From: a virus
Taxonomy: Duplodnaviria > Caudoviricetes
Direction: 5' to 3' (one strand)
DNA length: 40,746 nt
IMG/VR virus record: IMGVR_UViG_3300027811_000012
Span: 1 to 40,746 of that record
Shown: positions 1 through 40,746 of the stretch, in pieces
Layout of the letters: each line of letters starts with the position of its first letter
Position numbering within the stretch: position 1 is the first letter of the stretch
Made by a program: the position numbers and the translations under genes
The notes under the pieces: model-generated
What the model saw: only the letters and a program-made list of their open reading frames with translations
Databases searched by the model: none
What the model was told of the DNA's origin: nothing

Positions 1-107
1 CGCATAAGCCGCATTAGCCGCCGCATTAGCCTCATAATCCGCCGCCGCATTAGCCGCCGCATAAGCCGCCGCATAAGCCGCCGTATAAGCCGCATTAGCC
101 GCCGCCC
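1..107. repeat. Degenerate 9/12-bp coding tandem repeat (gccgcataa/gccgcatta; encodes AAY/AAN)
   Basis: Directly visible; window starts inside it. Confidence 0.9.
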
Positions 108-411
108 GGTTTACCGTGGTGTTGGATTTCAGCACCTTTTTAGCGGCCTCTATAGCATTACGAGGGGACTTGTTATCCGGGTATTTAGCCTCGTAAATCT
201 CACGGACCTGCTCTGCTGCAAAAATAGCATACCTTATTATTTGCTTATGCGTCATAACGCGCACGATTAGCCAGTTTGCCAAATTTAATTTACCGTCTTT
301 TGCAAGAGCGTTTAATACTGATACCATATCACGCTCTTTCTGATTAGAAAACCAGTTAAACCCACTTTCGCAAGCGTGATGATCGCGCAACCACGGTTCA
401 GTTATTATCAT
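1..411 (-). CDS. Partial ORF (runs off window start): Imm5-like helical domain followed by Ala-rich repeats
   Basis: Not in the ORF track. My translation from ATG 411 (AGGAG RBS upstream) is MIITEPWLRDHHACESGFNWF...RYAIFAAEQVREIYEAKYPDNKSPRNAIEAAKKVL...RAAANAAYTAAYAAAYAAANAA. The 'FAAEQV..YE..YPD...PR.AIEAA' pattern is typical of phage Imm5-like proteins. Confidence 0.7.
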   Translation of the reverse strand, partial: MIITEPWLRDHHACESGFNWFSNQKERDMVSVLNALAKDGKLNLANWLIVRVMTHKQIIRYAIFAAEQVREIYEAKYPDNKSPRNAIEAAKKVLKSNTTVNRAAANAAYTAAYAAAYAAANAAADYEANAAANAAYA

Positions 412-434
412 TTTTTATTCTCCTTTTTAGGTTG

Positions 435-755
435 TTATTCTTGTTCGCCTTCAAATTTGTCCGCGTTTATCGCGTCCTGATCCTCAATATCATCCGGGTA
501 TATCAACCCGTATTTATCAATACAATCTATATCCGTGGTGCAAACCATAGGAGTATTATCGTGGTATATGGCTAATCCTACCCCTATTATAAGCCCTGCT
601 ATAGCTAGGGATAGGAGTGTGTTGGATATGTAGTCTAACGCCGTTCTGGAGAGTTTTTTAGGGGCAAAATAGGCTTGTGCCTGCTCTTTACCTACAGACC
701 GTGCTATTTGTTGCCCTATTTGCGCGGCATTCCCGCGTATGCGTGATATAGTCAT
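435..755 (-). CDS. Hypothetical membrane protein (1 TM, CTTDIDC motif)
   Basis: GAGG RBS; hydrophobic LLSLAIAGLIIGVGLAIY; acidic tail. Confidence 0.65.
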   Translation of the reverse strand: MTISRIRGNAAQIGQQIARSVGKEQAQAYFAPKKLSRTALDYISNTLLSLAIAGLIIGVGLAIYHDNTPMVCTTDIDCIDKYGLIYPDDIEDQDAINADKFEGEQE

Positions 756-766
756 TTTATGGCCTC

Positions 767-967
767 TTAATCGTCACGTTTTGGGAAAATGCTTGATATG
801 CTTTCCATTACAGTATCAAACCTATTATTTACAATTATCGCTTGTGCCTTTGGTAATTTGTCGAATAACTCAATAATTGCCCCTCGTATTAATGAGTTTA
901 CTTCTGCTTCCATATGCCCCATTGAACTATAAAATAGGTCCTTCCCGTTTATGTCTTTTTTTGCCAT
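767..967 (-). CDS. Hypothetical phage protein
   Basis: ORF with GAGGAG RBS before ATG 967, tightly packed in operon. Confidence 0.6.
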   Translation of the reverse strand: MAKKDINGKDLFYSSMGHMEAEVNSLIRGAIIELFDKLPKAQAIIVNNRFDTVMESISSIFPKRDD

Positions 968-968
968 G

Positions 969-1262
969 TTACTCCTCACTTTCTAGAAATACCTTGCGAA
1001 ATGTCTCTTGATCGAACAATACAGAGTTATATAGGCCATGCTTGACTGGCTTTTTCCGGTATAGTTCCCACGTTTTGACGATTCTTTGTGGCTTTTTCGT
1101 GTAGTTGTTCCCGGTCTTATCCCAATGGGTTTGAAAAGTTGGGCCTTGGCATACCCCGTAATTCTTCATGGTATCCCCAAAAAACTTCATAGTATCGCGT
1201 GAAAAAAAGAACGGTTCATGTCCTGCTTGTTCAACTTTATATTTCAATTCGCTTGCGGTCAT
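969..1262 (-). CDS. Hypothetical phage early protein (FFSRDTMKFFG motif)
   Basis: Purine-rich RBS before ATG 1262; motif resembles a recurrent small phage protein family. Confidence 0.7.
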   Translation of the reverse strand: MTASELKYKVEQAGHEPFFFSRDTMKFFGDTMKNYGVCQGPTFQTHWDKTGNNYTKKPQRIVKTWELYRKKPVKHGLYNSVLFDQETFRKVFLESEE

Positions 1263-1466
1263 AATTCCCCCTTTCATGCTATCCAATAAGCCAGGATAGT
1301 GGTTAAGTTGTCAATACTCATACCGGCAAATATTCCGATCAAAACGGCTAAGATAAAGTAAAGTTGAGGCATTAAAGCCACCTTTGTCATTTTATTCCTT
1401 TCTTTATGTAATGTGTGACTCACAATGCGCTGATGATCCGTGCGCCGAAAATATATTGTGTCCTGC

Positions 1467-1625
1467 TCATTTTATCCCCTTTGATAAGGTTTCGACTTGT
1501 TTGATTTTTAATCCTTGCTTGTAAACAATGTCCCGTGTGGTTTCGTGTGCGCGTGCATCGGTTTCCGTTTCTGCATCTATCAGGATTGCAGAATTATTGC
1601 TGAACCATATTCGGTAAGTGTTCAT
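1467..1625 (-). CDS. Small hypothetical protein (52 aa, MNTYRIWFSNNSAILIDAETE...), first gene of leftward operon
   Basis: Own translation; GAGAGGGG RBS; downstream of leftward promoters. Confidence 0.5.
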   Translation of the reverse strand: MNTYRIWFSNNSAILIDAETETDARAHETTRDIVYKQGLKIKQVETLSKGIK

Positions 1626-1685
1626 TTTGGGTTTATCCCCCTCTCTCTGTTTAATTTGTCGCTCTCATGCGACAATGTTAACCAT

Positions 1686-1713
1686 ATACTATCATAATAT
1701 CCGTGATTGTCAA
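1686..1713 (-). promoter_or_regulatory. Leftward sigma70-type promoter
   Basis: Minus strand TTGACA-N16-TAGTAT with TG at the extended -10 position. Confidence 0.6.
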
Positions 1714-1775
1714 GGGTAGAAATGGTTTATTTTTAATTTTATTTTTGCCCCTTGCATCGTATCTGCCTTATATAA

Positions 1776-1792
1776 TGCAATGGTAATGCCAA
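1776..1792 (-). promoter_or_regulatory. Leftward sigma54 (-24/-12) promoter
   Basis: Minus strand TTGGCATTACCATTGCA gives GG-N10-GC in TGGCA...TTGCA context; a weaker GG-N10-GC copy lies at 1753-1767. Confidence 0.6.
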
Positions 1793-1922
1793 AACAAGTT
1801 ATCAACATGCTATATTTGCAAGTTATTGTAAAAATGAAAATATAAAAAAACATGCTTGCAATTTATGCAAAAAACGATTTATTGATAAATAATGGATTGT
1901 AGAAATAATATGCAAAAATGAG

Positions 1923-2062
1923 TGACAAAATATGTCAAATGAATGACGTAAAATGTCAGTTAATAAAATCAATAGGTTACACTGTGTATAGGATAGGCAA
2001 TAGCATAATAATCAATACGATGTAAAAAATGGGATGTAAAATAATTATGACAAAATACGTCA
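1923..2062. promoter_or_regulatory. Three TGAC-N7-GTCA palindromes (operator or enhancer-binding-protein sites)
   Basis: tgacaaaatatgtca 1923-1937, tgacgtaaaatgtca 1944-1958, tgacaaaatacgtca 2048-2062. Confidence 0.65.
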
Positions 2063-2133
2063 GGTACCGCAGGTACCGCTTGACATTATTATAATCGTTT
2101 GATATTATTAAATAGATAGATAAGTGGTTGATT
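1967..2133. promoter_or_regulatory. Cluster of IHF consensus sites (WATCAA-N4-TTR)
   Basis: AATCAATAGGTTA (+, 1967-1979); TATCAAACGATTA (-, 2092-2104); AATCAACCACTTA (-, 2121-2133). Confidence 0.55.
2080..2108 (+). promoter_or_regulatory. Rightward sigma70-type promoter
   Basis: TTGACA-N17-TATTAT with extended -10 TG, upstream of the + strand operon. Confidence 0.65.
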
Positions 2134-2172
2134 GTTAAATTGTTTTGTTTTGTACACGGACAAAATGAGGCC

Positions 2173-2388
2173 ATGATAAAAACACCGACCGTAGACCAGC
2201 TACACGCCGCAAGTTATCATCATATCCCCGCCGAGAAGGCGCATCTAATAAACATTCCCAAACGCGACGCATATATGCAATATTTAGCCACTCCTGAGTG
2301 TAGACTATGCCACTGGCTAGACGACTATTATTTATCAAATCTAATACTAAAACAACGGGACTACATGCCTATAGGTTTATGCCGATGA
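2173..2388 (+). CDS. Hypothetical protein
   Basis: GAGG RBS before ATG 2173; ATGA overlap with next ORF. Confidence 0.45.
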   Translation: MIKTPTVDQLHAASYHHIPAEKAHLINIPKRDAYMQYLATPECRLCHWLDDYYLSNLILKQRDYMPIGLCR

Positions 2389-2555
2389 GTGATCCCCAGG
2401 ATAATGAATTTATAGGTTGCGAGAATCCTATTATATATATGCCAAGGGATGTTACTCTACCGGCATGGTTGATAGGTTGTCCGCAATCGTGGATAGTTGA
2501 ATGTTTTGACCTAAGTGTAGATCATGCAATCAGCAATAAATGGGGTAGAGCGTAA
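2385..2555 (+). CDS. Hypothetical protein
   Basis: ATGA coupling to the upstream ORF. Confidence 0.4.
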   Translation: MSDPQDNEFIGCENPIIYMPRDVTLPAWLIGCPQSWIVECFDLSVDHAISNKWGRA

Positions 2556-2645
2556 GCAGGGTTTAATATAAATACTAGTTCATTTTTGATAGTCTATAAT
2601 GGGTTATGGTAAGTGTGCAAATAATGAACATTAATAATATGATAG

Positions 2646-3128
2646 GTGTGTTTGATGTTAGGTGGTAAGCAGGTGCATATAGCGCAGATGGAACGGGAAG
2701 AAATAGCTGCTGGAATCCTCCAGGATGAACCACAGACAGCCATTGCGCGAAGGTTAGGGGTTCATCCTCTGACAGTGGCCAGACACCTAAAAAGCGACGT
2801 AGAACTAAGGTCCATTATAGACAGAGGATTCAAAGAATTATCAGGCAGCTATAGCAAGGCTATTGATAATATAAAGTATGTAATAGAAGAGTATCAAGCT
2901 CCTATAGAGGGGAAGGTTACTAAGTTAGATGTTCAGAAGAGAGATCATGGATATAGTGCGTCTATTAAAATGTTGGAGAGTATGGGTCTTACCCCCTCAA
3001 ACTCGCAGCCTCAATATATTACCAATTTAATGCAAGTTAACAACTACATAAGCCCCGTAGTAGATAAAGTGCTAGATAGTATGATAATGGGTGTAATAGA
3101 TAATGAGGTTGATAAAGTTGATAAATAA
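2646..3128 (+). CDS. terS: Putative terminase small subunit (N-terminal HTH)
   Basis: HTH pattern PQTAIARRLGVHPLTVARHL; immediately upstream of terL. Confidence 0.65.
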   Translation: MCLMLGGKQVHIAQMEREEIAAGILQDEPQTAIARRLGVHPLTVARHLKSDVELRSIIDRGFKELSGSYSKAIDNIKYVIEEYQAPIEGKVTKLDVQKRDHGYSASIKMLESMGLTPSNSQPQYITNLMQVNNYISPVVDKVLDSMIMGVIDNEVDKVDK

Positions 3129-3322
3129 GGCATACCCCCATACCCCCATACTATAACGTATTATGGTAAGCATTAATATGTAAGTTGTTGTATTATAATG
3201 ATAATATTGTGTTTAGTGATTTATTATGGGTTGGTGGGGGGAGGGGAGCGGTTTGGGGGTGGGTATGGGGAAGTTTGTTATGAATACCCCACAATCGCAC
3301 AAGGTAATAATCAAAAGTGGGT

Positions 3323-3421
3323 GTAATACTTTACTGGAATATTAATATAATCAATATGTTATTGTTGGAATCATGGGGTTTTAACAAGCGATAAACGGAT
3401 GTAGTAATACTTTACTGGAAT
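3323..3421 (+). repeat. 18-bp direct repeat gtaatactttactggaat (3323-3340, 3404-3421)
   Basis: Exact match seen twice in the terS-terL spacer. Confidence 0.85.
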
Positions 3422-3423
3422 AA

Positions 3424-5109
3424 ATGACAGATATAGAATTACAAAAATATAGGGAAGAATTGGATCAGTGGTCTGGTTTTACAGGCATTCTTCCTACTTC
3501 GACCTTTATAAAGTTAATCCATAGGCATGAGAAGCTAATAGCTTTGTTTACTGGGAACCAGTTTGGCAAGAACGTAACGATAATGAAGCATTACGTTGTT
3601 AGGTGGCTTGGAAAGCACTTTGTGGAGGCAAAGAATCTCCGTCCTGAGACTGTACACAGGACGTATCGGTTTTGCGCTGAGAAGAAGCCCAACGATACTG
3701 AGGGTGGTGATACAAACACGATTTACCCGGTATTGAAGAAGATGTGGCCCAAGAAGTTGATTCGGAAAGACATTACACAGCGAAACTCGGTAATGACGTT
3801 GATTGAGCCATATAGCGGATTGGACTTTTTTGTTGAGTTTATGGGGTATAGCCAGGAGATACAGGTTTCAGCAGGACAGCAGAGAGCGTCAGTTTATCTT
3901 GACGAGAACTGCAAAAGGGAGTTTTACAACGAACAGATACCAAGATTATTTACGTCCGATGGGGATATAATAATTGGCATGACTCCGGCCTTGGGTCAGG
4001 TGACATGGCAGTTTGAAGACATATACGAGAAGGCTCGTACTATTATCAGAACTCCCCTGGTAATAAGCAGGTTAAAAGAAAAGTTTGGTAAGGACTATAA
4101 AGAGGAAGAGGTAAGATGTAACGACAACGATATATGCGTCTTTATGGCGGCGTCCGATGACAACCCGGCTTACGACATTCTGGTAAAGAATAAAAATGAA
4201 AAAGAACTGGAATTAACTAAACAGGGAAAGCATCCGATTTTCAAGACTGTTGAAGAATTTAAGCCGATAACAAAAGCAGGATACATTAAGGGCAAGATAG
4301 ACGCTTACGATGAAGAAACTGAGGATATACGAAGGTATGGCATTTTTAGACAGGTTTCAGGCAGAGTATTCAAGGATTTCGATCAGGTACATGAAATTAA
4401 TGAAAGTAGGTACTTTCCTGATGGAATACCTCATCAGTGGTTATTTGGGAGGGCTACAGACTATCATCAGAGCACTCCATGGCATACGACTTTCATAGCA
4501 ATATCGCCTCAAGATGAAGCGTTCGTATGGCAAGAATCGGTAATGAGTCCTGATAAATTTGTGACTCTTCAAATGGCACGAGACATAGCAGGAAAGGGCA
4601 AAGATTATAAATTCACCTATAACAAAATCGATCCGTTGGCCGCAATGGTTCAAAGTAATACAGGAGTTTCAACCATAGACGATTTGAATAGGATTTTCAG
4701 TGAGCTAAAGAGAGACAATATTGGGACCGGAGGTTATTGGTCTTCGTGGGATTCAAAAAGTACCAGGGGAAGAGAAGAAGTTAAAAAAAGGCTTAAAAAC
4801 TCAAGGCTCTGCGGTACTCCTTTTAATAACAAGCAAATGGTTGATGGGCGTCTACAATGGCTTCCTACTATGTGGATTTTTTCTGATTGCAGGGTAACGA
4901 TAGATTCGTTGAAAAATTGGCGATATGATGAATGGGCTAATCGGTCTGCTTTAGAAACAAAAGACCCTAAAGAGACTCCAATGCAAAAGAATAGTCATAT
5001 CTGTACGGCGATTGAATGTTTATTCAAGGAACAGGGATTCAAAGGAAGACCGGAGATTCATAATATTCAGCCAATAAGAAAAACAGTAATGCAATATGGG
5101 AGAAGGTAA
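3424..5109 (+). CDS. terL: Terminase large subunit
   Basis: Walker A GNQFGKN, Walker B VYLDE, coupling motif GMTP, 'SGRVFKDF' linker, C-terminal RNase H-like nuclease (ATDYH). Confidence 0.9.
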   Translation: MTDIELQKYREELDQWSGFTGILPTSTFIKLIHRHEKLIALFTGNQFGKNVTIMKHYVVRWLGKHFVEAKNLRPETVHRTYRFCAEKKPNDTEGGDTNTIYPVLKKMWPKKLIRKDITQRNSVMTLIEPYSGLDFFVEFMGYSQEIQVSAGQQRASVYLDENCKREFYNEQIPRLFTSDGDIIIGMTPALGQVTWQFEDIYEKARTIIRTPLVISRLKEKFGKDYKEEEVRCNDNDICVFMAASDDNPAYDILVKNKNEKELELTKQGKHPIFKTVEEFKPITKAGYIKGKIDAYDEETEDIRRYGIFRQVSGRVFKDFDQVHEINESRYFPDGIPHQWLFGRATDYHQSTPWHTTFIAISPQDEAFVWQESVMSPDKFVTLQMARDIAGKGKDYKFTYNKIDPLAAMVQSNTGVSTIDDLNRIFSELKRDNIGTGGYWSSWDSKSTRGREEVKKRLKNSRLCGTPFNNKQMVDGRLQWLPTMWIFSDCRVTIDSLKNWRYDEWANRSALETKDPKETPMQKNSHICTAIECLFKEQGFKGRPEIHNIQPIRKTVMQYGRR

Positions 5110-5459
5110 TGGCTAATCAGAATAATATTCATGGGGGACTAAGACATGGGCCGTCCATAGCATATACACCAAAATTGAAAGATAATGCTATAAACTCGTC
5201 TGAACCATGGAATGCCAAGCAATCAGGAGCGTTATCTTCAACGGTAGTAGCAGAGACGGCTTACGGGCAGAGTTCAAATGCCGGTACAGCAGTAACAGTT
5301 TCTAAAGGAGACCATACGCATGGGACCCCTGCTACCCCAACGGCTTTACCAGGACTTCCCGTGTATGCCAATAATGCCGCTGCCGTAGCGGGAGGTTTAG
5401 CAGTTGGAGATATATATAGAACAGGTGGAAATCCTGATCCTGTTTGTGTGGTGCATTAA
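5109..5459 (+). CDS. Small fibre-like virion protein
   Basis: SKGDHTH knot-like motif and C-terminal 'VYANNAAAVAGGLAVGDIYRTG' typical of phage fibre tips. Confidence 0.55.
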   Translation: MANQNNIHGGLRHGPSIAYTPKLKDNAINSSEPWNAKQSGALSSTVVAETAYGQSSNAGTAVTVSKGDHTHGTPATPTALPGLPVYANNAAAVAGGLAVGDIYRTGGNPDPVCVVH

Positions 5460-5476
5460 ATATTAAAAGGAGAAAC

Positions 5477-5884
5477 ATGAAAAAGTTTTTATTGATAATT
5501 TTTGTGATGCTGATAGCCGGTTGTGGGAATCCGCTTTCGGTTACTCAAGATTCTCATGCTGACTGCACAAGCGGAACGTTGCTGATGACTGACTTGACTC
5601 CGACAAACATTTCTCTTATTTCAGGACAGATAAAAACTTTAGACGTATCCGCGAATGTTTACGGAACCCATTGTCTCCCTACAACTGCGGTTATAGGAAT
5701 TGGAAGTAATATTCTTATATCCAGCACTCATAGTTTTGCAAATAATATTATACCCTGGACAATTACAGGATTAACGATTGATCCGAGTATCTTTTCGAGT
5801 AATACCGGGACAATCACTATATACCTTACTACCACTGACAACAGAACGAGTCCGACATACTATATTCCGTGGACGAAAATTTAA
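5477..5884 (+). CDS. Lipoprotein
   Basis: AGGAG RBS; signal peptide MKKFLLIIFVMLIAG|C with lipobox. Confidence 0.75.
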   Translation: MKKFLLIIFVMLIAGCGNPLSVTQDSHADCTSGTLLMTDLTPTNISLISGQIKTLDVSANVYGTHCLPTTAVIGIGSNILISSTHSFANNIIPWTITGLTIDPSIFSSNTGTITIYLTTTDNRTSPTYYIPWTKI

Positions 5885-5885
5885 A

Positions 5886-6389
5886 ATGTGTGAACTACTC
5901 ATAAAAGCCGTTAATGTCGTAAACGCAGACGCCGATAAAGACCGGCGCGGATGCTATAAGCGCGGGATGGTTGTGGTGATTATGCCTGATGGCCACCCGT
6001 GGGGGGCGCAGGAGGGACTCCCTAAATTTGCAGTTATTAAAATACCAAATATTACTGTTGGACAAGCCACTAAATATACGCAGCCACATGTTATACAGGA
6101 TGGATTTGAGGCAGACGGGACGACACCTCGTATGGTTGTCTATCGTCGGCGCAACTGGATTATCCGATGGGACGATCTGCCAGCAGCAGCACAGAATAAA
6201 CTATCATCTACTGGAGAACTCATAATCAGAGCCGGAACATATGTAGGGACCTCTGATTATAGTTGGGTGCAGGTTAGAAATTATTTCCGTAATCAGGAAA
6301 CAGGGATTGATGATACAGGCGATATATCGCAAGAAGTAAAAGTGCAGTTAGAAGGGGAATCTTCTGGTTCGCTGGAGGACGATAAATGA
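5886..6389 (+). CDS. Hypothetical phage protein
   Basis: ATG right after lipoprotein stop; ATGA overlap with next gene. Confidence 0.7.
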   Translation: MCELLIKAVNVVNADADKDRRGCYKRGMVVVIMPDGHPWGAQEGLPKFAVIKIPNITVGQATKYTQPHVIQDGFEADGTTPRMVVYRRRNWIIRWDDLPAAAQNKLSSTGELIIRAGTYVGTSDYSWVQVRNYFRNQETGIDDTGDISQEVKVQLEGESSGSLEDDK

Positions 6390-7180
6390 TCCTAACAAAC
6401 GACGAGTATTTAAGTGCTGCAAGGCAGGACGTTGAGATAAGTAAGACTGCGGCGAGGACAACGATTGCAGCTCAATGGTTTTCTACGTTCGACCTTGCCG
6501 GTACCCCTGGGGCCGGGGCGTTGGCTGTAGGCAATACTGCGAATGGTGTTGTGCGTGTGGCGGGAAATACCGGAGTTCCGCGTCTAACCGCATTCGGTGT
6601 CGGCGCAACTGGATATATCATGAGGGTTGGGTTCGGGAACTCAGTCGCATGTCGATTTTCGCTTTATGACCAACTGTTTTCGTGCGGAGCGTATGCGTTT
6701 AACGCGAATACGTCGCTTACTTCACAGCCGGACTTTGCGGGTAGGGTTCCAAGCGGCGATTATGGAGGCTTAGAGCTTTGGGTTGAGCAGGTAACAGCGG
6801 CCACAGGAAATCAAGCCGTGAATGTCACCTATACTGACCAAGATGGAAACGCCGGTGCAGTCACCGGAGTAGTCGGGATAGGCGCGGCTCCGACTGTTGG
6901 TAGGATGTGGCAACTTCCACTTGCTGCTGGGGATAGTGGTATACAGAGAATACAGACAATCGTTGGTTCGGTAGCAACTGTGGGGACATTTAATGTTCAC
7001 GTCATGCGTCCACTTTTGAAAAATATGCGTGTGCGTTCTGCGAATGATAGTGACGTGTTTGGATATATGCGGACTGGGAAAAAGCAGATATATGACACTA
7101 CGGCGTTATTCTTAATGATATCCCCCGACAGCACATCGTCTGGGTATCCATCTGTTACGGTAGAGGTTGCAAATAGATAA
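6386..7180 (+). CDS. Putative virion structural protein
   Basis: 264 aa, G/A/T-rich beta-type composition, in late operon. Confidence 0.6.
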   Translation: MILTNDEYLSAARQDVEISKTAARTTIAAQWFSTFDLAGTPGAGALAVGNTANGVVRVAGNTGVPRLTAFGVGATGYIMRVGFGNSVACRFSLYDQLFSCGAYAFNANTSLTSQPDFAGRVPSGDYGGLELWVEQVTAATGNQAVNVTYTDQDGNAGAVTGVVGIGAAPTVGRMWQLPLAAGDSGIQRIQTIVGSVATVGTFNVHVMRPLLKNMRVRSANDSDVFGYMRTGKKQIYDTTALFLMISPDSTSSGYPSVTVEVANR

Positions 7181-8155
7181 ATGGCGACGCTCCGAACAGT
7201 AACAGTCAAATCGAGCGGTGGGGATTATACCAGCCTGTCGGCAGCAGAGGCCGGAGAACAGGGAAACCTCGTTTCTCTCGACCGGCAGCTGGGAATAGAG
7301 TGTTATTCGATGTCGGATACAACCGCGGCTACCATCAGCGGATCAACCACTGATGCTACGCGGTATATAGAGATATACACTCCCGTCGGTGAGCGACATG
7401 ATGGAAAATGGAATACATCAAAGTACCGATTAGAGCCAACAGACACAACCTATGGATTACGAATAGAGGATGAATACGTCAGGGTGCGCGGACTTCAGAT
7501 ACAAATACAGTCCCCCACGGCGGCTCGTATCGAAGTTTCGTATGGGTTTGTATCAGATACCAGCGATAATTATTTTGAGCAATGCATCGTGCGAGGTTCA
7601 GGGGCGAATAGCGCTGGAATAGGTGCGGGGAGTTCTACGTCTGGGAATTTAAAAATTAGTAATTGTATAATTTACGACTGCACAACATCGTTCGCAGGCG
7701 GGATTAGATACAACGCCACGAACTGTACATTGTATGTTTACAACACAACCCTGGTTGGGTGTTATTATGGGGTCAGAAGATCAGGCGGTACGGTAATTGT
7801 TAAAAATACACTTTCAAAAGCGACTGCCAGTACGCGCGATTTCGTACTTGATTCCGGGTCGTGGGGTGCAGGGTCAAATTATAATTCGGCTGCCGGTACT
7901 ACCAGTACAGGCGGGGCGAATGACAGAACATCTCAAACGTTTACATTTGCAGACGAAACGAATAAAGATTTTCATCTCGCCTCGACTGATGCGGGGGCAC
8001 GAGATTACGGTGTGGATTTATCGGGAGACGCATATCCCGTTACGGTAGACATCGACGGTGTAACCCGTTCCGGCTCCTGGGACATCGGGGCCGATGAGTA
8101 TGTAGCGGGGGGTGGTCCAACAGGAAACCCATGGTATTATTATGCTCAACAATAG
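7181..8155 (+). CDS. Right-handed beta-helix (pectin-lyase-like) protein
   Basis: N-terminal 'VKSSGGDYTSLSAA', 'ISNCIIYD', 'VYNTTLVG', C-terminal 'DFHL...DIDG...WDIGADE' motif. Confidence 0.7.
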   Translation: MATLRTVTVKSSGGDYTSLSAAEAGEQGNLVSLDRQLGIECYSMSDTTAATISGSTTDATRYIEIYTPVGERHDGKWNTSKYRLEPTDTTYGLRIEDEYVRVRGLQIQIQSPTAARIEVSYGFVSDTSDNYFEQCIVRGSGANSAGIGAGSSTSGNLKISNCIIYDCTTSFAGGIRYNATNCTLYVYNTTLVGCYYGVRRSGGTVIVKNTLSKATASTRDFVLDSGSWGAGSNYNSAAGTTSTGGANDRTSQTFTFADETNKDFHLASTDAGARDYGVDLSGDAYPVTVDIDGVTRSGSWDIGADEYVAGGGPTGNPWYYYAQQ

Positions 8156-8167
8156 GAGAATTATCTA

Positions 8168-9211
8168 ATGTCTGAGATATTTATAGATGTTGATACTGCC
8201 GTAATAGTTCCAGTAAATATTCTACCACTTACAGACGATACTGATTTCAAAACAATAGAAACAGCAATTGTTTATAACTCTGCTGGAATGGCATTGACTT
8301 GGAATTTTGTCACCTCTGCCGGAGTCGTAACTGGAACAGCCGTTACTCCTACTACCGCAGGTGTCTATGATTGGTCTGAGCCAATCGCGGATAAAGGGAT
8401 GTATGCTATAGAAATACCGGCTTCGGGAGGAGTTTCTATAAATAATGATACAGAAGGTTATGGATGGTTTTCCGGTGTTTGCACCGGCGTACTTCCGTGG
8501 AGAAGTCCGATAATCTGTTTCAGGGCGTCTGGGATCAATGATAAGATGTGCGATAGCGCGTATGACTCGACAAGAGGGCTTGCGGGTACTGCACTACCAG
8601 CAGCAGCGGCAGAAGCAGCCGGAGGTCTTTATACACGAGGAACCGGAGCGGGTCAGATAGCTCAAGATGCAAACGGAAATTGCCGATCAAATATTGACAC
8701 CATAAAAACCCAAGCTGTTACATGCTCGGCGGGGGTCACGGTATTAGCGTCTGTTGGTACTGCGGCAACAAGTACGGCTCAGACCGGGGATTCTTATGCG
8801 CTCGCAAACGGCGCAAATGGTTTTGTGGCAACTAAGGCAGACACGGCGGCTATCCTGTTGGATACTGGAACTGACGGTGTGGTAGTAGTGACGAACAACG
8901 ACAAGACCGGATATACGATTGCGGCAGGAGGTATTGCTATAGGCTCATTCTCTAATAATTCCATCACAGATGCAGCTTCGGCAACGGATTTTGAAACCGC
9001 TATAGCTAACGCGGTAAAAGCATTAGTTGTAGAATCTCAAGGAAGTTATACTATAGCACAGGCAATTTCAATTATTCTTTCTGCTGTGGCTGGTGTTACT
9101 TCAAGCGGTGGAGCAACTTTAAAAACGGCTGATGGAGTCGCTACGAGAATAGCAGCTACAATAGATGGGTCTAACAATAGAACAGCAATGACTTTGACTC
9201 CGAGTGCCTAA
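8168..9211 (+). CDS. Putative virion structural/fibre protein
   Basis: 347 aa, A/T/G-rich; C-terminal 'RIAATIDGSNNRTA' motif. Confidence 0.6.
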   Translation: MSEIFIDVDTAVIVPVNILPLTDDTDFKTIETAIVYNSAGMALTWNFVTSAGVVTGTAVTPTTAGVYDWSEPIADKGMYAIEIPASGGVSINNDTEGYGWFSGVCTGVLPWRSPIICFRASGINDKMCDSAYDSTRGLAGTALPAAAAEAAGGLYTRGTGAGQIAQDANGNCRSNIDTIKTQAVTCSAGVTVLASVGTAATSTAQTGDSYALANGANGFVATKADTAAILLDTGTDGVVVVTNNDKTGYTIAAGGIAIGSFSNNSITDAASATDFETAIANAVKALVVESQGSYTIAQAISIILSAVAGVTSSGGATLKTADGVATRIAATIDGSNNRTAMTLTPSA

Positions 9212-9465
9212 TGAAAAACAAACTAAAAAATATTTGCATTTGGATTTTAGGAAAGATTGGTTGTGACTTAATAATCTTGACAGAGGAAATGCAGGAACTT
9301 GTAAAAAAAGCCATAGAAGTTACAAAAGAAACTGATAAAATACCAGGATTGATTTCAAATGAATATCGTCACTGTCATTCTTATGGAACTTTATTGAAAA
9401 GAAATCCTAACTCAAGACATAGAGATATAGGAATGGCAATAGAAATAGCAATGTTCAAGAGGTAG
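9211..9465 (+). CDS. Hypothetical protein
   Basis: TAATG overlap with upstream gene. Confidence 0.55.
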   Translation: MKNKLKNICIWILGKIGCDLIILTEEMQELVKKAIEVTKETDKIPGLISNEYRHCHSYGTLLKRNPNSRHRDIGMAIEIAMFKR

Positions 9466-9467
9466 TT

Positions 9468-9665
9468 ATGGCAAGTGATGGTACGGGATATTGGGCGAGC
9501 AAGTATTATCATGCTAATTATTGGAATACGGGATATTGGGCGGCTGCTAGTTCGTCAGGAGAGTCGGTAGTTTTACATTTCATTCCAACTATTCCTACGA
9601 TGCACACTATTCCAACAATGGGCAATAGATTACTATTTAATTTTGAGGAGGGTTTGAAATGTTAG
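9468..9665 (+). CDS. Small hypothetical protein with YW repeats
   Basis: GYWASKYYHANYWNTGYW; RBS present. Confidence 0.55.
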   Translation: MASDGTGYWASKYYHANYWNTGYWAAASSSGESVVLHFIPTIPTMHTIPTMGNRLLFNFEEGLKC

Positions 9666-10243
9666 TATTTCCAGTAAACGGAGAGTGCGGATTTTCAGGA
9701 ATTTGGACATTGATTACTGCGTCAAGAAGTTTTAAGAAAAATGTTCTAAATCCTCCTACGGATGCCACTACTTACGTTAGATACACAACGGGCGGGACTG
9801 CTGCTTTGAAGATAGGTGAAACACTATCAGGCGGTACTTCTTCCGCAACGGCTAAACTCATAGGCCAGGACGTTGAAACAGGAACAGCGGGATCGAGCGA
9901 TACGGGGATATTATTTCTAAGAGTGCTTACTGGAACCCCAACGGCAGCGGGAGAGACTTGGACGGGTGGTACTTCTACGGGTACGGTGGCAACGGCCCAA
10001 GCTCCAATTGCATTGAAATTTTACACTCCTCCTAAGTCAGCTTTGTTTACTATTGAGGCAGCAGCAATCAACTTTACCCAGGATGGAACTACTCCTACAG
10101 TAACAGCGGGTACGAATTTCGGCCATCAGGCAGCAAATGGTCAGTCGTTTGTTATAACAGGTCAGGATAACCTTAATAACTTTAAGTGCATTAATGCTGT
10201 AGCATCATCGGGAGCAATTGTAAAGTATAGTCTCTTCTTTTAA
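9659..10243 (+). CDS. Putative virion structural protein
   Basis: GAGGAGG RBS; internal repeats GETLSGGTSSATA / GETWTGGTSTGTV. Confidence 0.6.
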   Translation: MLVFPVNGECGFSGIWTLITASRSFKKNVLNPPTDATTYVRYTTGGTAALKIGETLSGGTSSATAKLIGQDVETGTAGSSDTGILFLRVLTGTPTAAGETWTGGTSTGTVATAQAPIALKFYTPPKSALFTIEAAAINFTQDGTTPTVTAGTNFGHQAANGQSFVITGQDNLNNFKCINAVASSGAIVKYSLFF

Positions 10244-10245
10244 TT

Positions 10246-11058
10246 ATGTCATTAGCCAATGAAGGCATAGATGGGATTATCCCTGTTTCTCCGGTGAACA
10301 TAGCCGCAATCGGGGCGAATACCGTGCTTGGAAACAACACGGCGGGAACTGCTGCTCCTGTTGCCATGACCGTTACGGAAACGCTTGCTTTGATTTCTCC
10401 TCCGACGTTTACGGGAGACACGACGACAACGGGGAATTTCGTAGTTCCAAAGACTTCGGGATACGGGATAAAAGTTGATACGGCAAGCCCCACTTTCCCG
10501 TGGGATGATTTTATCGGCAATATGATCCCTGATCCGTTGGGAGCGAATAGTCCGACTCTGGTCTCTATTTCCGGCGGCTCGTGCAGGACTTATGCTTATA
10601 CAACAAGCGATAAAATGGATATTCAGATTCACGTGACCCATAGTTATGTTGCGGGGACAGACGCATTTATACACATACACTGGCTGCACAATGGGACAGC
10701 TATTTCAGGAAACATGGTGGCTACGTTAGCCTATCAGTATGGTAAAGGGCATAACCAGTCTGTGTTGACAGCGGAAAAAACACTTACAGTAACGTACAAC
10801 ACAGTAAATATAGCGACGACGCCACAATATCAGACACGCATAGACGAGATACAGATTTCATCTGCCGGAGGGTCAGCGACCTTGATTGACACGGCGGACA
10901 TTGAACCGGATGGAATATTCTATGTAAATCTGACGCTTACCACGTTGCCTACAATTACCGGAGGCGGCACCACAAGAATATTCATCCCTTACGTGGATAT
11001 TCACGCACAGCAAACAGGGGTTGGAACAAAACAGAAAGCCCCTAACTTTTACGTTTAG
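10246..11058 (+). CDS. Putative fibre/receptor-binding protein A
   Basis: N-terminal ~50 aa paralogous to the next gene; beta-rich C-terminus. Confidence 0.55.
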   Translation: MSLANEGIDGIIPVSPVNIAAIGANTVLGNNTAGTAAPVAMTVTETLALISPPTFTGDTTTTGNFVVPKTSGYGIKVDTASPTFPWDDFIGNMIPDPLGANSPTLVSISGGSCRTYAYTTSDKMDIQIHVTHSYVAGTDAFIHIHWLHNGTAISGNMVATLAYQYGKGHNQSVLTAEKTLTVTYNTVNIATTPQYQTRIDEIQISSAGGSATLIDTADIEPDGIFYVNLTLTTLPTITGGGTTRIFIPYVDIHAQQTGVGTKQKAPNFYV

Positions 11059-11070
11059 CGGAGAAATAAA

Positions 11071-11652
11071 ATGAGCATGGGAAATGAAGGAATTGACGGT
11101 ATTATACCTGTATCTCCTGTTGATATAGCCGCCATAGCAACGAATACTATGCTTGGTAATAATACAGGAGGGTCTGCGGCTCCTACGGCTTTGACGGTTG
11201 AGGAGACTCAAATACTCTTGACCAAGTATGCAGCGGTTTCTGGTTCAAATGTAACAAGAACCGCACAGACATTAGCTGACATAACCGGACTAACGCTTGC
11301 GCTATCCGCGTCTGCAACTTATATATTTGAAGCCGTGTTATCTGTAGGGACTTCTGCGGATACAACCGGGGCAGAATATGCAGTTCAATTTAGTGCGGGA
11401 GGCTCTACTGTAGAAGCGCAAATCATCGGGTCTTCAACTTCAACGGCTACCAAGTCAGAGCGAATAACCGCATTGAATACCGCGACAAGCGCGTATCTTA
11501 CAACATCGACGCAGTCTGGACAGGTTCTTATTAAGGGCGTCTTGGTAACTACAACGAATGCTGGTAATCTAACGATACAACATCTTAAAGTTGTCTCAGG
11601 AACCTCAACAGTATTTATAAAAAGTTATTTGAAAGCCACGAGAGTAGTGTAA
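11071..11652 (+). CDS. Putative fibre/receptor-binding protein B
   Basis: Paralogous N-terminus; C-terminal jelly-roll-like 'LADITGLTLAL...YIFEA...SYLKATRV'. Confidence 0.55.
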   Translation: MSMGNEGIDGIIPVSPVDIAAIATNTMLGNNTGGSAAPTALTVEETQILLTKYAAVSGSNVTRTAQTLADITGLTLALSASATYIFEAVLSVGTSADTTGAEYAVQFSAGGSTVEAQIIGSSTSTATKSERITALNTATSAYLTTSTQSGQVLIKGVLVTTTNAGNLTIQHLKVVSGTSTVFIKSYLKATRVV

Positions 11653-11661
11653 GGAGAAAAA

Positions 11662-12696
11662 ATGAGTCGTTTTGTATTTTCAGACGTTGCAAGAGATGGA
11701 AATGGAGTCGTATGTCAATCGGCTACAGCAACCGTCTATCTTGCTGGAACAACGACCTTAGCCAACGTGTATGTGGCCTCTTCCGGTGGTGCTCAGGTCA
11801 ATAGTGTAACCACTAGCGCAACGGATGGGTCGTATTCGTTCTTTGTCGATCAGGCAGACTATGACGGTACTCAGAATTTCAAAGTTACGGTATCTCTCAC
11901 TGGATTTACGGCCTTTACGCTTGACAATATTGTGATTCAGGGTTTGCCGTTTGCTACGATAAGCCCGACCACGGCAAATATCACCACGGCAAATATCACC
12001 ACGGCAAATATCACCACGGCAAATATCACCACGGCGGCGATTACTACAGCAACGGGGAACCCGAACTTTACGGGGAACCCTACGTTTACAGCATCTACTA
12101 TTACAACGGCGAACCTTACCACAATTTCAAAAACAGGAGCAGGGATTGTTTCTAATCTTAATTCACAATACATAGCAGATGCGGGAAATGGAAATGCCGC
12201 GATAGCAGCAAATTCAACACCTACTTTAACAACTATACCAATAAGAAACGCCAATAAAGATTTGCTGGATAGAAATTCTGACCCGTTGTACGGAATATCA
12301 GGAGTTAGTGCATCGGGGGTACTTACATACGTTGCGTCGAGTAATTCTGCCTCGGTCGATCTTGACATGGGGACAGTGACGGCAGGAGATATAATTTACG
12401 TGTCTACGATGTCTTCCATTTCTTTCACCACGGCTGCTGTAGGTTACGTTAACATTGGGAAAAATTCGGGTACAGCAAGCGTGTCAAACGGGGGGAATAC
12501 GGTCAGTCCTCGGTCTCACTTTATAACAGTTCCTGGTGGCGTTTCGGATGCCACACCGGCAACGCATTACTTTGGAGTGTATCTATTTGTTACTGCCAGT
12601 GGAACATTGCATCTGTTTGGCGCAATTAACGAACATATCGCAACAGTTACAGGCAATCAAATTGTTATCTCGGCGTTCTTTTTAAAGAAACAGTGA
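11662..12696 (+). CDS. Tail fibre/spike protein
   Basis: N-terminal 'DGNG....ATATVYLAGTTTLANVY...TDGSYSFFV' attachment-type domain, TTANI stalk repeats, C-terminal jelly-roll-like tip. Confidence 0.7.
   Translation: MSRFVFSDVARDGNGVVCQSATATVYLAGTTTLANVYVASSGGAQVNSVTTSATDGSYSFFVDQADYDGTQNFKVTVSLTGFTAFTLDNIVIQGLPFATISPTTANITTANITTANITTANITTAAITTATGNPNFTGNPTFTASTITTANLTTISKTGAGIVSNLNSQYIADAGNGNAAIAANSTPTLTTIPIRNANKDLLDRNSDPLYGISGVSASGVLTYVASSNSASVDLDMGTVTAGDIIYVSTMSSISFTTAAVGYVNIGKNSGTASVSNGGNTVSPRSHFITVPGGVSDATPATHYFGVYLFVTASGTLHLFGAINEHIATVTGNQIVISAFFLKKQ
11968..12035 (+). repeat. 15-bp perfect tandem repeat accacggcaaatatc x4.5 (TTANI)
   Basis: Directly visible. Confidence 0.95.
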
Positions 12697-12821
12697 ACTC
12701 TTAGTGCATCTTCTGTTTTGTGCTTGTTCTTTGCGAGTTGCCCATTTACAATTTCTAGGAGAATATCCTTGGCAGACTATATTAAATATGAATATTGGTT
12801 TAGATATATATATAGGTTCTA

Positions 12822-13181
12822 ATGTCAGGAAAACGATCAAAATATAACGAGATTTCAATAAAAAAACTCAGGCATGAGAAACGCACTATACCCATGCCTG
12901 GATCACAGGAGTATGACGGTAAGTTTTTTAGATGTTGGCACTGCGGATTTTCAGGGAACGATATTGACCGTAACACTATTGGAGACGGTGATGGTATGAC
13001 TTATTCAATTACCATATTGCCGAATGATCCTTACGGTTCAGGGGAAACATCCGCAGTAATTGCAAGCTCAGGAAAGACTGTTTTGATTCCCTCATCTGGG
13101 TTGTCATTCACGGAGAGACATGATATATCAGCAACAGCGTCGAGTGGATGTTTGTTTTGCGGATCGAAAAACTATCGTTAG
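12822..13181 (+). CDS. Zn-binding hypothetical protein
   Basis: CWHC ... CLFC pairs. Confidence 0.65.
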   Translation: MSGKRSKYNEISIKKLRHEKRTIPMPGSQEYDGKFFRCWHCGFSGNDIDRNTIGDGDGMTYSITILPNDPYGSGETSAVIASSGKTVLIPSSGLSFTERHDISATASSGCLFCGSKNYR

Positions 13182-13203
13182 TTAGTAAAGTTTAAAGGTG
13201 AAA

Positions 13204-15189
13204 ATGGCTAAAAAGAAAAAAGGAACACCCGAAGAGCAGATACAAAACGCAATGGCTTCTATCGTCATTGATGGAGAGTATGCTATCGCCAAGCGTAATC
13301 AAAATGATGATAATCTAGATTTTGAATCTCTTGTAGATATGCTTGAAGGAAAGAGAAATGAGAAGAATTATGAATGGATGAGCGACTACTCTATTCCTGA
13401 ACTTATTTCAATTCTCCAAACCAATGCCTCTGGATGGGCTAGTCAATACTTTCCTACTAGGGATTTTGTTGAGGTAAAACTGGACGGTGATAGTCCTCAA
13501 GATATAGACAAGGCTAGAGCAACTAAAAAACTGATTAATAAGGTATTGAATAGAAGAGACCTTTATTATTATCAGAAATACATAAGGCTTAGATTAATAA
13601 ATGCTCTTCATGGTAGGTGTTATGTTCTTTGTTGGTGGGAGCAGGAGCTAGCACCGGAAAAGGTAATGGTTCAGAGGCCCAAGCAATTAGACGTTGATAT
13701 ATACGGGAATAGCATTATAGACCCTACTGTTCAGCAGCCAAGAATTATCATGGATTCGGTTGAAATTGAAATTGAAACTCCATCAGTAGATAGATTTTGT
13801 TTTGAAGTCATCGATCCACGCAATATTTTTATGGATAGCAAGTATTGCTATACTACTCAGGAAAAGGATTGGGTTATTATCCGTTCGGAAGCTTCTTATG
13901 GAGATTTAAAAGCTTACGAGAAGAAAAATAACTATTTCAATCTTGACAAAATAAAAGATGCTGTAAAGTCAAGAAATGCTACTGATACGAAGAGAGAAAC
14001 GTATGGAAAAGACGATAACGCTTCTGAATTCGATAAAACTCCTATAGGCTATTTTGACGTACTGGATAGATATGGGAAGTTTTGGGCTATTGTAGAAGAA
14101 AGAGATAGAAAAGGTAATCCGACAAAAGCGAGCACAGGAATAGATCAGGATGGTATGCCCCTTGATGATGCGGAGCTTATAGAGACTATTATAAGTTATG
14201 CTCTGATAGGGAGTCATAGGATTATGTATAGATTTATTCCTACTCCTAATATAGACGCTTCTGGGAAACCATTTAAGCCTATTGCTAGAGGTATTTGTTA
14301 TGTTCATCCGGTAAAAGATACAGGGCTTTCTGATGGACGTAATATGAGTGAGCTTCAAACAGCGATTGACGACAATTTTAATATTGGCGTTGATAGGGTG
14401 AAGCTTGCTACTATGCCGACGTTTATAGGCAGGAAGGGTGCTTTAGAAGATAATTCACAGTTTTACATGGAACCTGAGCATCTTATTGAAACTGAGAATC
14501 CACAAACTGATTTCTTGGAATTGAAAGTTTCTGATAACATTCAGGGAGCAATGCTGGTACATCAAATGCTTACCAGCAAGATTCAACAGGTAACGGCTAC
14601 CTACCCGACGACAATGGGGGACCAAGGTAAATCTTCCACTACGGCAACCGCAGTAGCGGGAGCGGAAACAAGAACAAATCAAAGAGAAAACTACAAGAGT
14701 TTGACTTTTGAGTATACATTTCTTACTGAATTTTATTGGATAATAAACCAAATGGGATGGAGATTCGCCCACGATGATACTCTTATGAAAATCATGGGTG
14801 AAGATGCACGATTTTTTGATGCTAATGCGGATTACAGCTATTCTCCGTTGTCATCGAACATTGAACAAGAGTATAACAAATATAGGAAGATACAGCTTTA
14901 CGATCAGAGTATAGGAAGAATTTCTGGATTGGTACAGCCCTTGCCTGAAGTCGTTCCTATTCTTGCGCATATGATAGGTAGACAACTAGAGCTACAGGGA
15001 GATGAATTTCAGACCATCGGCGCAATGATCGGAAAATTGGCAAAGGCGAAAGTTCGGCCTGATGGGGGGTCGCCTGCACAGATAACTGATGGACAAGAAC
15101 CTCCTATGTCAAATCAAAATGGAGTTGAAATGTCAACTCAAGAAGGGTCAGTTAGAAGCGCACAGATGGCAGGAGGGATGATCCAATGA
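13204..15189 (+). CDS. Portal protein (P22/T7-like podoviral type)
   Basis: ~660 aa; 'FEVIDPRNIFMD', 'ELQTAIDDNFNIGVD', 'TTATAV' motifs; Q/G/M-rich tail; upstream of scaffold and capsid. Confidence 0.85.
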   Translation: MAKKKKGTPEEQIQNAMASIVIDGEYAIAKRNQNDDNLDFESLVDMLEGKRNEKNYEWMSDYSIPELISILQTNASGWASQYFPTRDFVEVKLDGDSPQDIDKARATKKLINKVLNRRDLYYYQKYIRLRLINALHGRCYVLCWWEQELAPEKVMVQRPKQLDVDIYGNSIIDPTVQQPRIIMDSVEIEIETPSVDRFCFEVIDPRNIFMDSKYCYTTQEKDWVIIRSEASYGDLKAYEKKNNYFNLDKIKDAVKSRNATDTKRETYGKDDNASEFDKTPIGYFDVLDRYGKFWAIVEERDRKGNPTKASTGIDQDGMPLDDAELIETIISYALIGSHRIMYRFIPTPNIDASGKPFKPIARGICYVHPVKDTGLSDGRNMSELQTAIDDNFNIGVDRVKLATMPTFIGRKGALEDNSQFYMEPEHLIETENPQTDFLELKVSDNIQGAMLVHQMLTSKIQQVTATYPTTMGDQGKSSTTATAVAGAETRTNQRENYKSLTFEYTFLTEFYWIINQMGWRFAHDDTLMKIMGEDARFFDANADYSYSPLSSNIEQEYNKYRKIQLYDQSIGRISGLVQPLPEVVPILAHMIGRQLELQGDEFQTIGAMIGKLAKAKVRPDGGSPAQITDGQEPPMSNQNGVEMSTQEGSVRSAQMAGGMIQ

Positions 15190-15509
15190 GAGAAAATCCT
15201 TCAATAAGACAGTTAGAGGAATATCAGGAAAAGTATGGAAAGCGTGCTGCATCTACCCTTGGCGTTCTTGGAAAACTCGTGGGGTTTGTGGAAGCTATAA
15301 AAAGTCCATTAGGCTTAGAACTTCTTAAGGACGATATTGAACGCGTAGATGAATTGTTAGAGAAAATGATATTGGAGAATATAACTCCACAGGAATTAGC
15401 AGAATTACGTTATTTAAAAAATCAAAGATTGCCTAAAGTTACGGGCAGAATTTCAACCTTTCTAAAATTATCAAAAGAGGTGGCAGATGGAAGTAAAAAA
15501 AATACTTAA
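15186..15509 (+). CDS. Hypothetical helical protein downstream of portal
   Basis: ATGA overlap; position typical of small head-associated genes. Confidence 0.7.
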   Translation: MRENPSIRQLEEYQEKYGKRAASTLGVLGKLVGFVEAIKSPLGLELLKDDIERVDELLEKMILENITPQELAELRYLKNQRLPKVTGRISTFLKLSKEVADGSKKNT

Positions 15510-15618
15510 TGACAAGTTGATAGAACTTGGTATAATAAAATCAAATACAGAGCAGATTGTCATTAATATTAATTGTGGGGCCATATCTGACTTTAAAGTT
15601 GTGGAAAGGTTTAAATGA
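15487..15618 (+). CDS. Small protein (43 aa), possibly DUF2292/YezD-like
   Basis: Own translation MEVKKILNDKLIELGIIKSNTEQIVININCGAISDFKVVERFK; GAGG RBS. Confidence 0.45.
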   Translation: MEVKKILNDKLIELGIIKSNTEQIVININCGAISDFKVVERFK

Positions 15619-15824
15619 ATATAGATGGGAAAATTCTAAAACTTCGTGAATTATCTAAAGACCTAAGAAATAGAAATTGTGAAGTAAAGTGGAATAATAA
15701 AGAAGGTCCATCACTTCTTGATAATAATTTGAGTAAAAATTCGCTTGAAGTTGCCATAAAAGAACAAAAAAAGTTAAGAAGTAAAAATGTAAAGTTAGGA
15801 TTTACGCCAAAATATTTTTATTAG
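15615..15824 (+). CDS. Hypothetical basic protein
   Basis: ATGA overlap with upstream small ORF. Confidence 0.45.
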   Translation: MNIDGKILKLRELSKDLRNRNCEVKWNNKEGPSLLDNNLSKNSLEVAIKEQKKLRSKNVKLGFTPKYFY

Positions 15825-15856
15825 TTCTTTGAAAATTGAATAACGGTTAAGTTTAT

Positions 15857-15926
15857 CCCGAAAGGGCTATGAACCCCGATAGATGAAGTCCTGAATTGGA
15901 CTGACATTTATCGGGGTTTTTGTTTG
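15857..15926 (+). terminator. Structured leader/terminator before scaffold gene
   Basis: ccc-gaaa-ggg hairpin, then long stem aaccccgatagatg / catttatcggggtt capped by agtcc/ggact, followed by a T-tract. Confidence 0.6.
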
Positions 15927-15955
15927 TACAAAAATATTACAAGGAGGTTTGTAAA

Positions 15956-16762
15956 ATGGCTGAACAGGGAACCGTTACTGATGAAGTAACCGATGATGCT
16001 CTGTCCGCAGCATGGGATGAAGAGGCAAAAGGTAATAAATCAGAAGTAGTGGTAGATGAAGTAGAGGAAGTAGAAACAGAAGTTCCAGTGGAAGAGACTC
16101 CCGTTGAAGTCAAGGAGGAAACGCCCCCGGTAATCCCGGCAAGTGCGAAGACTCCTGAAGAACTTGAAGCGGAAGCACTCTCTCACAAGGAAAGCAGCAA
16201 ACTCGGCAGAAAGGTGCATGGCCTTGCAGAACGGTTAGCGCAAGCCGAGGCCAAGCTTGCCAATACGTTAGTAACGACTGAAGAACCAGATGTGATTACT
16301 ACCCCGCAAGATTATGACCAACTTGTTGCGGCAAGGACTGAGAAATCACACCAAATAATGTCTGAATATCAGACTAATTATTTGAAACAGTTACAGGCTC
16401 TAAAGTCGGGAGAAGATGAATACGGGGTTTATGACGAGGTTATTGCGGAGTTGATGTTAGATAACTCTCCTTATAATCGGATATTTGGGAAAACATATGC
16501 AGATTCAAACCCATTTGCCGATGCTCGCGTCAACTTTTCCGAGGCTAAAGTAGCTGTTCTTAAAAAGCGTTATGCCGAGAAACCAACTGGACTGCCTAAG
16601 CGAGAGACTGCGATTCCTTCAGCTACTCCGTCGGCAGTGGCAACAAGAGAAGTAATAAAACAAGCAGTTCTTCCGAAACTAGATAAGGCTGCTCAGGATT
16701 ACGCTAATTATCTGAGAAGCGAAAACGTACCGGAAGATGAAATTGCGGAGGCTCTTAAATGA
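15956..16762 (+). CDS. Capsid scaffolding protein
   Basis: AAGGAGG RBS; acidic E/V/P-rich N-terminus plus coiled coil; between portal and capsid. Confidence 0.75.
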   Translation: MAEQGTVTDEVTDDALSAAWDEEAKGNKSEVVVDEVEEVETEVPVEETPVEVKEETPPVIPASAKTPEELEAEALSHKESSKLGRKVHGLAERLAQAEAKLANTLVTTEEPDVITTPQDYDQLVAARTEKSHQIMSEYQTNYLKQLQALKSGEDEYGVYDEVIAELMLDNSPYNRIFGKTYADSNPFADARVNFSEAKVAVLKKRYAEKPTGLPKRETAIPSATPSAVATREVIKQAVLPKLDKAAQDYANYLRSENVPEDEIAEALK

Positions 16763-16862
16763 AAGGAATGGCAATGAAAGAAATGTTGATGAAGCCTTCA
16801 AAGAAGAAAGTTTCAAAGAAGGCAAAAACCAAGAAAAAATAACGAAAGGAAGGTGATTAATC

Positions 16863-17678
16863 ATGGCGTTTTCAGTGGTTAAAAATGGCGGTGAGCGTCC
16901 TATATGGATGTCTACCGATGGTGCAAGCACCTATTATATTGGCCAGATAGTTACGATTATCGGAGCCAGCAAGGCTAATATAGCAGGTACTATAAAGCCT
17001 CTTGCTGTACCGGCAGGGGTTGCTGATACTACAAACTTCCAGATTCCGTTTGGGATCGTGGTTGGTTTGAATGACCGTACAGAAACTTCCGATGCTACGG
17101 GGATTTATGCCACGGGAGTTCTTACCCAAGCAGCACAGCTTGCGAGGACGTATTTTGGCGCGGAAGGGATGTATGCAAAGGGAGACCCGCAACTTTTAGT
17201 TCAGGTTGAGAGGATTTTCCCGCATACCCTGATTCGGGGTAATATCTATAATGCGGCCCTTGGAACTGCCCCGACAGTTGTTTCTGATACGGGCGGTGCG
17301 GATACCACCGGCTACACTACAGCAGGCACTACGGGAGCTTGTGATTTTACTCCGGTAGCAAATGTATGTTCTATTTACTGTCGGTCCGGCAGAAATGCAG
17401 GGCTGTATAGGACTACGAACGATACAAGCACCACGGCCCCGGATGTGACGGTAGCATTCCCGTATGACGTTGCTCTTGGTGATACATTTGTGAGGGTTCC
17501 GCTTAAACAGGGACTTTCCCAAATATACATTGGAGGGCCGGGACTGTATATAGACTGTTCCTTAACAGCCACGAACAACTTTATGGTGTTTGTGGAGGGG
17601 TTAAATCTCGAAAACGCAGGCAAGGAGACCGCAGACTTCACGTTTGCAGCCGACCACTTTGCGAATGCGAGAGCATAA
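16863..17678 (+). CDS. Capsid cement/decoration protein
   Basis: Between scaffold and MCP; beta-rich, A/T/G-rich. Confidence 0.6.
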   Translation: MAFSVVKNGGERPIWMSTDGASTYYIGQIVTIIGASKANIAGTIKPLAVPAGVADTTNFQIPFGIVVGLNDRTETSDATGIYATGVLTQAAQLARTYFGAEGMYAKGDPQLLVQVERIFPHTLIRGNIYNAALGTAPTVVSDTGGADTTGYTTAGTTGACDFTPVANVCSIYCRSGRNAGLYRTTNDTSTTAPDVTVAFPYDVALGDTFVRVPLKQGLSQIYIGGPGLYIDCSLTATNNFMVFVEGLNLENAGKETADFTFAADHFANARA

Positions 17679-17703
17679 TATAAAAAGAAAGGAGTGATGA
17701 AAA

Positions 17704-18651
17704 ATGGGAAAATTAATGACCGCAAGTCAGTTTCCTAGGTTAATGGATGACAGGTTGACTAAAGTTTTTGAAGGAAAATTAAAGGCTTACCAGTCAAACA
17801 TGATACCTATGCTGTATAATGTCTCAACTTCCGATAAGGCTTTCGACGAGTTCTACGACATCGAAGGACTTCCGGATATTCCCGAAATGAGTGGATCATT
17901 GTCTTACATTTCCAGTTCACCGGGTTATTACACAAAGATCGAACAGAAAGAGTATGGTGCGATTACTCAGTTTGAAAGAAAGTTGCTTGATTTCAAACGA
18001 TACAAAGTGATGGATAACCGTGTTGGTGATCTTGGAGAGGCACTTGCCAGAACTATGGAAAAGAAAGCCGTTAGGCCGATTGCAAATGCTTTTTCTGCTG
18101 CGTTCGACTATCAGACAAGCGAAGAGGGCGTTTCCCTTTGTTCTACGGCACACACAACCAAGGTGCCAGGAGTTTCAACGACAAGCGGATTCTCGAATTC
18201 TGGCACTACCGCCATTTCAAAGGCAGCTATTGCTGCTGCTCGTCTTGCGGGAAAGGGATTCAGAATGGGGAATGGAGAGCGCGCTAACGTCAGACTTGAC
18301 ACGGTGATTGTTCCTTCTGCCCTTTATGATACCGCTTGTGAGGCCACAGGTTACGATCCTCGTAATGGCGCTACTTCTGACCTTGACCCGGATAACCTTA
18401 ACAACAAAGTAAACGTTGTTCGCGGAATCAAGGTTATTGAGTGGACGTATTTAGATGACTACAGCACAAAAAATTGGTATATGGTTGATTTCGCCATGAT
18501 GAAGAGGTTTTTAGTATGGATAAACAGCCAGAAAGCCGAGATCGAGAATCGATTTGATTATCACACCAAGGCTGCTGAGAGTTCCGTTTATGCACGGTGG
18601 GCGAATGGGACCACGGCATGGCAATTTATTCAGGGAAATCAGGTGACTTAG
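17704..18651 (+). CDS. Major capsid protein (HK97 fold, Mu gpT-like)
   Basis: 'LGEALARTMEK', 'EGVSLCSTAH', 'TVIVPSAL', 'YLDDYSTKNWYMVD', C-terminal 'WQFIQG' patterns; followed by hairpin. Confidence 0.85.
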   Translation: MGKLMTASQFPRLMDDRLTKVFEGKLKAYQSNMIPMLYNVSTSDKAFDEFYDIEGLPDIPEMSGSLSYISSSPGYYTKIEQKEYGAITQFERKLLDFKRYKVMDNRVGDLGEALARTMEKKAVRPIANAFSAAFDYQTSEEGVSLCSTAHTTKVPGVSTTSGFSNSGTTAISKAAIAAARLAGKGFRMGNGERANVRLDTVIVPSALYDTACEATGYDPRNGATSDLDPDNLNNKVNVVRGIKVIEWTYLDDYSTKNWYMVDFAMMKRFLVWINSQKAEIENRFDYHTKAAESSVYARWANGTTAWQFIQGNQVT

Positions 18652-18657
18652 TTACTA

Positions 18658-18689
18658 CCCGGCCCCTGAATAAGGGGCCGGGACATTTT
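18658..18689 (+). terminator. Hairpin/terminator after MCP
   Basis: cccggcccct-gaata-aggggccggg then acatttt. Confidence 0.7.
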
Positions 18690-18709
18690 AAAGAAAGGAG
18701 ATTAAACAA

Positions 18710-19672
18710 ATGACGGCTCCAAATAATTTCAAAAATGGAGTTTCTAGCTTCGGAGTGCCGGTCATAGGAGGCGGTGGGGGTAATGGCCCTATCCCTTTCA
18801 CTCTTGGCAGTTATTTTTTTGTCAACAGTGCGACTGGTAATGATGGCGTAAATTCTGGAACACGAGACATCCCATTCGCTACAATTGATTACGCTATTGG
18901 ACAGTGTACGGCAGGTGCTTGTGATGTTATTATTGTAGCTCCTGGCCATACCGAAACTATTACAGCGGCAGGTGGTATCACGATGGACGTTGCGGGAGTA
19001 ACTATTGTTGGCTTGGGTAGTGGGTTGAATCGTCCTACAATCACCTATACTACTGCTGACACTGGAACTCTAGCAATTACAGCGGCGAACTGCACCATAG
19101 ACAATATGATTTTCAATGCCAACTTTGCTGATGTTGCAACGGCAATTATTGTTTCCGGTAAAGACGCTACAATTAAGAATAACATGTTTAAGGAACAGGC
19201 GACAAGCATGAACTTCCTTAACTGTATTCGTACCGGAGCGGTTGCCAACAATGCAGATGGCCTTAAAGTTATTGGAAATGAGCGCATCTCTATAGACGCT
19301 GCTGCACTTGCCTTTGTCTCTATTCTTGAGGCAACGAATCGTATGCATATTGCCTATAATTTTGATAATCAGGCTTCTGCGACAGATATTGGGCATTTCC
19401 TGATTATGGGCGCTTTTGTTTGTCTTGCCGCGCGTGTTATAGGAAATATTTGTAATATCACAGGTGACAATAATGCTCAAACAGTAGGAGTTTTTGCAAC
19501 AGGAAGCTCTACTACTTCTACTGGAATTATGGCGTATAACCTTTGCGGTTCACTTGACACAACTACTGAGTTGTTTGATACCGCTGCGCTTGACTTCCAG
19601 CATTTTGAGAATTATTACACTGGAACTATTGCAACAAATGGTAAGTTGTGGCCAGCAGCAGATGGTGCATAA
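18710..19672 (+). CDS. Beta-helix virion (head decoration/spike) protein
   Basis: 'FFVNSATGNDG...PFATIDYAIGQC...DVIIVAPGHTET' N-terminus followed by parallel beta-helix repeats. Confidence 0.75.
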   Translation: MTAPNNFKNGVSSFGVPVIGGGGGNGPIPFTLGSYFFVNSATGNDGVNSGTRDIPFATIDYAIGQCTAGACDVIIVAPGHTETITAAGGITMDVAGVTIVGLGSGLNRPTITYTTADTGTLAITAANCTIDNMIFNANFADVATAIIVSGKDATIKNNMFKEQATSMNFLNCIRTGAVANNADGLKVIGNERISIDAAALAFVSILEATNRMHIAYNFDNQASATDIGHFLIMGAFVCLAARVIGNICNITGDNNAQTVGVFATGSSTTSTGIMAYNLCGSLDTTTELFDTAALDFQHFENYYTGTIATNGKLWPAADGA

Positions 19673-19698
19673 CTTTTAATTTGCTTACCTAGACTACG

Positions 19699-19723
19699 GA
19701 GGGGCTTCGGCCCCTCTTATTTT
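19699..19723 (+). terminator. Rho-independent terminator
   Basis: gagggg-cTTCGg-cccctc followed by ttatttt. Confidence 0.8.
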
Positions 19724-19744
19724 AGAAAAAGGAGAAAAACTAAA

Positions 19745-20308
19745 ATGGCAGAGGTTGTGGTTAAAGAAAGCGGCATAGATGGAATTGAACTGTTTGGAGA
19801 AGTAGATAAAGTTAATGGCAAGGTAGGATCAGAATATCCTGTGTGGTATTTTGAACCGCATATACAGGAAATCAGAGAAGAGGCTACAAAGCTTGAGCAC
19901 AGGCTAAGGAATGGCCTTGTTGTTGAAAAAGGTAAACCTGCCGCACAAGCAGAATTAGCAAAGTATAAAGAAAAGCTTGATAAGATTGACTCGTCCAAGC
20001 CCGTATTATCAGGGCGGCAAAAAGATGAAATAAATAAGGCAACGGAAGACCTTGGACTAAAAATAAGAGAAGGGAAATTTTCTACCTCTGATGAAAAGAG
20101 AGGGCTTGTCGATCCGCATGAAGTTGCAGAAAGAATGATGACTCCTTGTATCAAACTCAACGAGTCACAAATGGCAATGGCTCATAAAATGGGTTGCCGT
20201 ATTTCCAACGATGGCAAGGTATCGGGTAATGATGCAGACCGAGTATGGAAAACCTATCGTAGATTGATAGGAGAATCTACAAATACTGAAATGCTAAGGA
20301 AAATTTAA
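19745..20308 (+). CDS. Hypothetical phage protein
   Basis: AAGGAG RBS; 187 aa. Confidence 0.7.
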   Translation: MAEVVVKESGIDGIELFGEVDKVNGKVGSEYPVWYFEPHIQEIREEATKLEHRLRNGLVVEKGKPAAQAELAKYKEKLDKIDSSKPVLSGRQKDEINKATEDLGLKIREGKFSTSDEKRGLVDPHEVAERMMTPCIKLNESQMAMAHKMGCRISNDGKVSGNDADRVWKTYRRLIGESTNTEMLRKI

Positions 20309-20345
20309 CTGTTTTTAACGTTCGTTCTATTGAGAAGGGTATAAT

Positions 20346-21284
20346 ATGGAAGGACAGACCTTAGTAAGGATGCTCAGGGAGCTTTTGAACGAGTCTTCTT
20401 CAAGTGCTTTTCTGAATGATCGTACCAGCTACGATTATTTATATACAGCCGTAAATGATTTTAATTTTAGGACTCATGCGCTTACAACTACTCAAAGCAT
20501 TCCCGTTGTGGCGTCTACGAGTGCCTATAATTTAAATCCTGACTATGTAGGTATGGCTTTGGTCGATACTTATAATAGGCCGTATATAAAGCATACTTAT
20601 TCCGGTTCAGATACTTTCATATTCAATGCTGATTACACTTCTGTTTACTTGAATAACAGCACTGCAACGTCGGCTGTTGCGGAGTCTTATTCTACAACTG
20701 ATGCCGCTCAACCATCGAATGTAACGGGAACAGCAACTAGCTCGGGAGCTTCGTCTAACGGTGAAAGCTCTTTGACTGATTCAACCGCTCCTTTCGCGAA
20801 TGTTTATCCAGGTGATTTCGTACACAATACGACGCAATCGACTGATGGAGTGGTAACGGCAAAGACTTCTTCGAGCGTGATTACCACTGCCCTATTTACA
20901 GATGGAGCAGCGGGGGCAGGATGGGCGCAGAACGATGCCTATGTGGTTGTATTACAGCCTAAATATAGCCTTGTTTTAACTCCGATCCCTTCAGCAACGG
21001 CTACTGTAACCGTTCCATATATACAGAGGCCGAATCCAGTGTATTCACCGTTCAGGGCGTATAAATTGCCTTTTGATTATATGATGCCTATAGTTCAGTT
21101 TGCAGCGTTTTTGTATAAATATCGAGATAGCGAAGCTAATTATGGGGATGCGTTCTTTAAATATTATGACGCATTTGCACGAAAAAAAGCCGCAGATATG
21201 AGGAAGGCAATAAACGAGCACCAGGGCTTCAGGGTTAATTTTACGAAAATAAATGGTAGATCGCGGCAATTTGGAAGTAGGTAA
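20346..21284 (+). CDS. Head-tail adaptor / tail tubular protein A with inserted domain
   Basis: 'LVRMLRELLNE', 'YNLNPDY', 'LVLTPIP', 'LPFDYMMPIVQFAA' adaptor pattern; precedes nozzle. Confidence 0.7.
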   Translation: MEGQTLVRMLRELLNESSSSAFLNDRTSYDYLYTAVNDFNFRTHALTTTQSIPVVASTSAYNLNPDYVGMALVDTYNRPYIKHTYSGSDTFIFNADYTSVYLNNSTATSAVAESYSTTDAAQPSNVTGTATSSGASSNGESSLTDSTAPFANVYPGDFVHNTTQSTDGVVTAKTSSSVITTALFTDGAAGAGWAQNDAYVVVLQPKYSLVLTPIPSATATVTVPYIQRPNPVYSPFRAYKLPFDYMMPIVQFAAFLYKYRDSEANYGDAFFKYYDAFARKKAADMRKAINEHQGFRVNFTKINGRSRQFGSR

Positions 21285-21286
21285 GA

Positions 21287-23785
21287 ATGCCAGTCAATGA
21301 AAACCCCGAAACAATAGCTTTAACCGGAAGAATGATAACCTCCGTAGACGCTACGACTTTGGGCCAAGGTGATTTTCAAAACCTTTCCAATATGCGCTAT
21401 ACGGATACCGGCATACTGTCTGCTAAGGGGATGACGAAGATAAACTCTTCTCCTGTTACTAAGCCTTCCATAACTGCGGGTATTCATTTTGTGAAAGACT
21501 ATCCTGCCGAAAGTCATGTTCTTGTTCAAGGTGTAGCGGCAGATACTTCATCGGCTATATATGACAATACGACAGCTATTCCTGGTACGGGTAATTTCGG
21601 CAGTGCTGTATTTTCTGAAACATCAGGAGCTTCAGCAGGTAAGTTCTCTCATGCTCCCGATGGAACGGTAATCTATGGGAATAGCAAAGACCTTGTTATT
21701 TGGGGAGGGGCAGAATCAAGAACCGCCGCTTTCATAGTAGCGAATCAGGATGATGCCCCTACGGTCCCTACAGTTCTCTATGATTACACTACTTCTGTAA
21801 ATGATAACGATACTACTACCTATGCGCTTATAAAACAGAGATATGTGCATATAGCTTCAACTAGAAAACTCCAAGGAGTAAAGTTTTATGTCACTACGGC
21901 AAATACGGCTACTGTTACCGCATCGGTAAAGTATTGGAATTCTAGTGGAGCATGGGCGGCAGTATCGGGTTTGGCTGATGGAACATCTAGCGGAGGGAAG
22001 ACCCTTGCTCAGACAGGATCAATAACATTTACCAGCACAGTATCAACGGCAACTGTGAGATATTTTAACAATCAGTTAGCCTATTGGTATTTATTTGACT
22101 TTAATGGAGTAGATGCAACGACGCAAATTTATCTTACTACCATAGATGCGCCATTTCAGTCTATAACAGACCTATGGGATGGATTTCCGGTACAAATTAC
22201 ATCGTTCCAGATTTTCAAGACAACTTATCAGGAATATGGTTCGCATGTATTTGCCAATGATTATGTATCAGGAGCACCAACGACCTATGTGGACCTGAAT
22301 GGACTAACTACGTCTCAATATGTTATTGTTGGTTTTGCACAGAGGATGCAAGGACTTAGGTTTAATGTTGTTCCTACTAATCCGAATACGGCAGCTACAA
22401 CTATTAACGTATTGTATTGGAATGGGACTGCCTTCACGTCGCTAACTCCGACAGATAAGACCACTGCGGGGGGCATATCATTAGCAAATACCGGAGTCGT
22501 ATACTGGACTCCACCTGCCGCATCAGCAGAATTTACTACAGCTATAACTACTCCTGATTTGTTTTATTATTACAAGATTTCATGGAATACGAATACAGTA
22601 ACAAATTCAGGTGGAATGCTCATTGATAGCATTTTTGGAATACCTGTATCAACGCAATTAGATGTTTATAAGTTTCCAGCAATGTTTCAAAATAGGCCGG
22701 TTCTTTGCAATAATCAAAAGAACGAAGCTAATTCCATATTGATAGGTAGCGCAAACGCAAACTGTGTTTTTAATGGAAGAGATTCAGTGAAATTATACTT
22801 TGGAGATGGAACGCAGATATTAGGCGGAGTACCATTTTTCTCTCGTTTTTCTAATGCTTTTTTTGAGAACTTTATAGTAGGGAAAGCTGATTCTATGTGG
22901 GTTGTAGATGGTACGAACACAGATGAATATAAGACTTTTCAAATATCCAGCGTGTACGGACTAGCGGCTCCTGGGACTCTTACATCGTGTGATTTGGGAT
23001 TTTCAAATGTACCAGGAGCAGGAACGGCTAGGAATGTAGTTTTGTGGCAGTCTTCAAAATCTATTTGTATATGGGAAGGAAGTATTGTTTATCCTATCCA
23101 TTTAGATATTGCGGATGTTTTTGACCAATCAAACAGTTACGCTATTGATTTAACAATGCATAGCCAATCTAAGGCTTTTTACGATGAAGAATTACGAGAG
23201 TGGCATTGGTTGTGGGCCTCTAAAGGAAATACGACCCTTAATATGGAATATGTCTTTGATCTAGGACGGCGCAAATGGTACAAGATAGATCGGGGAACCG
23301 GAAATAGGTTACAGCTTGGAATATCGGTGATAGATACAAATAATGCACGATATACTTACGGTGCTCTGGCAACAGGATATGCAGAAAGATTGGAATATGG
23401 ACAGACTTTTGATGGGACTTCAATAACCAGTTCTTTTTGGACTGGGGATATTCCATTAGGCAGAAATTGGACATCGGTAACAGAATTGAGACATATAACT
23501 CCCATAATGAAAGCAAAGGCAACTACTACAAATACTTTGCAGTTGGATTATTACGGAGATACAGGTACGACTGCGAAAAAAACTTTTCAGATAAACGTAA
23601 ATGATTCAAGTAATAGAATAGTTCAATCGCAACCTGGGAAACCGCGAGTTGCTTCATTAGGGTCAGTAGGGGGTTTTATCTTTCATAGTTTCAAATGTAC
23701 TATGACAACTAGCAATGAAAATTACTGTTTTGAACCAATAGGGCTTGCAGTTCAAATTGATAAAATTAGAGATCAGAAGCAATAG
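21287..23785 (+). CDS. Tail nozzle / tail tubular protein B (beta-propeller)
   Basis: 832 aa; 'FQNLSNMRY...KG..KIN' N-terminus and 'ITSSFWTGDIPLG' C-terminal pattern; synteny. Confidence 0.75.
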   Translation: MPVNENPETIALTGRMITSVDATTLGQGDFQNLSNMRYTDTGILSAKGMTKINSSPVTKPSITAGIHFVKDYPAESHVLVQGVAADTSSAIYDNTTAIPGTGNFGSAVFSETSGASAGKFSHAPDGTVIYGNSKDLVIWGGAESRTAAFIVANQDDAPTVPTVLYDYTTSVNDNDTTTYALIKQRYVHIASTRKLQGVKFYVTTANTATVTASVKYWNSSGAWAAVSGLADGTSSGGKTLAQTGSITFTSTVSTATVRYFNNQLAYWYLFDFNGVDATTQIYLTTIDAPFQSITDLWDGFPVQITSFQIFKTTYQEYGSHVFANDYVSGAPTTYVDLNGLTTSQYVIVGFAQRMQGLRFNVVPTNPNTAATTINVLYWNGTAFTSLTPTDKTTAGGISLANTGVVYWTPPAASAEFTTAITTPDLFYYYKISWNTNTVTNSGGMLIDSIFGIPVSTQLDVYKFPAMFQNRPVLCNNQKNEANSILIGSANANCVFNGRDSVKLYFGDGTQILGGVPFFSRFSNAFFENFIVGKADSMWVVDGTNTDEYKTFQISSVYGLAAPGTLTSCDLGFSNVPGAGTARNVVLWQSSKSICIWEGSIVYPIHLDIADVFDQSNSYAIDLTMHSQSKAFYDEELREWHWLWASKGNTTLNMEYVFDLGRRKWYKIDRGTGNRLQLGISVIDTNNARYTYGALATGYAERLEYGQTFDGTSITSSFWTGDIPLGRNWTSVTELRHITPIMKAKATTTNTLQLDYYGDTGTTAKKTFQINVNDSSNRIVQSQPGKPRVASLGSVGGFIFHSFKCTMTTSNENYCFEPIGLAVQIDKIRDQKQ

Positions 23786-23794
23786 GAGGCAATT

Positions 23795-24877
23795 ATGGCA
23801 ACCGATCCGTACTATTTTAGTCGTGATCTATTCAATATCCAGTCGCAGAGACGGGCGTTAGGTTCCAGCAGGGAATTTACCCCTGAAGCTTTGAGTAGTG
23901 TGGTAGGGGCTAATTTTAAAGCGCAGCAGGAAAATGAAATAACCCAAACGAATATACGGCAAAATCAAGAACGCATAGGACAAGCCAATGAAGCCGCCAA
24001 CAGAGCGCAGCATGAAAATGCCAGAGCTTCCGAGACCGCTGGTATAATGGGGGCTGCTCAGTTAGCCATAAGTGCTCCTTTGGCTATTTATGCGGGTAAG
24101 GCTCTTATTGGAGGCGGTGCAGCAGCAACAACAGGGGCAGGGGTAGGATCAGGTGCAGGGGCAGAGGCAGGAATGGCCTTATCTACTGAAATGGGAGTAG
24201 GTGGTGGATATGTCCAGCAATCGGCTATAACGGGAGCAGGGGCAGAGGTAGGAGGAACAGGGGCATTGAGTACAGGAACAGTAGCCGCAGCGGGAGCAGG
24301 TGGTGCATTAGCATTAGGAGCTTCTGTGGCAGGTACGAATTGGGCGGCTAGAGAGTTAAAACTACCCGGTAAGGCTGATTGGTATGGTGCAGGTGCAGGA
24401 ATAGGCGGGGCCATGGTCTCTGCTACTTTAATTCCATTAGCTGTAGGAAAAGACATTTGGGATTGGGCCAGTAATAATATTGGAACCCCACACGCAGAGA
24501 TTAATCTTGGTCCTGTCCATGCAAGTTCTATAATCTGTACAGAACTTAATAGACAAGGATTGCTTAAAAACAACATGCTGAGAGCGTCTTCGATTTACAT
24601 TAAAAATCATAAGAATGAAGCGGGGAACTGCGAGTTCTATAGTGGATACCTTATCTTCGCTGATCCAATAGTTGAGATAATGAAGAAATCAAAGGTATTT
24701 ACTTACCTTATGATGCCATATGGTTATATTATATGTCGTGAATGTGCAAGTAGGGTATCAACCAAGTATAAAAGCACTTTTCTCAGCAGGCTTGTTTATT
24801 CTGTAAGTGGGTTTGTGTTTAAACGCATATACGCCTATACTATCAATAAAAAAAGTTGGGGGGGATTATGCCATTAA
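23795..24877 (+). CDS. Putative ejection (DNA-injection) protein 1
   Basis: G/A-rich hydrophobic middle; C-terminal 'IICTELNRQG...GY...A.P.V..M' domain; follows nozzle. Confidence 0.6.
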   Translation: MATDPYYFSRDLFNIQSQRRALGSSREFTPEALSSVVGANFKAQQENEITQTNIRQNQERIGQANEAANRAQHENARASETAGIMGAAQLAISAPLAIYAGKALIGGGAAATTGAGVGSGAGAEAGMALSTEMGVGGGYVQQSAITGAGAEVGGTGALSTGTVAAAGAGGALALGASVAGTNWAARELKLPGKADWYGAGAGIGGAMVSATLIPLAVGKDIWDWASNNIGTPHAEINLGPVHASSIICTELNRQGLLKNNMLRASSIYIKNHKNEAGNCEFYSGYLIFADPIVEIMKKSKVFTYLMMPYGYIICRECASRVSTKYKSTFLSRLVYSVSGFVFKRIYAYTINKKSWGGLCH

Positions 24878-26409
24878 TTGAAGGTATTGGAGCGGTAGGA
24901 CAGGGACTTAGCAAGGAAATCCCTAATCTTCTTACAGCCGCGAGAGATCAGAGAAATGAGAATGAACGTCAGAGAGCTATTCAGTCTCCTGCAAATCAGT
25001 ATACGCAGGCTGTAAGTGCGCAAGCATTGGAAGATTTAAAGAAAGGTCAGGAAAAATTTGCCATAGCAGATATTGAGAAAATGCACCCACTTGCACCAGC
25101 TATGATAGCGGATGCGAAAGCCAAAATGGAAATAATGCCAGGGCAAACGCATGTAGAATTGCGAGAAATTAAGGCCGGGATGCAGCAAAAGTTGACGGAT
25201 GACTTATTTATGGAAACTGCTTTAAAGGGAATAATGAGTCAAAAAACAAATGAAGTTAAAAATGCTGAAACTTCATTGGGGGTAGAACAAGAGAAACTTA
25301 ATAAACTACAGGAAGACCCATTAGGAAATAAGGTTAAGATTGAAGAAACACAAAATAAGATTCAGAATTATACGCAAGTATTAGGGCAATCTAAGCAGCA
25401 GGAAAGTGGTTTGGATGCTCAACTTGATAAAATTCTTCTTAGAAAAGCTCAAGCATACAGAGGTAAATTAACAGGTGATATTGCTATCGCATGGGATGCA
25501 GTTTTAGAAAAAAATAAAGCTGATGGAAAAGTAGGTAGAAATGCTATTCCAACTGCTAAACAAGTAGAACAGCAAAAACTTGATAATAAGTATCAGGAAA
25601 AACCTGCTGAATGGAAAACATTTATAGGCGAACAGCCTGAAATGGCAAATAAATGGGGGACACAGGAAGGTGGAGACGCTTTCAAAGCTTGGAGAAAAAA
25701 GCAAACTACTGATAAGCAAGCATCCACTATAACTGGTCTTGACATACCGAGTATGTCGCAAAGTATTAAAAATGGAGAATCGAGCCTATCTGATATTAAG
25801 AATACTCGTGGGATTGCGGCAAGCAATATGGTAATGGCTGATGTTAGAAAAGAATTCCCACACTTTAATTTTATATATCAAGAGGCTAACAAAAAATTCA
25901 CTCAAAGCGCAACCAACTCCAGGATACTTGGAGCCGTAGATGCGTCTTTGCCACGAGTTCAGATGTTGGCAGAACAAGCCGAAAAGCTTGGGAATACTCC
26001 TATCCCTGCCTGGAACTCTGTGTTAAAGCAATTATCTGTACAAACAGGTGATGACAAGTATACAAACTTTATGAGCAATAGAAACGCAATTGTTCAGGAA
26101 GTTAATACAGCCCTTTCCGGATCATCTCAGTCTTCAGACATGAGAGTTCAGATAGAACTTGATAACCTAAGAGAAGCACGTAGCCCGAAACAGCTTGCAG
26201 GGTCTATTGTGAATCTTAGGGAAGCTCTACTTGCACGTAGAGAATCGTCCATGCAATATATATATCCAATGGAAGTTGTTCGTGGTGAAATGACAAAAGC
26301 TCAATTTGATAAAAATATTGCGGCTAAATATCGCGGGAAATATAATGCCACACAGTCACAATCAGTGCCAAAACAATCAGGAACGAGTTCAAACCCATTC
26401 GATAATTAG
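24868..26409 (+). CDS. Putative ejection protein 2
   Basis: Helical, Q/K/E-rich, ends with NPFD. Confidence 0.6.
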   Translation: MPLIEGIGAVGQGLSKEIPNLLTAARDQRNENERQRAIQSPANQYTQAVSAQALEDLKKGQEKFAIADIEKMHPLAPAMIADAKAKMEIMPGQTHVELREIKAGMQQKLTDDLFMETALKGIMSQKTNEVKNAETSLGVEQEKLNKLQEDPLGNKVKIEETQNKIQNYTQVLGQSKQQESGLDAQLDKILLRKAQAYRGKLTGDIAIAWDAVLEKNKADGKVGRNAIPTAKQVEQQKLDNKYQEKPAEWKTFIGEQPEMANKWGTQEGGDAFKAWRKKQTTDKQASTITGLDIPSMSQSIKNGESSLSDIKNTRGIAASNMVMADVRKEFPHFNFIYQEANKKFTQSATNSRILGAVDASLPRVQMLAEQAEKLGNTPIPAWNSVLKQLSVQTGDDKYTNFMSNRNAIVQEVNTALSGSSQSSDMRVQIELDNLREARSPKQLAGSIVNLREALLARRESSMQYIYPMEVVRGEMTKAQFDKNIAAKYRGKYNATQSQSVPKQSGTSSNPFDN

Positions 26410-26416
26410 GTGAATT

Positions 26417-28318
26417 ATGCCCGTAGATCAGAAACTAATAGATACAGCTTCCAATCTTGAGCAATCAGGAAAGACTCCGGCAGAGATTCTTAATTTGATT
26501 AAATCGAGTCAGTCCTATTCCGATGTAGGGACCAAGATAGATGAACTTCGTTCAAGTGGAACTAAGGATGATGATATTTATGGGTATTTGAAGACTGCGA
26601 AAATCTCAAGTGCAGCCCCTATTCAAGAACCTCAACCCGAAACTATGGGTGATCGTGTAGCACAGGTTGGTGACTGGATGGAGAAAAAGCGCACGGAATG
26701 GACTACTCCCACCGAGCAAGCACCTGATGCGAAAACTCCTGAATGGGCCGGTAAGTACCCTAATGCTCATGCTGCTCTTGGTGCGTTTAGAGAAGCGGGA
26801 AAGCCTTTAGCGGAAGCTATTGCTTTAGGCTCAAATATTACCCCCGTAGGTCTTCTTACAGGAGGTCTTAAATATGCTGCTGTGGAGCAGGGCGTTAGTG
26901 CTTTAGATAAGATTTTAGGAAACAAAGGTGAGACCACGCTAGGGACTCAGGTTAAGCAAGCTCTAACCGATACCGCAGAAGGGACTATATTACAAGCGGC
27001 GGGAGGTTTAGCCAAACCTGTTGCGCAAGGAGTTAGAAAAGGTCTTGGTATTGCCTCAGAATCAACAACTAAGTCTGTTACGGGAACAGCCGTTGCTGAA
27101 CTGAAGAGTACAATCAAAGACGTTAAGGCTATAGCAAAGGGCAGCGAACGCATAAATCAGGCTATTATAGATACCACTAAAACTTATATGCCTAAAGGGA
27201 TTGGTACGTCTCCTAAAAATGCAATGAGGGGAATGGAAAAATATGCTGAAGATGTTACCCCTGCCGTGGAAGATATTATTGCCAATAAGAACACTATTGA
27301 TGCTAATGGGAATAGGTTATTAAACTTTTTTGATAAACAAGGAGCCCCACTAAAAAATAACTTACCATATTCAGCAGAATCACAATTGCAGGCAATCCAG
27401 ACAAGAAAACCGCAGATATGGAAAGAAACTCTTGGAGAAATACAGCAGGCTTCCGAAGGCGGGGCTGTTGTTTTTGTTAAGGATATGGTTGCTAAGCTGG
27501 AATCACTTCTTACTAAAGAAAAAGAAGCACTGATACCAGACGTAGCTACTAGAAAACATATCGTCGGAATTTTGGAAAGAATGAAACAGTATGATAAGTC
27601 TGGGATGCCACTAGAACAAGCGCAGCAAGAACTTACGCAACTCAACGCGAAGATTTTCAATACTTCAAAAATAGAATATGATAGTTTCGGTAAAAAAGAA
27701 GTAGACCAATACATTGCAACTTATTTGAGAAATACATTGGATGATACGATTGGAAAATTCACAGGGACACCCAAATATGAGAATCTTAAAAAACTTTACG
27801 GTTCTTATAGAATCCTTGAGGAAGATACTATTAAAGCCGCAGCGAGATCAGCGAAAAAACAAGATTTCTCAATGTTCAATGTAACTGATATTTGGATAGG
27901 TTATCATACCGGAGTATCTTTACTTACGGGGAATGTCCCTGGTTTAGTTGCGGCAACAGGAGCGGAATTAGCGAAAAAATACATGGGCGCAAGAATGAAG
28001 CCAGATTTTCAACTTCAGACCATGTATAAACGAGTAGACAAACTCATGGAGCAAAAAGCTAGAATTAATACCCCGAAAACTGAATTTGGAAAAGCCGCGC
28101 AAAAAGGAATGAGCAAGCAAACACCAATAGCGGGTGGTTATAAACTTAGAGAAGAAGCATACAGAAGTCGTGGCGATAAGTATCCTTCTAGCGTAAGAGC
28201 TAAGATGCTTAGAGATGAACCAAATACCAATATTGACCTAGAAGGTTTAATTCCAAGCGATATCGCACTAAGGAAAGCACGAATCTTAGAACTAAGAGAG
28301 AAAAAAGGTAAATTATAA
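26417..28318 (+). CDS. Putative ejection protein 3
   Basis: 633 aa helical with G/A-rich segments; last structural gene before lysis. Confidence 0.6.
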   Translation: MPVDQKLIDTASNLEQSGKTPAEILNLIKSSQSYSDVGTKIDELRSSGTKDDDIYGYLKTAKISSAAPIQEPQPETMGDRVAQVGDWMEKKRTEWTTPTEQAPDAKTPEWAGKYPNAHAALGAFREAGKPLAEAIALGSNITPVGLLTGGLKYAAVEQGVSALDKILGNKGETTLGTQVKQALTDTAEGTILQAAGGLAKPVAQGVRKGLGIASESTTKSVTGTAVAELKSTIKDVKAIAKGSERINQAIIDTTKTYMPKGIGTSPKNAMRGMEKYAEDVTPAVEDIIANKNTIDANGNRLLNFFDKQGAPLKNNLPYSAESQLQAIQTRKPQIWKETLGEIQQASEGGAVVFVKDMVAKLESLLTKEKEALIPDVATRKHIVGILERMKQYDKSGMPLEQAQQELTQLNAKIFNTSKIEYDSFGKKEVDQYIATYLRNTLDDTIGKFTGTPKYENLKKLYGSYRILEEDTIKAAARSAKKQDFSMFNVTDIWIGYHTGVSLLTGNVPGLVAATGAELAKKYMGARMKPDFQLQTMYKRVDKLMEQKARINTPKTEFGKAAQKGMSKQTPIAGGYKLREEAYRSRGDKYPSSVRAKMLRDEPNTNIDLEGLIPSDIALRKARILELREKKGKL

Positions 28319-28545
28319 TGGAACCTAGAATGGTACGTAAAAAAACAATTTACGAATTGGTGCTTGGTGGACTAGGGACCGTGCTTATATTAGTTCTTGG
28401 TTTCCTCTGGTATCAAAACGTAGGAATAATAAAAGATGTACAAGCTCAATGTATAAGATTAGATGACAAGAAAGTTGATGTGGTGATATGGAAGTCTATT
28501 GATGATCGTTTAAAAAGAATTGAAGATAAATTAGATGATTTATAA
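28318..28545 (+). CDS. Single-TM lysis-associated protein
   Basis: One TM plus coiled coil 'DDRLKRIEDKLD'; upstream of endolysin. Confidence 0.6.
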   Translation: MEPRMVRKKTIYELVLGGLGTVLILVLGFLWYQNVGIIKDVQAQCIRLDDKKVDVVIWKSIDDRLKRIEDKLDDL

Positions 28546-28560
28546 TAAGGAGGTAAAATT

Positions 28561-28983
28561 ATGCAGCTTTCTAAAAATTTCACCTTGGAAGAACTGACGG
28601 TAACAAATACAGGGTTAAGTAATATTCCGAATGAAGAACAGAAAAGAAAATTGTTATATGTGGCTCAGTATCTTTTGCAACCGATACGAGACGAGTTTGG
28701 TGAAATCCATGTAAACAGCGGATTCCGCAGCGATCTTGTGAATGAGAAGATCGGCGGTTCCAAGACCTCTCAGCATCCGGAGGGCGAGGCCACAGATTTC
28801 AGACCAAAACTAGAAGCAGACCTTGTAAATGTTTTTAAATGGTGTAGAGAGAATTTAACTTTCGGACAACTCATATTTGAGCACAAAGGGGATGTATGGT
28901 GGATACATATTTCATTACCTCGCTTAGACAAACCAAATATGATGGTGATGAAGTTTGAAAACGGAGTATATACTAACATATAG
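28561..28983 (+). CDS. Endolysin, peptidase M15A family
   Basis: 'LSKNFTLEEL', 'VNSGFRS', 'GGSKTSQH..GEATD', 'WIHIS' Zn-binding motifs. Confidence 0.92.
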   Translation: MQLSKNFTLEELTVTNTGLSNIPNEEQKRKLLYVAQYLLQPIRDEFGEIHVNSGFRSDLVNEKIGGSKTSQHPEGEATDFRPKLEADLVNVFKWCRENLTFGQLIFEHKGDVWWIHISLPRLDKPNMMVMKFENGVYTNI

Positions 28984-28991
28984 GGGGCATT

Positions 28992-29441
28992 ATGTCATTC
29001 TGGTCATCGTTAATAGGCGGCGGGGTGAAGGACGCGGGGGACGGGGTTAAGACCGCTCTGGACGGAGCAGGAGGATTTCTTAAAGACATTCGCACGGCCA
29101 TAACAGGAAAAGACCCAGAACTTGACGCTAAACTCCTTGCGGCACAGGATAAGATTAATGCAGCCCAAGCTGAGATTAACAAGATAGAGGCCGCGTCTTC
29201 AACCTTCTTCGTGGCCGGGGCTAGACCTGCTATTTTATGGGTTTGTGCTATATCTCTAGCCCTATATTACCCTATTAGAGTGATTATGGGTATGGCAATG
29301 TGGGTTAGATTGGCATGGAGCGCGGATGTACTACCTACAATGCCAGATATGGGGATACAGGACATAATTGGATTAATAATGGCTCTTTTGGGCATGAGCG
29401 GGCTTAGAACATATGAAAAAAAGGAGGGTGTATCAAGATAA
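28992..29441 (+). CDS. Holin, 3TM (GTA-type) family
   Basis: 'QAEINKIEA.S..FFVAGARPAILWVC' and 'LLGMSGLRTYEK.EGV'. Confidence 0.9.
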   Translation: MSFWSSLIGGGVKDAGDGVKTALDGAGGFLKDIRTAITGKDPELDAKLLAAQDKINAAQAEINKIEAASSTFFVAGARPAILWVCAISLALYYPIRVIMGMAMWVRLAWSADVLPTMPDMGIQDIIGLIMALLGMSGLRTYEKKEGVSR

Positions 29442-29450
29442 CTATATATT

Positions 29451-29576
29451 ATGGAAATAAAATGCCCCTTATGCGGTAAAAAATTAAGAACAATAGAATT
29501 AAAACACCCTCTTTATTTTGCACGATGCGAGGACGAAAACTGTAAACCTGTTTATATATTGAAATTCAAATCATAA
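29451..29576 (+). CDS. Small Zn-ribbon protein (41 aa)
   Basis: Own translation MEIKCPLCGKKL...RCEDENCK. Confidence 0.45.
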   Translation: MEIKCPLCGKKLRTIELKHPLYFARCEDENCKPVYILKFKS

Positions 29577-29581
29577 ATATC

Positions 29582-29920
29582 TCATATATTAGCATAGTCA
29601 AAATTGTTTGCCAGTATAGCATCATGGGTATAATTGGTTAGTACCCGCTCCCTACAAGAACCACAAACGTCAAATCTACTATGGGATAAATGTCCACAAT
29701 ACCTACACTTCAAAGCATTACTGTTTTCTGCTTGTTTAATCTTATTCAATCTTGTTTTTATCGAATACTCAGCCATGTACTCTCTATTTTTGGCTTTTTG
29801 GATTTCACGATATTTATCTTTGCATTCTTGATTAGGGCAAATATTCCTTTTCCTATAAGTATTCCTATGCTCTTCTTTGCAAATAGGGCAGGTGTGGTGA
29901 TAAAGTAGTTTAGGTCGCAT
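29582..29920 (-). CDS. Cys-rich Zn-finger protein
   Basis: CPIC, CPNQEC, CRYC, CGSC. Confidence 0.65.
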   Translation of the reverse strand: MRPKLLYHHTCPICKEEHRNTYRKRNICPNQECKDKYREIQKAKNREYMAEYSIKTRLNKIKQAENSNALKCRYCGHLSHSRFDVCGSCRERVLTNYTHDAILANNFDYANI

Positions 29921-30170
29921 GAGGCGTCACCCAAATATACTTTACCAATTTATAAGCAAAGATGCGTTTCTTTGAATAAGTCATACCCTTATAAATTGCT
30001 TTACTTACTGTATAGTATGACATTGAGTAGAATAGCATATTTCGTAAGTCATTTACATCGGAATGAACAGCCATTGAATTAGTGTGATGCTGAATCTGCT
30101 GTCCCGTCTTTTCACCTGTCTTTAAATATCGGTACAGCTTATAAAGTCTTGGGCTTAACAGTGACTTCAT
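29910..30170 (-). CDS. Putative winged-HTH protein
   Basis: 'LYRYLK....TGQQI......AVHSDVNDLR' pattern. Confidence 0.5.
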   Translation of the reverse strand: MKSLLSPRLYKLYRYLKTGEKTGQQIQHHTNSMAVHSDVNDLRNMLFYSMSYYTVSKAIYKGMTYSKKRIFAYKLVKYIWVTPHAT

Positions 30171-30330
30171 CCTTAACCTCCTCAAAATGACAACAATAAG
30201 AATAACTACTATGCTGATCGTCTATTTGAATAAATCTTATAATTACATCCCTCTTTAGACAACAACCATTTTCTACATGTATACATGGTGCGGAACAGTG
30301 AACTACGGTACCTGAGTATATATTATTCAT
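30139..30330 (-). CDS. Hypothetical Cys-rich protein adjoining the solitary attC
   Basis: AAGGAGG RBS directly after the attC R'' on the minus strand. Confidence 0.6.
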   Translation of the reverse strand: MNNIYSGTVVHCSAPCIHVENGCCLKRDVIIRFIQIDDQHSSYSYCCHFEEVKDEVTVKPKTL

Positions 30331-30340
30331 ATGGCCTCCT

Positions 30341-30398
30341 TTCCAACCAGACGGTCCAGCGGGACGCGAAAACCGCGCCCCTGACCTGGACGTTATGC
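30341..30398 (+). mobile_element. Solitary attC site (58 bp)
   Basis: TTCCAAC cagac ggt[c]cag[c]ggg[a]cgcg aaaac cgcg ccc ctg acc tggac GTTATGC: perfect stem with three extrahelical bases. Confidence 0.85.
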
Positions 30399-30560
30399 GC
30401 GACTCCACGGAACAAATTTTTCCCCAATAAAATTAGGATACCACAAATGCTTATTGCCACACTTGCATCGTGACTTTCTCACTCTGCGTCCGCAATTAAT
30501 ACAGAAGAGTACAGTTTTACGTCTCACAGGAGTATATTCATTTTGTCTTCGTAATCTCAT
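30393..30560 (-). CDS. Small Zn-finger protein (55 aa); stop codon lies in the attC R'
   Basis: Own translation MRLRRQNEY...FCINCGRRVRKSRCKCGNK... Confidence 0.55.
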   Translation of the reverse strand: MRLRRQNEYTPVRRKTVLFCINCGRRVRKSRCKCGNKHLWYPNFIGEKFVPWSRA

Positions 30561-30664
30561 ATTTCCCCAAATATTTTCGGTTATTTATTGTTGGAGAGTT
30601 TCGCCACTCTCCCGGATTTTCACTATCACCGTAGGGTCCGTGCCTGGCAGCGTTTTATTGTGAA

Positions 30665-30756
30665 TGGCGGCTCGGTGGTTTTGCGTGTATTTTGCATTCG
30701 CCGTCTTCTGCGTAACATTTTCAGCAGACCGCACCGATAGTTAATGGACACCGCCA
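30665..30756. ncRNA. Candidate structured RNA element
   Basis: Nested complementarity tggcgg/ccgcca, tcggtg/caccga, tctgc/gcaga in an intergenic stretch. Confidence 0.3.
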
Positions 30757-30762
30757 ATTTAC

Positions 30763-30819
30763 TTACATACAACCCTTCTTACCCTTCTTCATCGGCATAT
30801 CCTTCTTCTTAGCAGCCAC
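30763..30819 (-). CDS. 18-aa basic peptide MAAKKKDMPMKKGKKGCM
   Basis: GTG start with GAGGGGGTG RBS, directly after ninG. Confidence 0.5.
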   Translation of the reverse strand: MAAKKKDMPMKKGKKGCM

Positions 30820-30833
30820 TATACCACCCCCTC

Positions 30834-31223
30834 TCACGAATAAGCAGTTATCACTTTCTCTACTTCTTCTCTGGTAACTTTATAAACCCCTTTTTGATCT
30901 AGCAACCAATTAAATGTTTCCATACCGTACTTATTGATAATGAATCTTGAATACTCGGCCTCATTTCCATCAAGAAACGTATTGCACGCGCAGCATTGAA
31001 CGGCTACATTCTGTGGATGCCATCTTACCCTTAAATGCCTTCGTCTAACAAAATGCCCTGCATGGTTGCCAAACTTACCGCAAGTGCAACAAATATTCTT
31101 ATCTCTTGTTCTTACCCACTTACTAAAAACCCTATCGGCTTTTTTTATTAACGAGGGTAGGGGCAATAGTTTTTTTCTTCCCTTTTTTTTCTTTCTTTCT
31201 GGCTTTGGTACTTCCATCTTCAT
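30834..31223 (-). CDS. ninG: NinG/Rap-family recombination endonuclease
   Basis: 'ADRVFSKWVRTRD...CCTCG....HAGHF......RW...NV..QC..CN....GN..EY' signature. Confidence 0.88.
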   Translation of the reverse strand: MKMEVPKPERKKKKGRKKLLPLPSLIKKADRVFSKWVRTRDKNICCTCGKFGNHAGHFVRRRHLRVRWHPQNVAVQCCACNTFLDGNEAEYSRFIINKYGMETFNWLLDQKGVYKVTREEVEKVITAYS

Positions 31224-31428
31224 CCTCCGATGTAATTGTAATAGTTCGTTTAACCATTCTAAGGAAACTCGTATCATTTTTGCGCTCTTCACATTCTTCC
31301 TTGGAATACATACCAAATCTTTTATTCACATCATTTAAATTAGTCTGATGGAACATTTGCGTAAATGTTTCTTCTAAGGTTTCATTTTTAGGCACATACC
31401 CTACAAACTTCTTAACTTGCTTTTTCAT
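31132..31428 (-). CDS. Hypothetical protein (3' end overlaps ninG)
   Basis: AGGAGG RBS. Confidence 0.5.
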   Translation of the reverse strand: MKKQVKKFVGYVPKNETLEETFTQMFHQTNLNDVNKRFGMYSKEECEERKNDTSFLRMVKRTITITSEDEDGSTKARKKEKKGKKKTIAPTLVNKKSR

Positions 31429-31573
31429 CTTCCCTCCTATTCCACTTAAATATTAGACCTTCTACATTATTCCAAATAAGCTCTCTACTACATTCAGGAC
31501 AAAGTATTTTATCATACTCGCCTGCTTTTGTTATGATCGGCGGCTTGCCGCAGCAAAACTTAGGAGTTAGCAT
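31412..31573 (-). CDS. Lar-like (restriction alleviation) small Zn protein
   Basis: Own translation MLTPKFCCGKPP...ILCPECS...FKWNRR; Cys pairs and terminal WNRR resemble the Lar family. Confidence 0.45.
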   Translation of the reverse strand: MLTPKFCCGKPPIITKAGEYDKILCPECSRELIWNNVEGLIFKWNRREDEKAS

Positions 31574-32114
31574 TGTTTATCCCTTTTGGCTGTTCGTCTT
31601 TTTCTATCGTCTTCTTAAACATGTGCCCCTGTGCCGTGTGAAAAATAACAATCCCTTCTGGGCGCATAAATCCTGGCGCGGCAACGCTCCCATGATTCTT
31701 TAATTCGTTTAGCGATTCTTCCACAAGGTCAGTTGTGAAAACCCCGCGAGCAATTAGTGGAACTATAGAGCAACAAGCAGGGCGTACTGAATCATCGTCC
31801 CACCTATGAACGTTGAAAAGAGAAAACCGCTTTTCTCCATTCACAAGTCCATACCCGCGCTGTATCCCACTCCCCCACCATTCCCCAAAGTGAGAACCTG
31901 GCCCAAGTTTCATAAGCTCATCCTTGTTTGTCAACGCCCAAAGCATGAATCCGTGATTATCGCCAGTCTCAGGGGTAAGCCAGCGCGTTCGGCTCCCAAT
32001 CTGGAAACTTCCATCTTCCCCTATGCAGATACACCCATTAGTACCATCAATTTTTTCAGTAACCACAATTGCACGAGACAACCTTGCGATTTTAGGAAAC
32101 TCTATAAAATTCAT
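31560..32114 (-). CDS. RNA ligase (Rnl2-like nucleotidyltransferase domain)
   Basis: Motif I TEKIDGTN, 'GSRTR', 'FGEWWG.GIQ', 'EGIVI', 'FKK'. Confidence 0.88.
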   Translation of the reverse strand: MNFIEFPKIARLSRAIVVTEKIDGTNGCICIGEDGSFQIGSRTRWLTPETGDNHGFMLWALTNKDELMKLGPGSHFGEWWGSGIQRGYGLVNGEKRFSLFNVHRWDDDSVRPACCSIVPLIARGVFTTDLVEESLNELKNHGSVAAPGFMRPEGIVIFHTAQGHMFKKTIEKDEQPKGINNANS

Positions 32115-32611
32115 AAATCCCCCTCCTGTAATTTAAAAAACTTCCCACAAGTCCTGCACCTTTCATAACATTCCGTTTCATCATGGGGACAATCAACTTC
32201 AGTCTGTTTACCATACAATCTTTTAATCTCATCTTCCATATCCTTAGTATCTGGAAGAGCTGAAATCTCTACAAGGGATTGTATAATATCAGCAGCTTCT
32301 TGTACGGGTCTGGACTTAATCGCAGGGATAGCTTTACAAATAGACTTTACGGGTATGTTAGCTAAATAAGGAAACTGTGCAACTGACTTATAAAGGTAAT
32401 TGTAATAATCCATCATTTCGTAAGCTGTACTTCTTGGAATTTTAACGTCTTTTATTACTGAGTTAAAGTTGTTGTATCCTGCTTTCTTGTAGGCTTTATT
32501 GATATTCAACGTCCATAAAAGCTCTCCTATGGTTGCGTAGCTTAAATGAGTACCGTTGTTATAGTGTTTTACTGCTTGTTCTATTAAGGCTTTTATTTCT
32601 ACAAGTTCCAT
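32111..32611 (-). CDS. Hypothetical protein (HTH-like middle, C-terminal CRTC)
   Basis: AAGGAG RBS; 'YKKAGYNNF......KIPRSTAYEMM'. Confidence 0.65.
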   Translation of the reverse strand: MELVEIKALIEQAVKHYNNGTHLSYATIGELLWTLNINKAYKKAGYNNFNSVIKDVKIPRSTAYEMMDYYNYLYKSVAQFPYLANIPVKSICKAIPAIKSRPVQEAADIIQSLVEISALPDTKDMEDEIKRLYGKQTEVDCPHDETECYERCRTCGKFFKLQEGDL

Positions 32612-32663
32612 TTATTTCTCCTTATTACTAATTTGCTACTAATTGATGATAATTTAGTAGTTT

Positions 32664-32701
32664 GTTAAGACGCCATTATGGCGGTGTAATGAATGTTGTG
32701 A
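32664..32701 (+). other. attI-like site A
   Basis: gttaagacgccattatggcggtgtaatgaatG|TTGTGA; gapless 23/34 match to 37629-37662. Confidence 0.7.
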
Positions 32702-32929
32702 CTATATGCACTTCATCCCTAATTTCAACATTGCGATTTCTCGGTTTTTACGCTCCAAAATAAGGCGGACAAGTGATGCCGGGGGCGTGCCTAATGGCCC
32801 ATGTTCTTCAACCATGCCATCAGACAGATCAAGCTCATTCACTACATCTTCAAGCATGTTTTTATATAAGGCGCATTTATCCAAAAGTTTTGAAATTTCG
32901 ACATCTTTTGCGTCTGGGCTTCTGTTCAT
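32702..32929 (-). CDS. Cassette A1 gene, hypothetical (75 aa)
   Basis: AGGAAGG RBS before ATG 32929; bounded by G|TTGTGAC and GCCACAAC. Confidence 0.75.
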   Translation of the reverse strand: MNRSPDAKDVEISKLLDKCALYKNMLEDVVNELDLSDGMVEEHGPLGTPPASLVRLILERKNREIAMLKLGMKCI

Positions 32930-32952
32930 CGCATTCCTTCCTGACGCGATGG

Positions 32953-33009
32953 CCACAACCATTGCGTCCACTGCGACACGCCTTGCGGCGCGTGACCGCC
33001 GCGTTATTT
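32953..33009 (+). mobile_element. attC A1 (57 bp)
   Basis: CCACAAC cattg cgt[c]cac[t]gcg...cgcgtgacc gccgc GTTATTT. Confidence 0.85.
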
Positions 33010-33159
33010 TCTCTCAGCAAAAAATGCCACTATCGAAAGCACTGTGAATATTATCGCTCCAGAAAATCCGATGATTTTCTCCCAACGTTTTTTTGCAAAA
33101 CCTGCGGCCTGTGAAAATATCATTGACAGCATCATAAAAAGAAACAGTTTGTCGGCCAT
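33004..33159 (-). CDS. Cassette A2 gene, small 2-TM membrane protein (51 aa)
   Basis: GGAGG RBS; two hydrophobic stretches; stop in R'. Confidence 0.7.
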   Translation of the reverse strand: MADKLFLFMMLSMIFSQAAGFAKKRWEKIIGFSGAIIFTVLSIVAFFAERK

Positions 33160-33171
33160 TTCATCCTCCGA

Positions 33172-33228
33172 AAATAACCATAATTTCGACAACGACACGC
33201 TTCGCGGCGTGTCAGATTGTCGTTAGTT
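33172..33228 (+). mobile_element. attC A2 (57 bp)
   Basis: AAATAAC cataa ttt[c]gaca ... tgtcaga ttgtc GTTAGTT. Confidence 0.88.
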
Positions 33229-33456
33229 TTCTATCTTGCCCTCAACTTGTGGCACTGCATCACGGTGAAAAATATTATCTGGTACTTCAAATTCCACCGT
33301 CACCACAGCACGTTCTCGGTCCCGGCTCAAATACTCAGGACCGAAGTGTTCTCGGTTAAATACCTCGCAGTGCTCGTGCATTTCTCCAATCCACTGCGAA
33401 CAGACGATTGCGGAACCGTATCCTTTTGATACAACCAAATGCGCTTTAACTTTCAT
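33223..33456 (-). CDS. Cassette A3 gene, hypothetical (77 aa)
   Basis: GGAGG RBS; stop in R'. Confidence 0.75.
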   Translation of the reverse strand: MKVKAHLVVSKGYGSAIVCSQWIGEMHEHCEVFNREHFGPEYLSRDRERAVVTVEFEVPDNIFHRDAVPQVEGKIEN

Positions 33457-33469
33457 CCCGACCTCCGAA

Positions 33470-33558
33470 AACTAACCAGCGGTTCGTGTCCGACCGCGAC
33501 GGCGCTGGTCGCTTATGTTCGTTATTCTGTGGCGCGGCGGTACACCCGCACGTTATCA
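33470..33558 (+). mobile_element. attC A3 (89 bp)
   Basis: AACTAAC cagcg gtt[c]gtg[t]ccg[a]ccgc ... gcggcggtacacc cgcac GTTATCA. Confidence 0.82.
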
Positions 33559-33876
33559 TTTCAAACCACTCAATGTTTTCTCGTATCGCTCTGTGCATTT
33601 GCAAAATGCAGAATTGATTGCGTCCTTTTTCTCTTTGAAATAATATCTTCCCGGACTGCCAATGATCTCCGTGCCGTTTTGGAAGTGCATACCTGATCTC
33701 GGGATGGATAAAACATACCCACCGGCAGGCCACTCTGAAATTACATGAGATTGCAGGTGTGCTATGATTTCCAGTAGCCGGTTTATATCTCGCATCTTCA
33801 CGGCAGGCCATCCGTCGTGGAAATGGTCATTGTTTAACAATTCCATGCGATTTATAAAATCCTGTTCGCTCTCCAA
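33556..33876 (-). CDS. Hypothetical phage protein
   Basis: GGAGG RBS before TTG 33876. Confidence 0.65.
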   Translation of the reverse strand: MESEQDFINRMELLNNDHFHDGWPAVKMRDINRLLEIIAHLQSHVISEWPAGGYVLSIPRSGMHFQNGTEIIGSPGRYYFKEKKDAINSAFCKCTERYEKTLSGLK

Positions 33877-33895
33877 ATTGCCACCTCCAATAAAG

Positions 33896-34366
33896 TTATT
33901 TAATATACTCCAAAAATTGTTTAAACTTAGGGTATTCATTTTGCAACTTTTCATGTAACTCTTTTCTCGCTAACTGTTTATTAATAATACTATCATCGTT
34001 AAGGATTTGTGAAATGCCTCTAAAAAGTTTCCCTCCGCATTCCATCACTTCATTGCTTGGTTGAAATTTAGGCTTAACATAATGATCTTCTACTCTATTA
34101 ATCTTATCAAGGTAATCAAAGACTCCATTTAGTTTACCTGAATACTCACCTAATTTGTCAAGTTTCCACTTAGGGTATTTTGATAATCTCTGCACCCAAA
34201 GTTTGGTTTCGCTTTCCCCTAGCGTCTCCCTGGTGAATGTTTCCAGGTAAACTATTATTGAGGCCACATATTCCCGCAATTCTTGTTCTTCGTTCATCTT
34301 CACGCTCGGCAGCGAAGTTTCTTCCTCTTCCGGCTCTCCCGATGCTCTGCTCTTGTAATCCTTCAT
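33896..34366 (-). CDS. Hypothetical protein, possibly helicase-loader-like (replication module)
   Basis: GGAGG RBS; follows initiator-like domain. Confidence 0.6.
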   Translation of the reverse strand: MKDYKSRASGEPEEEETSLPSVKMNEEQELREYVASIIVYLETFTRETLGESETKLWVQRLSKYPKWKLDKLGEYSGKLNGVFDYLDKINRVEDHYVKPKFQPSNEVMECGGKLFRGISQILNDDSIINKQLARKELHEKLQNEYPKFKQFLEYIK

Positions 34367-34598
34367 TTATTACCTCCGGTTCTACCCATTCCTTCCACAA
34401 TCCATCAGGGTAGTCTTTAGATTTAAAAAACCTTATCGGGTCTACAGGCCATTCTTGTCTTTTTGCGTAATTCTCAGTAGCGGTAAGGCAAAGGTTTTGG
34501 TCGCTTTCACTCAACTTGTCGAATAGTTTCTTACATTGCCCCTTGCCTATTTTCTTACCATTACGGGCAGGGTATAGTTTCCAGAACTGAATAAACAT
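34170..34598 (-). CDS. Replication-initiator C-terminal-like domain protein
   Basis: 'FIQFWKLYP...GKKIGK....K.F.KL......C..A..NY.......DPIRFF' pattern; AAGGAG RBS. Confidence 0.65.
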   Translation of the reverse strand: MFIQFWKLYPARNGKKIGKGQCKKLFDKLSESDQNLCLTATENYAKRQEWPVDPIRFFKSKDYPDGLWKEWVEPEVINEGLQEQSIGRAGRGRNFAAEREDERRTRIAGICGLNNSLPGNIHQGDARGKRNQTLGAEIIKIP

Positions 34599-34647
34599 AT
34601 TAGCTCCTTATGTTTTCGATATAGTAAGTTACCCTCAGTATCTCCTT

Positions 34648-34863
34648 TCACGCGATTCGCCAACACCGCAAGCCTTTATCCGTATTGCGGACAGAAAATT
34701 TCATACTATTTCTTGTGCCAAAGTAACTTGCGGCGGAAGCAATTTTACGTTCATCTTGGACTTCAACAAGAAACGAATCGCCTATGTTCATTTTGTTAAA
34801 AGGGTATTTGCTAGTATATGCCTTCGATTCCACAAACGGGATATTTTTATCAATTTTTATCAT
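34648..34863 (-). CDS. Small phage DNA-binding-like protein
   Basis: 'KIDKNIP......KYPFNKMNIGDSF ... GLRCWRIA' family pattern. Confidence 0.7.
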   Translation of the reverse strand: MIKIDKNIPFVESKAYTSKYPFNKMNIGDSFLVEVQDERKIASAASYFGTRNSMKFSVRNTDKGLRCWRIA

Positions 34864-34876
34864 TTTGCATCCTCCT

Positions 34877-35065
34877 TTACGGTACTAAATCACACAATTC
34901 ATCACAATCAGTACAAATCATATCAGGGTAATGACACACCTCAAAACACTTATTTCTTTTATTCCACTCTACGGGTACTTCTTTTTCCGCTCCACAAGTA
35001 GGGCATTTGTAATTATAAAAGTCTCCCTCTTGGAGTCCTTCGTTTATGAAGTCTGATTTATCCAT
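34877..35065 (-). CDS. Zn-ribbon protein
   Basis: CPTC ... CTDC. Confidence 0.6.
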   Translation of the reverse strand: MDKSDFINEGLQEGDFYNYKCPTCGAEKEVPVEWNKRNKCFEVCHYPDMICTDCDELCDLVP

Positions 35066-35960
35066 TATATTCTCCTATTACTTCTACTTTTCTGCATCGA
35101 ACTTTTTCTATACTTTCATGGTATACGACAAAATCATCTTTATGCACTCGGCAAGTAAGAATTTTTCCTATGTTGAATTTTTGAGTCATAAACGGTAGTG
35201 GGCTAAGATGCAGGCCGCCTCCACATTTCCGATCTTCTGATGGGTCAAAATCAGGGCAAGTGACCATCCCTTCATATTTTATTTTACCTGTTTTGAAATC
35301 GCATCGGGTATTTGAATTTACTGATTTATATAGATATACAAACCCTTTATCATCAGGGATAAAAGTATTCAAAAATGATTCTTTCGTGTGTTTCTGCGCA
35401 ATAGTATTTACTAATGTTGCATGGCCAGAAATAATAATTTTAGGGCTACAATCTTGGAGGATAATTACTGCACGACCTGATGCGGCCCCTGTTACGCTGT
35501 CACTTAATATTTTCACCGTGGCATTGCCGGAGACATACTGCACCGTGGCATTGTCAAAGACAGACTGCACCGTGGCATTGTCGGAGACATACTTCACCGT
35601 GGCATTGCCGGAGACAGACTGCACCGTGGCATTGCCGGAGACATACTGCACCGTGGCATTGCCGGAGACAGACTGCACCGTGGCATTGCCGGAGACATAC
35701 TGCACCGTGGCATTGCCGGAGACAGACTGCACCGTGGCATTGCCGGAGACAGACTGCACCGTGGCATTGTCGGAGACATACTGCACCGTGGCATTGTCGG
35801 AGACATACTTCACCGTGGCATTGCCGGAGACAGAATATAAGCCATTTTTGACATTTCTACTTAACCTATAAATATTACCTTTAATGATGATAGCTATTTG
35901 TTCTTTAAAATCTGTTAATTTATCCAATTCTTCTTGGGTGGTAATAATTATTTCATTCAT
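35058..35960 (-). CDS. Nonapeptide-repeat (beta-solenoid) protein with C-terminal 'CGGGLH' domain
   Basis: VSGNATVQY/S repeats; 'YKSV', 'CGGGLHL', 'KVRCRKVEV' motifs. Confidence 0.8.
   Translation of the reverse strand: MNEIIITTQEELDKLTDFKEQIAIIIKGNIYRLSRNVKNGLYSVSGNATVKYVSDNATVQYVSDNATVQSVSGNATVQSVSGNATVQYVSGNATVQSVSGNATVQYVSGNATVQSVSGNATVKYVSDNATVQSVFDNATVQYVSGNATVKILSDSVTGAASGRAVIILQDCSPKIIISGHATLVNTIAQKHTKESFLNTFIPDDKGFVYLYKSVNSNTRCDFKTGKIKYEGMVTCPDFDPSEDRKCGGGLHLSPLPFMTQKFNIGKILTCRVHKDDFVVYHESIEKVRCRKVEVIGEYNG
35514..35832. repeat. 27-bp tandem repeat, ~12 copies
   Basis: caccgtggcattgYcggagacaKactK units. Confidence 0.95.
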
Positions 35961-36215
35961 TTTCAATACTCCCCCTTCCCATTATCTGCCTCCATGTTAT
36001 GATATTCTACGATATTGTTTCGCTGTTTTAATGCTCATTGGTTCCAACATTGAAGCAGGAATTTCGTTTATATTTGGCTTATTACATTCGTCGCAAAGAT
36101 ACCCTTGTATAGTAGTTCCTTTTTTTATCTCATTCCACTTCTGTATTGGTTTGTCCTTTAAGTGGACGCAAACTATTACCCATCCATCCATTTCAATACT
36201 CCCCCTTCCCATTAT
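35961..36215. repeat. 25-bp exact direct repeat (35961-35985, 36191-36215) flanking one gene
   Basis: tttcaatactcccccttcccattat seen twice. Confidence 0.9.
35997..36191 (-). CDS. Hypothetical protein (64 aa) between the direct repeats
   Basis: ATG 36191 with RBS in the repeat; CxH...CDEC. Confidence 0.6.
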   Translation of the reverse strand: MDGWVIVCVHLKDKPIQKWNEIKKGTTIQGYLCDECNKPNINEIPASMLEPMSIKTAKQYRRIS

Positions 36216-36390
36216 AATAATGTGCTATTAAAGCCAGTGTACTAAACTTAGGGTCTGAATCTCCATCATAAATTCGATACAAGGTAGCTCTATGTATCCC
36301 TGTAGCGTTTGAAATTTCCCTAAGTAAGCCTTTTTTAACGTCTCTTTTGAAAAGTTTCATTAAGTCTTTTTTGTAAAGTTCAAGATTCAT
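36193..36390 (-). CDS. XRE/Cro-family HTH regulator
   Basis: 'LREISNATGIHRATLYRIYDG.SDPKFSTLALIA'. Confidence 0.85.
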   Translation of the reverse strand: MNLELYKKDLMKLFKRDVKKGLLREISNATGIHRATLYRIYDGDSDPKFSTLALIAHYYNGKGEY

Positions 36391-36414
36391 TTTGCTCCTT
36401 CCGAGATGCACAGA

Positions 36415-36609
36415 TTATACCGTAATATCCTTGTGAATTATCATCTTATTCCCAGTAACTAAATCAGTTTCAATTGTTGGATTGCACCAACAGGCTGCGG
36501 AGTCAGTGTTGTGTTCAGGCATATAAGCTATAAATTGTCCGCAGTTCGGAGCGCATTCAACGTTCTTGTAATGTTTCGCGGGACATTTTTTATTTAAGCA
36601 TCTGCTCAT
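36415..36609 (-). CDS. Cys/His-rich hypothetical protein
   Basis: AAGGAG RBS; 'H....ACWCNP.......IIH'. Confidence 0.65.
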   Translation of the reverse strand: MSRCLNKKCPAKHYKNVECAPNCGQFIAYMPEHNTDSAACWCNPTIETDLVTGNKMIIHKDITV

Positions 36610-36629
36610 ATTATTTCTCCTTTCAGTCG

Positions 36630-36842
36630 CTACTTAACTGAACGTTGCATTTCTTCCCTTGCTTGCTTAATGTACTTGTCGCGCCATCCAATAGATGACA
36701 TGTACCCAGCCTGTGCAGTCTGGAATATTCGCATACACGCTAAATCAAGAGCATATGAATAGATTTCAATGGAACAATACGGGCACGGTTCTGTGCCCTC
36801 AATAGTATCGTAGTTGTGAGTTTTGCAAACAAAGTCCGGCAT
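36630..36842 (-). CDS. Hypothetical protein
   Basis: AAGGAGGAG RBS; CKTH...CPYC. Confidence 0.65.
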   Translation of the reverse strand: MPDFVCKTHNYDTIEGTEPCPYCSIEIYSYALDLACMRIFQTAQAGYMSSIGWRDKYIKQAREEMQRSVK

Positions 36843-36852
36843 GCTCTCCTCC

Positions 36853-37614
36853 TTAACTCACCTTCTTTTTTAGTTTCCAGTATTTCAATAAACATAAAAA
36901 CATTTCCCAAGCTCTCAAAAGCTCTTCTTCTGTGTATTCTTTTATGTAAACTTCTTTTGTTGTGGTTGAAATGTAGACGTTGTAACATTTTGCTTTTTCA
37001 TTACCAAACCCTACTCTATAAGCGGCCAATTGTACGCAGTTGTCATCGTGGTCACGCTTTTTCATCTCTTCTAATCCTTGCGCGGTGGTCTTTAGGTCAA
37101 TGATTATTCCTGGTACTTGTAAATCTATCTTTCCTCCAAAACCCAAAGGATGTGCGAAAGACTGCTCACAATTCCAACTTTGGGACCCGTACTTATCGTA
37201 AATCGCAGTACAAGCCGCCGTTACATATTCTTCATGCTCTGTAGGCTTTACGCCTTCGTAGGCTCCTTGAATAGCGGCATGTATTTCAGTACCTAACTCA
37301 GCCGCGTCCGCTCCTGCTTTTTTACTATCTAAAATTATCCTTGCAATGTATTCGTCTTCCGGTTCATTTATAGCCCTTGGTAAAGTAAGCGCGGCCAAAA
37401 GAACCTGCTTCATTTTATAAAAAGTAAGCCACTCTTTAGCGGCCATGTTTTTAATTGCGCTTACGCTTGGGACTAAATCAAGTTTTCTTGCGTCTGCAAG
37501 GGTAGTATCTCGTTCTTTCCCATTTTTACCTATTACGGTATAAACAGGACGGCCTTGACGGTCGTACCAATGAGTACTCTGACTTGGTCTTATTATGTTT
37601 ATTTTGTTATCCAT
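36853..37614 (-). CDS. PD-(D/E)XK exonuclease (phage, Cas4-like)
   Basis: 'HWYDRQG', 'PSVSAI', 'GTEIH', 'GGKIDL....IIDLKT', 'QLAAY'. Confidence 0.88.
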   Translation of the reverse strand: MDNKINIIRPSQSTHWYDRQGRPVYTVIGKNGKERDTTLADARKLDLVPSVSAIKNMAAKEWLTFYKMKQVLLAALTLPRAINEPEDEYIARIILDSKKAGADAAELGTEIHAAIQGAYEGVKPTEHEEYVTAACTAIYDKYGSQSWNCEQSFAHPLGFGGKIDLQVPGIIIDLKTTAQGLEEMKKRDHDDNCVQLAAYRVGFGNEKAKCYNVYISTTTKEVYIKEYTEEELLRAWEMFLCLLKYWKLKKKVS

Positions 37615-37628
37615 GTCAACCTTTCGGA

Positions 37629-37666
37629 GTTATACAGCCATCTTGGCGTTCTAATAGTTGTTGGGG
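37629..37666 (+). other. attI-like site B
   Basis: gttatacagccatcttggcgttctaatagttG|TTGGGG; matches site A. Confidence 0.7.
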
Positions 37667-37670
37667 CGTA

Positions 37671-37985
37671 TCACTTCGCCGTCAGAAATTGCGCTGCTAT
37701 CGGAAGAGCTTCGACGCTCGGATCAGTGTCCTCTTTCGGAGTCCACGGCCCGCCTTGTGGCCCGTTTGCTACCTCTGAAAAATTCAGCCTTCTCGGTTTT
37801 CCGGGGTCCGGTCCGAGAACGGGAATCCAATTTGCCCGAATGCTTTCCGCTATCGCCGGGTTTTGTGCCTCAACGAATCTCGCCATATACTCTCGGCAGG
37901 CCAGCAATCCCGCCCGAAAATATACGCGGTGAACGTCATTTTGTAACGAGGATTGCGCTTCCTCTACTGCTGTTCGATTGTTCAT
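37671..37985 (-). CDS. Cassette B1 gene, hypothetical (104 aa)
   Basis: GGAGG RBS before ATG 37985; visibly more GC-rich than flanking phage genes. Confidence 0.75.
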   Translation of the reverse strand: MNNRTAVEEAQSSLQNDVHRVYFRAGLLACREYMARFVEAQNPAIAESIRANWIPVLGPDPGKPRRLNFSEVANGPQGGPWTPKEDTDPSVEALPIAAQFLTAK

Positions 37986-38017
37986 ATCGCCTCCAATGAA
38001 GAAAAAAATTAGAACCC

Positions 38018-38074
38018 GCCCAACCAACGTATCGACGGGCCGCAAGACCCGCGCCCGTCATCCGGGCGTTAGTC
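38018..38074 (+). mobile_element. attC B1 (57 bp)
   Basis: GCCCAAC caacg tat[c]gacg ggc[c]gc ... gcgcc cgtcatc cgggc GTTAGTC. Confidence 0.88.
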
Positions 38075-38281
38075 CGTCAAAATCGTAATTGCCGGTGCTG
38101 CTTCTCTTATTTCGATGATGGTTTCCTGCCCCGCTTCACGAACAAGATCAAGAGCGGTCCATACCCGTTCGATTGTCTCTGCCGCAAAATAGCGCGTTGT
38201 CCGGCGTATTTCGGTAGTGGTTGTCCCAGGTTCTTTTTTCGTTTCTCCGTCATGCTCTGATACGACTATAAATATTTTCAC
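38069..38281 (-). CDS. Cassette B2 gene, hypothetical (70 aa)
   Basis: AAGGA RBS, GTG start; stop in R'. Confidence 0.72.
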   Translation of the reverse strand: MKIFIVVSEHDGETKKEPGTTTTEIRRTTRYFAAETIERVWTALDLVREAGQETIIEIREAAPAITILTD

Positions 38282-38302
38282 TGTTTTCCTTTCGACCCGA
38301 CG

Positions 38303-38358
38303 GACTAACCATCGCGGCGTGTCCGACCGCTACGCGGCGGTACACGCGGGCGTTAAAA
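38303..38358 (+). mobile_element. attC B2 (56 bp)
   Basis: GACTAAC catcg cgg[c]gtg[t]ccg[a]ccgc tac gcggcggtacacg cgggc GTTAAAA. Confidence 0.85.
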
Positions 38359-38370
38359 TCACTCTATACC

Positions 38371-38553
38371 CTACTCTTGCGCTACCGTGATCGTGAGTCG
38401 CTTTTTCAAACCATATTCTGGCGGTCTATCCGCTCTTGCCCATGCTACAATTTCTCCGACAGGCGTACTCTCGCTGAATATTTTGGTTTCCTGCCATGCT
38501 TCGCCAACAGTTTCATTTCCGGTGCTCATGTCTTTAATGGCTACGATTTGCAT
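38371..38553 (-). CDS. Cassette B3 gene, hypothetical (60 aa)
   Basis: AAGGGA RBS before ATG 38553. Confidence 0.7.
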   Translation of the reverse strand: MQIVAIKDMSTGNETVGEAWQETKIFSESTPVGEIVAWARADRPPEYGLKKRLTITVAQE

Positions 38554-38576
38554 GTATCCCTTTCCGAACGACTGGA

Positions 38577-38624
38577 TTTCAACCAATCGTTCGACCCGTT
38601 GAACGGGTCAACTCAGCGTTATAA
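38577..38624 (+). mobile_element. attC B3 (48 bp, very short)
   Basis: TTTCAAC caatc gtt[c]gacc cgttgaacg ggtcaac tcagc GTTATAA: perfect L''/L' pairing. Confidence 0.88.
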
Positions 38625-38942
38625 TTTTTCTAATGCAATACGTGCCGTGTCTTGCGCCTTACCTGAACCGTATTCGTAAATTTCGGAAAGTGCTTCCCTC
38701 ATCATTTTTGATTTCTGAAAGTTGCACTTTATCCGATCAACACATTGTGCCCCATCTGCACCGACAAGATTGTAAATTTCCACGAGCCGATCAAGCCGTG
38801 AAAAAATCCAGGCGTGTTCAGCCTCGTGAAACTTCATTTCAGCAATAACAGTATCAAGTGTTTCAAGCTTACCTGTGGTCGCAGCGCAAACGTGCTGCAA
38901 TCGTTCGGCTATGTCTATTGCGCGTTTTAGGTTCGTTTCCAT
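38619..38942 (-). CDS. Cassette B4 gene, hypothetical helical protein (107 aa)
   Basis: GAGGTG RBS; stop in R'; C-terminal 'MREALSEI......ARIAL' typical of small phage proteins. Confidence 0.75.
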   Translation of the reverse strand: METNLKRAIDIAERLQHVCAATTGKLETLDTVIAEMKFHEAEHAWIFSRLDRLVEIYNLVGADGAQCVDRIKCNFQKSKMMREALSEIYEYGSGKAQDTARIALEKL

Positions 38943-38958
38943 TCTTCACCTCAAAAAA

Positions 38959-39006
38959 TTATAACCAGCCGTCCGAGCGGTCAAGCCGCTCAACTAAGTG
39001 TTACGC
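38959..39006 (+). mobile_element. attC B4 (48 bp, very short)
   Basis: TTATAAC cagcc gtc[c]gagc ggtcaagcc gctcaac taagt GTTACGC. Confidence 0.85.
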
Positions 39007-39663
39007 CCTATCTAACTCATTTATCAACATATTAGCATCATTTTCGCTTAACTTATTGATAAACACATCCCCACTATTATGGTCATTTGGTATCACTATA
39101 CCAAAATTACCACAGTATTCGATAATATCCCTGTTGGTAAACTTTTTAGCTGAAAACTTACCTTTTAGGATAGTTTCGAGTACGGGTCTTAGGTGGTATT
39201 CTGCGGGGGGATTTGGGGCCTGTATAGGCTCTGCGGGTATTTTATCCAATTCCAGGATAGGGAGAAGCCGCTTATAGGCCACCTCTACTAGGTCCAGTAC
39301 GGCCTCAAATGACCCAGGAACCTGAACCGTGACGTAGGTATTAGCCAAACGTTCCGCATAGCTTAAAATGTAGCTCTTCTGCGATAAGACGAACCCTTCC
39401 TTGGTATCCGCAAACTTGGCCACAAATGGCTTTTTGCCGCCTCCTGAGTACCCACCTGCCGCCTCCGAAAGCTTCATCCTGGGGGGATATTTGGGGTCTT
39501 TTGACGGCGTCACCTCAAACTGCACCTTTTGTCCTATTTTGCTTAATATAGAAGGGGCAAAACACTGGTATTGCACCCCATCAGCCACTACATTATGTAC
39601 TGATACTTCTGGGTTATTACCAAACTTATGTGAAAATACAGCACTATTTATCGTCGCTTCCAT
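39001..39663 (-). CDS. Putative ssDNA-binding/recombination protein
   Basis: OB-like N-terminus, G-rich linker; would be adjacent to the exonuclease if array B were removed. Confidence 0.5.
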   Translation of the reverse strand: MEATINSAVFSHKFGNNPEVSVHNVVADGVQYQCFAPSILSKIGQKVQFEVTPSKDPKYPPRMKLSEAAGGYSGGGKKPFVAKFADTKEGFVLSQKSYILSYAERLANTYVTVQVPGSFEAVLDLVEVAYKRLLPILELDKIPAEPIQAPNPPAEYHLRPVLETILKGKFSAKKFTNRDIIEYCGNFGIVIPNDHNSGDVFINKLSENDANMLINELDRA

Positions 39664-39754
39664 ACTACCTCCTCAATATATGACGCTGGCATGTTTTCTA
39701 TGGACTTTTTATAGTCCTTATTATCGTCAATTATGTGTTCGGGTTTTAGGATCA

Positions 39755-40746
39755 CTAGCTAGTCCATTCTGGTAGTTGTGACAATATTTCCAATTCCTGC
39801 TTGGCAGATATATCAGCAAGTGCGTCGCGCTCGATAATGCCAACTATCCATGCCCTAGCATGTAATGCTTTTTTTGCTTCTGGTGGAACAGCTTTAGCGT
39901 AAAAAACTCCGGGTATAGACGCATGTTCAAACCATAAATATTGTCTGTTAATATTATTTCCTATGGTCATTTTTTTTAATGAATAAACCAGCCCGGTTTT
40001 GGGGTCGCTGCCGTTGTCTATTGTTTCGGCATTAGTGGCTTTTAATAATCGTTCAGCACCGATTTTTCTTATTATTTCTCTTTGCACATCTGCGTTTTTC
40101 TCGTCTAATGCCAACTGAGGGTTTATTTTTTCTGATGGTGTCATTACAAGCCATTCGGGAACCCGTATTCCGTTCAGGTGGTAAATTTTGAAACCATCCC
40201 TCCATAAATGAGACGGGCCTGTATTGCAATGGGGTCGATTATGCGAATCTACCCGTATTTCCAATGGGAAATCAGATACTATGCAGAATTTTTCGTGCAT
40301 TACCCTGAACCCGCCCTCTTGTGCGCATGATTCCCACGCACTATATTTATCCCAACAATCCAAACCAGTGAGCTTAAGCACATCTCTCATACACTCGTAA
40401 TATGAGCATATAGACGGCCACATGTTGCCTCCATGATATACATGGTTCCATCTACGGCAACAGTCTGTTAATAACCTAGACATGTTCGGAGCAAAATGTT
40501 TTGCTAAATTGCATAGCCAGTCTGTTGCCGCGTCTGTTGCCGAGATTATTGCCGCGTATGTTGCCGCGCGTGTTGCATCGTCTGTTGCCGCGCGTGTTGC
40601 CGCGTCTGTTGCCGCGTCTGTTGCCGAGATTGTTGCATCGTATGTTGCCGCGTCTGTTGCCGCGTATGTTGCCGCGTCTGTTGCCTCGTCTGTTGCCGCG
40701 TCTGTTGCCTCGTCTGTTGCCGCGTCTGTTGCCGAGATTGTTGCCG
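39755..40746 (-). CDS. Partial ORF (start outside window): ATDA-repeat protein with DUF6745-like C-terminal domain
   Basis: Frame stays open upstream of ATG 40483 to the window end (…ATDAATDWLCNLAKHFAPNM…); 'HCNTGP...WRDG.KIYHLNGIRVP' and 'EKNADVQREIIRKIGAER' motifs. Confidence 0.75.
   Translation of the reverse strand, partial: ATISATDAATDEATDAATDEATDAATYAATDAATYDATISATDAATDAATRAATDDATRAATYAAIISATDAATDWLCNLAKHFAPNMSRLLTDCCRRWNHVYHGGNMWPSICSYYECMRDVLKLTGLDCWDKYSAWESCAQEGGFRVMHEKFCIVSDFPLEIRVDSHNRPHCNTGPSHLWRDGFKIYHLNGIRVPEWLVMTPSEKINPQLALDEKNADVQREIIRKIGAERLLKATNAETIDNGSDPKTGLVYSLKKMTIGNNINRQYLWFEHASIPGVFYAKAVPPEAKKALHARAWIVGIIERDALADISAKQELEILSQLPEWTS
40520..40746. repeat. 12-bp degenerate coding tandem repeat (gtctgttgccgc; encodes AATD/ATYA/ATIS variants)
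   Basis: Directly visible; window ends inside it. Confidence 0.92.

Follow-up and report, generated by a model that had tools for sequence, protein, structure and literature searches.

Two attI-headed cassette arrays with genes antisense to attC in a soil phage record in which no integron integrase was found

The soil phage record IMGVR_UViG_3300027811_000012, which is linear and 79% complete, very probably carries two cassette arrays, each headed by an attI site, in which the genes are antisense to attC and the units were inserted circle by circle at G|TT by an IntI likely supplied from outside the arrays. We analysed the whole 40,746-nucleotide stretch (the window; positions 1 to 40,746 of the record). 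The segment 32695-39006, presented as one span in the original prediction, comprises two arrays and not one: array 1 (32695-33558) has three cassettes, array 2 (37660-39006) has four, and approximately 4 kb of ordinary phage genes lies between them. All seven cassette genes are on the minus strand, in the same direction as the neighbouring phage genes. The features are as follows.

30341..30398, plus strand: eighth attC-like site, outside both arrays, of the same polarity and without an attI
32664..32697, plus strand: attI-1, predicted docking site heading array 1; crossover G32695/T32696; profile score 36.6
32696..33003 (308 bp): cassette 1; attC1 32953-33009, plus strand; ORF 32702-32971, minus strand
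33004..33222 (219 bp): cassette 2; attC2 33172-33228, plus strand; ORF up to 33004-33198, minus strand, stop codon from G|TTA
33223..33552 (330 bp): cassette 3; attC3 33470-33558 (89 nt), plus strand; ORF 33223-33456, minus strand, stop in G|TTA
33556..33954, minus strand: phage gene after array 1, with its end right at the final GTTA of the array
37629..37662, plus strand: attI-2, predicted docking site heading array 2; crossover G37660/T37661; profile score 37.2
37661..38068 (408 bp): cassette 4; attC4 38018-38074, plus strand; ORF 37671-37985, minus strand
38069..38352 (284 bp): cassette 5; attC5 38303-38358, plus strand; ORF 38069-38281, minus strand, stop in G|TTA
38353..38618 (266 bp): cassette 6; attC6 38577-38624, plus strand; ORF up to 38371-38586, minus strand
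38619..39000 (382 bp): cassette 7; attC7 38959-39006, plus strand; ORF 38619-38942, minus strand, stop in G|TTA
39001..39663, minus strand: phage gene after array 2, with its stop codon in the last G|TTA of the array

Judging from the letters, the terminal G|TTA of array 2 and the terminal GTTA of array 1 are likely the right halves of the empty attI-2 and the empty attI-1, respectively. Neither empty site was seen, since a search for close relatives of the phage found none; relatives of the exonuclease gene next to attI-2, at four loci and 53-54% identical, lack an attI or cassette upstream and have diverged too far to reveal the unoccupied site. The eighth site is probably accompanied by a degenerate cassette reaching ~30716. 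In cassette 3, GGAGG lies just within R''. None of the seven cassette proteins matched a family above the cut-off in PHROGs, NCBIfam or Pfam; gene 39001-39663 likewise had no family in these collections and no viral relative. An Rfam search gave no match, and a promoter scan stayed at chance level (25 versus 19.0 +/- 4.4).

The original prediction rested on the complementarity of cassette ends, and this was borne out. The seven left-end motifs are present at 32695, 33003, 33222, 37660, 38068, 38352 and 38618, and their R'' partners at the right ends of the same cassettes (1-7) at 32952, 33170, 33467, 38018, 38299, 38575 and 38954. The matches are perfect for 33003 (9/9), 33222 (10/10), 38068 (11/11) and 38618 (12/12) and near-perfect for 38352 (8/9), 32695 (7/8) and 37660 (GTTGGGG/GCCCAAC, 6/7). 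Of the 5040 possible ways to assign the left ends to the R'' ends, the own pairing was the single best: over the 4 bases after GTT it matched at 25/28 positions, versus 11/28 for the adjacent R' and a permutation mean of 10.7, and only 1/5040 assignments reached the own score. The corresponding values were 37/42 versus 17 over 6 bases and 46/63 versus 21 over 9 bases. Pairing also extends past the 7-bp R box, as claimed, with bases 5-9 after GTT matching at 21/35 positions (2/5040 permutations); by position, the own-end matches (of seven) were 6, 7, 7, 5, 6, 6, 4, 3, 2 and 1, so that pairing is strong over ~9 bp and lost by ~12. Upon circularization in silico, the bottom-strand fold was more stable in the circle than in the array at 7/7 sites; the AAC/GTT core was fully paired in 5/7 circles and at two of three bases in the remaining two, whereas in the array form it was wholly unpaired in 5/7 sites.

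These results leave a negligible probability that the hairpins are terminators or REP-like repeats whose end matches stem from chance, stop codons or ribosome-binding sites. Some attC hairpins do score as terminator-like on the plus strand and GTTA overlaps the ORF stop in 4/7 cassettes, but the plus strand is the non-coding strand here, and the permutation result, the conserved bulge geometry and the near-identical hairpins that sit between different genes in other phages all speak against this explanation, which is refuted by the permutation, the attI profile match and the end partners of related loci. Own-end pairing, its extension past 7 bp included, is nevertheless not special, as class 1 cassette controls show 10/10; by itself it is a textbook property of integron cassettes, and circles opened between G and TT are their very definition (PMC2674596). 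What is unusual is the surroundings of the pairing: two attI sites, reversed genes and no integrase in the record; the original prediction on the cassette ends mentions neither the attI sites nor the reversal. That the units are circles opened at this point is supported by own-end pairing, attC geometry (7/7) and natural swaps in relatives and in the source sample. The further claim of independent insertions held in part: each unit was once its own circle, but the pairing does not demonstrate separate entry into this phage, and transfer as a block is possible.

The attC sites themselves have normal polarity, with plus-strand geometry in 7/7 sites. Each has R'' (..AAC) and R' (GTT..) boxes, a G|TT crossover, the complement of its own left end and an L''/L' stem with an extrahelical G on the bottom strand at standard spacing; an extra C nine bases after AAC, together with L-box pairing, was found in the plus frame at 7/7 sites, whereas the mirror frame pairs 0-1 of 3. 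End complementarity was used because a free-fold attC scan was unspecific and a strict detector missed attC2 and many related sites. By contrast, the cassette ORFs are antisense to the attC top strand in 7/7 units, unlike the classical layout in which the ORF is readable from the Pc promoter behind attI. We rejected inverted insertion through top-strand recombination, which would flip gene and attC together.

Both 34-bp heads match the attI sites that lie beside a group of integron integrases borne by phages and prophages, and the shared head pattern has only two matches in the window (chance, 0.02). The head motif led to a viral contig on which it is located ~25 nt from an integron integrase exceeding the TIGR02249 cut-off. 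The attI profile was trained only on integrase-adjacent sites (26 unique; 60 sites were chosen by eye from 90 of 192 integrase loci fetched, all via one seed integrase), and next to the two heads the best non-attI score was 7.5 and the best of 30 shuffled windows 14.4. Two of three hits to the first attI pattern (L002 and L003), both inside ORFs, were discarded as chance, and 5/16 hits to the second pattern had no cassette. The exonuclease gene (36853-37614), whose start is 15 nt away from attI-2, takes the place that intI has in relatives; the gene behind attI-1 has no recognised function, and neither gene is intI.

These full attI sites also bear on another origin for the arrays, namely off-target insertion of host cassettes at chance GTT (attG) sites by an integrase of the host, with selection keeping the cassettes that face the phage transcript. 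Integrases do insert cassettes at GWT sites (10.1101/2022.09.11.507474), and in the source sample two short contigs carrying sites like attC5 and attC7 run into apparent forward ORF starts. However, this origin gives no reason to expect a 34-bp attI at either head, let alone both, and the attI match largely refutes it; gene and attC would be inverted as one, but here the gene alone is reversed; and the sole cargo family that was tested is one of phage genes. We therefore regard it as highly improbable.

No PF00589 or IntI-profile match was found in the record, at its 79% completeness, and with two or more attC within 4 kb and no integrase nearby the arrays classify as CALINs in the sense of PMC4889954. 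An intI may possibly lie in the missing 6 kb or more of the genome. The phage could thus carry an ordinary complete integron whose unsequenced intI serves both attI in cis, in which case the cassette nature and the reversed genes would stand and only supply in trans would fall; we consider this a serious possibility, albeit one short of even. The record is incomplete and linear, both ends of the window break within minus-strand genes, a 47,112-bp contig also encodes the cassette 7 protein, and three loci (L048, L141 and L144) have a second attI-like site ~5-6 kb from an intI. Against this, a 74.9-kb record with direct terminal repeats (G003) contains two attI, its ORFs are mostly reversed and it gives no IntI match, although CheckV rated it only 77% complete despite the repeats, and two partial records (L209 and L217) carry an attI and a reversed cassette without an IntI. 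As a second phage with two attI and no integrase, G003 fits an integrase acting in trans.

The same arrangement recurred in related loci. In 38 of 53 distinct loci, the first cassette had an own-end partner that matched perfectly over 6 bases, compared with a mean of 1.3 loci and at most 6 after shuffling. Of 50 first-cassette ORFs, 47 were reversed, one was forward and two were unclear, and the single forward call looks reversed on inspection. Control ORFs were forward in class 1 (2/2), in a Shewanella prophage integron (3/3 distinct cassettes) and for annotated TJE1 genes; the longest-ORF rule is crude and was uninformative on Vibrio repeats, one TJE1 cassette and some G003 cassettes. In 50 related loci attC polarity followed the attI frame in 21 and the mirror frame in 3, with 1 tie and 25 too weak to score; attC was divergent from intI in 21/25 scorable loci, unlike in inverted-integrase integrons, where intI lies on the strand of the attC top strand. 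A quick tree gave one core group of 32 rows (SH-aLRT 100), but a single reversed-cargo clade was not supported, as reversed loci also occur on other branches. A gamma-type LexA box was found in 0/44 reversed loci versus 7/24 others; deltaproteobacterial LexA boxes differ from the gamma type, so this contrast is not counted as evidence.

Sites of the window also recur elsewhere: attC2, attC4 and attC6 have 86-98% identical copies in integrase-bearing loci, with attC2 resembling a differently flanked attC of L143 (94.5% identity over 55 nt) and attC4 one of L023 (98% identity over 49 nt). Units vary at exact cassette boundaries, both through natural swaps at G|TT in relatives (L011/L013 and L062/L064) and in source-sample contigs, where cassette 6 is joined to different neighbours at each of its two ends; these branching contigs are short, of depth 3-7 and from one sample, and the two new flanks may not be on one molecule. 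The second context of cassette 6 argues against a frozen relic, in which the arrays are now immobile, having been transferred en bloc through homologous or illegitimate recombination from a phage with an integrase, or having lost their integrase. The lack of an integrase in the record, the decayed eighth site and the absence of any joint skipping a cassette from the source-sample contigs (which drop rare forms) would agree with a relic. However, attI-1 and attI-2 score like integrase-adjacent sites, perfect 9-12 bp ends are kept in four units, and each array stops exactly at the stop codon of a different phage gene; we consider a relic unlikely.

We therefore return to insertion circle by circle by an IntI from outside the arrays. 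By analogy with the biochemistry of integrons (PMC5027507, PMC4889954), a cassette circle would recombine through its folded bottom strand with double-stranded attI, so that the newest cassette would adjoin attI. Because the cassette genes face attI, a leftward phage transcript would read the cassettes from oldest to newest and then the gene behind attI, which is intI in relatives and here the exonuclease gene (array 2) or the gene of unrecognised function (array 1). The integrase may come from a co-infecting phage, a resident prophage of the same integrase group or the unsequenced part of the genome. Expression of the cassette genes likely relies on the transcript of the phage itself, and shuffling of the cassettes likely on an integrase absent from the sequenced part of the genome.

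Like classical integrons (class 1 and sedentary chromosomal), the arrays are headed by an attI, have their crossover at G|TT and contain a single short ORF in each cassette; the R''/L''/L'/R' hairpin has its extrahelical base in the customary position, each cassette is complementary at its own ends, and a related integrase passes TIGR02249. Unlike them, the ORFs point towards attI, two attI occur in one genome with neither adjoined by intI, and expression would start from the far end of the array rather than from Pc. Clusters of attC without an integrase have already been published in phage genomes (Qi et al. 2023, PMC9892861), and five such sites recombined with IntI1 in that study; the present arrays resemble those CALINs but differ from its TJE1 array, in which annotated genes are co-oriented with attC. 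The sections of its text and supplement available to us describe neither reversed ORFs nor an orphan attI family, and our literature search found no paper on either. As in inverted-integrase integrons, intI shares a strand with the cassette genes; in those, however, intI is flipped relative to attC, whereas here intI and attC are regularly divergent and it is the ORF inside each cassette that is turned round. Cassettes far from any integrase gene are also a feature of SALINs and attG insertions (Loot et al., 10.1101/2022.09.11.507474), but there they sit at short GWT sites and not behind a full attI.

The usual tools miss orphan attI sites, since their coverage of attI is limited to classes 1-3 (PMC4889954); our profile detects them. 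Strand selection has been explained as keeping genes facing away from attI and readable from Pc (PMC5027507). The same sites here carry reversed genes, which fits a phage operon and would reverse the rule that the newest cassette is the best expressed. We propose, tentatively and at slightly under even confidence, that phages run a reversed-polarity integron network, some with the integrase in an early operon and others with several attI and the integrase in trans, in which phage genes become backward cassettes circulating among unrelated phages. The origin of cassettes is an open question (PMC4889954), and the cassette 4 ORF belongs to a widespread phage gene family whose homologues are reversed cassettes in 2/21 viral loci; with plain phage genes as well as reversed cassettes among its members, this family offers material for studying cassette creation. 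If the network reading is true, phage genes would be a direct source of new cassettes, and the paired free-gene and cassette forms of one family would inform how cassettes arise.

The seven cassettes form two arrays, and a further attC-like site lies outside them:

30341–30716, plus strand polarity: eighth attC-like site and probable decayed cassette (ORF 30393–30560 stops in G|TTA; end match 6/8)
32695–33558, plus strand (attC top strand): array 1
37660–39006, plus strand (attC top strand): array 2

The original prediction had read seven matches between cassette ends as the record of independent insertions at G|TT. All end motifs were located where it had placed them, and the R'' ends together paired better with the left ends of their own cassettes than with the adjacent R', whether over four (25/28 versus 11), six (37/42 versus 17) or nine bases (46/63 versus 21) after GTT. 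When the seven left ends were permuted against the seven R'' ends, the true assignment was the sole best of 5,040; pairing also ran past the 7-bp box, with bases 5–9 alone giving 21/35, equalled by 2 of 5,040 assignments. After in-silico circularization, the circle folds were more stable than the array form in 7/7 units. The identical script returned 10/10 own-end matches for two class 1 integron cassettes used as a control, and the available text of PMC2674596 defines the attC owned by a cassette as that of its circular form, so that own-end pairing is expected in any cassette. Therefore, the observation is confirmed and real as worded, but already explained and ordinary in itself.

On the plus strand, a C lies nine bases after AAC in 7/7 attC sites of the window, and the three bases after it pair with three located eight bases before GTT (3/3 in five sites, 2/3 in two); class 1 attC sites have identical geometry, and the mirror frame pairs just 0–1 of 3. 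Because the position of the C and the three-base pairing fit the plus frame only, the plus strand is the attC top strand. All seven cassette ORFs are on the minus strand, which holds the genes from ~29.5 kb to the window end, and they are thus reversed, that is, antisense to their attC and pointing towards attI. Several have a GGAGG-type site just within R'', and G|TTA is the stop codon of four. Inverted insertion via the attC top strand is described in the accessible part of PMC5027507; we rejected it as the cause of the reversal because gene and attC would both flip. Neither an attI nor an own-end partner was found upstream of the eighth attC-like site, which may represent an older third array.

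Both array heads share a motif absent elsewhere in the window. When viral contigs were scanned for it, three matches emerged, two of which were rejected as chance; the third, in related locus L001, precedes a divergent integron integrase by ~25 nt (300 bits with TIGR02249, whose cut-off is 265). Searches based on 72 aligned integrases of this kind collected 192 loci (80 from viruses, 33 from genomes and 79 from metagenomes), of which 90 were kept after removal of duplicates, partial or distant matches and loci with little upstream DNA. An attI profile built from 26 unique sites adjoining integrases of 48% identity or more (window sites excluded, one seed wrongly picked) scored the window heads at 37.2 and 36.6, the next site at 7.5 and 30 shuffled windows at 14.4 at most. 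Second attI-like sites occur ~5–6 kb from intI in loci L048 (at 10014), L141 (at 233, preceding a shorter recombinase-like gene) and L144 (at 10796), and the attI sites of locus L096 and record G003 score on the opposite strand too.

The reversed layout recurs in these loci. Visual inspection assigned an attI to 60 of the 90, and 53 of those were distinct with enough DNA. A perfect six-base own-end partner was present downstream in 38/53, against a mean of 1.3 and a maximum of 6 for shuffled left ends; with 5 of 6 bases required, the count was 50/53, against a mean of 7.6 and a maximum of 15. Among these 50 first cassettes, the ORF was reversed in 47, forward in 1 and unclear in 2, and 28 had a G|TTA stop; L092, the sole forward call, proved on inspection to have its ORF reversed too, with a ribosome-binding site. 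Scored for attC polarity, 21 of them followed the attI frame and 3 the mirror frame, 1 was tied and 25 were too weak to call. ORFs were forward in 2/2 class 1 control cassettes and in 3/3 distinct cassettes of a Shewanella prophage integron, and in the published TJE1 array, all three annotated genes lie on the attC top strand, the longest-ORF rule being clear for only one of them; Vibrio repeat controls were poorly detected. Among 14 loci scanned for neighbours, the fetched flank held genes for terminase, portal, head or neck in eight, and in the others chiefly primase, recombination, partition or methylase genes of phage type; seven of the 14 came from Geobacteraceae, Desulfuromonadaceae or other deltaproteobacterial bins. 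A quick integrase tree has a well-supported group of 32 rows, but some reversed loci fall elsewhere in the tree, so a single origin of the layout is not shown. Arrays beside one integrase branch (L056, L058 and L068) gave mixed forward and reversed ORF calls, and the first cassettes of L027 and L038 have identical left-end sequence behind attI of integrases from different branches. In L203 (Virus Rctr41k), an IntI-like gene at 4680–5678 lies in a phage operon and overlaps the gene upstream of it; neither attI nor attC was detected.

Window attC2, attC4 and attC6 have 94.5%, 98% and 86% identical copies in the integrase-bearing loci L143 and L023, with flanks that differ from the window. L011 and L013 differ in their first cassette but then carry a common gene beginning at G|TT, and L064 has one additional cassette at attI, ahead of an identical copy of the first L062 cassette; 3/9 stretches common to related loci begin at a GTT in both. 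The window itself is present in just two runs of one soil sample, possibly its source, in whose contigs a 265-base piece identical to cassette 6 has alternative continuations at each end: at the left G|TT, a contig of depth 3.5 joins a different hairpin, and beyond the right G|TTA the sequence differs in contigs with depths of 3.9 and 7.2. No joint skipping a cassette was found among the contigs of these runs. Sites like attC5 and attC7 occur there in other contexts (contigs matching 38306–38355 and 38961–38995) and run on into apparent forward ORF starts; reversed and host-type cassettes may have attC sequences in common. The first cassettes of L011/L092 and L071/L109 have ~12 identical bases at both ends but are unlike in length and gene, as would result from a swap of gene bodies within fixed ends.

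No named family was found for any cassette protein, and the cassette 7 protein had no homologue apart from itself. The cassette 4 protein had 248; 22 viral loci were fetched and 21 inspected, one cut by a contig end being left out. Two of the 21, L231 (six attC) and L232 (three), are reversed arrays with every attC antisense to the genes. Two others with weak end matches had no attC, nor did two further loci inspected in full; the remainder had no cassette ends. This family therefore occurs mainly as an ordinary phage gene and occasionally in reversed-cassette form. Judging by this one family, cassettes may be made from phage genes.

The window (40,746 bases, linear, the whole viral record; CheckV completeness 79%) encodes homologues of portal, capsid, endolysin, holin, NinG, RNA ligase and exonuclease, and matched neither PF00589 (tyrosine recombinase family) nor the integron integrase profile. 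Its ORFs contain tandem repeats of 30-bp units at 35510–35835, within ORF 35058–35966, and Ala-rich tandem units at 40500–40746 and 1–100, the two record ends, where the assembly breaks. ORF 36415–36609, outside any cassette, is 86% identical over its last 35 residues to an ORF upstream of intI in L025. A second attI pattern scan gave 16 matches: eight adjoining IntI, three orphan attI with a reversed cassette and five without a cassette; no IntI was found in the three orphan-attI records, one of which is G003. We consider it probable that the integrase is supplied in trans. The record is short by at least 6 kb, which leaves room for an intI hidden in the unsequenced part of this phage genome, a less probable alternative; however, G003 (74.9 kb) has direct terminal repeats and two attI but no IntI, although its CheckV completeness is only 77% despite those repeats. 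Both G003 attI lead cassettes with mostly reversed ORFs, the same plan as in the window.

Phage integron cassettes are known: the available text of Qi et al. 2023 (PMC9892861) reports 17 phage CALINs and five phage attC that recombine, and its figures and annotation file, outside our comparison, could hold reversed cases. Our search of the openly accessible literature turned up no paper describing orphan attI or reversed cargo in phages. In inverted-integrase integrons (PMC13323075, as far as its available text goes), a different element is flipped than in the window. For integrons it is established that IntI recombines the folded bottom strand of a cassette circle with an attI in double-stranded form, the crossover being at G|TT (available portions of PMC5027507, PMC4889954 and PMC8946536). 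In the window, each incoming gene would land beside attI, pointing at it. The newest gene would then be read last by the leftward phage transcript, and Pc would not be needed.

Follow-up and report, generated by a model that had tools for sequence, protein, structure and literature searches.

Two 34-bp sequences in this phage DNA (the window, the whole analysed stretch of 40,746 nt) are very probably attI sites belonging to a phage-borne integron integrase (IntI) branch. With a probability of roughly 0.8, judged from comparative sequence evidence, they would be attI sites of this phage clade at which cassettes are inserted by an enzyme that a co-resident phage or prophage supplies, and we lean slightly towards the sites being still in use and served in trans. 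The phage is described as a soil phage. The features are listed below by position and strand.

30341–30398, plus: solo attC, without a matching left core and without the attI motif
32111–32611, minus: 166-aa gene with no named function, start 53 nt from site 1
32664–32697, plus: attI-like site 1; DR1-like box 32665–32675, inverted L-like box 32679–32689, 6-bp overlap 32690–32695, G/TT crossover 32695/32696
32702–32929, minus: cassette 1 ORF, 75 aa, antisense to attC
32953–33009, plus: attC 1, top strand plus
33004–33159, minus: cassette 2 ORF, 51 aa, hydrophobic
33172–33228, plus: attC 2
33223–33456, minus: cassette 3 ORF, 77 aa
33470–33558, plus: attC 3, closing array 1 distally; R' box overlapped by the upstream gene's stop codon
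36853–37614, minus: PD-(D/E)XK exonuclease, start 15 nt from site 2
37629–37662, plus: attI-like site 2; DR1-like box 37630–37640, L-like box 37644–37654, overlap 37655–37660, crossover 37660/37661
37671–37985, minus: cassette 4 ORF, 104 aa
38018–38074, plus: attC 4
38069–38281, minus: cassette 5 ORF, 70 aa
38303–38358, plus: attC 5
38371–38553, minus: cassette 6 ORF, 60 aa
38577–38624, plus: attC 6
38619–38942, minus: cassette 7 ORF, 107 aa
38959–39006, plus: attC 7, closing array 2 distally; its R' box TTA is the TAA of gene 39001–39663
39001–39663, minus: 220-aa phage gene upstream of array 2, given no family by Atlas

The ungapped 23/34 identity between 32664–32697 and 37629–37662, from which the original prediction started, was re-derived with the same coordinates, and among 961,191 pairs of 31-mers anchored on GTT, tandem repeats excluded, just 15 reach at least 20/31. 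The GCCA/TGGC palindrome described earlier is present, but is longer than claimed, spanning 25 bp (TTA-N4-GCCA-N3-TGGC-N4-TAA). Each copy of the motif is built from two 11-bp boxes (TTA-N4-GCCA) placed back to back, which may be the DR1 and L binding sites of the integrase, with a 6-bp overlap and the G/TT after them. At both sites the R box with the G/TT crossover heads a cassette array, the inverted L box pairs with R into a simple site, with the TAA invariant or nearly so, and the DR1 accessory direct repeat is offset as in attI1. The 6 bp fall inside the 6–8 bp given for tyrosine recombinase overlaps in PMC4792948. A non-circular matrix, built from nine sites that were each found solely via integrase homology, scored site 1 at 34.1 bits and site 2 at 31.1 bits (ranks 1 and 2 in the window), versus 8 bits for the best unrelated position. 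None of the 11 mismatches between the two sites falls in the 10 columns that are invariant in this independent set (about 0.4% by chance, by our own arithmetic), which suggests that the sites have been under selection. Site 1 and site 2 match sites of other phages at 29/34 and 28/34 positions, respectively; since each is nearer to these than to its twin, the pair is not a recent duplication. The two sites are 4,965 bp apart and differ in their overlaps.

The motif is linked to a single phage-borne integrase clade. A strict pattern matched seven viral loci, five of them with an IntI start about 30 nt away, and all seven motif-linked proteins tested exceeded the TIGR02249 cut-off (293–311 bits versus 265). 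Related IntIs of the clade have the insertion domain and the R-K-H-R-H-Y residues, which we take to act as in integron integrases. When the search was reversed, starting from the integrases, the motif (10 bits or more) was found 17–81 nt before the gene in 20 of the 31 viral loci with upstream DNA, although 5 of the 20 are on the same contigs as the training sites; two loci had a weak motif, and nine distant integrases had none. Four prophages also have the motif before intI. These 24 motif-bearing integrases (20 viral and 4 prophage) all belong to one clade of 27 (support 100/100), with the motif in 0/14 rows outside it. In these relatives, the motif lies directly before intI, within the phage early/replication operon. 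A neighboring cognate intI accompanies the motif at the 24 related loci and is lacking in the window record, where the exonuclease gene occupies the intI slot of relatives next to site 2.

Chromosomal integrons of candidate hosts, the comparison proposed with the original prediction, served as the control. The 29 top-scoring chromosomal-type IntIs, drawn from 401 genomes of one phylum outside which the true host may lie, all lacked the motif (12.7 bits or less), some of these loci having less than 300 nt of upstream DNA. All four genome loci that do have it are prophage-like. The Geobacteraceae-type sedentary chromosomal integrons (L107, L109, L167–L195) resemble the window in their attC sequences, with attC families in common, and the same genomes also hold prophage-type integrons; they differ in lacking the motif and in their mostly sense cassette genes (4 sense and 1 unclear among detectable host-type cassettes). 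The three chromosomal IntIs placed in the tree (L107–L109) form a clade separate from the motif-bearing ones. The check suggested with the original prediction was passed: the motif goes with attC arrays and, among relatives, with an adjacent clade IntI, but not with host chromosomal integrons. Array linkage, the single IntI clade and the absence from host-type loci together lend comparative support to the idea of a dedicated phage attI, present twice. We found no published account of this attI consensus in the literature.

The G/TT of each site heads an array, with three cassettes from 32695 in array 1 and four from 37660 in array 2, whereas 0/204 random GTT controls started a cassette chain. 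Cassettes and attC sites were called by a purpose-written detector instead of IntegronFinder. All seven cassettes are bounded by R''/R' inverted repeats with 0–1 mismatch, and both chains close with a complete attC, beyond which the next 2.5 kb hold no other matching R''. With plus as the top strand, all eight attC have a C at position 9, as expected for a folded bottom strand with an extrahelical G, so that the polarity assumed at the outset was right. All seven cassettes have their gene on the bottom strand of attC and a ribosome-binding site for it (bottom strand 7/7, top strand 0/7). Among all cassettes behind the motif, 49/60 genes are antisense to attC and 1/60 is sense. Formally, the elements are two CALINs with attI, since the record lacks the intI of a complete integron; a Pc reading from attI into sense cassettes was likewise not found.

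These features fit a mechanism in which new cassettes would be added at the G/TT by attC x attI recombination, and a leftward phage transcript would run through the array, over attI and into the next phage gene. The newest cassette would then be promoter-distal, and retention would be limited to cassettes co-oriented with the operon. The promoter-distal addition foreseen in the original prediction agrees with the gene strand, the placement of the ribosome-binding sites and a cI gene upstream of the array in one relative, but no promoter stood out in the scan (32 matches versus 25.8 ± 5.5 in shuffles). Terminator matches were not above shuffles either. Relatives of the exonuclease (0/4 loci with the motif, at 53–54% identity) and of a 633-aa virion gene (one 31% partial match) yielded no close relative with an empty site for comparison. 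The loci and contigs inspected did not include an empty site, and the contigs of three runs, which drop rare forms, showed no cassette-skipping joint.

The source of the integrase is where the alternatives come closest. No PF00589 or clade-HMM match was found in the 79%-complete record, so the enzyme is probably supplied by another phage or prophage. Alternatively, the sites are true attI, but the integrase is encoded in cis in the unsequenced part, or was lost recently, leaving the arrays frozen as relics. We consider this unlikely, though a serious contender: a contig of 47,112 nt from this phage extends about 6.3 kb beyond the searched sequence, which makes an intI in cis possible, and erosion is visible in the solo attC at 30341–30398, possibly a decayed third array. 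However, both sites match the intI-linked ones in score, their invariant columns are free of mutual mismatches, and attC 4 is identical at 48/49 positions to an attC in an integrase-bearing phage locus (L071). Moreover, an unrelated 74.9-kb phage with terminal repeats (G008) has two sites and two arrays, all seven of its attC lying behind these sites, and no tyrosine recombinase or integrase was found in it, although its completeness rating is only 77% despite the end repeats. One of its sites is found some 1 kb upstream of the replication initiator gene, in the slot taken by intI in relatives, which would also suit a lost integrase.

Somewhat less probable is a single array that was later split, the block 33553–37660 having entered at attC 3 as an attI-bearing circle, or two arrays derived from different donor phages. 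If the block was inserted as a circle, the right flanks of the two empty sites drawn in the original prediction are swapped. The closer match of each site to those of other phages speaks for such a history, as does the excision and insertion of attI-bounded cassettes by IntI1 described in PMC12901181. A relative with the unsplit arrangement was not found. At both distal flanks a gene stop codon lies on the R' box, which is compatible with a split or an unsplit history.

A repressor operator, beside which a host integrase dropped cassettes at attG-type secondary sites, is very unlikely. The 25-bp palindrome does lie a short way upstream of ribosome-binding sites, HTH proteins are encoded by the phage at 2646–3128 and 36193–36411, and 14 of the 21 loci matched by a core-free pattern have neither an in-register GTT nor an intI. 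On the other hand, the register to the G/TT is fixed, one IntI clade is strictly linked to the motif across unrelated phages, the spacing agrees with DR1-L of attI1, and the attG consensus is merely GWT with a right-side motif (bioRxiv 2022.09.11.507474). Capture of a host chromosomal attI is slightly less likely still: Shewanella phage M16-3, with its two host-type attI sites (PMC9892861), is a precedent and the attC families shared with Geobacteraceae would fit, but the lack of the motif at host-type loci and their sense cassettes argue against it. A decayed attC or terminator hairpin, suggested by the TAA-spacer-GTT end that resembles an attC right arm, is negligible and largely refuted by the intI linkage: the palindrome has a stem of only 4–5 bp with no extrahelical base and no R'' partner, the motif matrix gives both sites about +39 bits versus −15 to −36 for genuine attC right arms, in line with the earlier claim that neither is an attC, and the sites are absent from the terminator matches and have no Rfam match.

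Among known systems, attI1 (class 1, R388, L012) shares with the candidate phage attI a DR1-like GTTA box, an L box whose terminal TAA has the same 23-nt offset, the G/TT crossover and the location beside the 5' end of a divergently oriented intI, on the anatomy given in PMC12901181 and PMC3146285. Its DR1-L is identical to site 2 at 15/26 positions and to the other site at 13/26. The motif matrix ranks attI1 58th of 67,720 positions in R388; a plain identity slide of the motifs did not single it out. In the phage clade, by contrast, DR1 and L are almost perfect inverted copies of each other, most members have a 6-bp overlap where attI1 and the Shewanella attI have 7 bp, and the site lies 17–81 nt from intI inside a phage operon with antisense cassette genes. 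Phage attC arrays are known as integrons and CALINs (Qi et al. 2023, PMC9892861), and the main text of that study does not describe a phage-specific attI or antisense cassettes. Phage M16-3 is similar in having one of its two attI sites without a neighboring integrase (PMC9892861) and differs in its host-type attI and in having the cassette genes on the top strand of attC; identity between its IntI and the motif-bearing clade is 37%. The attG sites (Loot et al., bioRxiv 2022.09.11.507474) are likewise double-stranded cassette targets away from intI, but need only GWT and short flanking motifs, unlike the conserved 34-bp left arm that heads multi-cassette arrays here.

Outside class 1, attI sites are described as poorly known, and IntegronFinder does not detect them (PMC9024848). 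A scorable attI consensus is now paired with a defined integrase clade, so that cognate IntI–attI recognition, the role of DR1 and the 6-bp overlap become directly testable. The sites argue against seeing every phage CALIN as host debris, and for docking sites that are kept for a purpose in some. With the layout reversed, the expression rule of integrons is likely turned round, the newest cassette coming last, and the integrase likely comes under phage lytic control; since the genes lie on the attC bottom strand, this pool also raises the question of cassette origin. More tentatively, phages might run an integron economy of their own, with a phage-only IntI clade, an attI specific to it and a pool of cassettes in reverse polarity, in which integrase-less phages keep several docks under selection in the early operon, loaded by IntI from co-resident prophages.

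Most matches of looser searches were treated as chance. In the relaxed viral pattern, 25/41 matches scored below 30 bits and were chainless, with several inspected ones inside ORFs; in the genome scan, 10/15 lacked intI, and the 7 of these that were checked start no cassette chain. L047/L048, a candidate second two-site phage, proved to be the same phage as the window and was excluded. A 7-bp-overlap pattern returned a single contig, that of L090. A longer ORF overlapping cassette 1 had no Pfam or PHROG match. Elsewhere, 151 nt of the cassette 4 ORF were found at 100% identity in run X3, window attC sites recur in minor contigs next to different flanking sequence, and a run from a second study contains cassette DNA of the window.

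The two cassette arrays of the window were predicted to be headed by copies of one 34-bp attI-like motif, and both stretches were recovered as described, with 23 of 34 positions identical:

32664-32697, + strand: site 1, followed by three cassettes (attC 1-3)
37629-37662, + strand: site 2, followed by four cassettes (attC 4-7)

Outside tandem repeats, 15 of 961,191 pairs of GTT-anchored 31-mers matched at 20/31 positions or more. Each site consists of two back-to-back 11-bp boxes, TTA-N4-GCCA, which are alike at 8/11 positions within each site, followed by a 6-bp overlap and TT. The DR1 and L boxes of R388 attI1, so named in PMC3146285 and PMC12901181, respectively, lie at the same 23-nt offset, and attI1 is identical to site 2 at 15/26 positions and to site 1 at 13/26. 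The overlap is 7 bp in attI1 and Shewanella attI, in contrast to 6 bp in the window sites; 7 bp also occurs in five loci of a phage-borne clade of integron integrases (IntI) whose genes have the motif directly in front. We infer that the palindrome is a DR1 + L integrase-binding pair rather than an operator. An intergenic, perfectly palindromic motif-like site in a Selenomonas genome (L020 3001-3041), with neither intI nor a cassette, is possibly an operator.

Scans for the motif elsewhere linked it to intI and cassette chains. The strict pattern occurred at 7 viral loci, 5 of them with an IntI1 homologue whose start lies ~30 nt left of the motif and which is oriented away from it; at 15 genome loci (3 with intI, 2 with the motif and an RBS without intI, 10 chance-like); and at 11 metagenome loci, including 2 from the window phage and 3 with intI. 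TIGR02249 was passed by all 7 integrases scanned. A protein-side search yielded 34 viral loci, 3 of them without upstream DNA: the motif scored at least 10 bits in 20, of which 5 are training contigs, was present in a weak version in 2, and was absent at 9 distant integrases. In an integrase tree of 41 rows, which left out 3 fragments, all 24 motif-bearing integrases fell inside the clade of 27 (support 100/100), the remaining members being the two weak-motif cases and one without upstream DNA. To avoid circularity, 9 sites that the window-derived pattern misses were used to build a matrix, which ranked the two sites first and second in the window (34.1 and 31.1 bits), followed by their own reverse-strand shadows (11.1 and 9.8) and then 7.7 bits. 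Each window site resembles sites of other phages (29/34 and 28/34) more than it does its twin. This comparative evidence supports the reading of both sites as attI.

L143 4000-4033, L049 1928-1961 and L146 4000-4033 each have a cassette behind a variant of the motif that is closer to a perfect palindrome; the IntI of L146 scores 301 bits, under the clade's range. Copies without an adjacent intI occur at L001 3001-3034 (between the terminase large subunit gene and a PAPS-reductase-like cassette), L005 3001-3035, L013/L017 3001-3034 (two differently labelled archaeal bins sharing upstream sequence) and L056.

The cassettes run against their attC sites. Each window cassette has an R'' with 0-1 mismatch to the complement of the core before it, and a full attC closes each chain. 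The + strand is the top strand for 8/8 window attC (C at position 9), six of which have good L-box pairing and a 5-nt L'-R' spacer, and the cassette RBS lie on the bottom strand in 7/7 cases and on the top strand in 0/7. This strand call is not an artefact, because the same detector gives top strand = gene strand in R388 and Shewanella phage M16-3. Across 32 related loci, 49 of the 60 chained cassettes behind the motif were antisense, 1 was sense and 10 were unclear, a count that includes some near-duplicate loci and possibly a few false chain steps. No chain was detected at seven of the 32 loci (by inspection, four have a matching R'', one is masked and one too short), and no empty site was seen among the 32. 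A further attC stands alone:

30341-30398, within 30139-30750 of the window: solo attC with an antisense 63-aa ORF at its left, lacking a matching left core and an attI motif

This region is likely a decayed third array; a possible eroded R'' lies near 30711.

Beyond the anatomy, integrase linkage and orientation observed here, we propose that IntI would bind the boxes and insert attC as folded bottom strands at G|TT, and that a leftward phage transcript would continue through the array and past attI into the following gene, making the newest cassette promoter-distal. A promoter search in the window located none; an 11/12 sigma-70 match (37592-37619, - strand) overlaps the exonuclease start codon just past site 2.

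In the genomes that hold motif-bearing loci, chromosomal integrons have mostly sense cassettes and no copy of the motif. The 10 annotated viral loci have intI among cII-like, replication initiator or primase, terminase and portal genes, with cI upstream of the array in L075, and all four motif-bearing genome loci are prophage-like. IntI matches occurred in 144/401 genomes of one phylum, that of these loci, but only the centre genome's prophage reached the clade range (662 bits), the others scoring at most 345 against 369-670 for the clade; the motif scored at most 12.7 bits at the 29 best host IntI loci. No clade member was found in cultured phages (9 records, best 39.7%). In virus Rctr41k (L196, KX853513.1, 4680-10101), five attC calls follow the 3' end of an IntI-like gene and share its strand, a different layout that lacks the window-type motif. 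Several cassette-region genes of L057, L064 and L071 are DNA methyltransferases, which Qi et al. (PMC9892861) also noted in phage CALINs. Short (~200 aa) tyrosine-recombinase genes lie upstream of arrays in L058 (2619-3245) and L111 (7459-8040), additional to intI and the phage integrase. The literature searched, covering few subscription papers, contained no report of an attI specific to phages or of phage cassettes in antisense orientation; further phage CALINs, listed in the supplement to PMC9892861, may bear on novelty.

The window makes up an entire IMG/VR record, which is linear and rated 79% complete. Its + strand encodes an SU10-type portal and adaptor, capsid, endolysin and holin, indicating a tailed phage, and its - strand NinG, RNA ligase, exonuclease and HTH genes. 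No PF00589 recombinase was found in this 79% complete record, and a six-frame search of it with a clade-specific HMM gave zero matches. An intI may lie in a further 6.3 kb of the phage genome beyond this record, or may have been lost recently. We prefer use of the sites in trans by a clade IntI, because integrases recognise their cognate attI (PMC4792948).

The relaxed pattern matched 41 viral loci: 12 beside intI, 2 in contig G008 without intI, L001 again, 1 single-cassette site and 25 others with low scores and no cassette chain; random GTT started a chain in 0/204 cases. Provirus L001 has one site and no TIGR02249 match. G008 (74,876 nt, terminal repeats, rated 77% complete, contractile-tail genes) has exactly two motif sites, and each of its 7 attC calls belongs to an array immediately behind one of them:

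C1:21580-24268: site and array (L148)
C1:36865-38850: site and array (L152)

No tyrosine recombinase was found in the 74,876 nt of G008, and it shares zero protein matches with the window; the two-site, integrase-less layout has therefore arisen twice. Recombination between two attI could delete the native genes between them. Such reactions are reported to be 3-4 orders less frequent than those with attC (PMC4792948), but excision between identical attI1 pairs is reportedly near-complete (PMC12901181), which may favour divergence of the two sites.

Coding tandem repeats lie at 8-115 (12 nt), 11953-12052 (15 nt), 35514-35834 (27 nt; a second assembly of the same phage shows an 81-nt difference here) and 40487-40746 (12 nt), and an exact 25-nt direct repeat (35961-35985, 36191-36215) spans the RBS of two adjacent genes.

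The cassettes also occur in other contexts. attC 4 is identical at 48/49 positions to an attC in the intI phage L071, and attC 1 and attC 2 were found with other flanks. Minor contigs of what is likely the source sample lead on from attC 6 to another cassette (depth 3.9 versus 16.8; 7.2 versus 21.5), and a run of a second study contains stretches of cassettes 4 and 6 (99-100% identity) accompanied by little of the backbone. All of these may come from other genomes, and no cassette-skipping joint occurred among the contigs examined. In L090, cassettes 3 and 4 are tandem, identical copies of 547 nt, which points to recent integrase activity.
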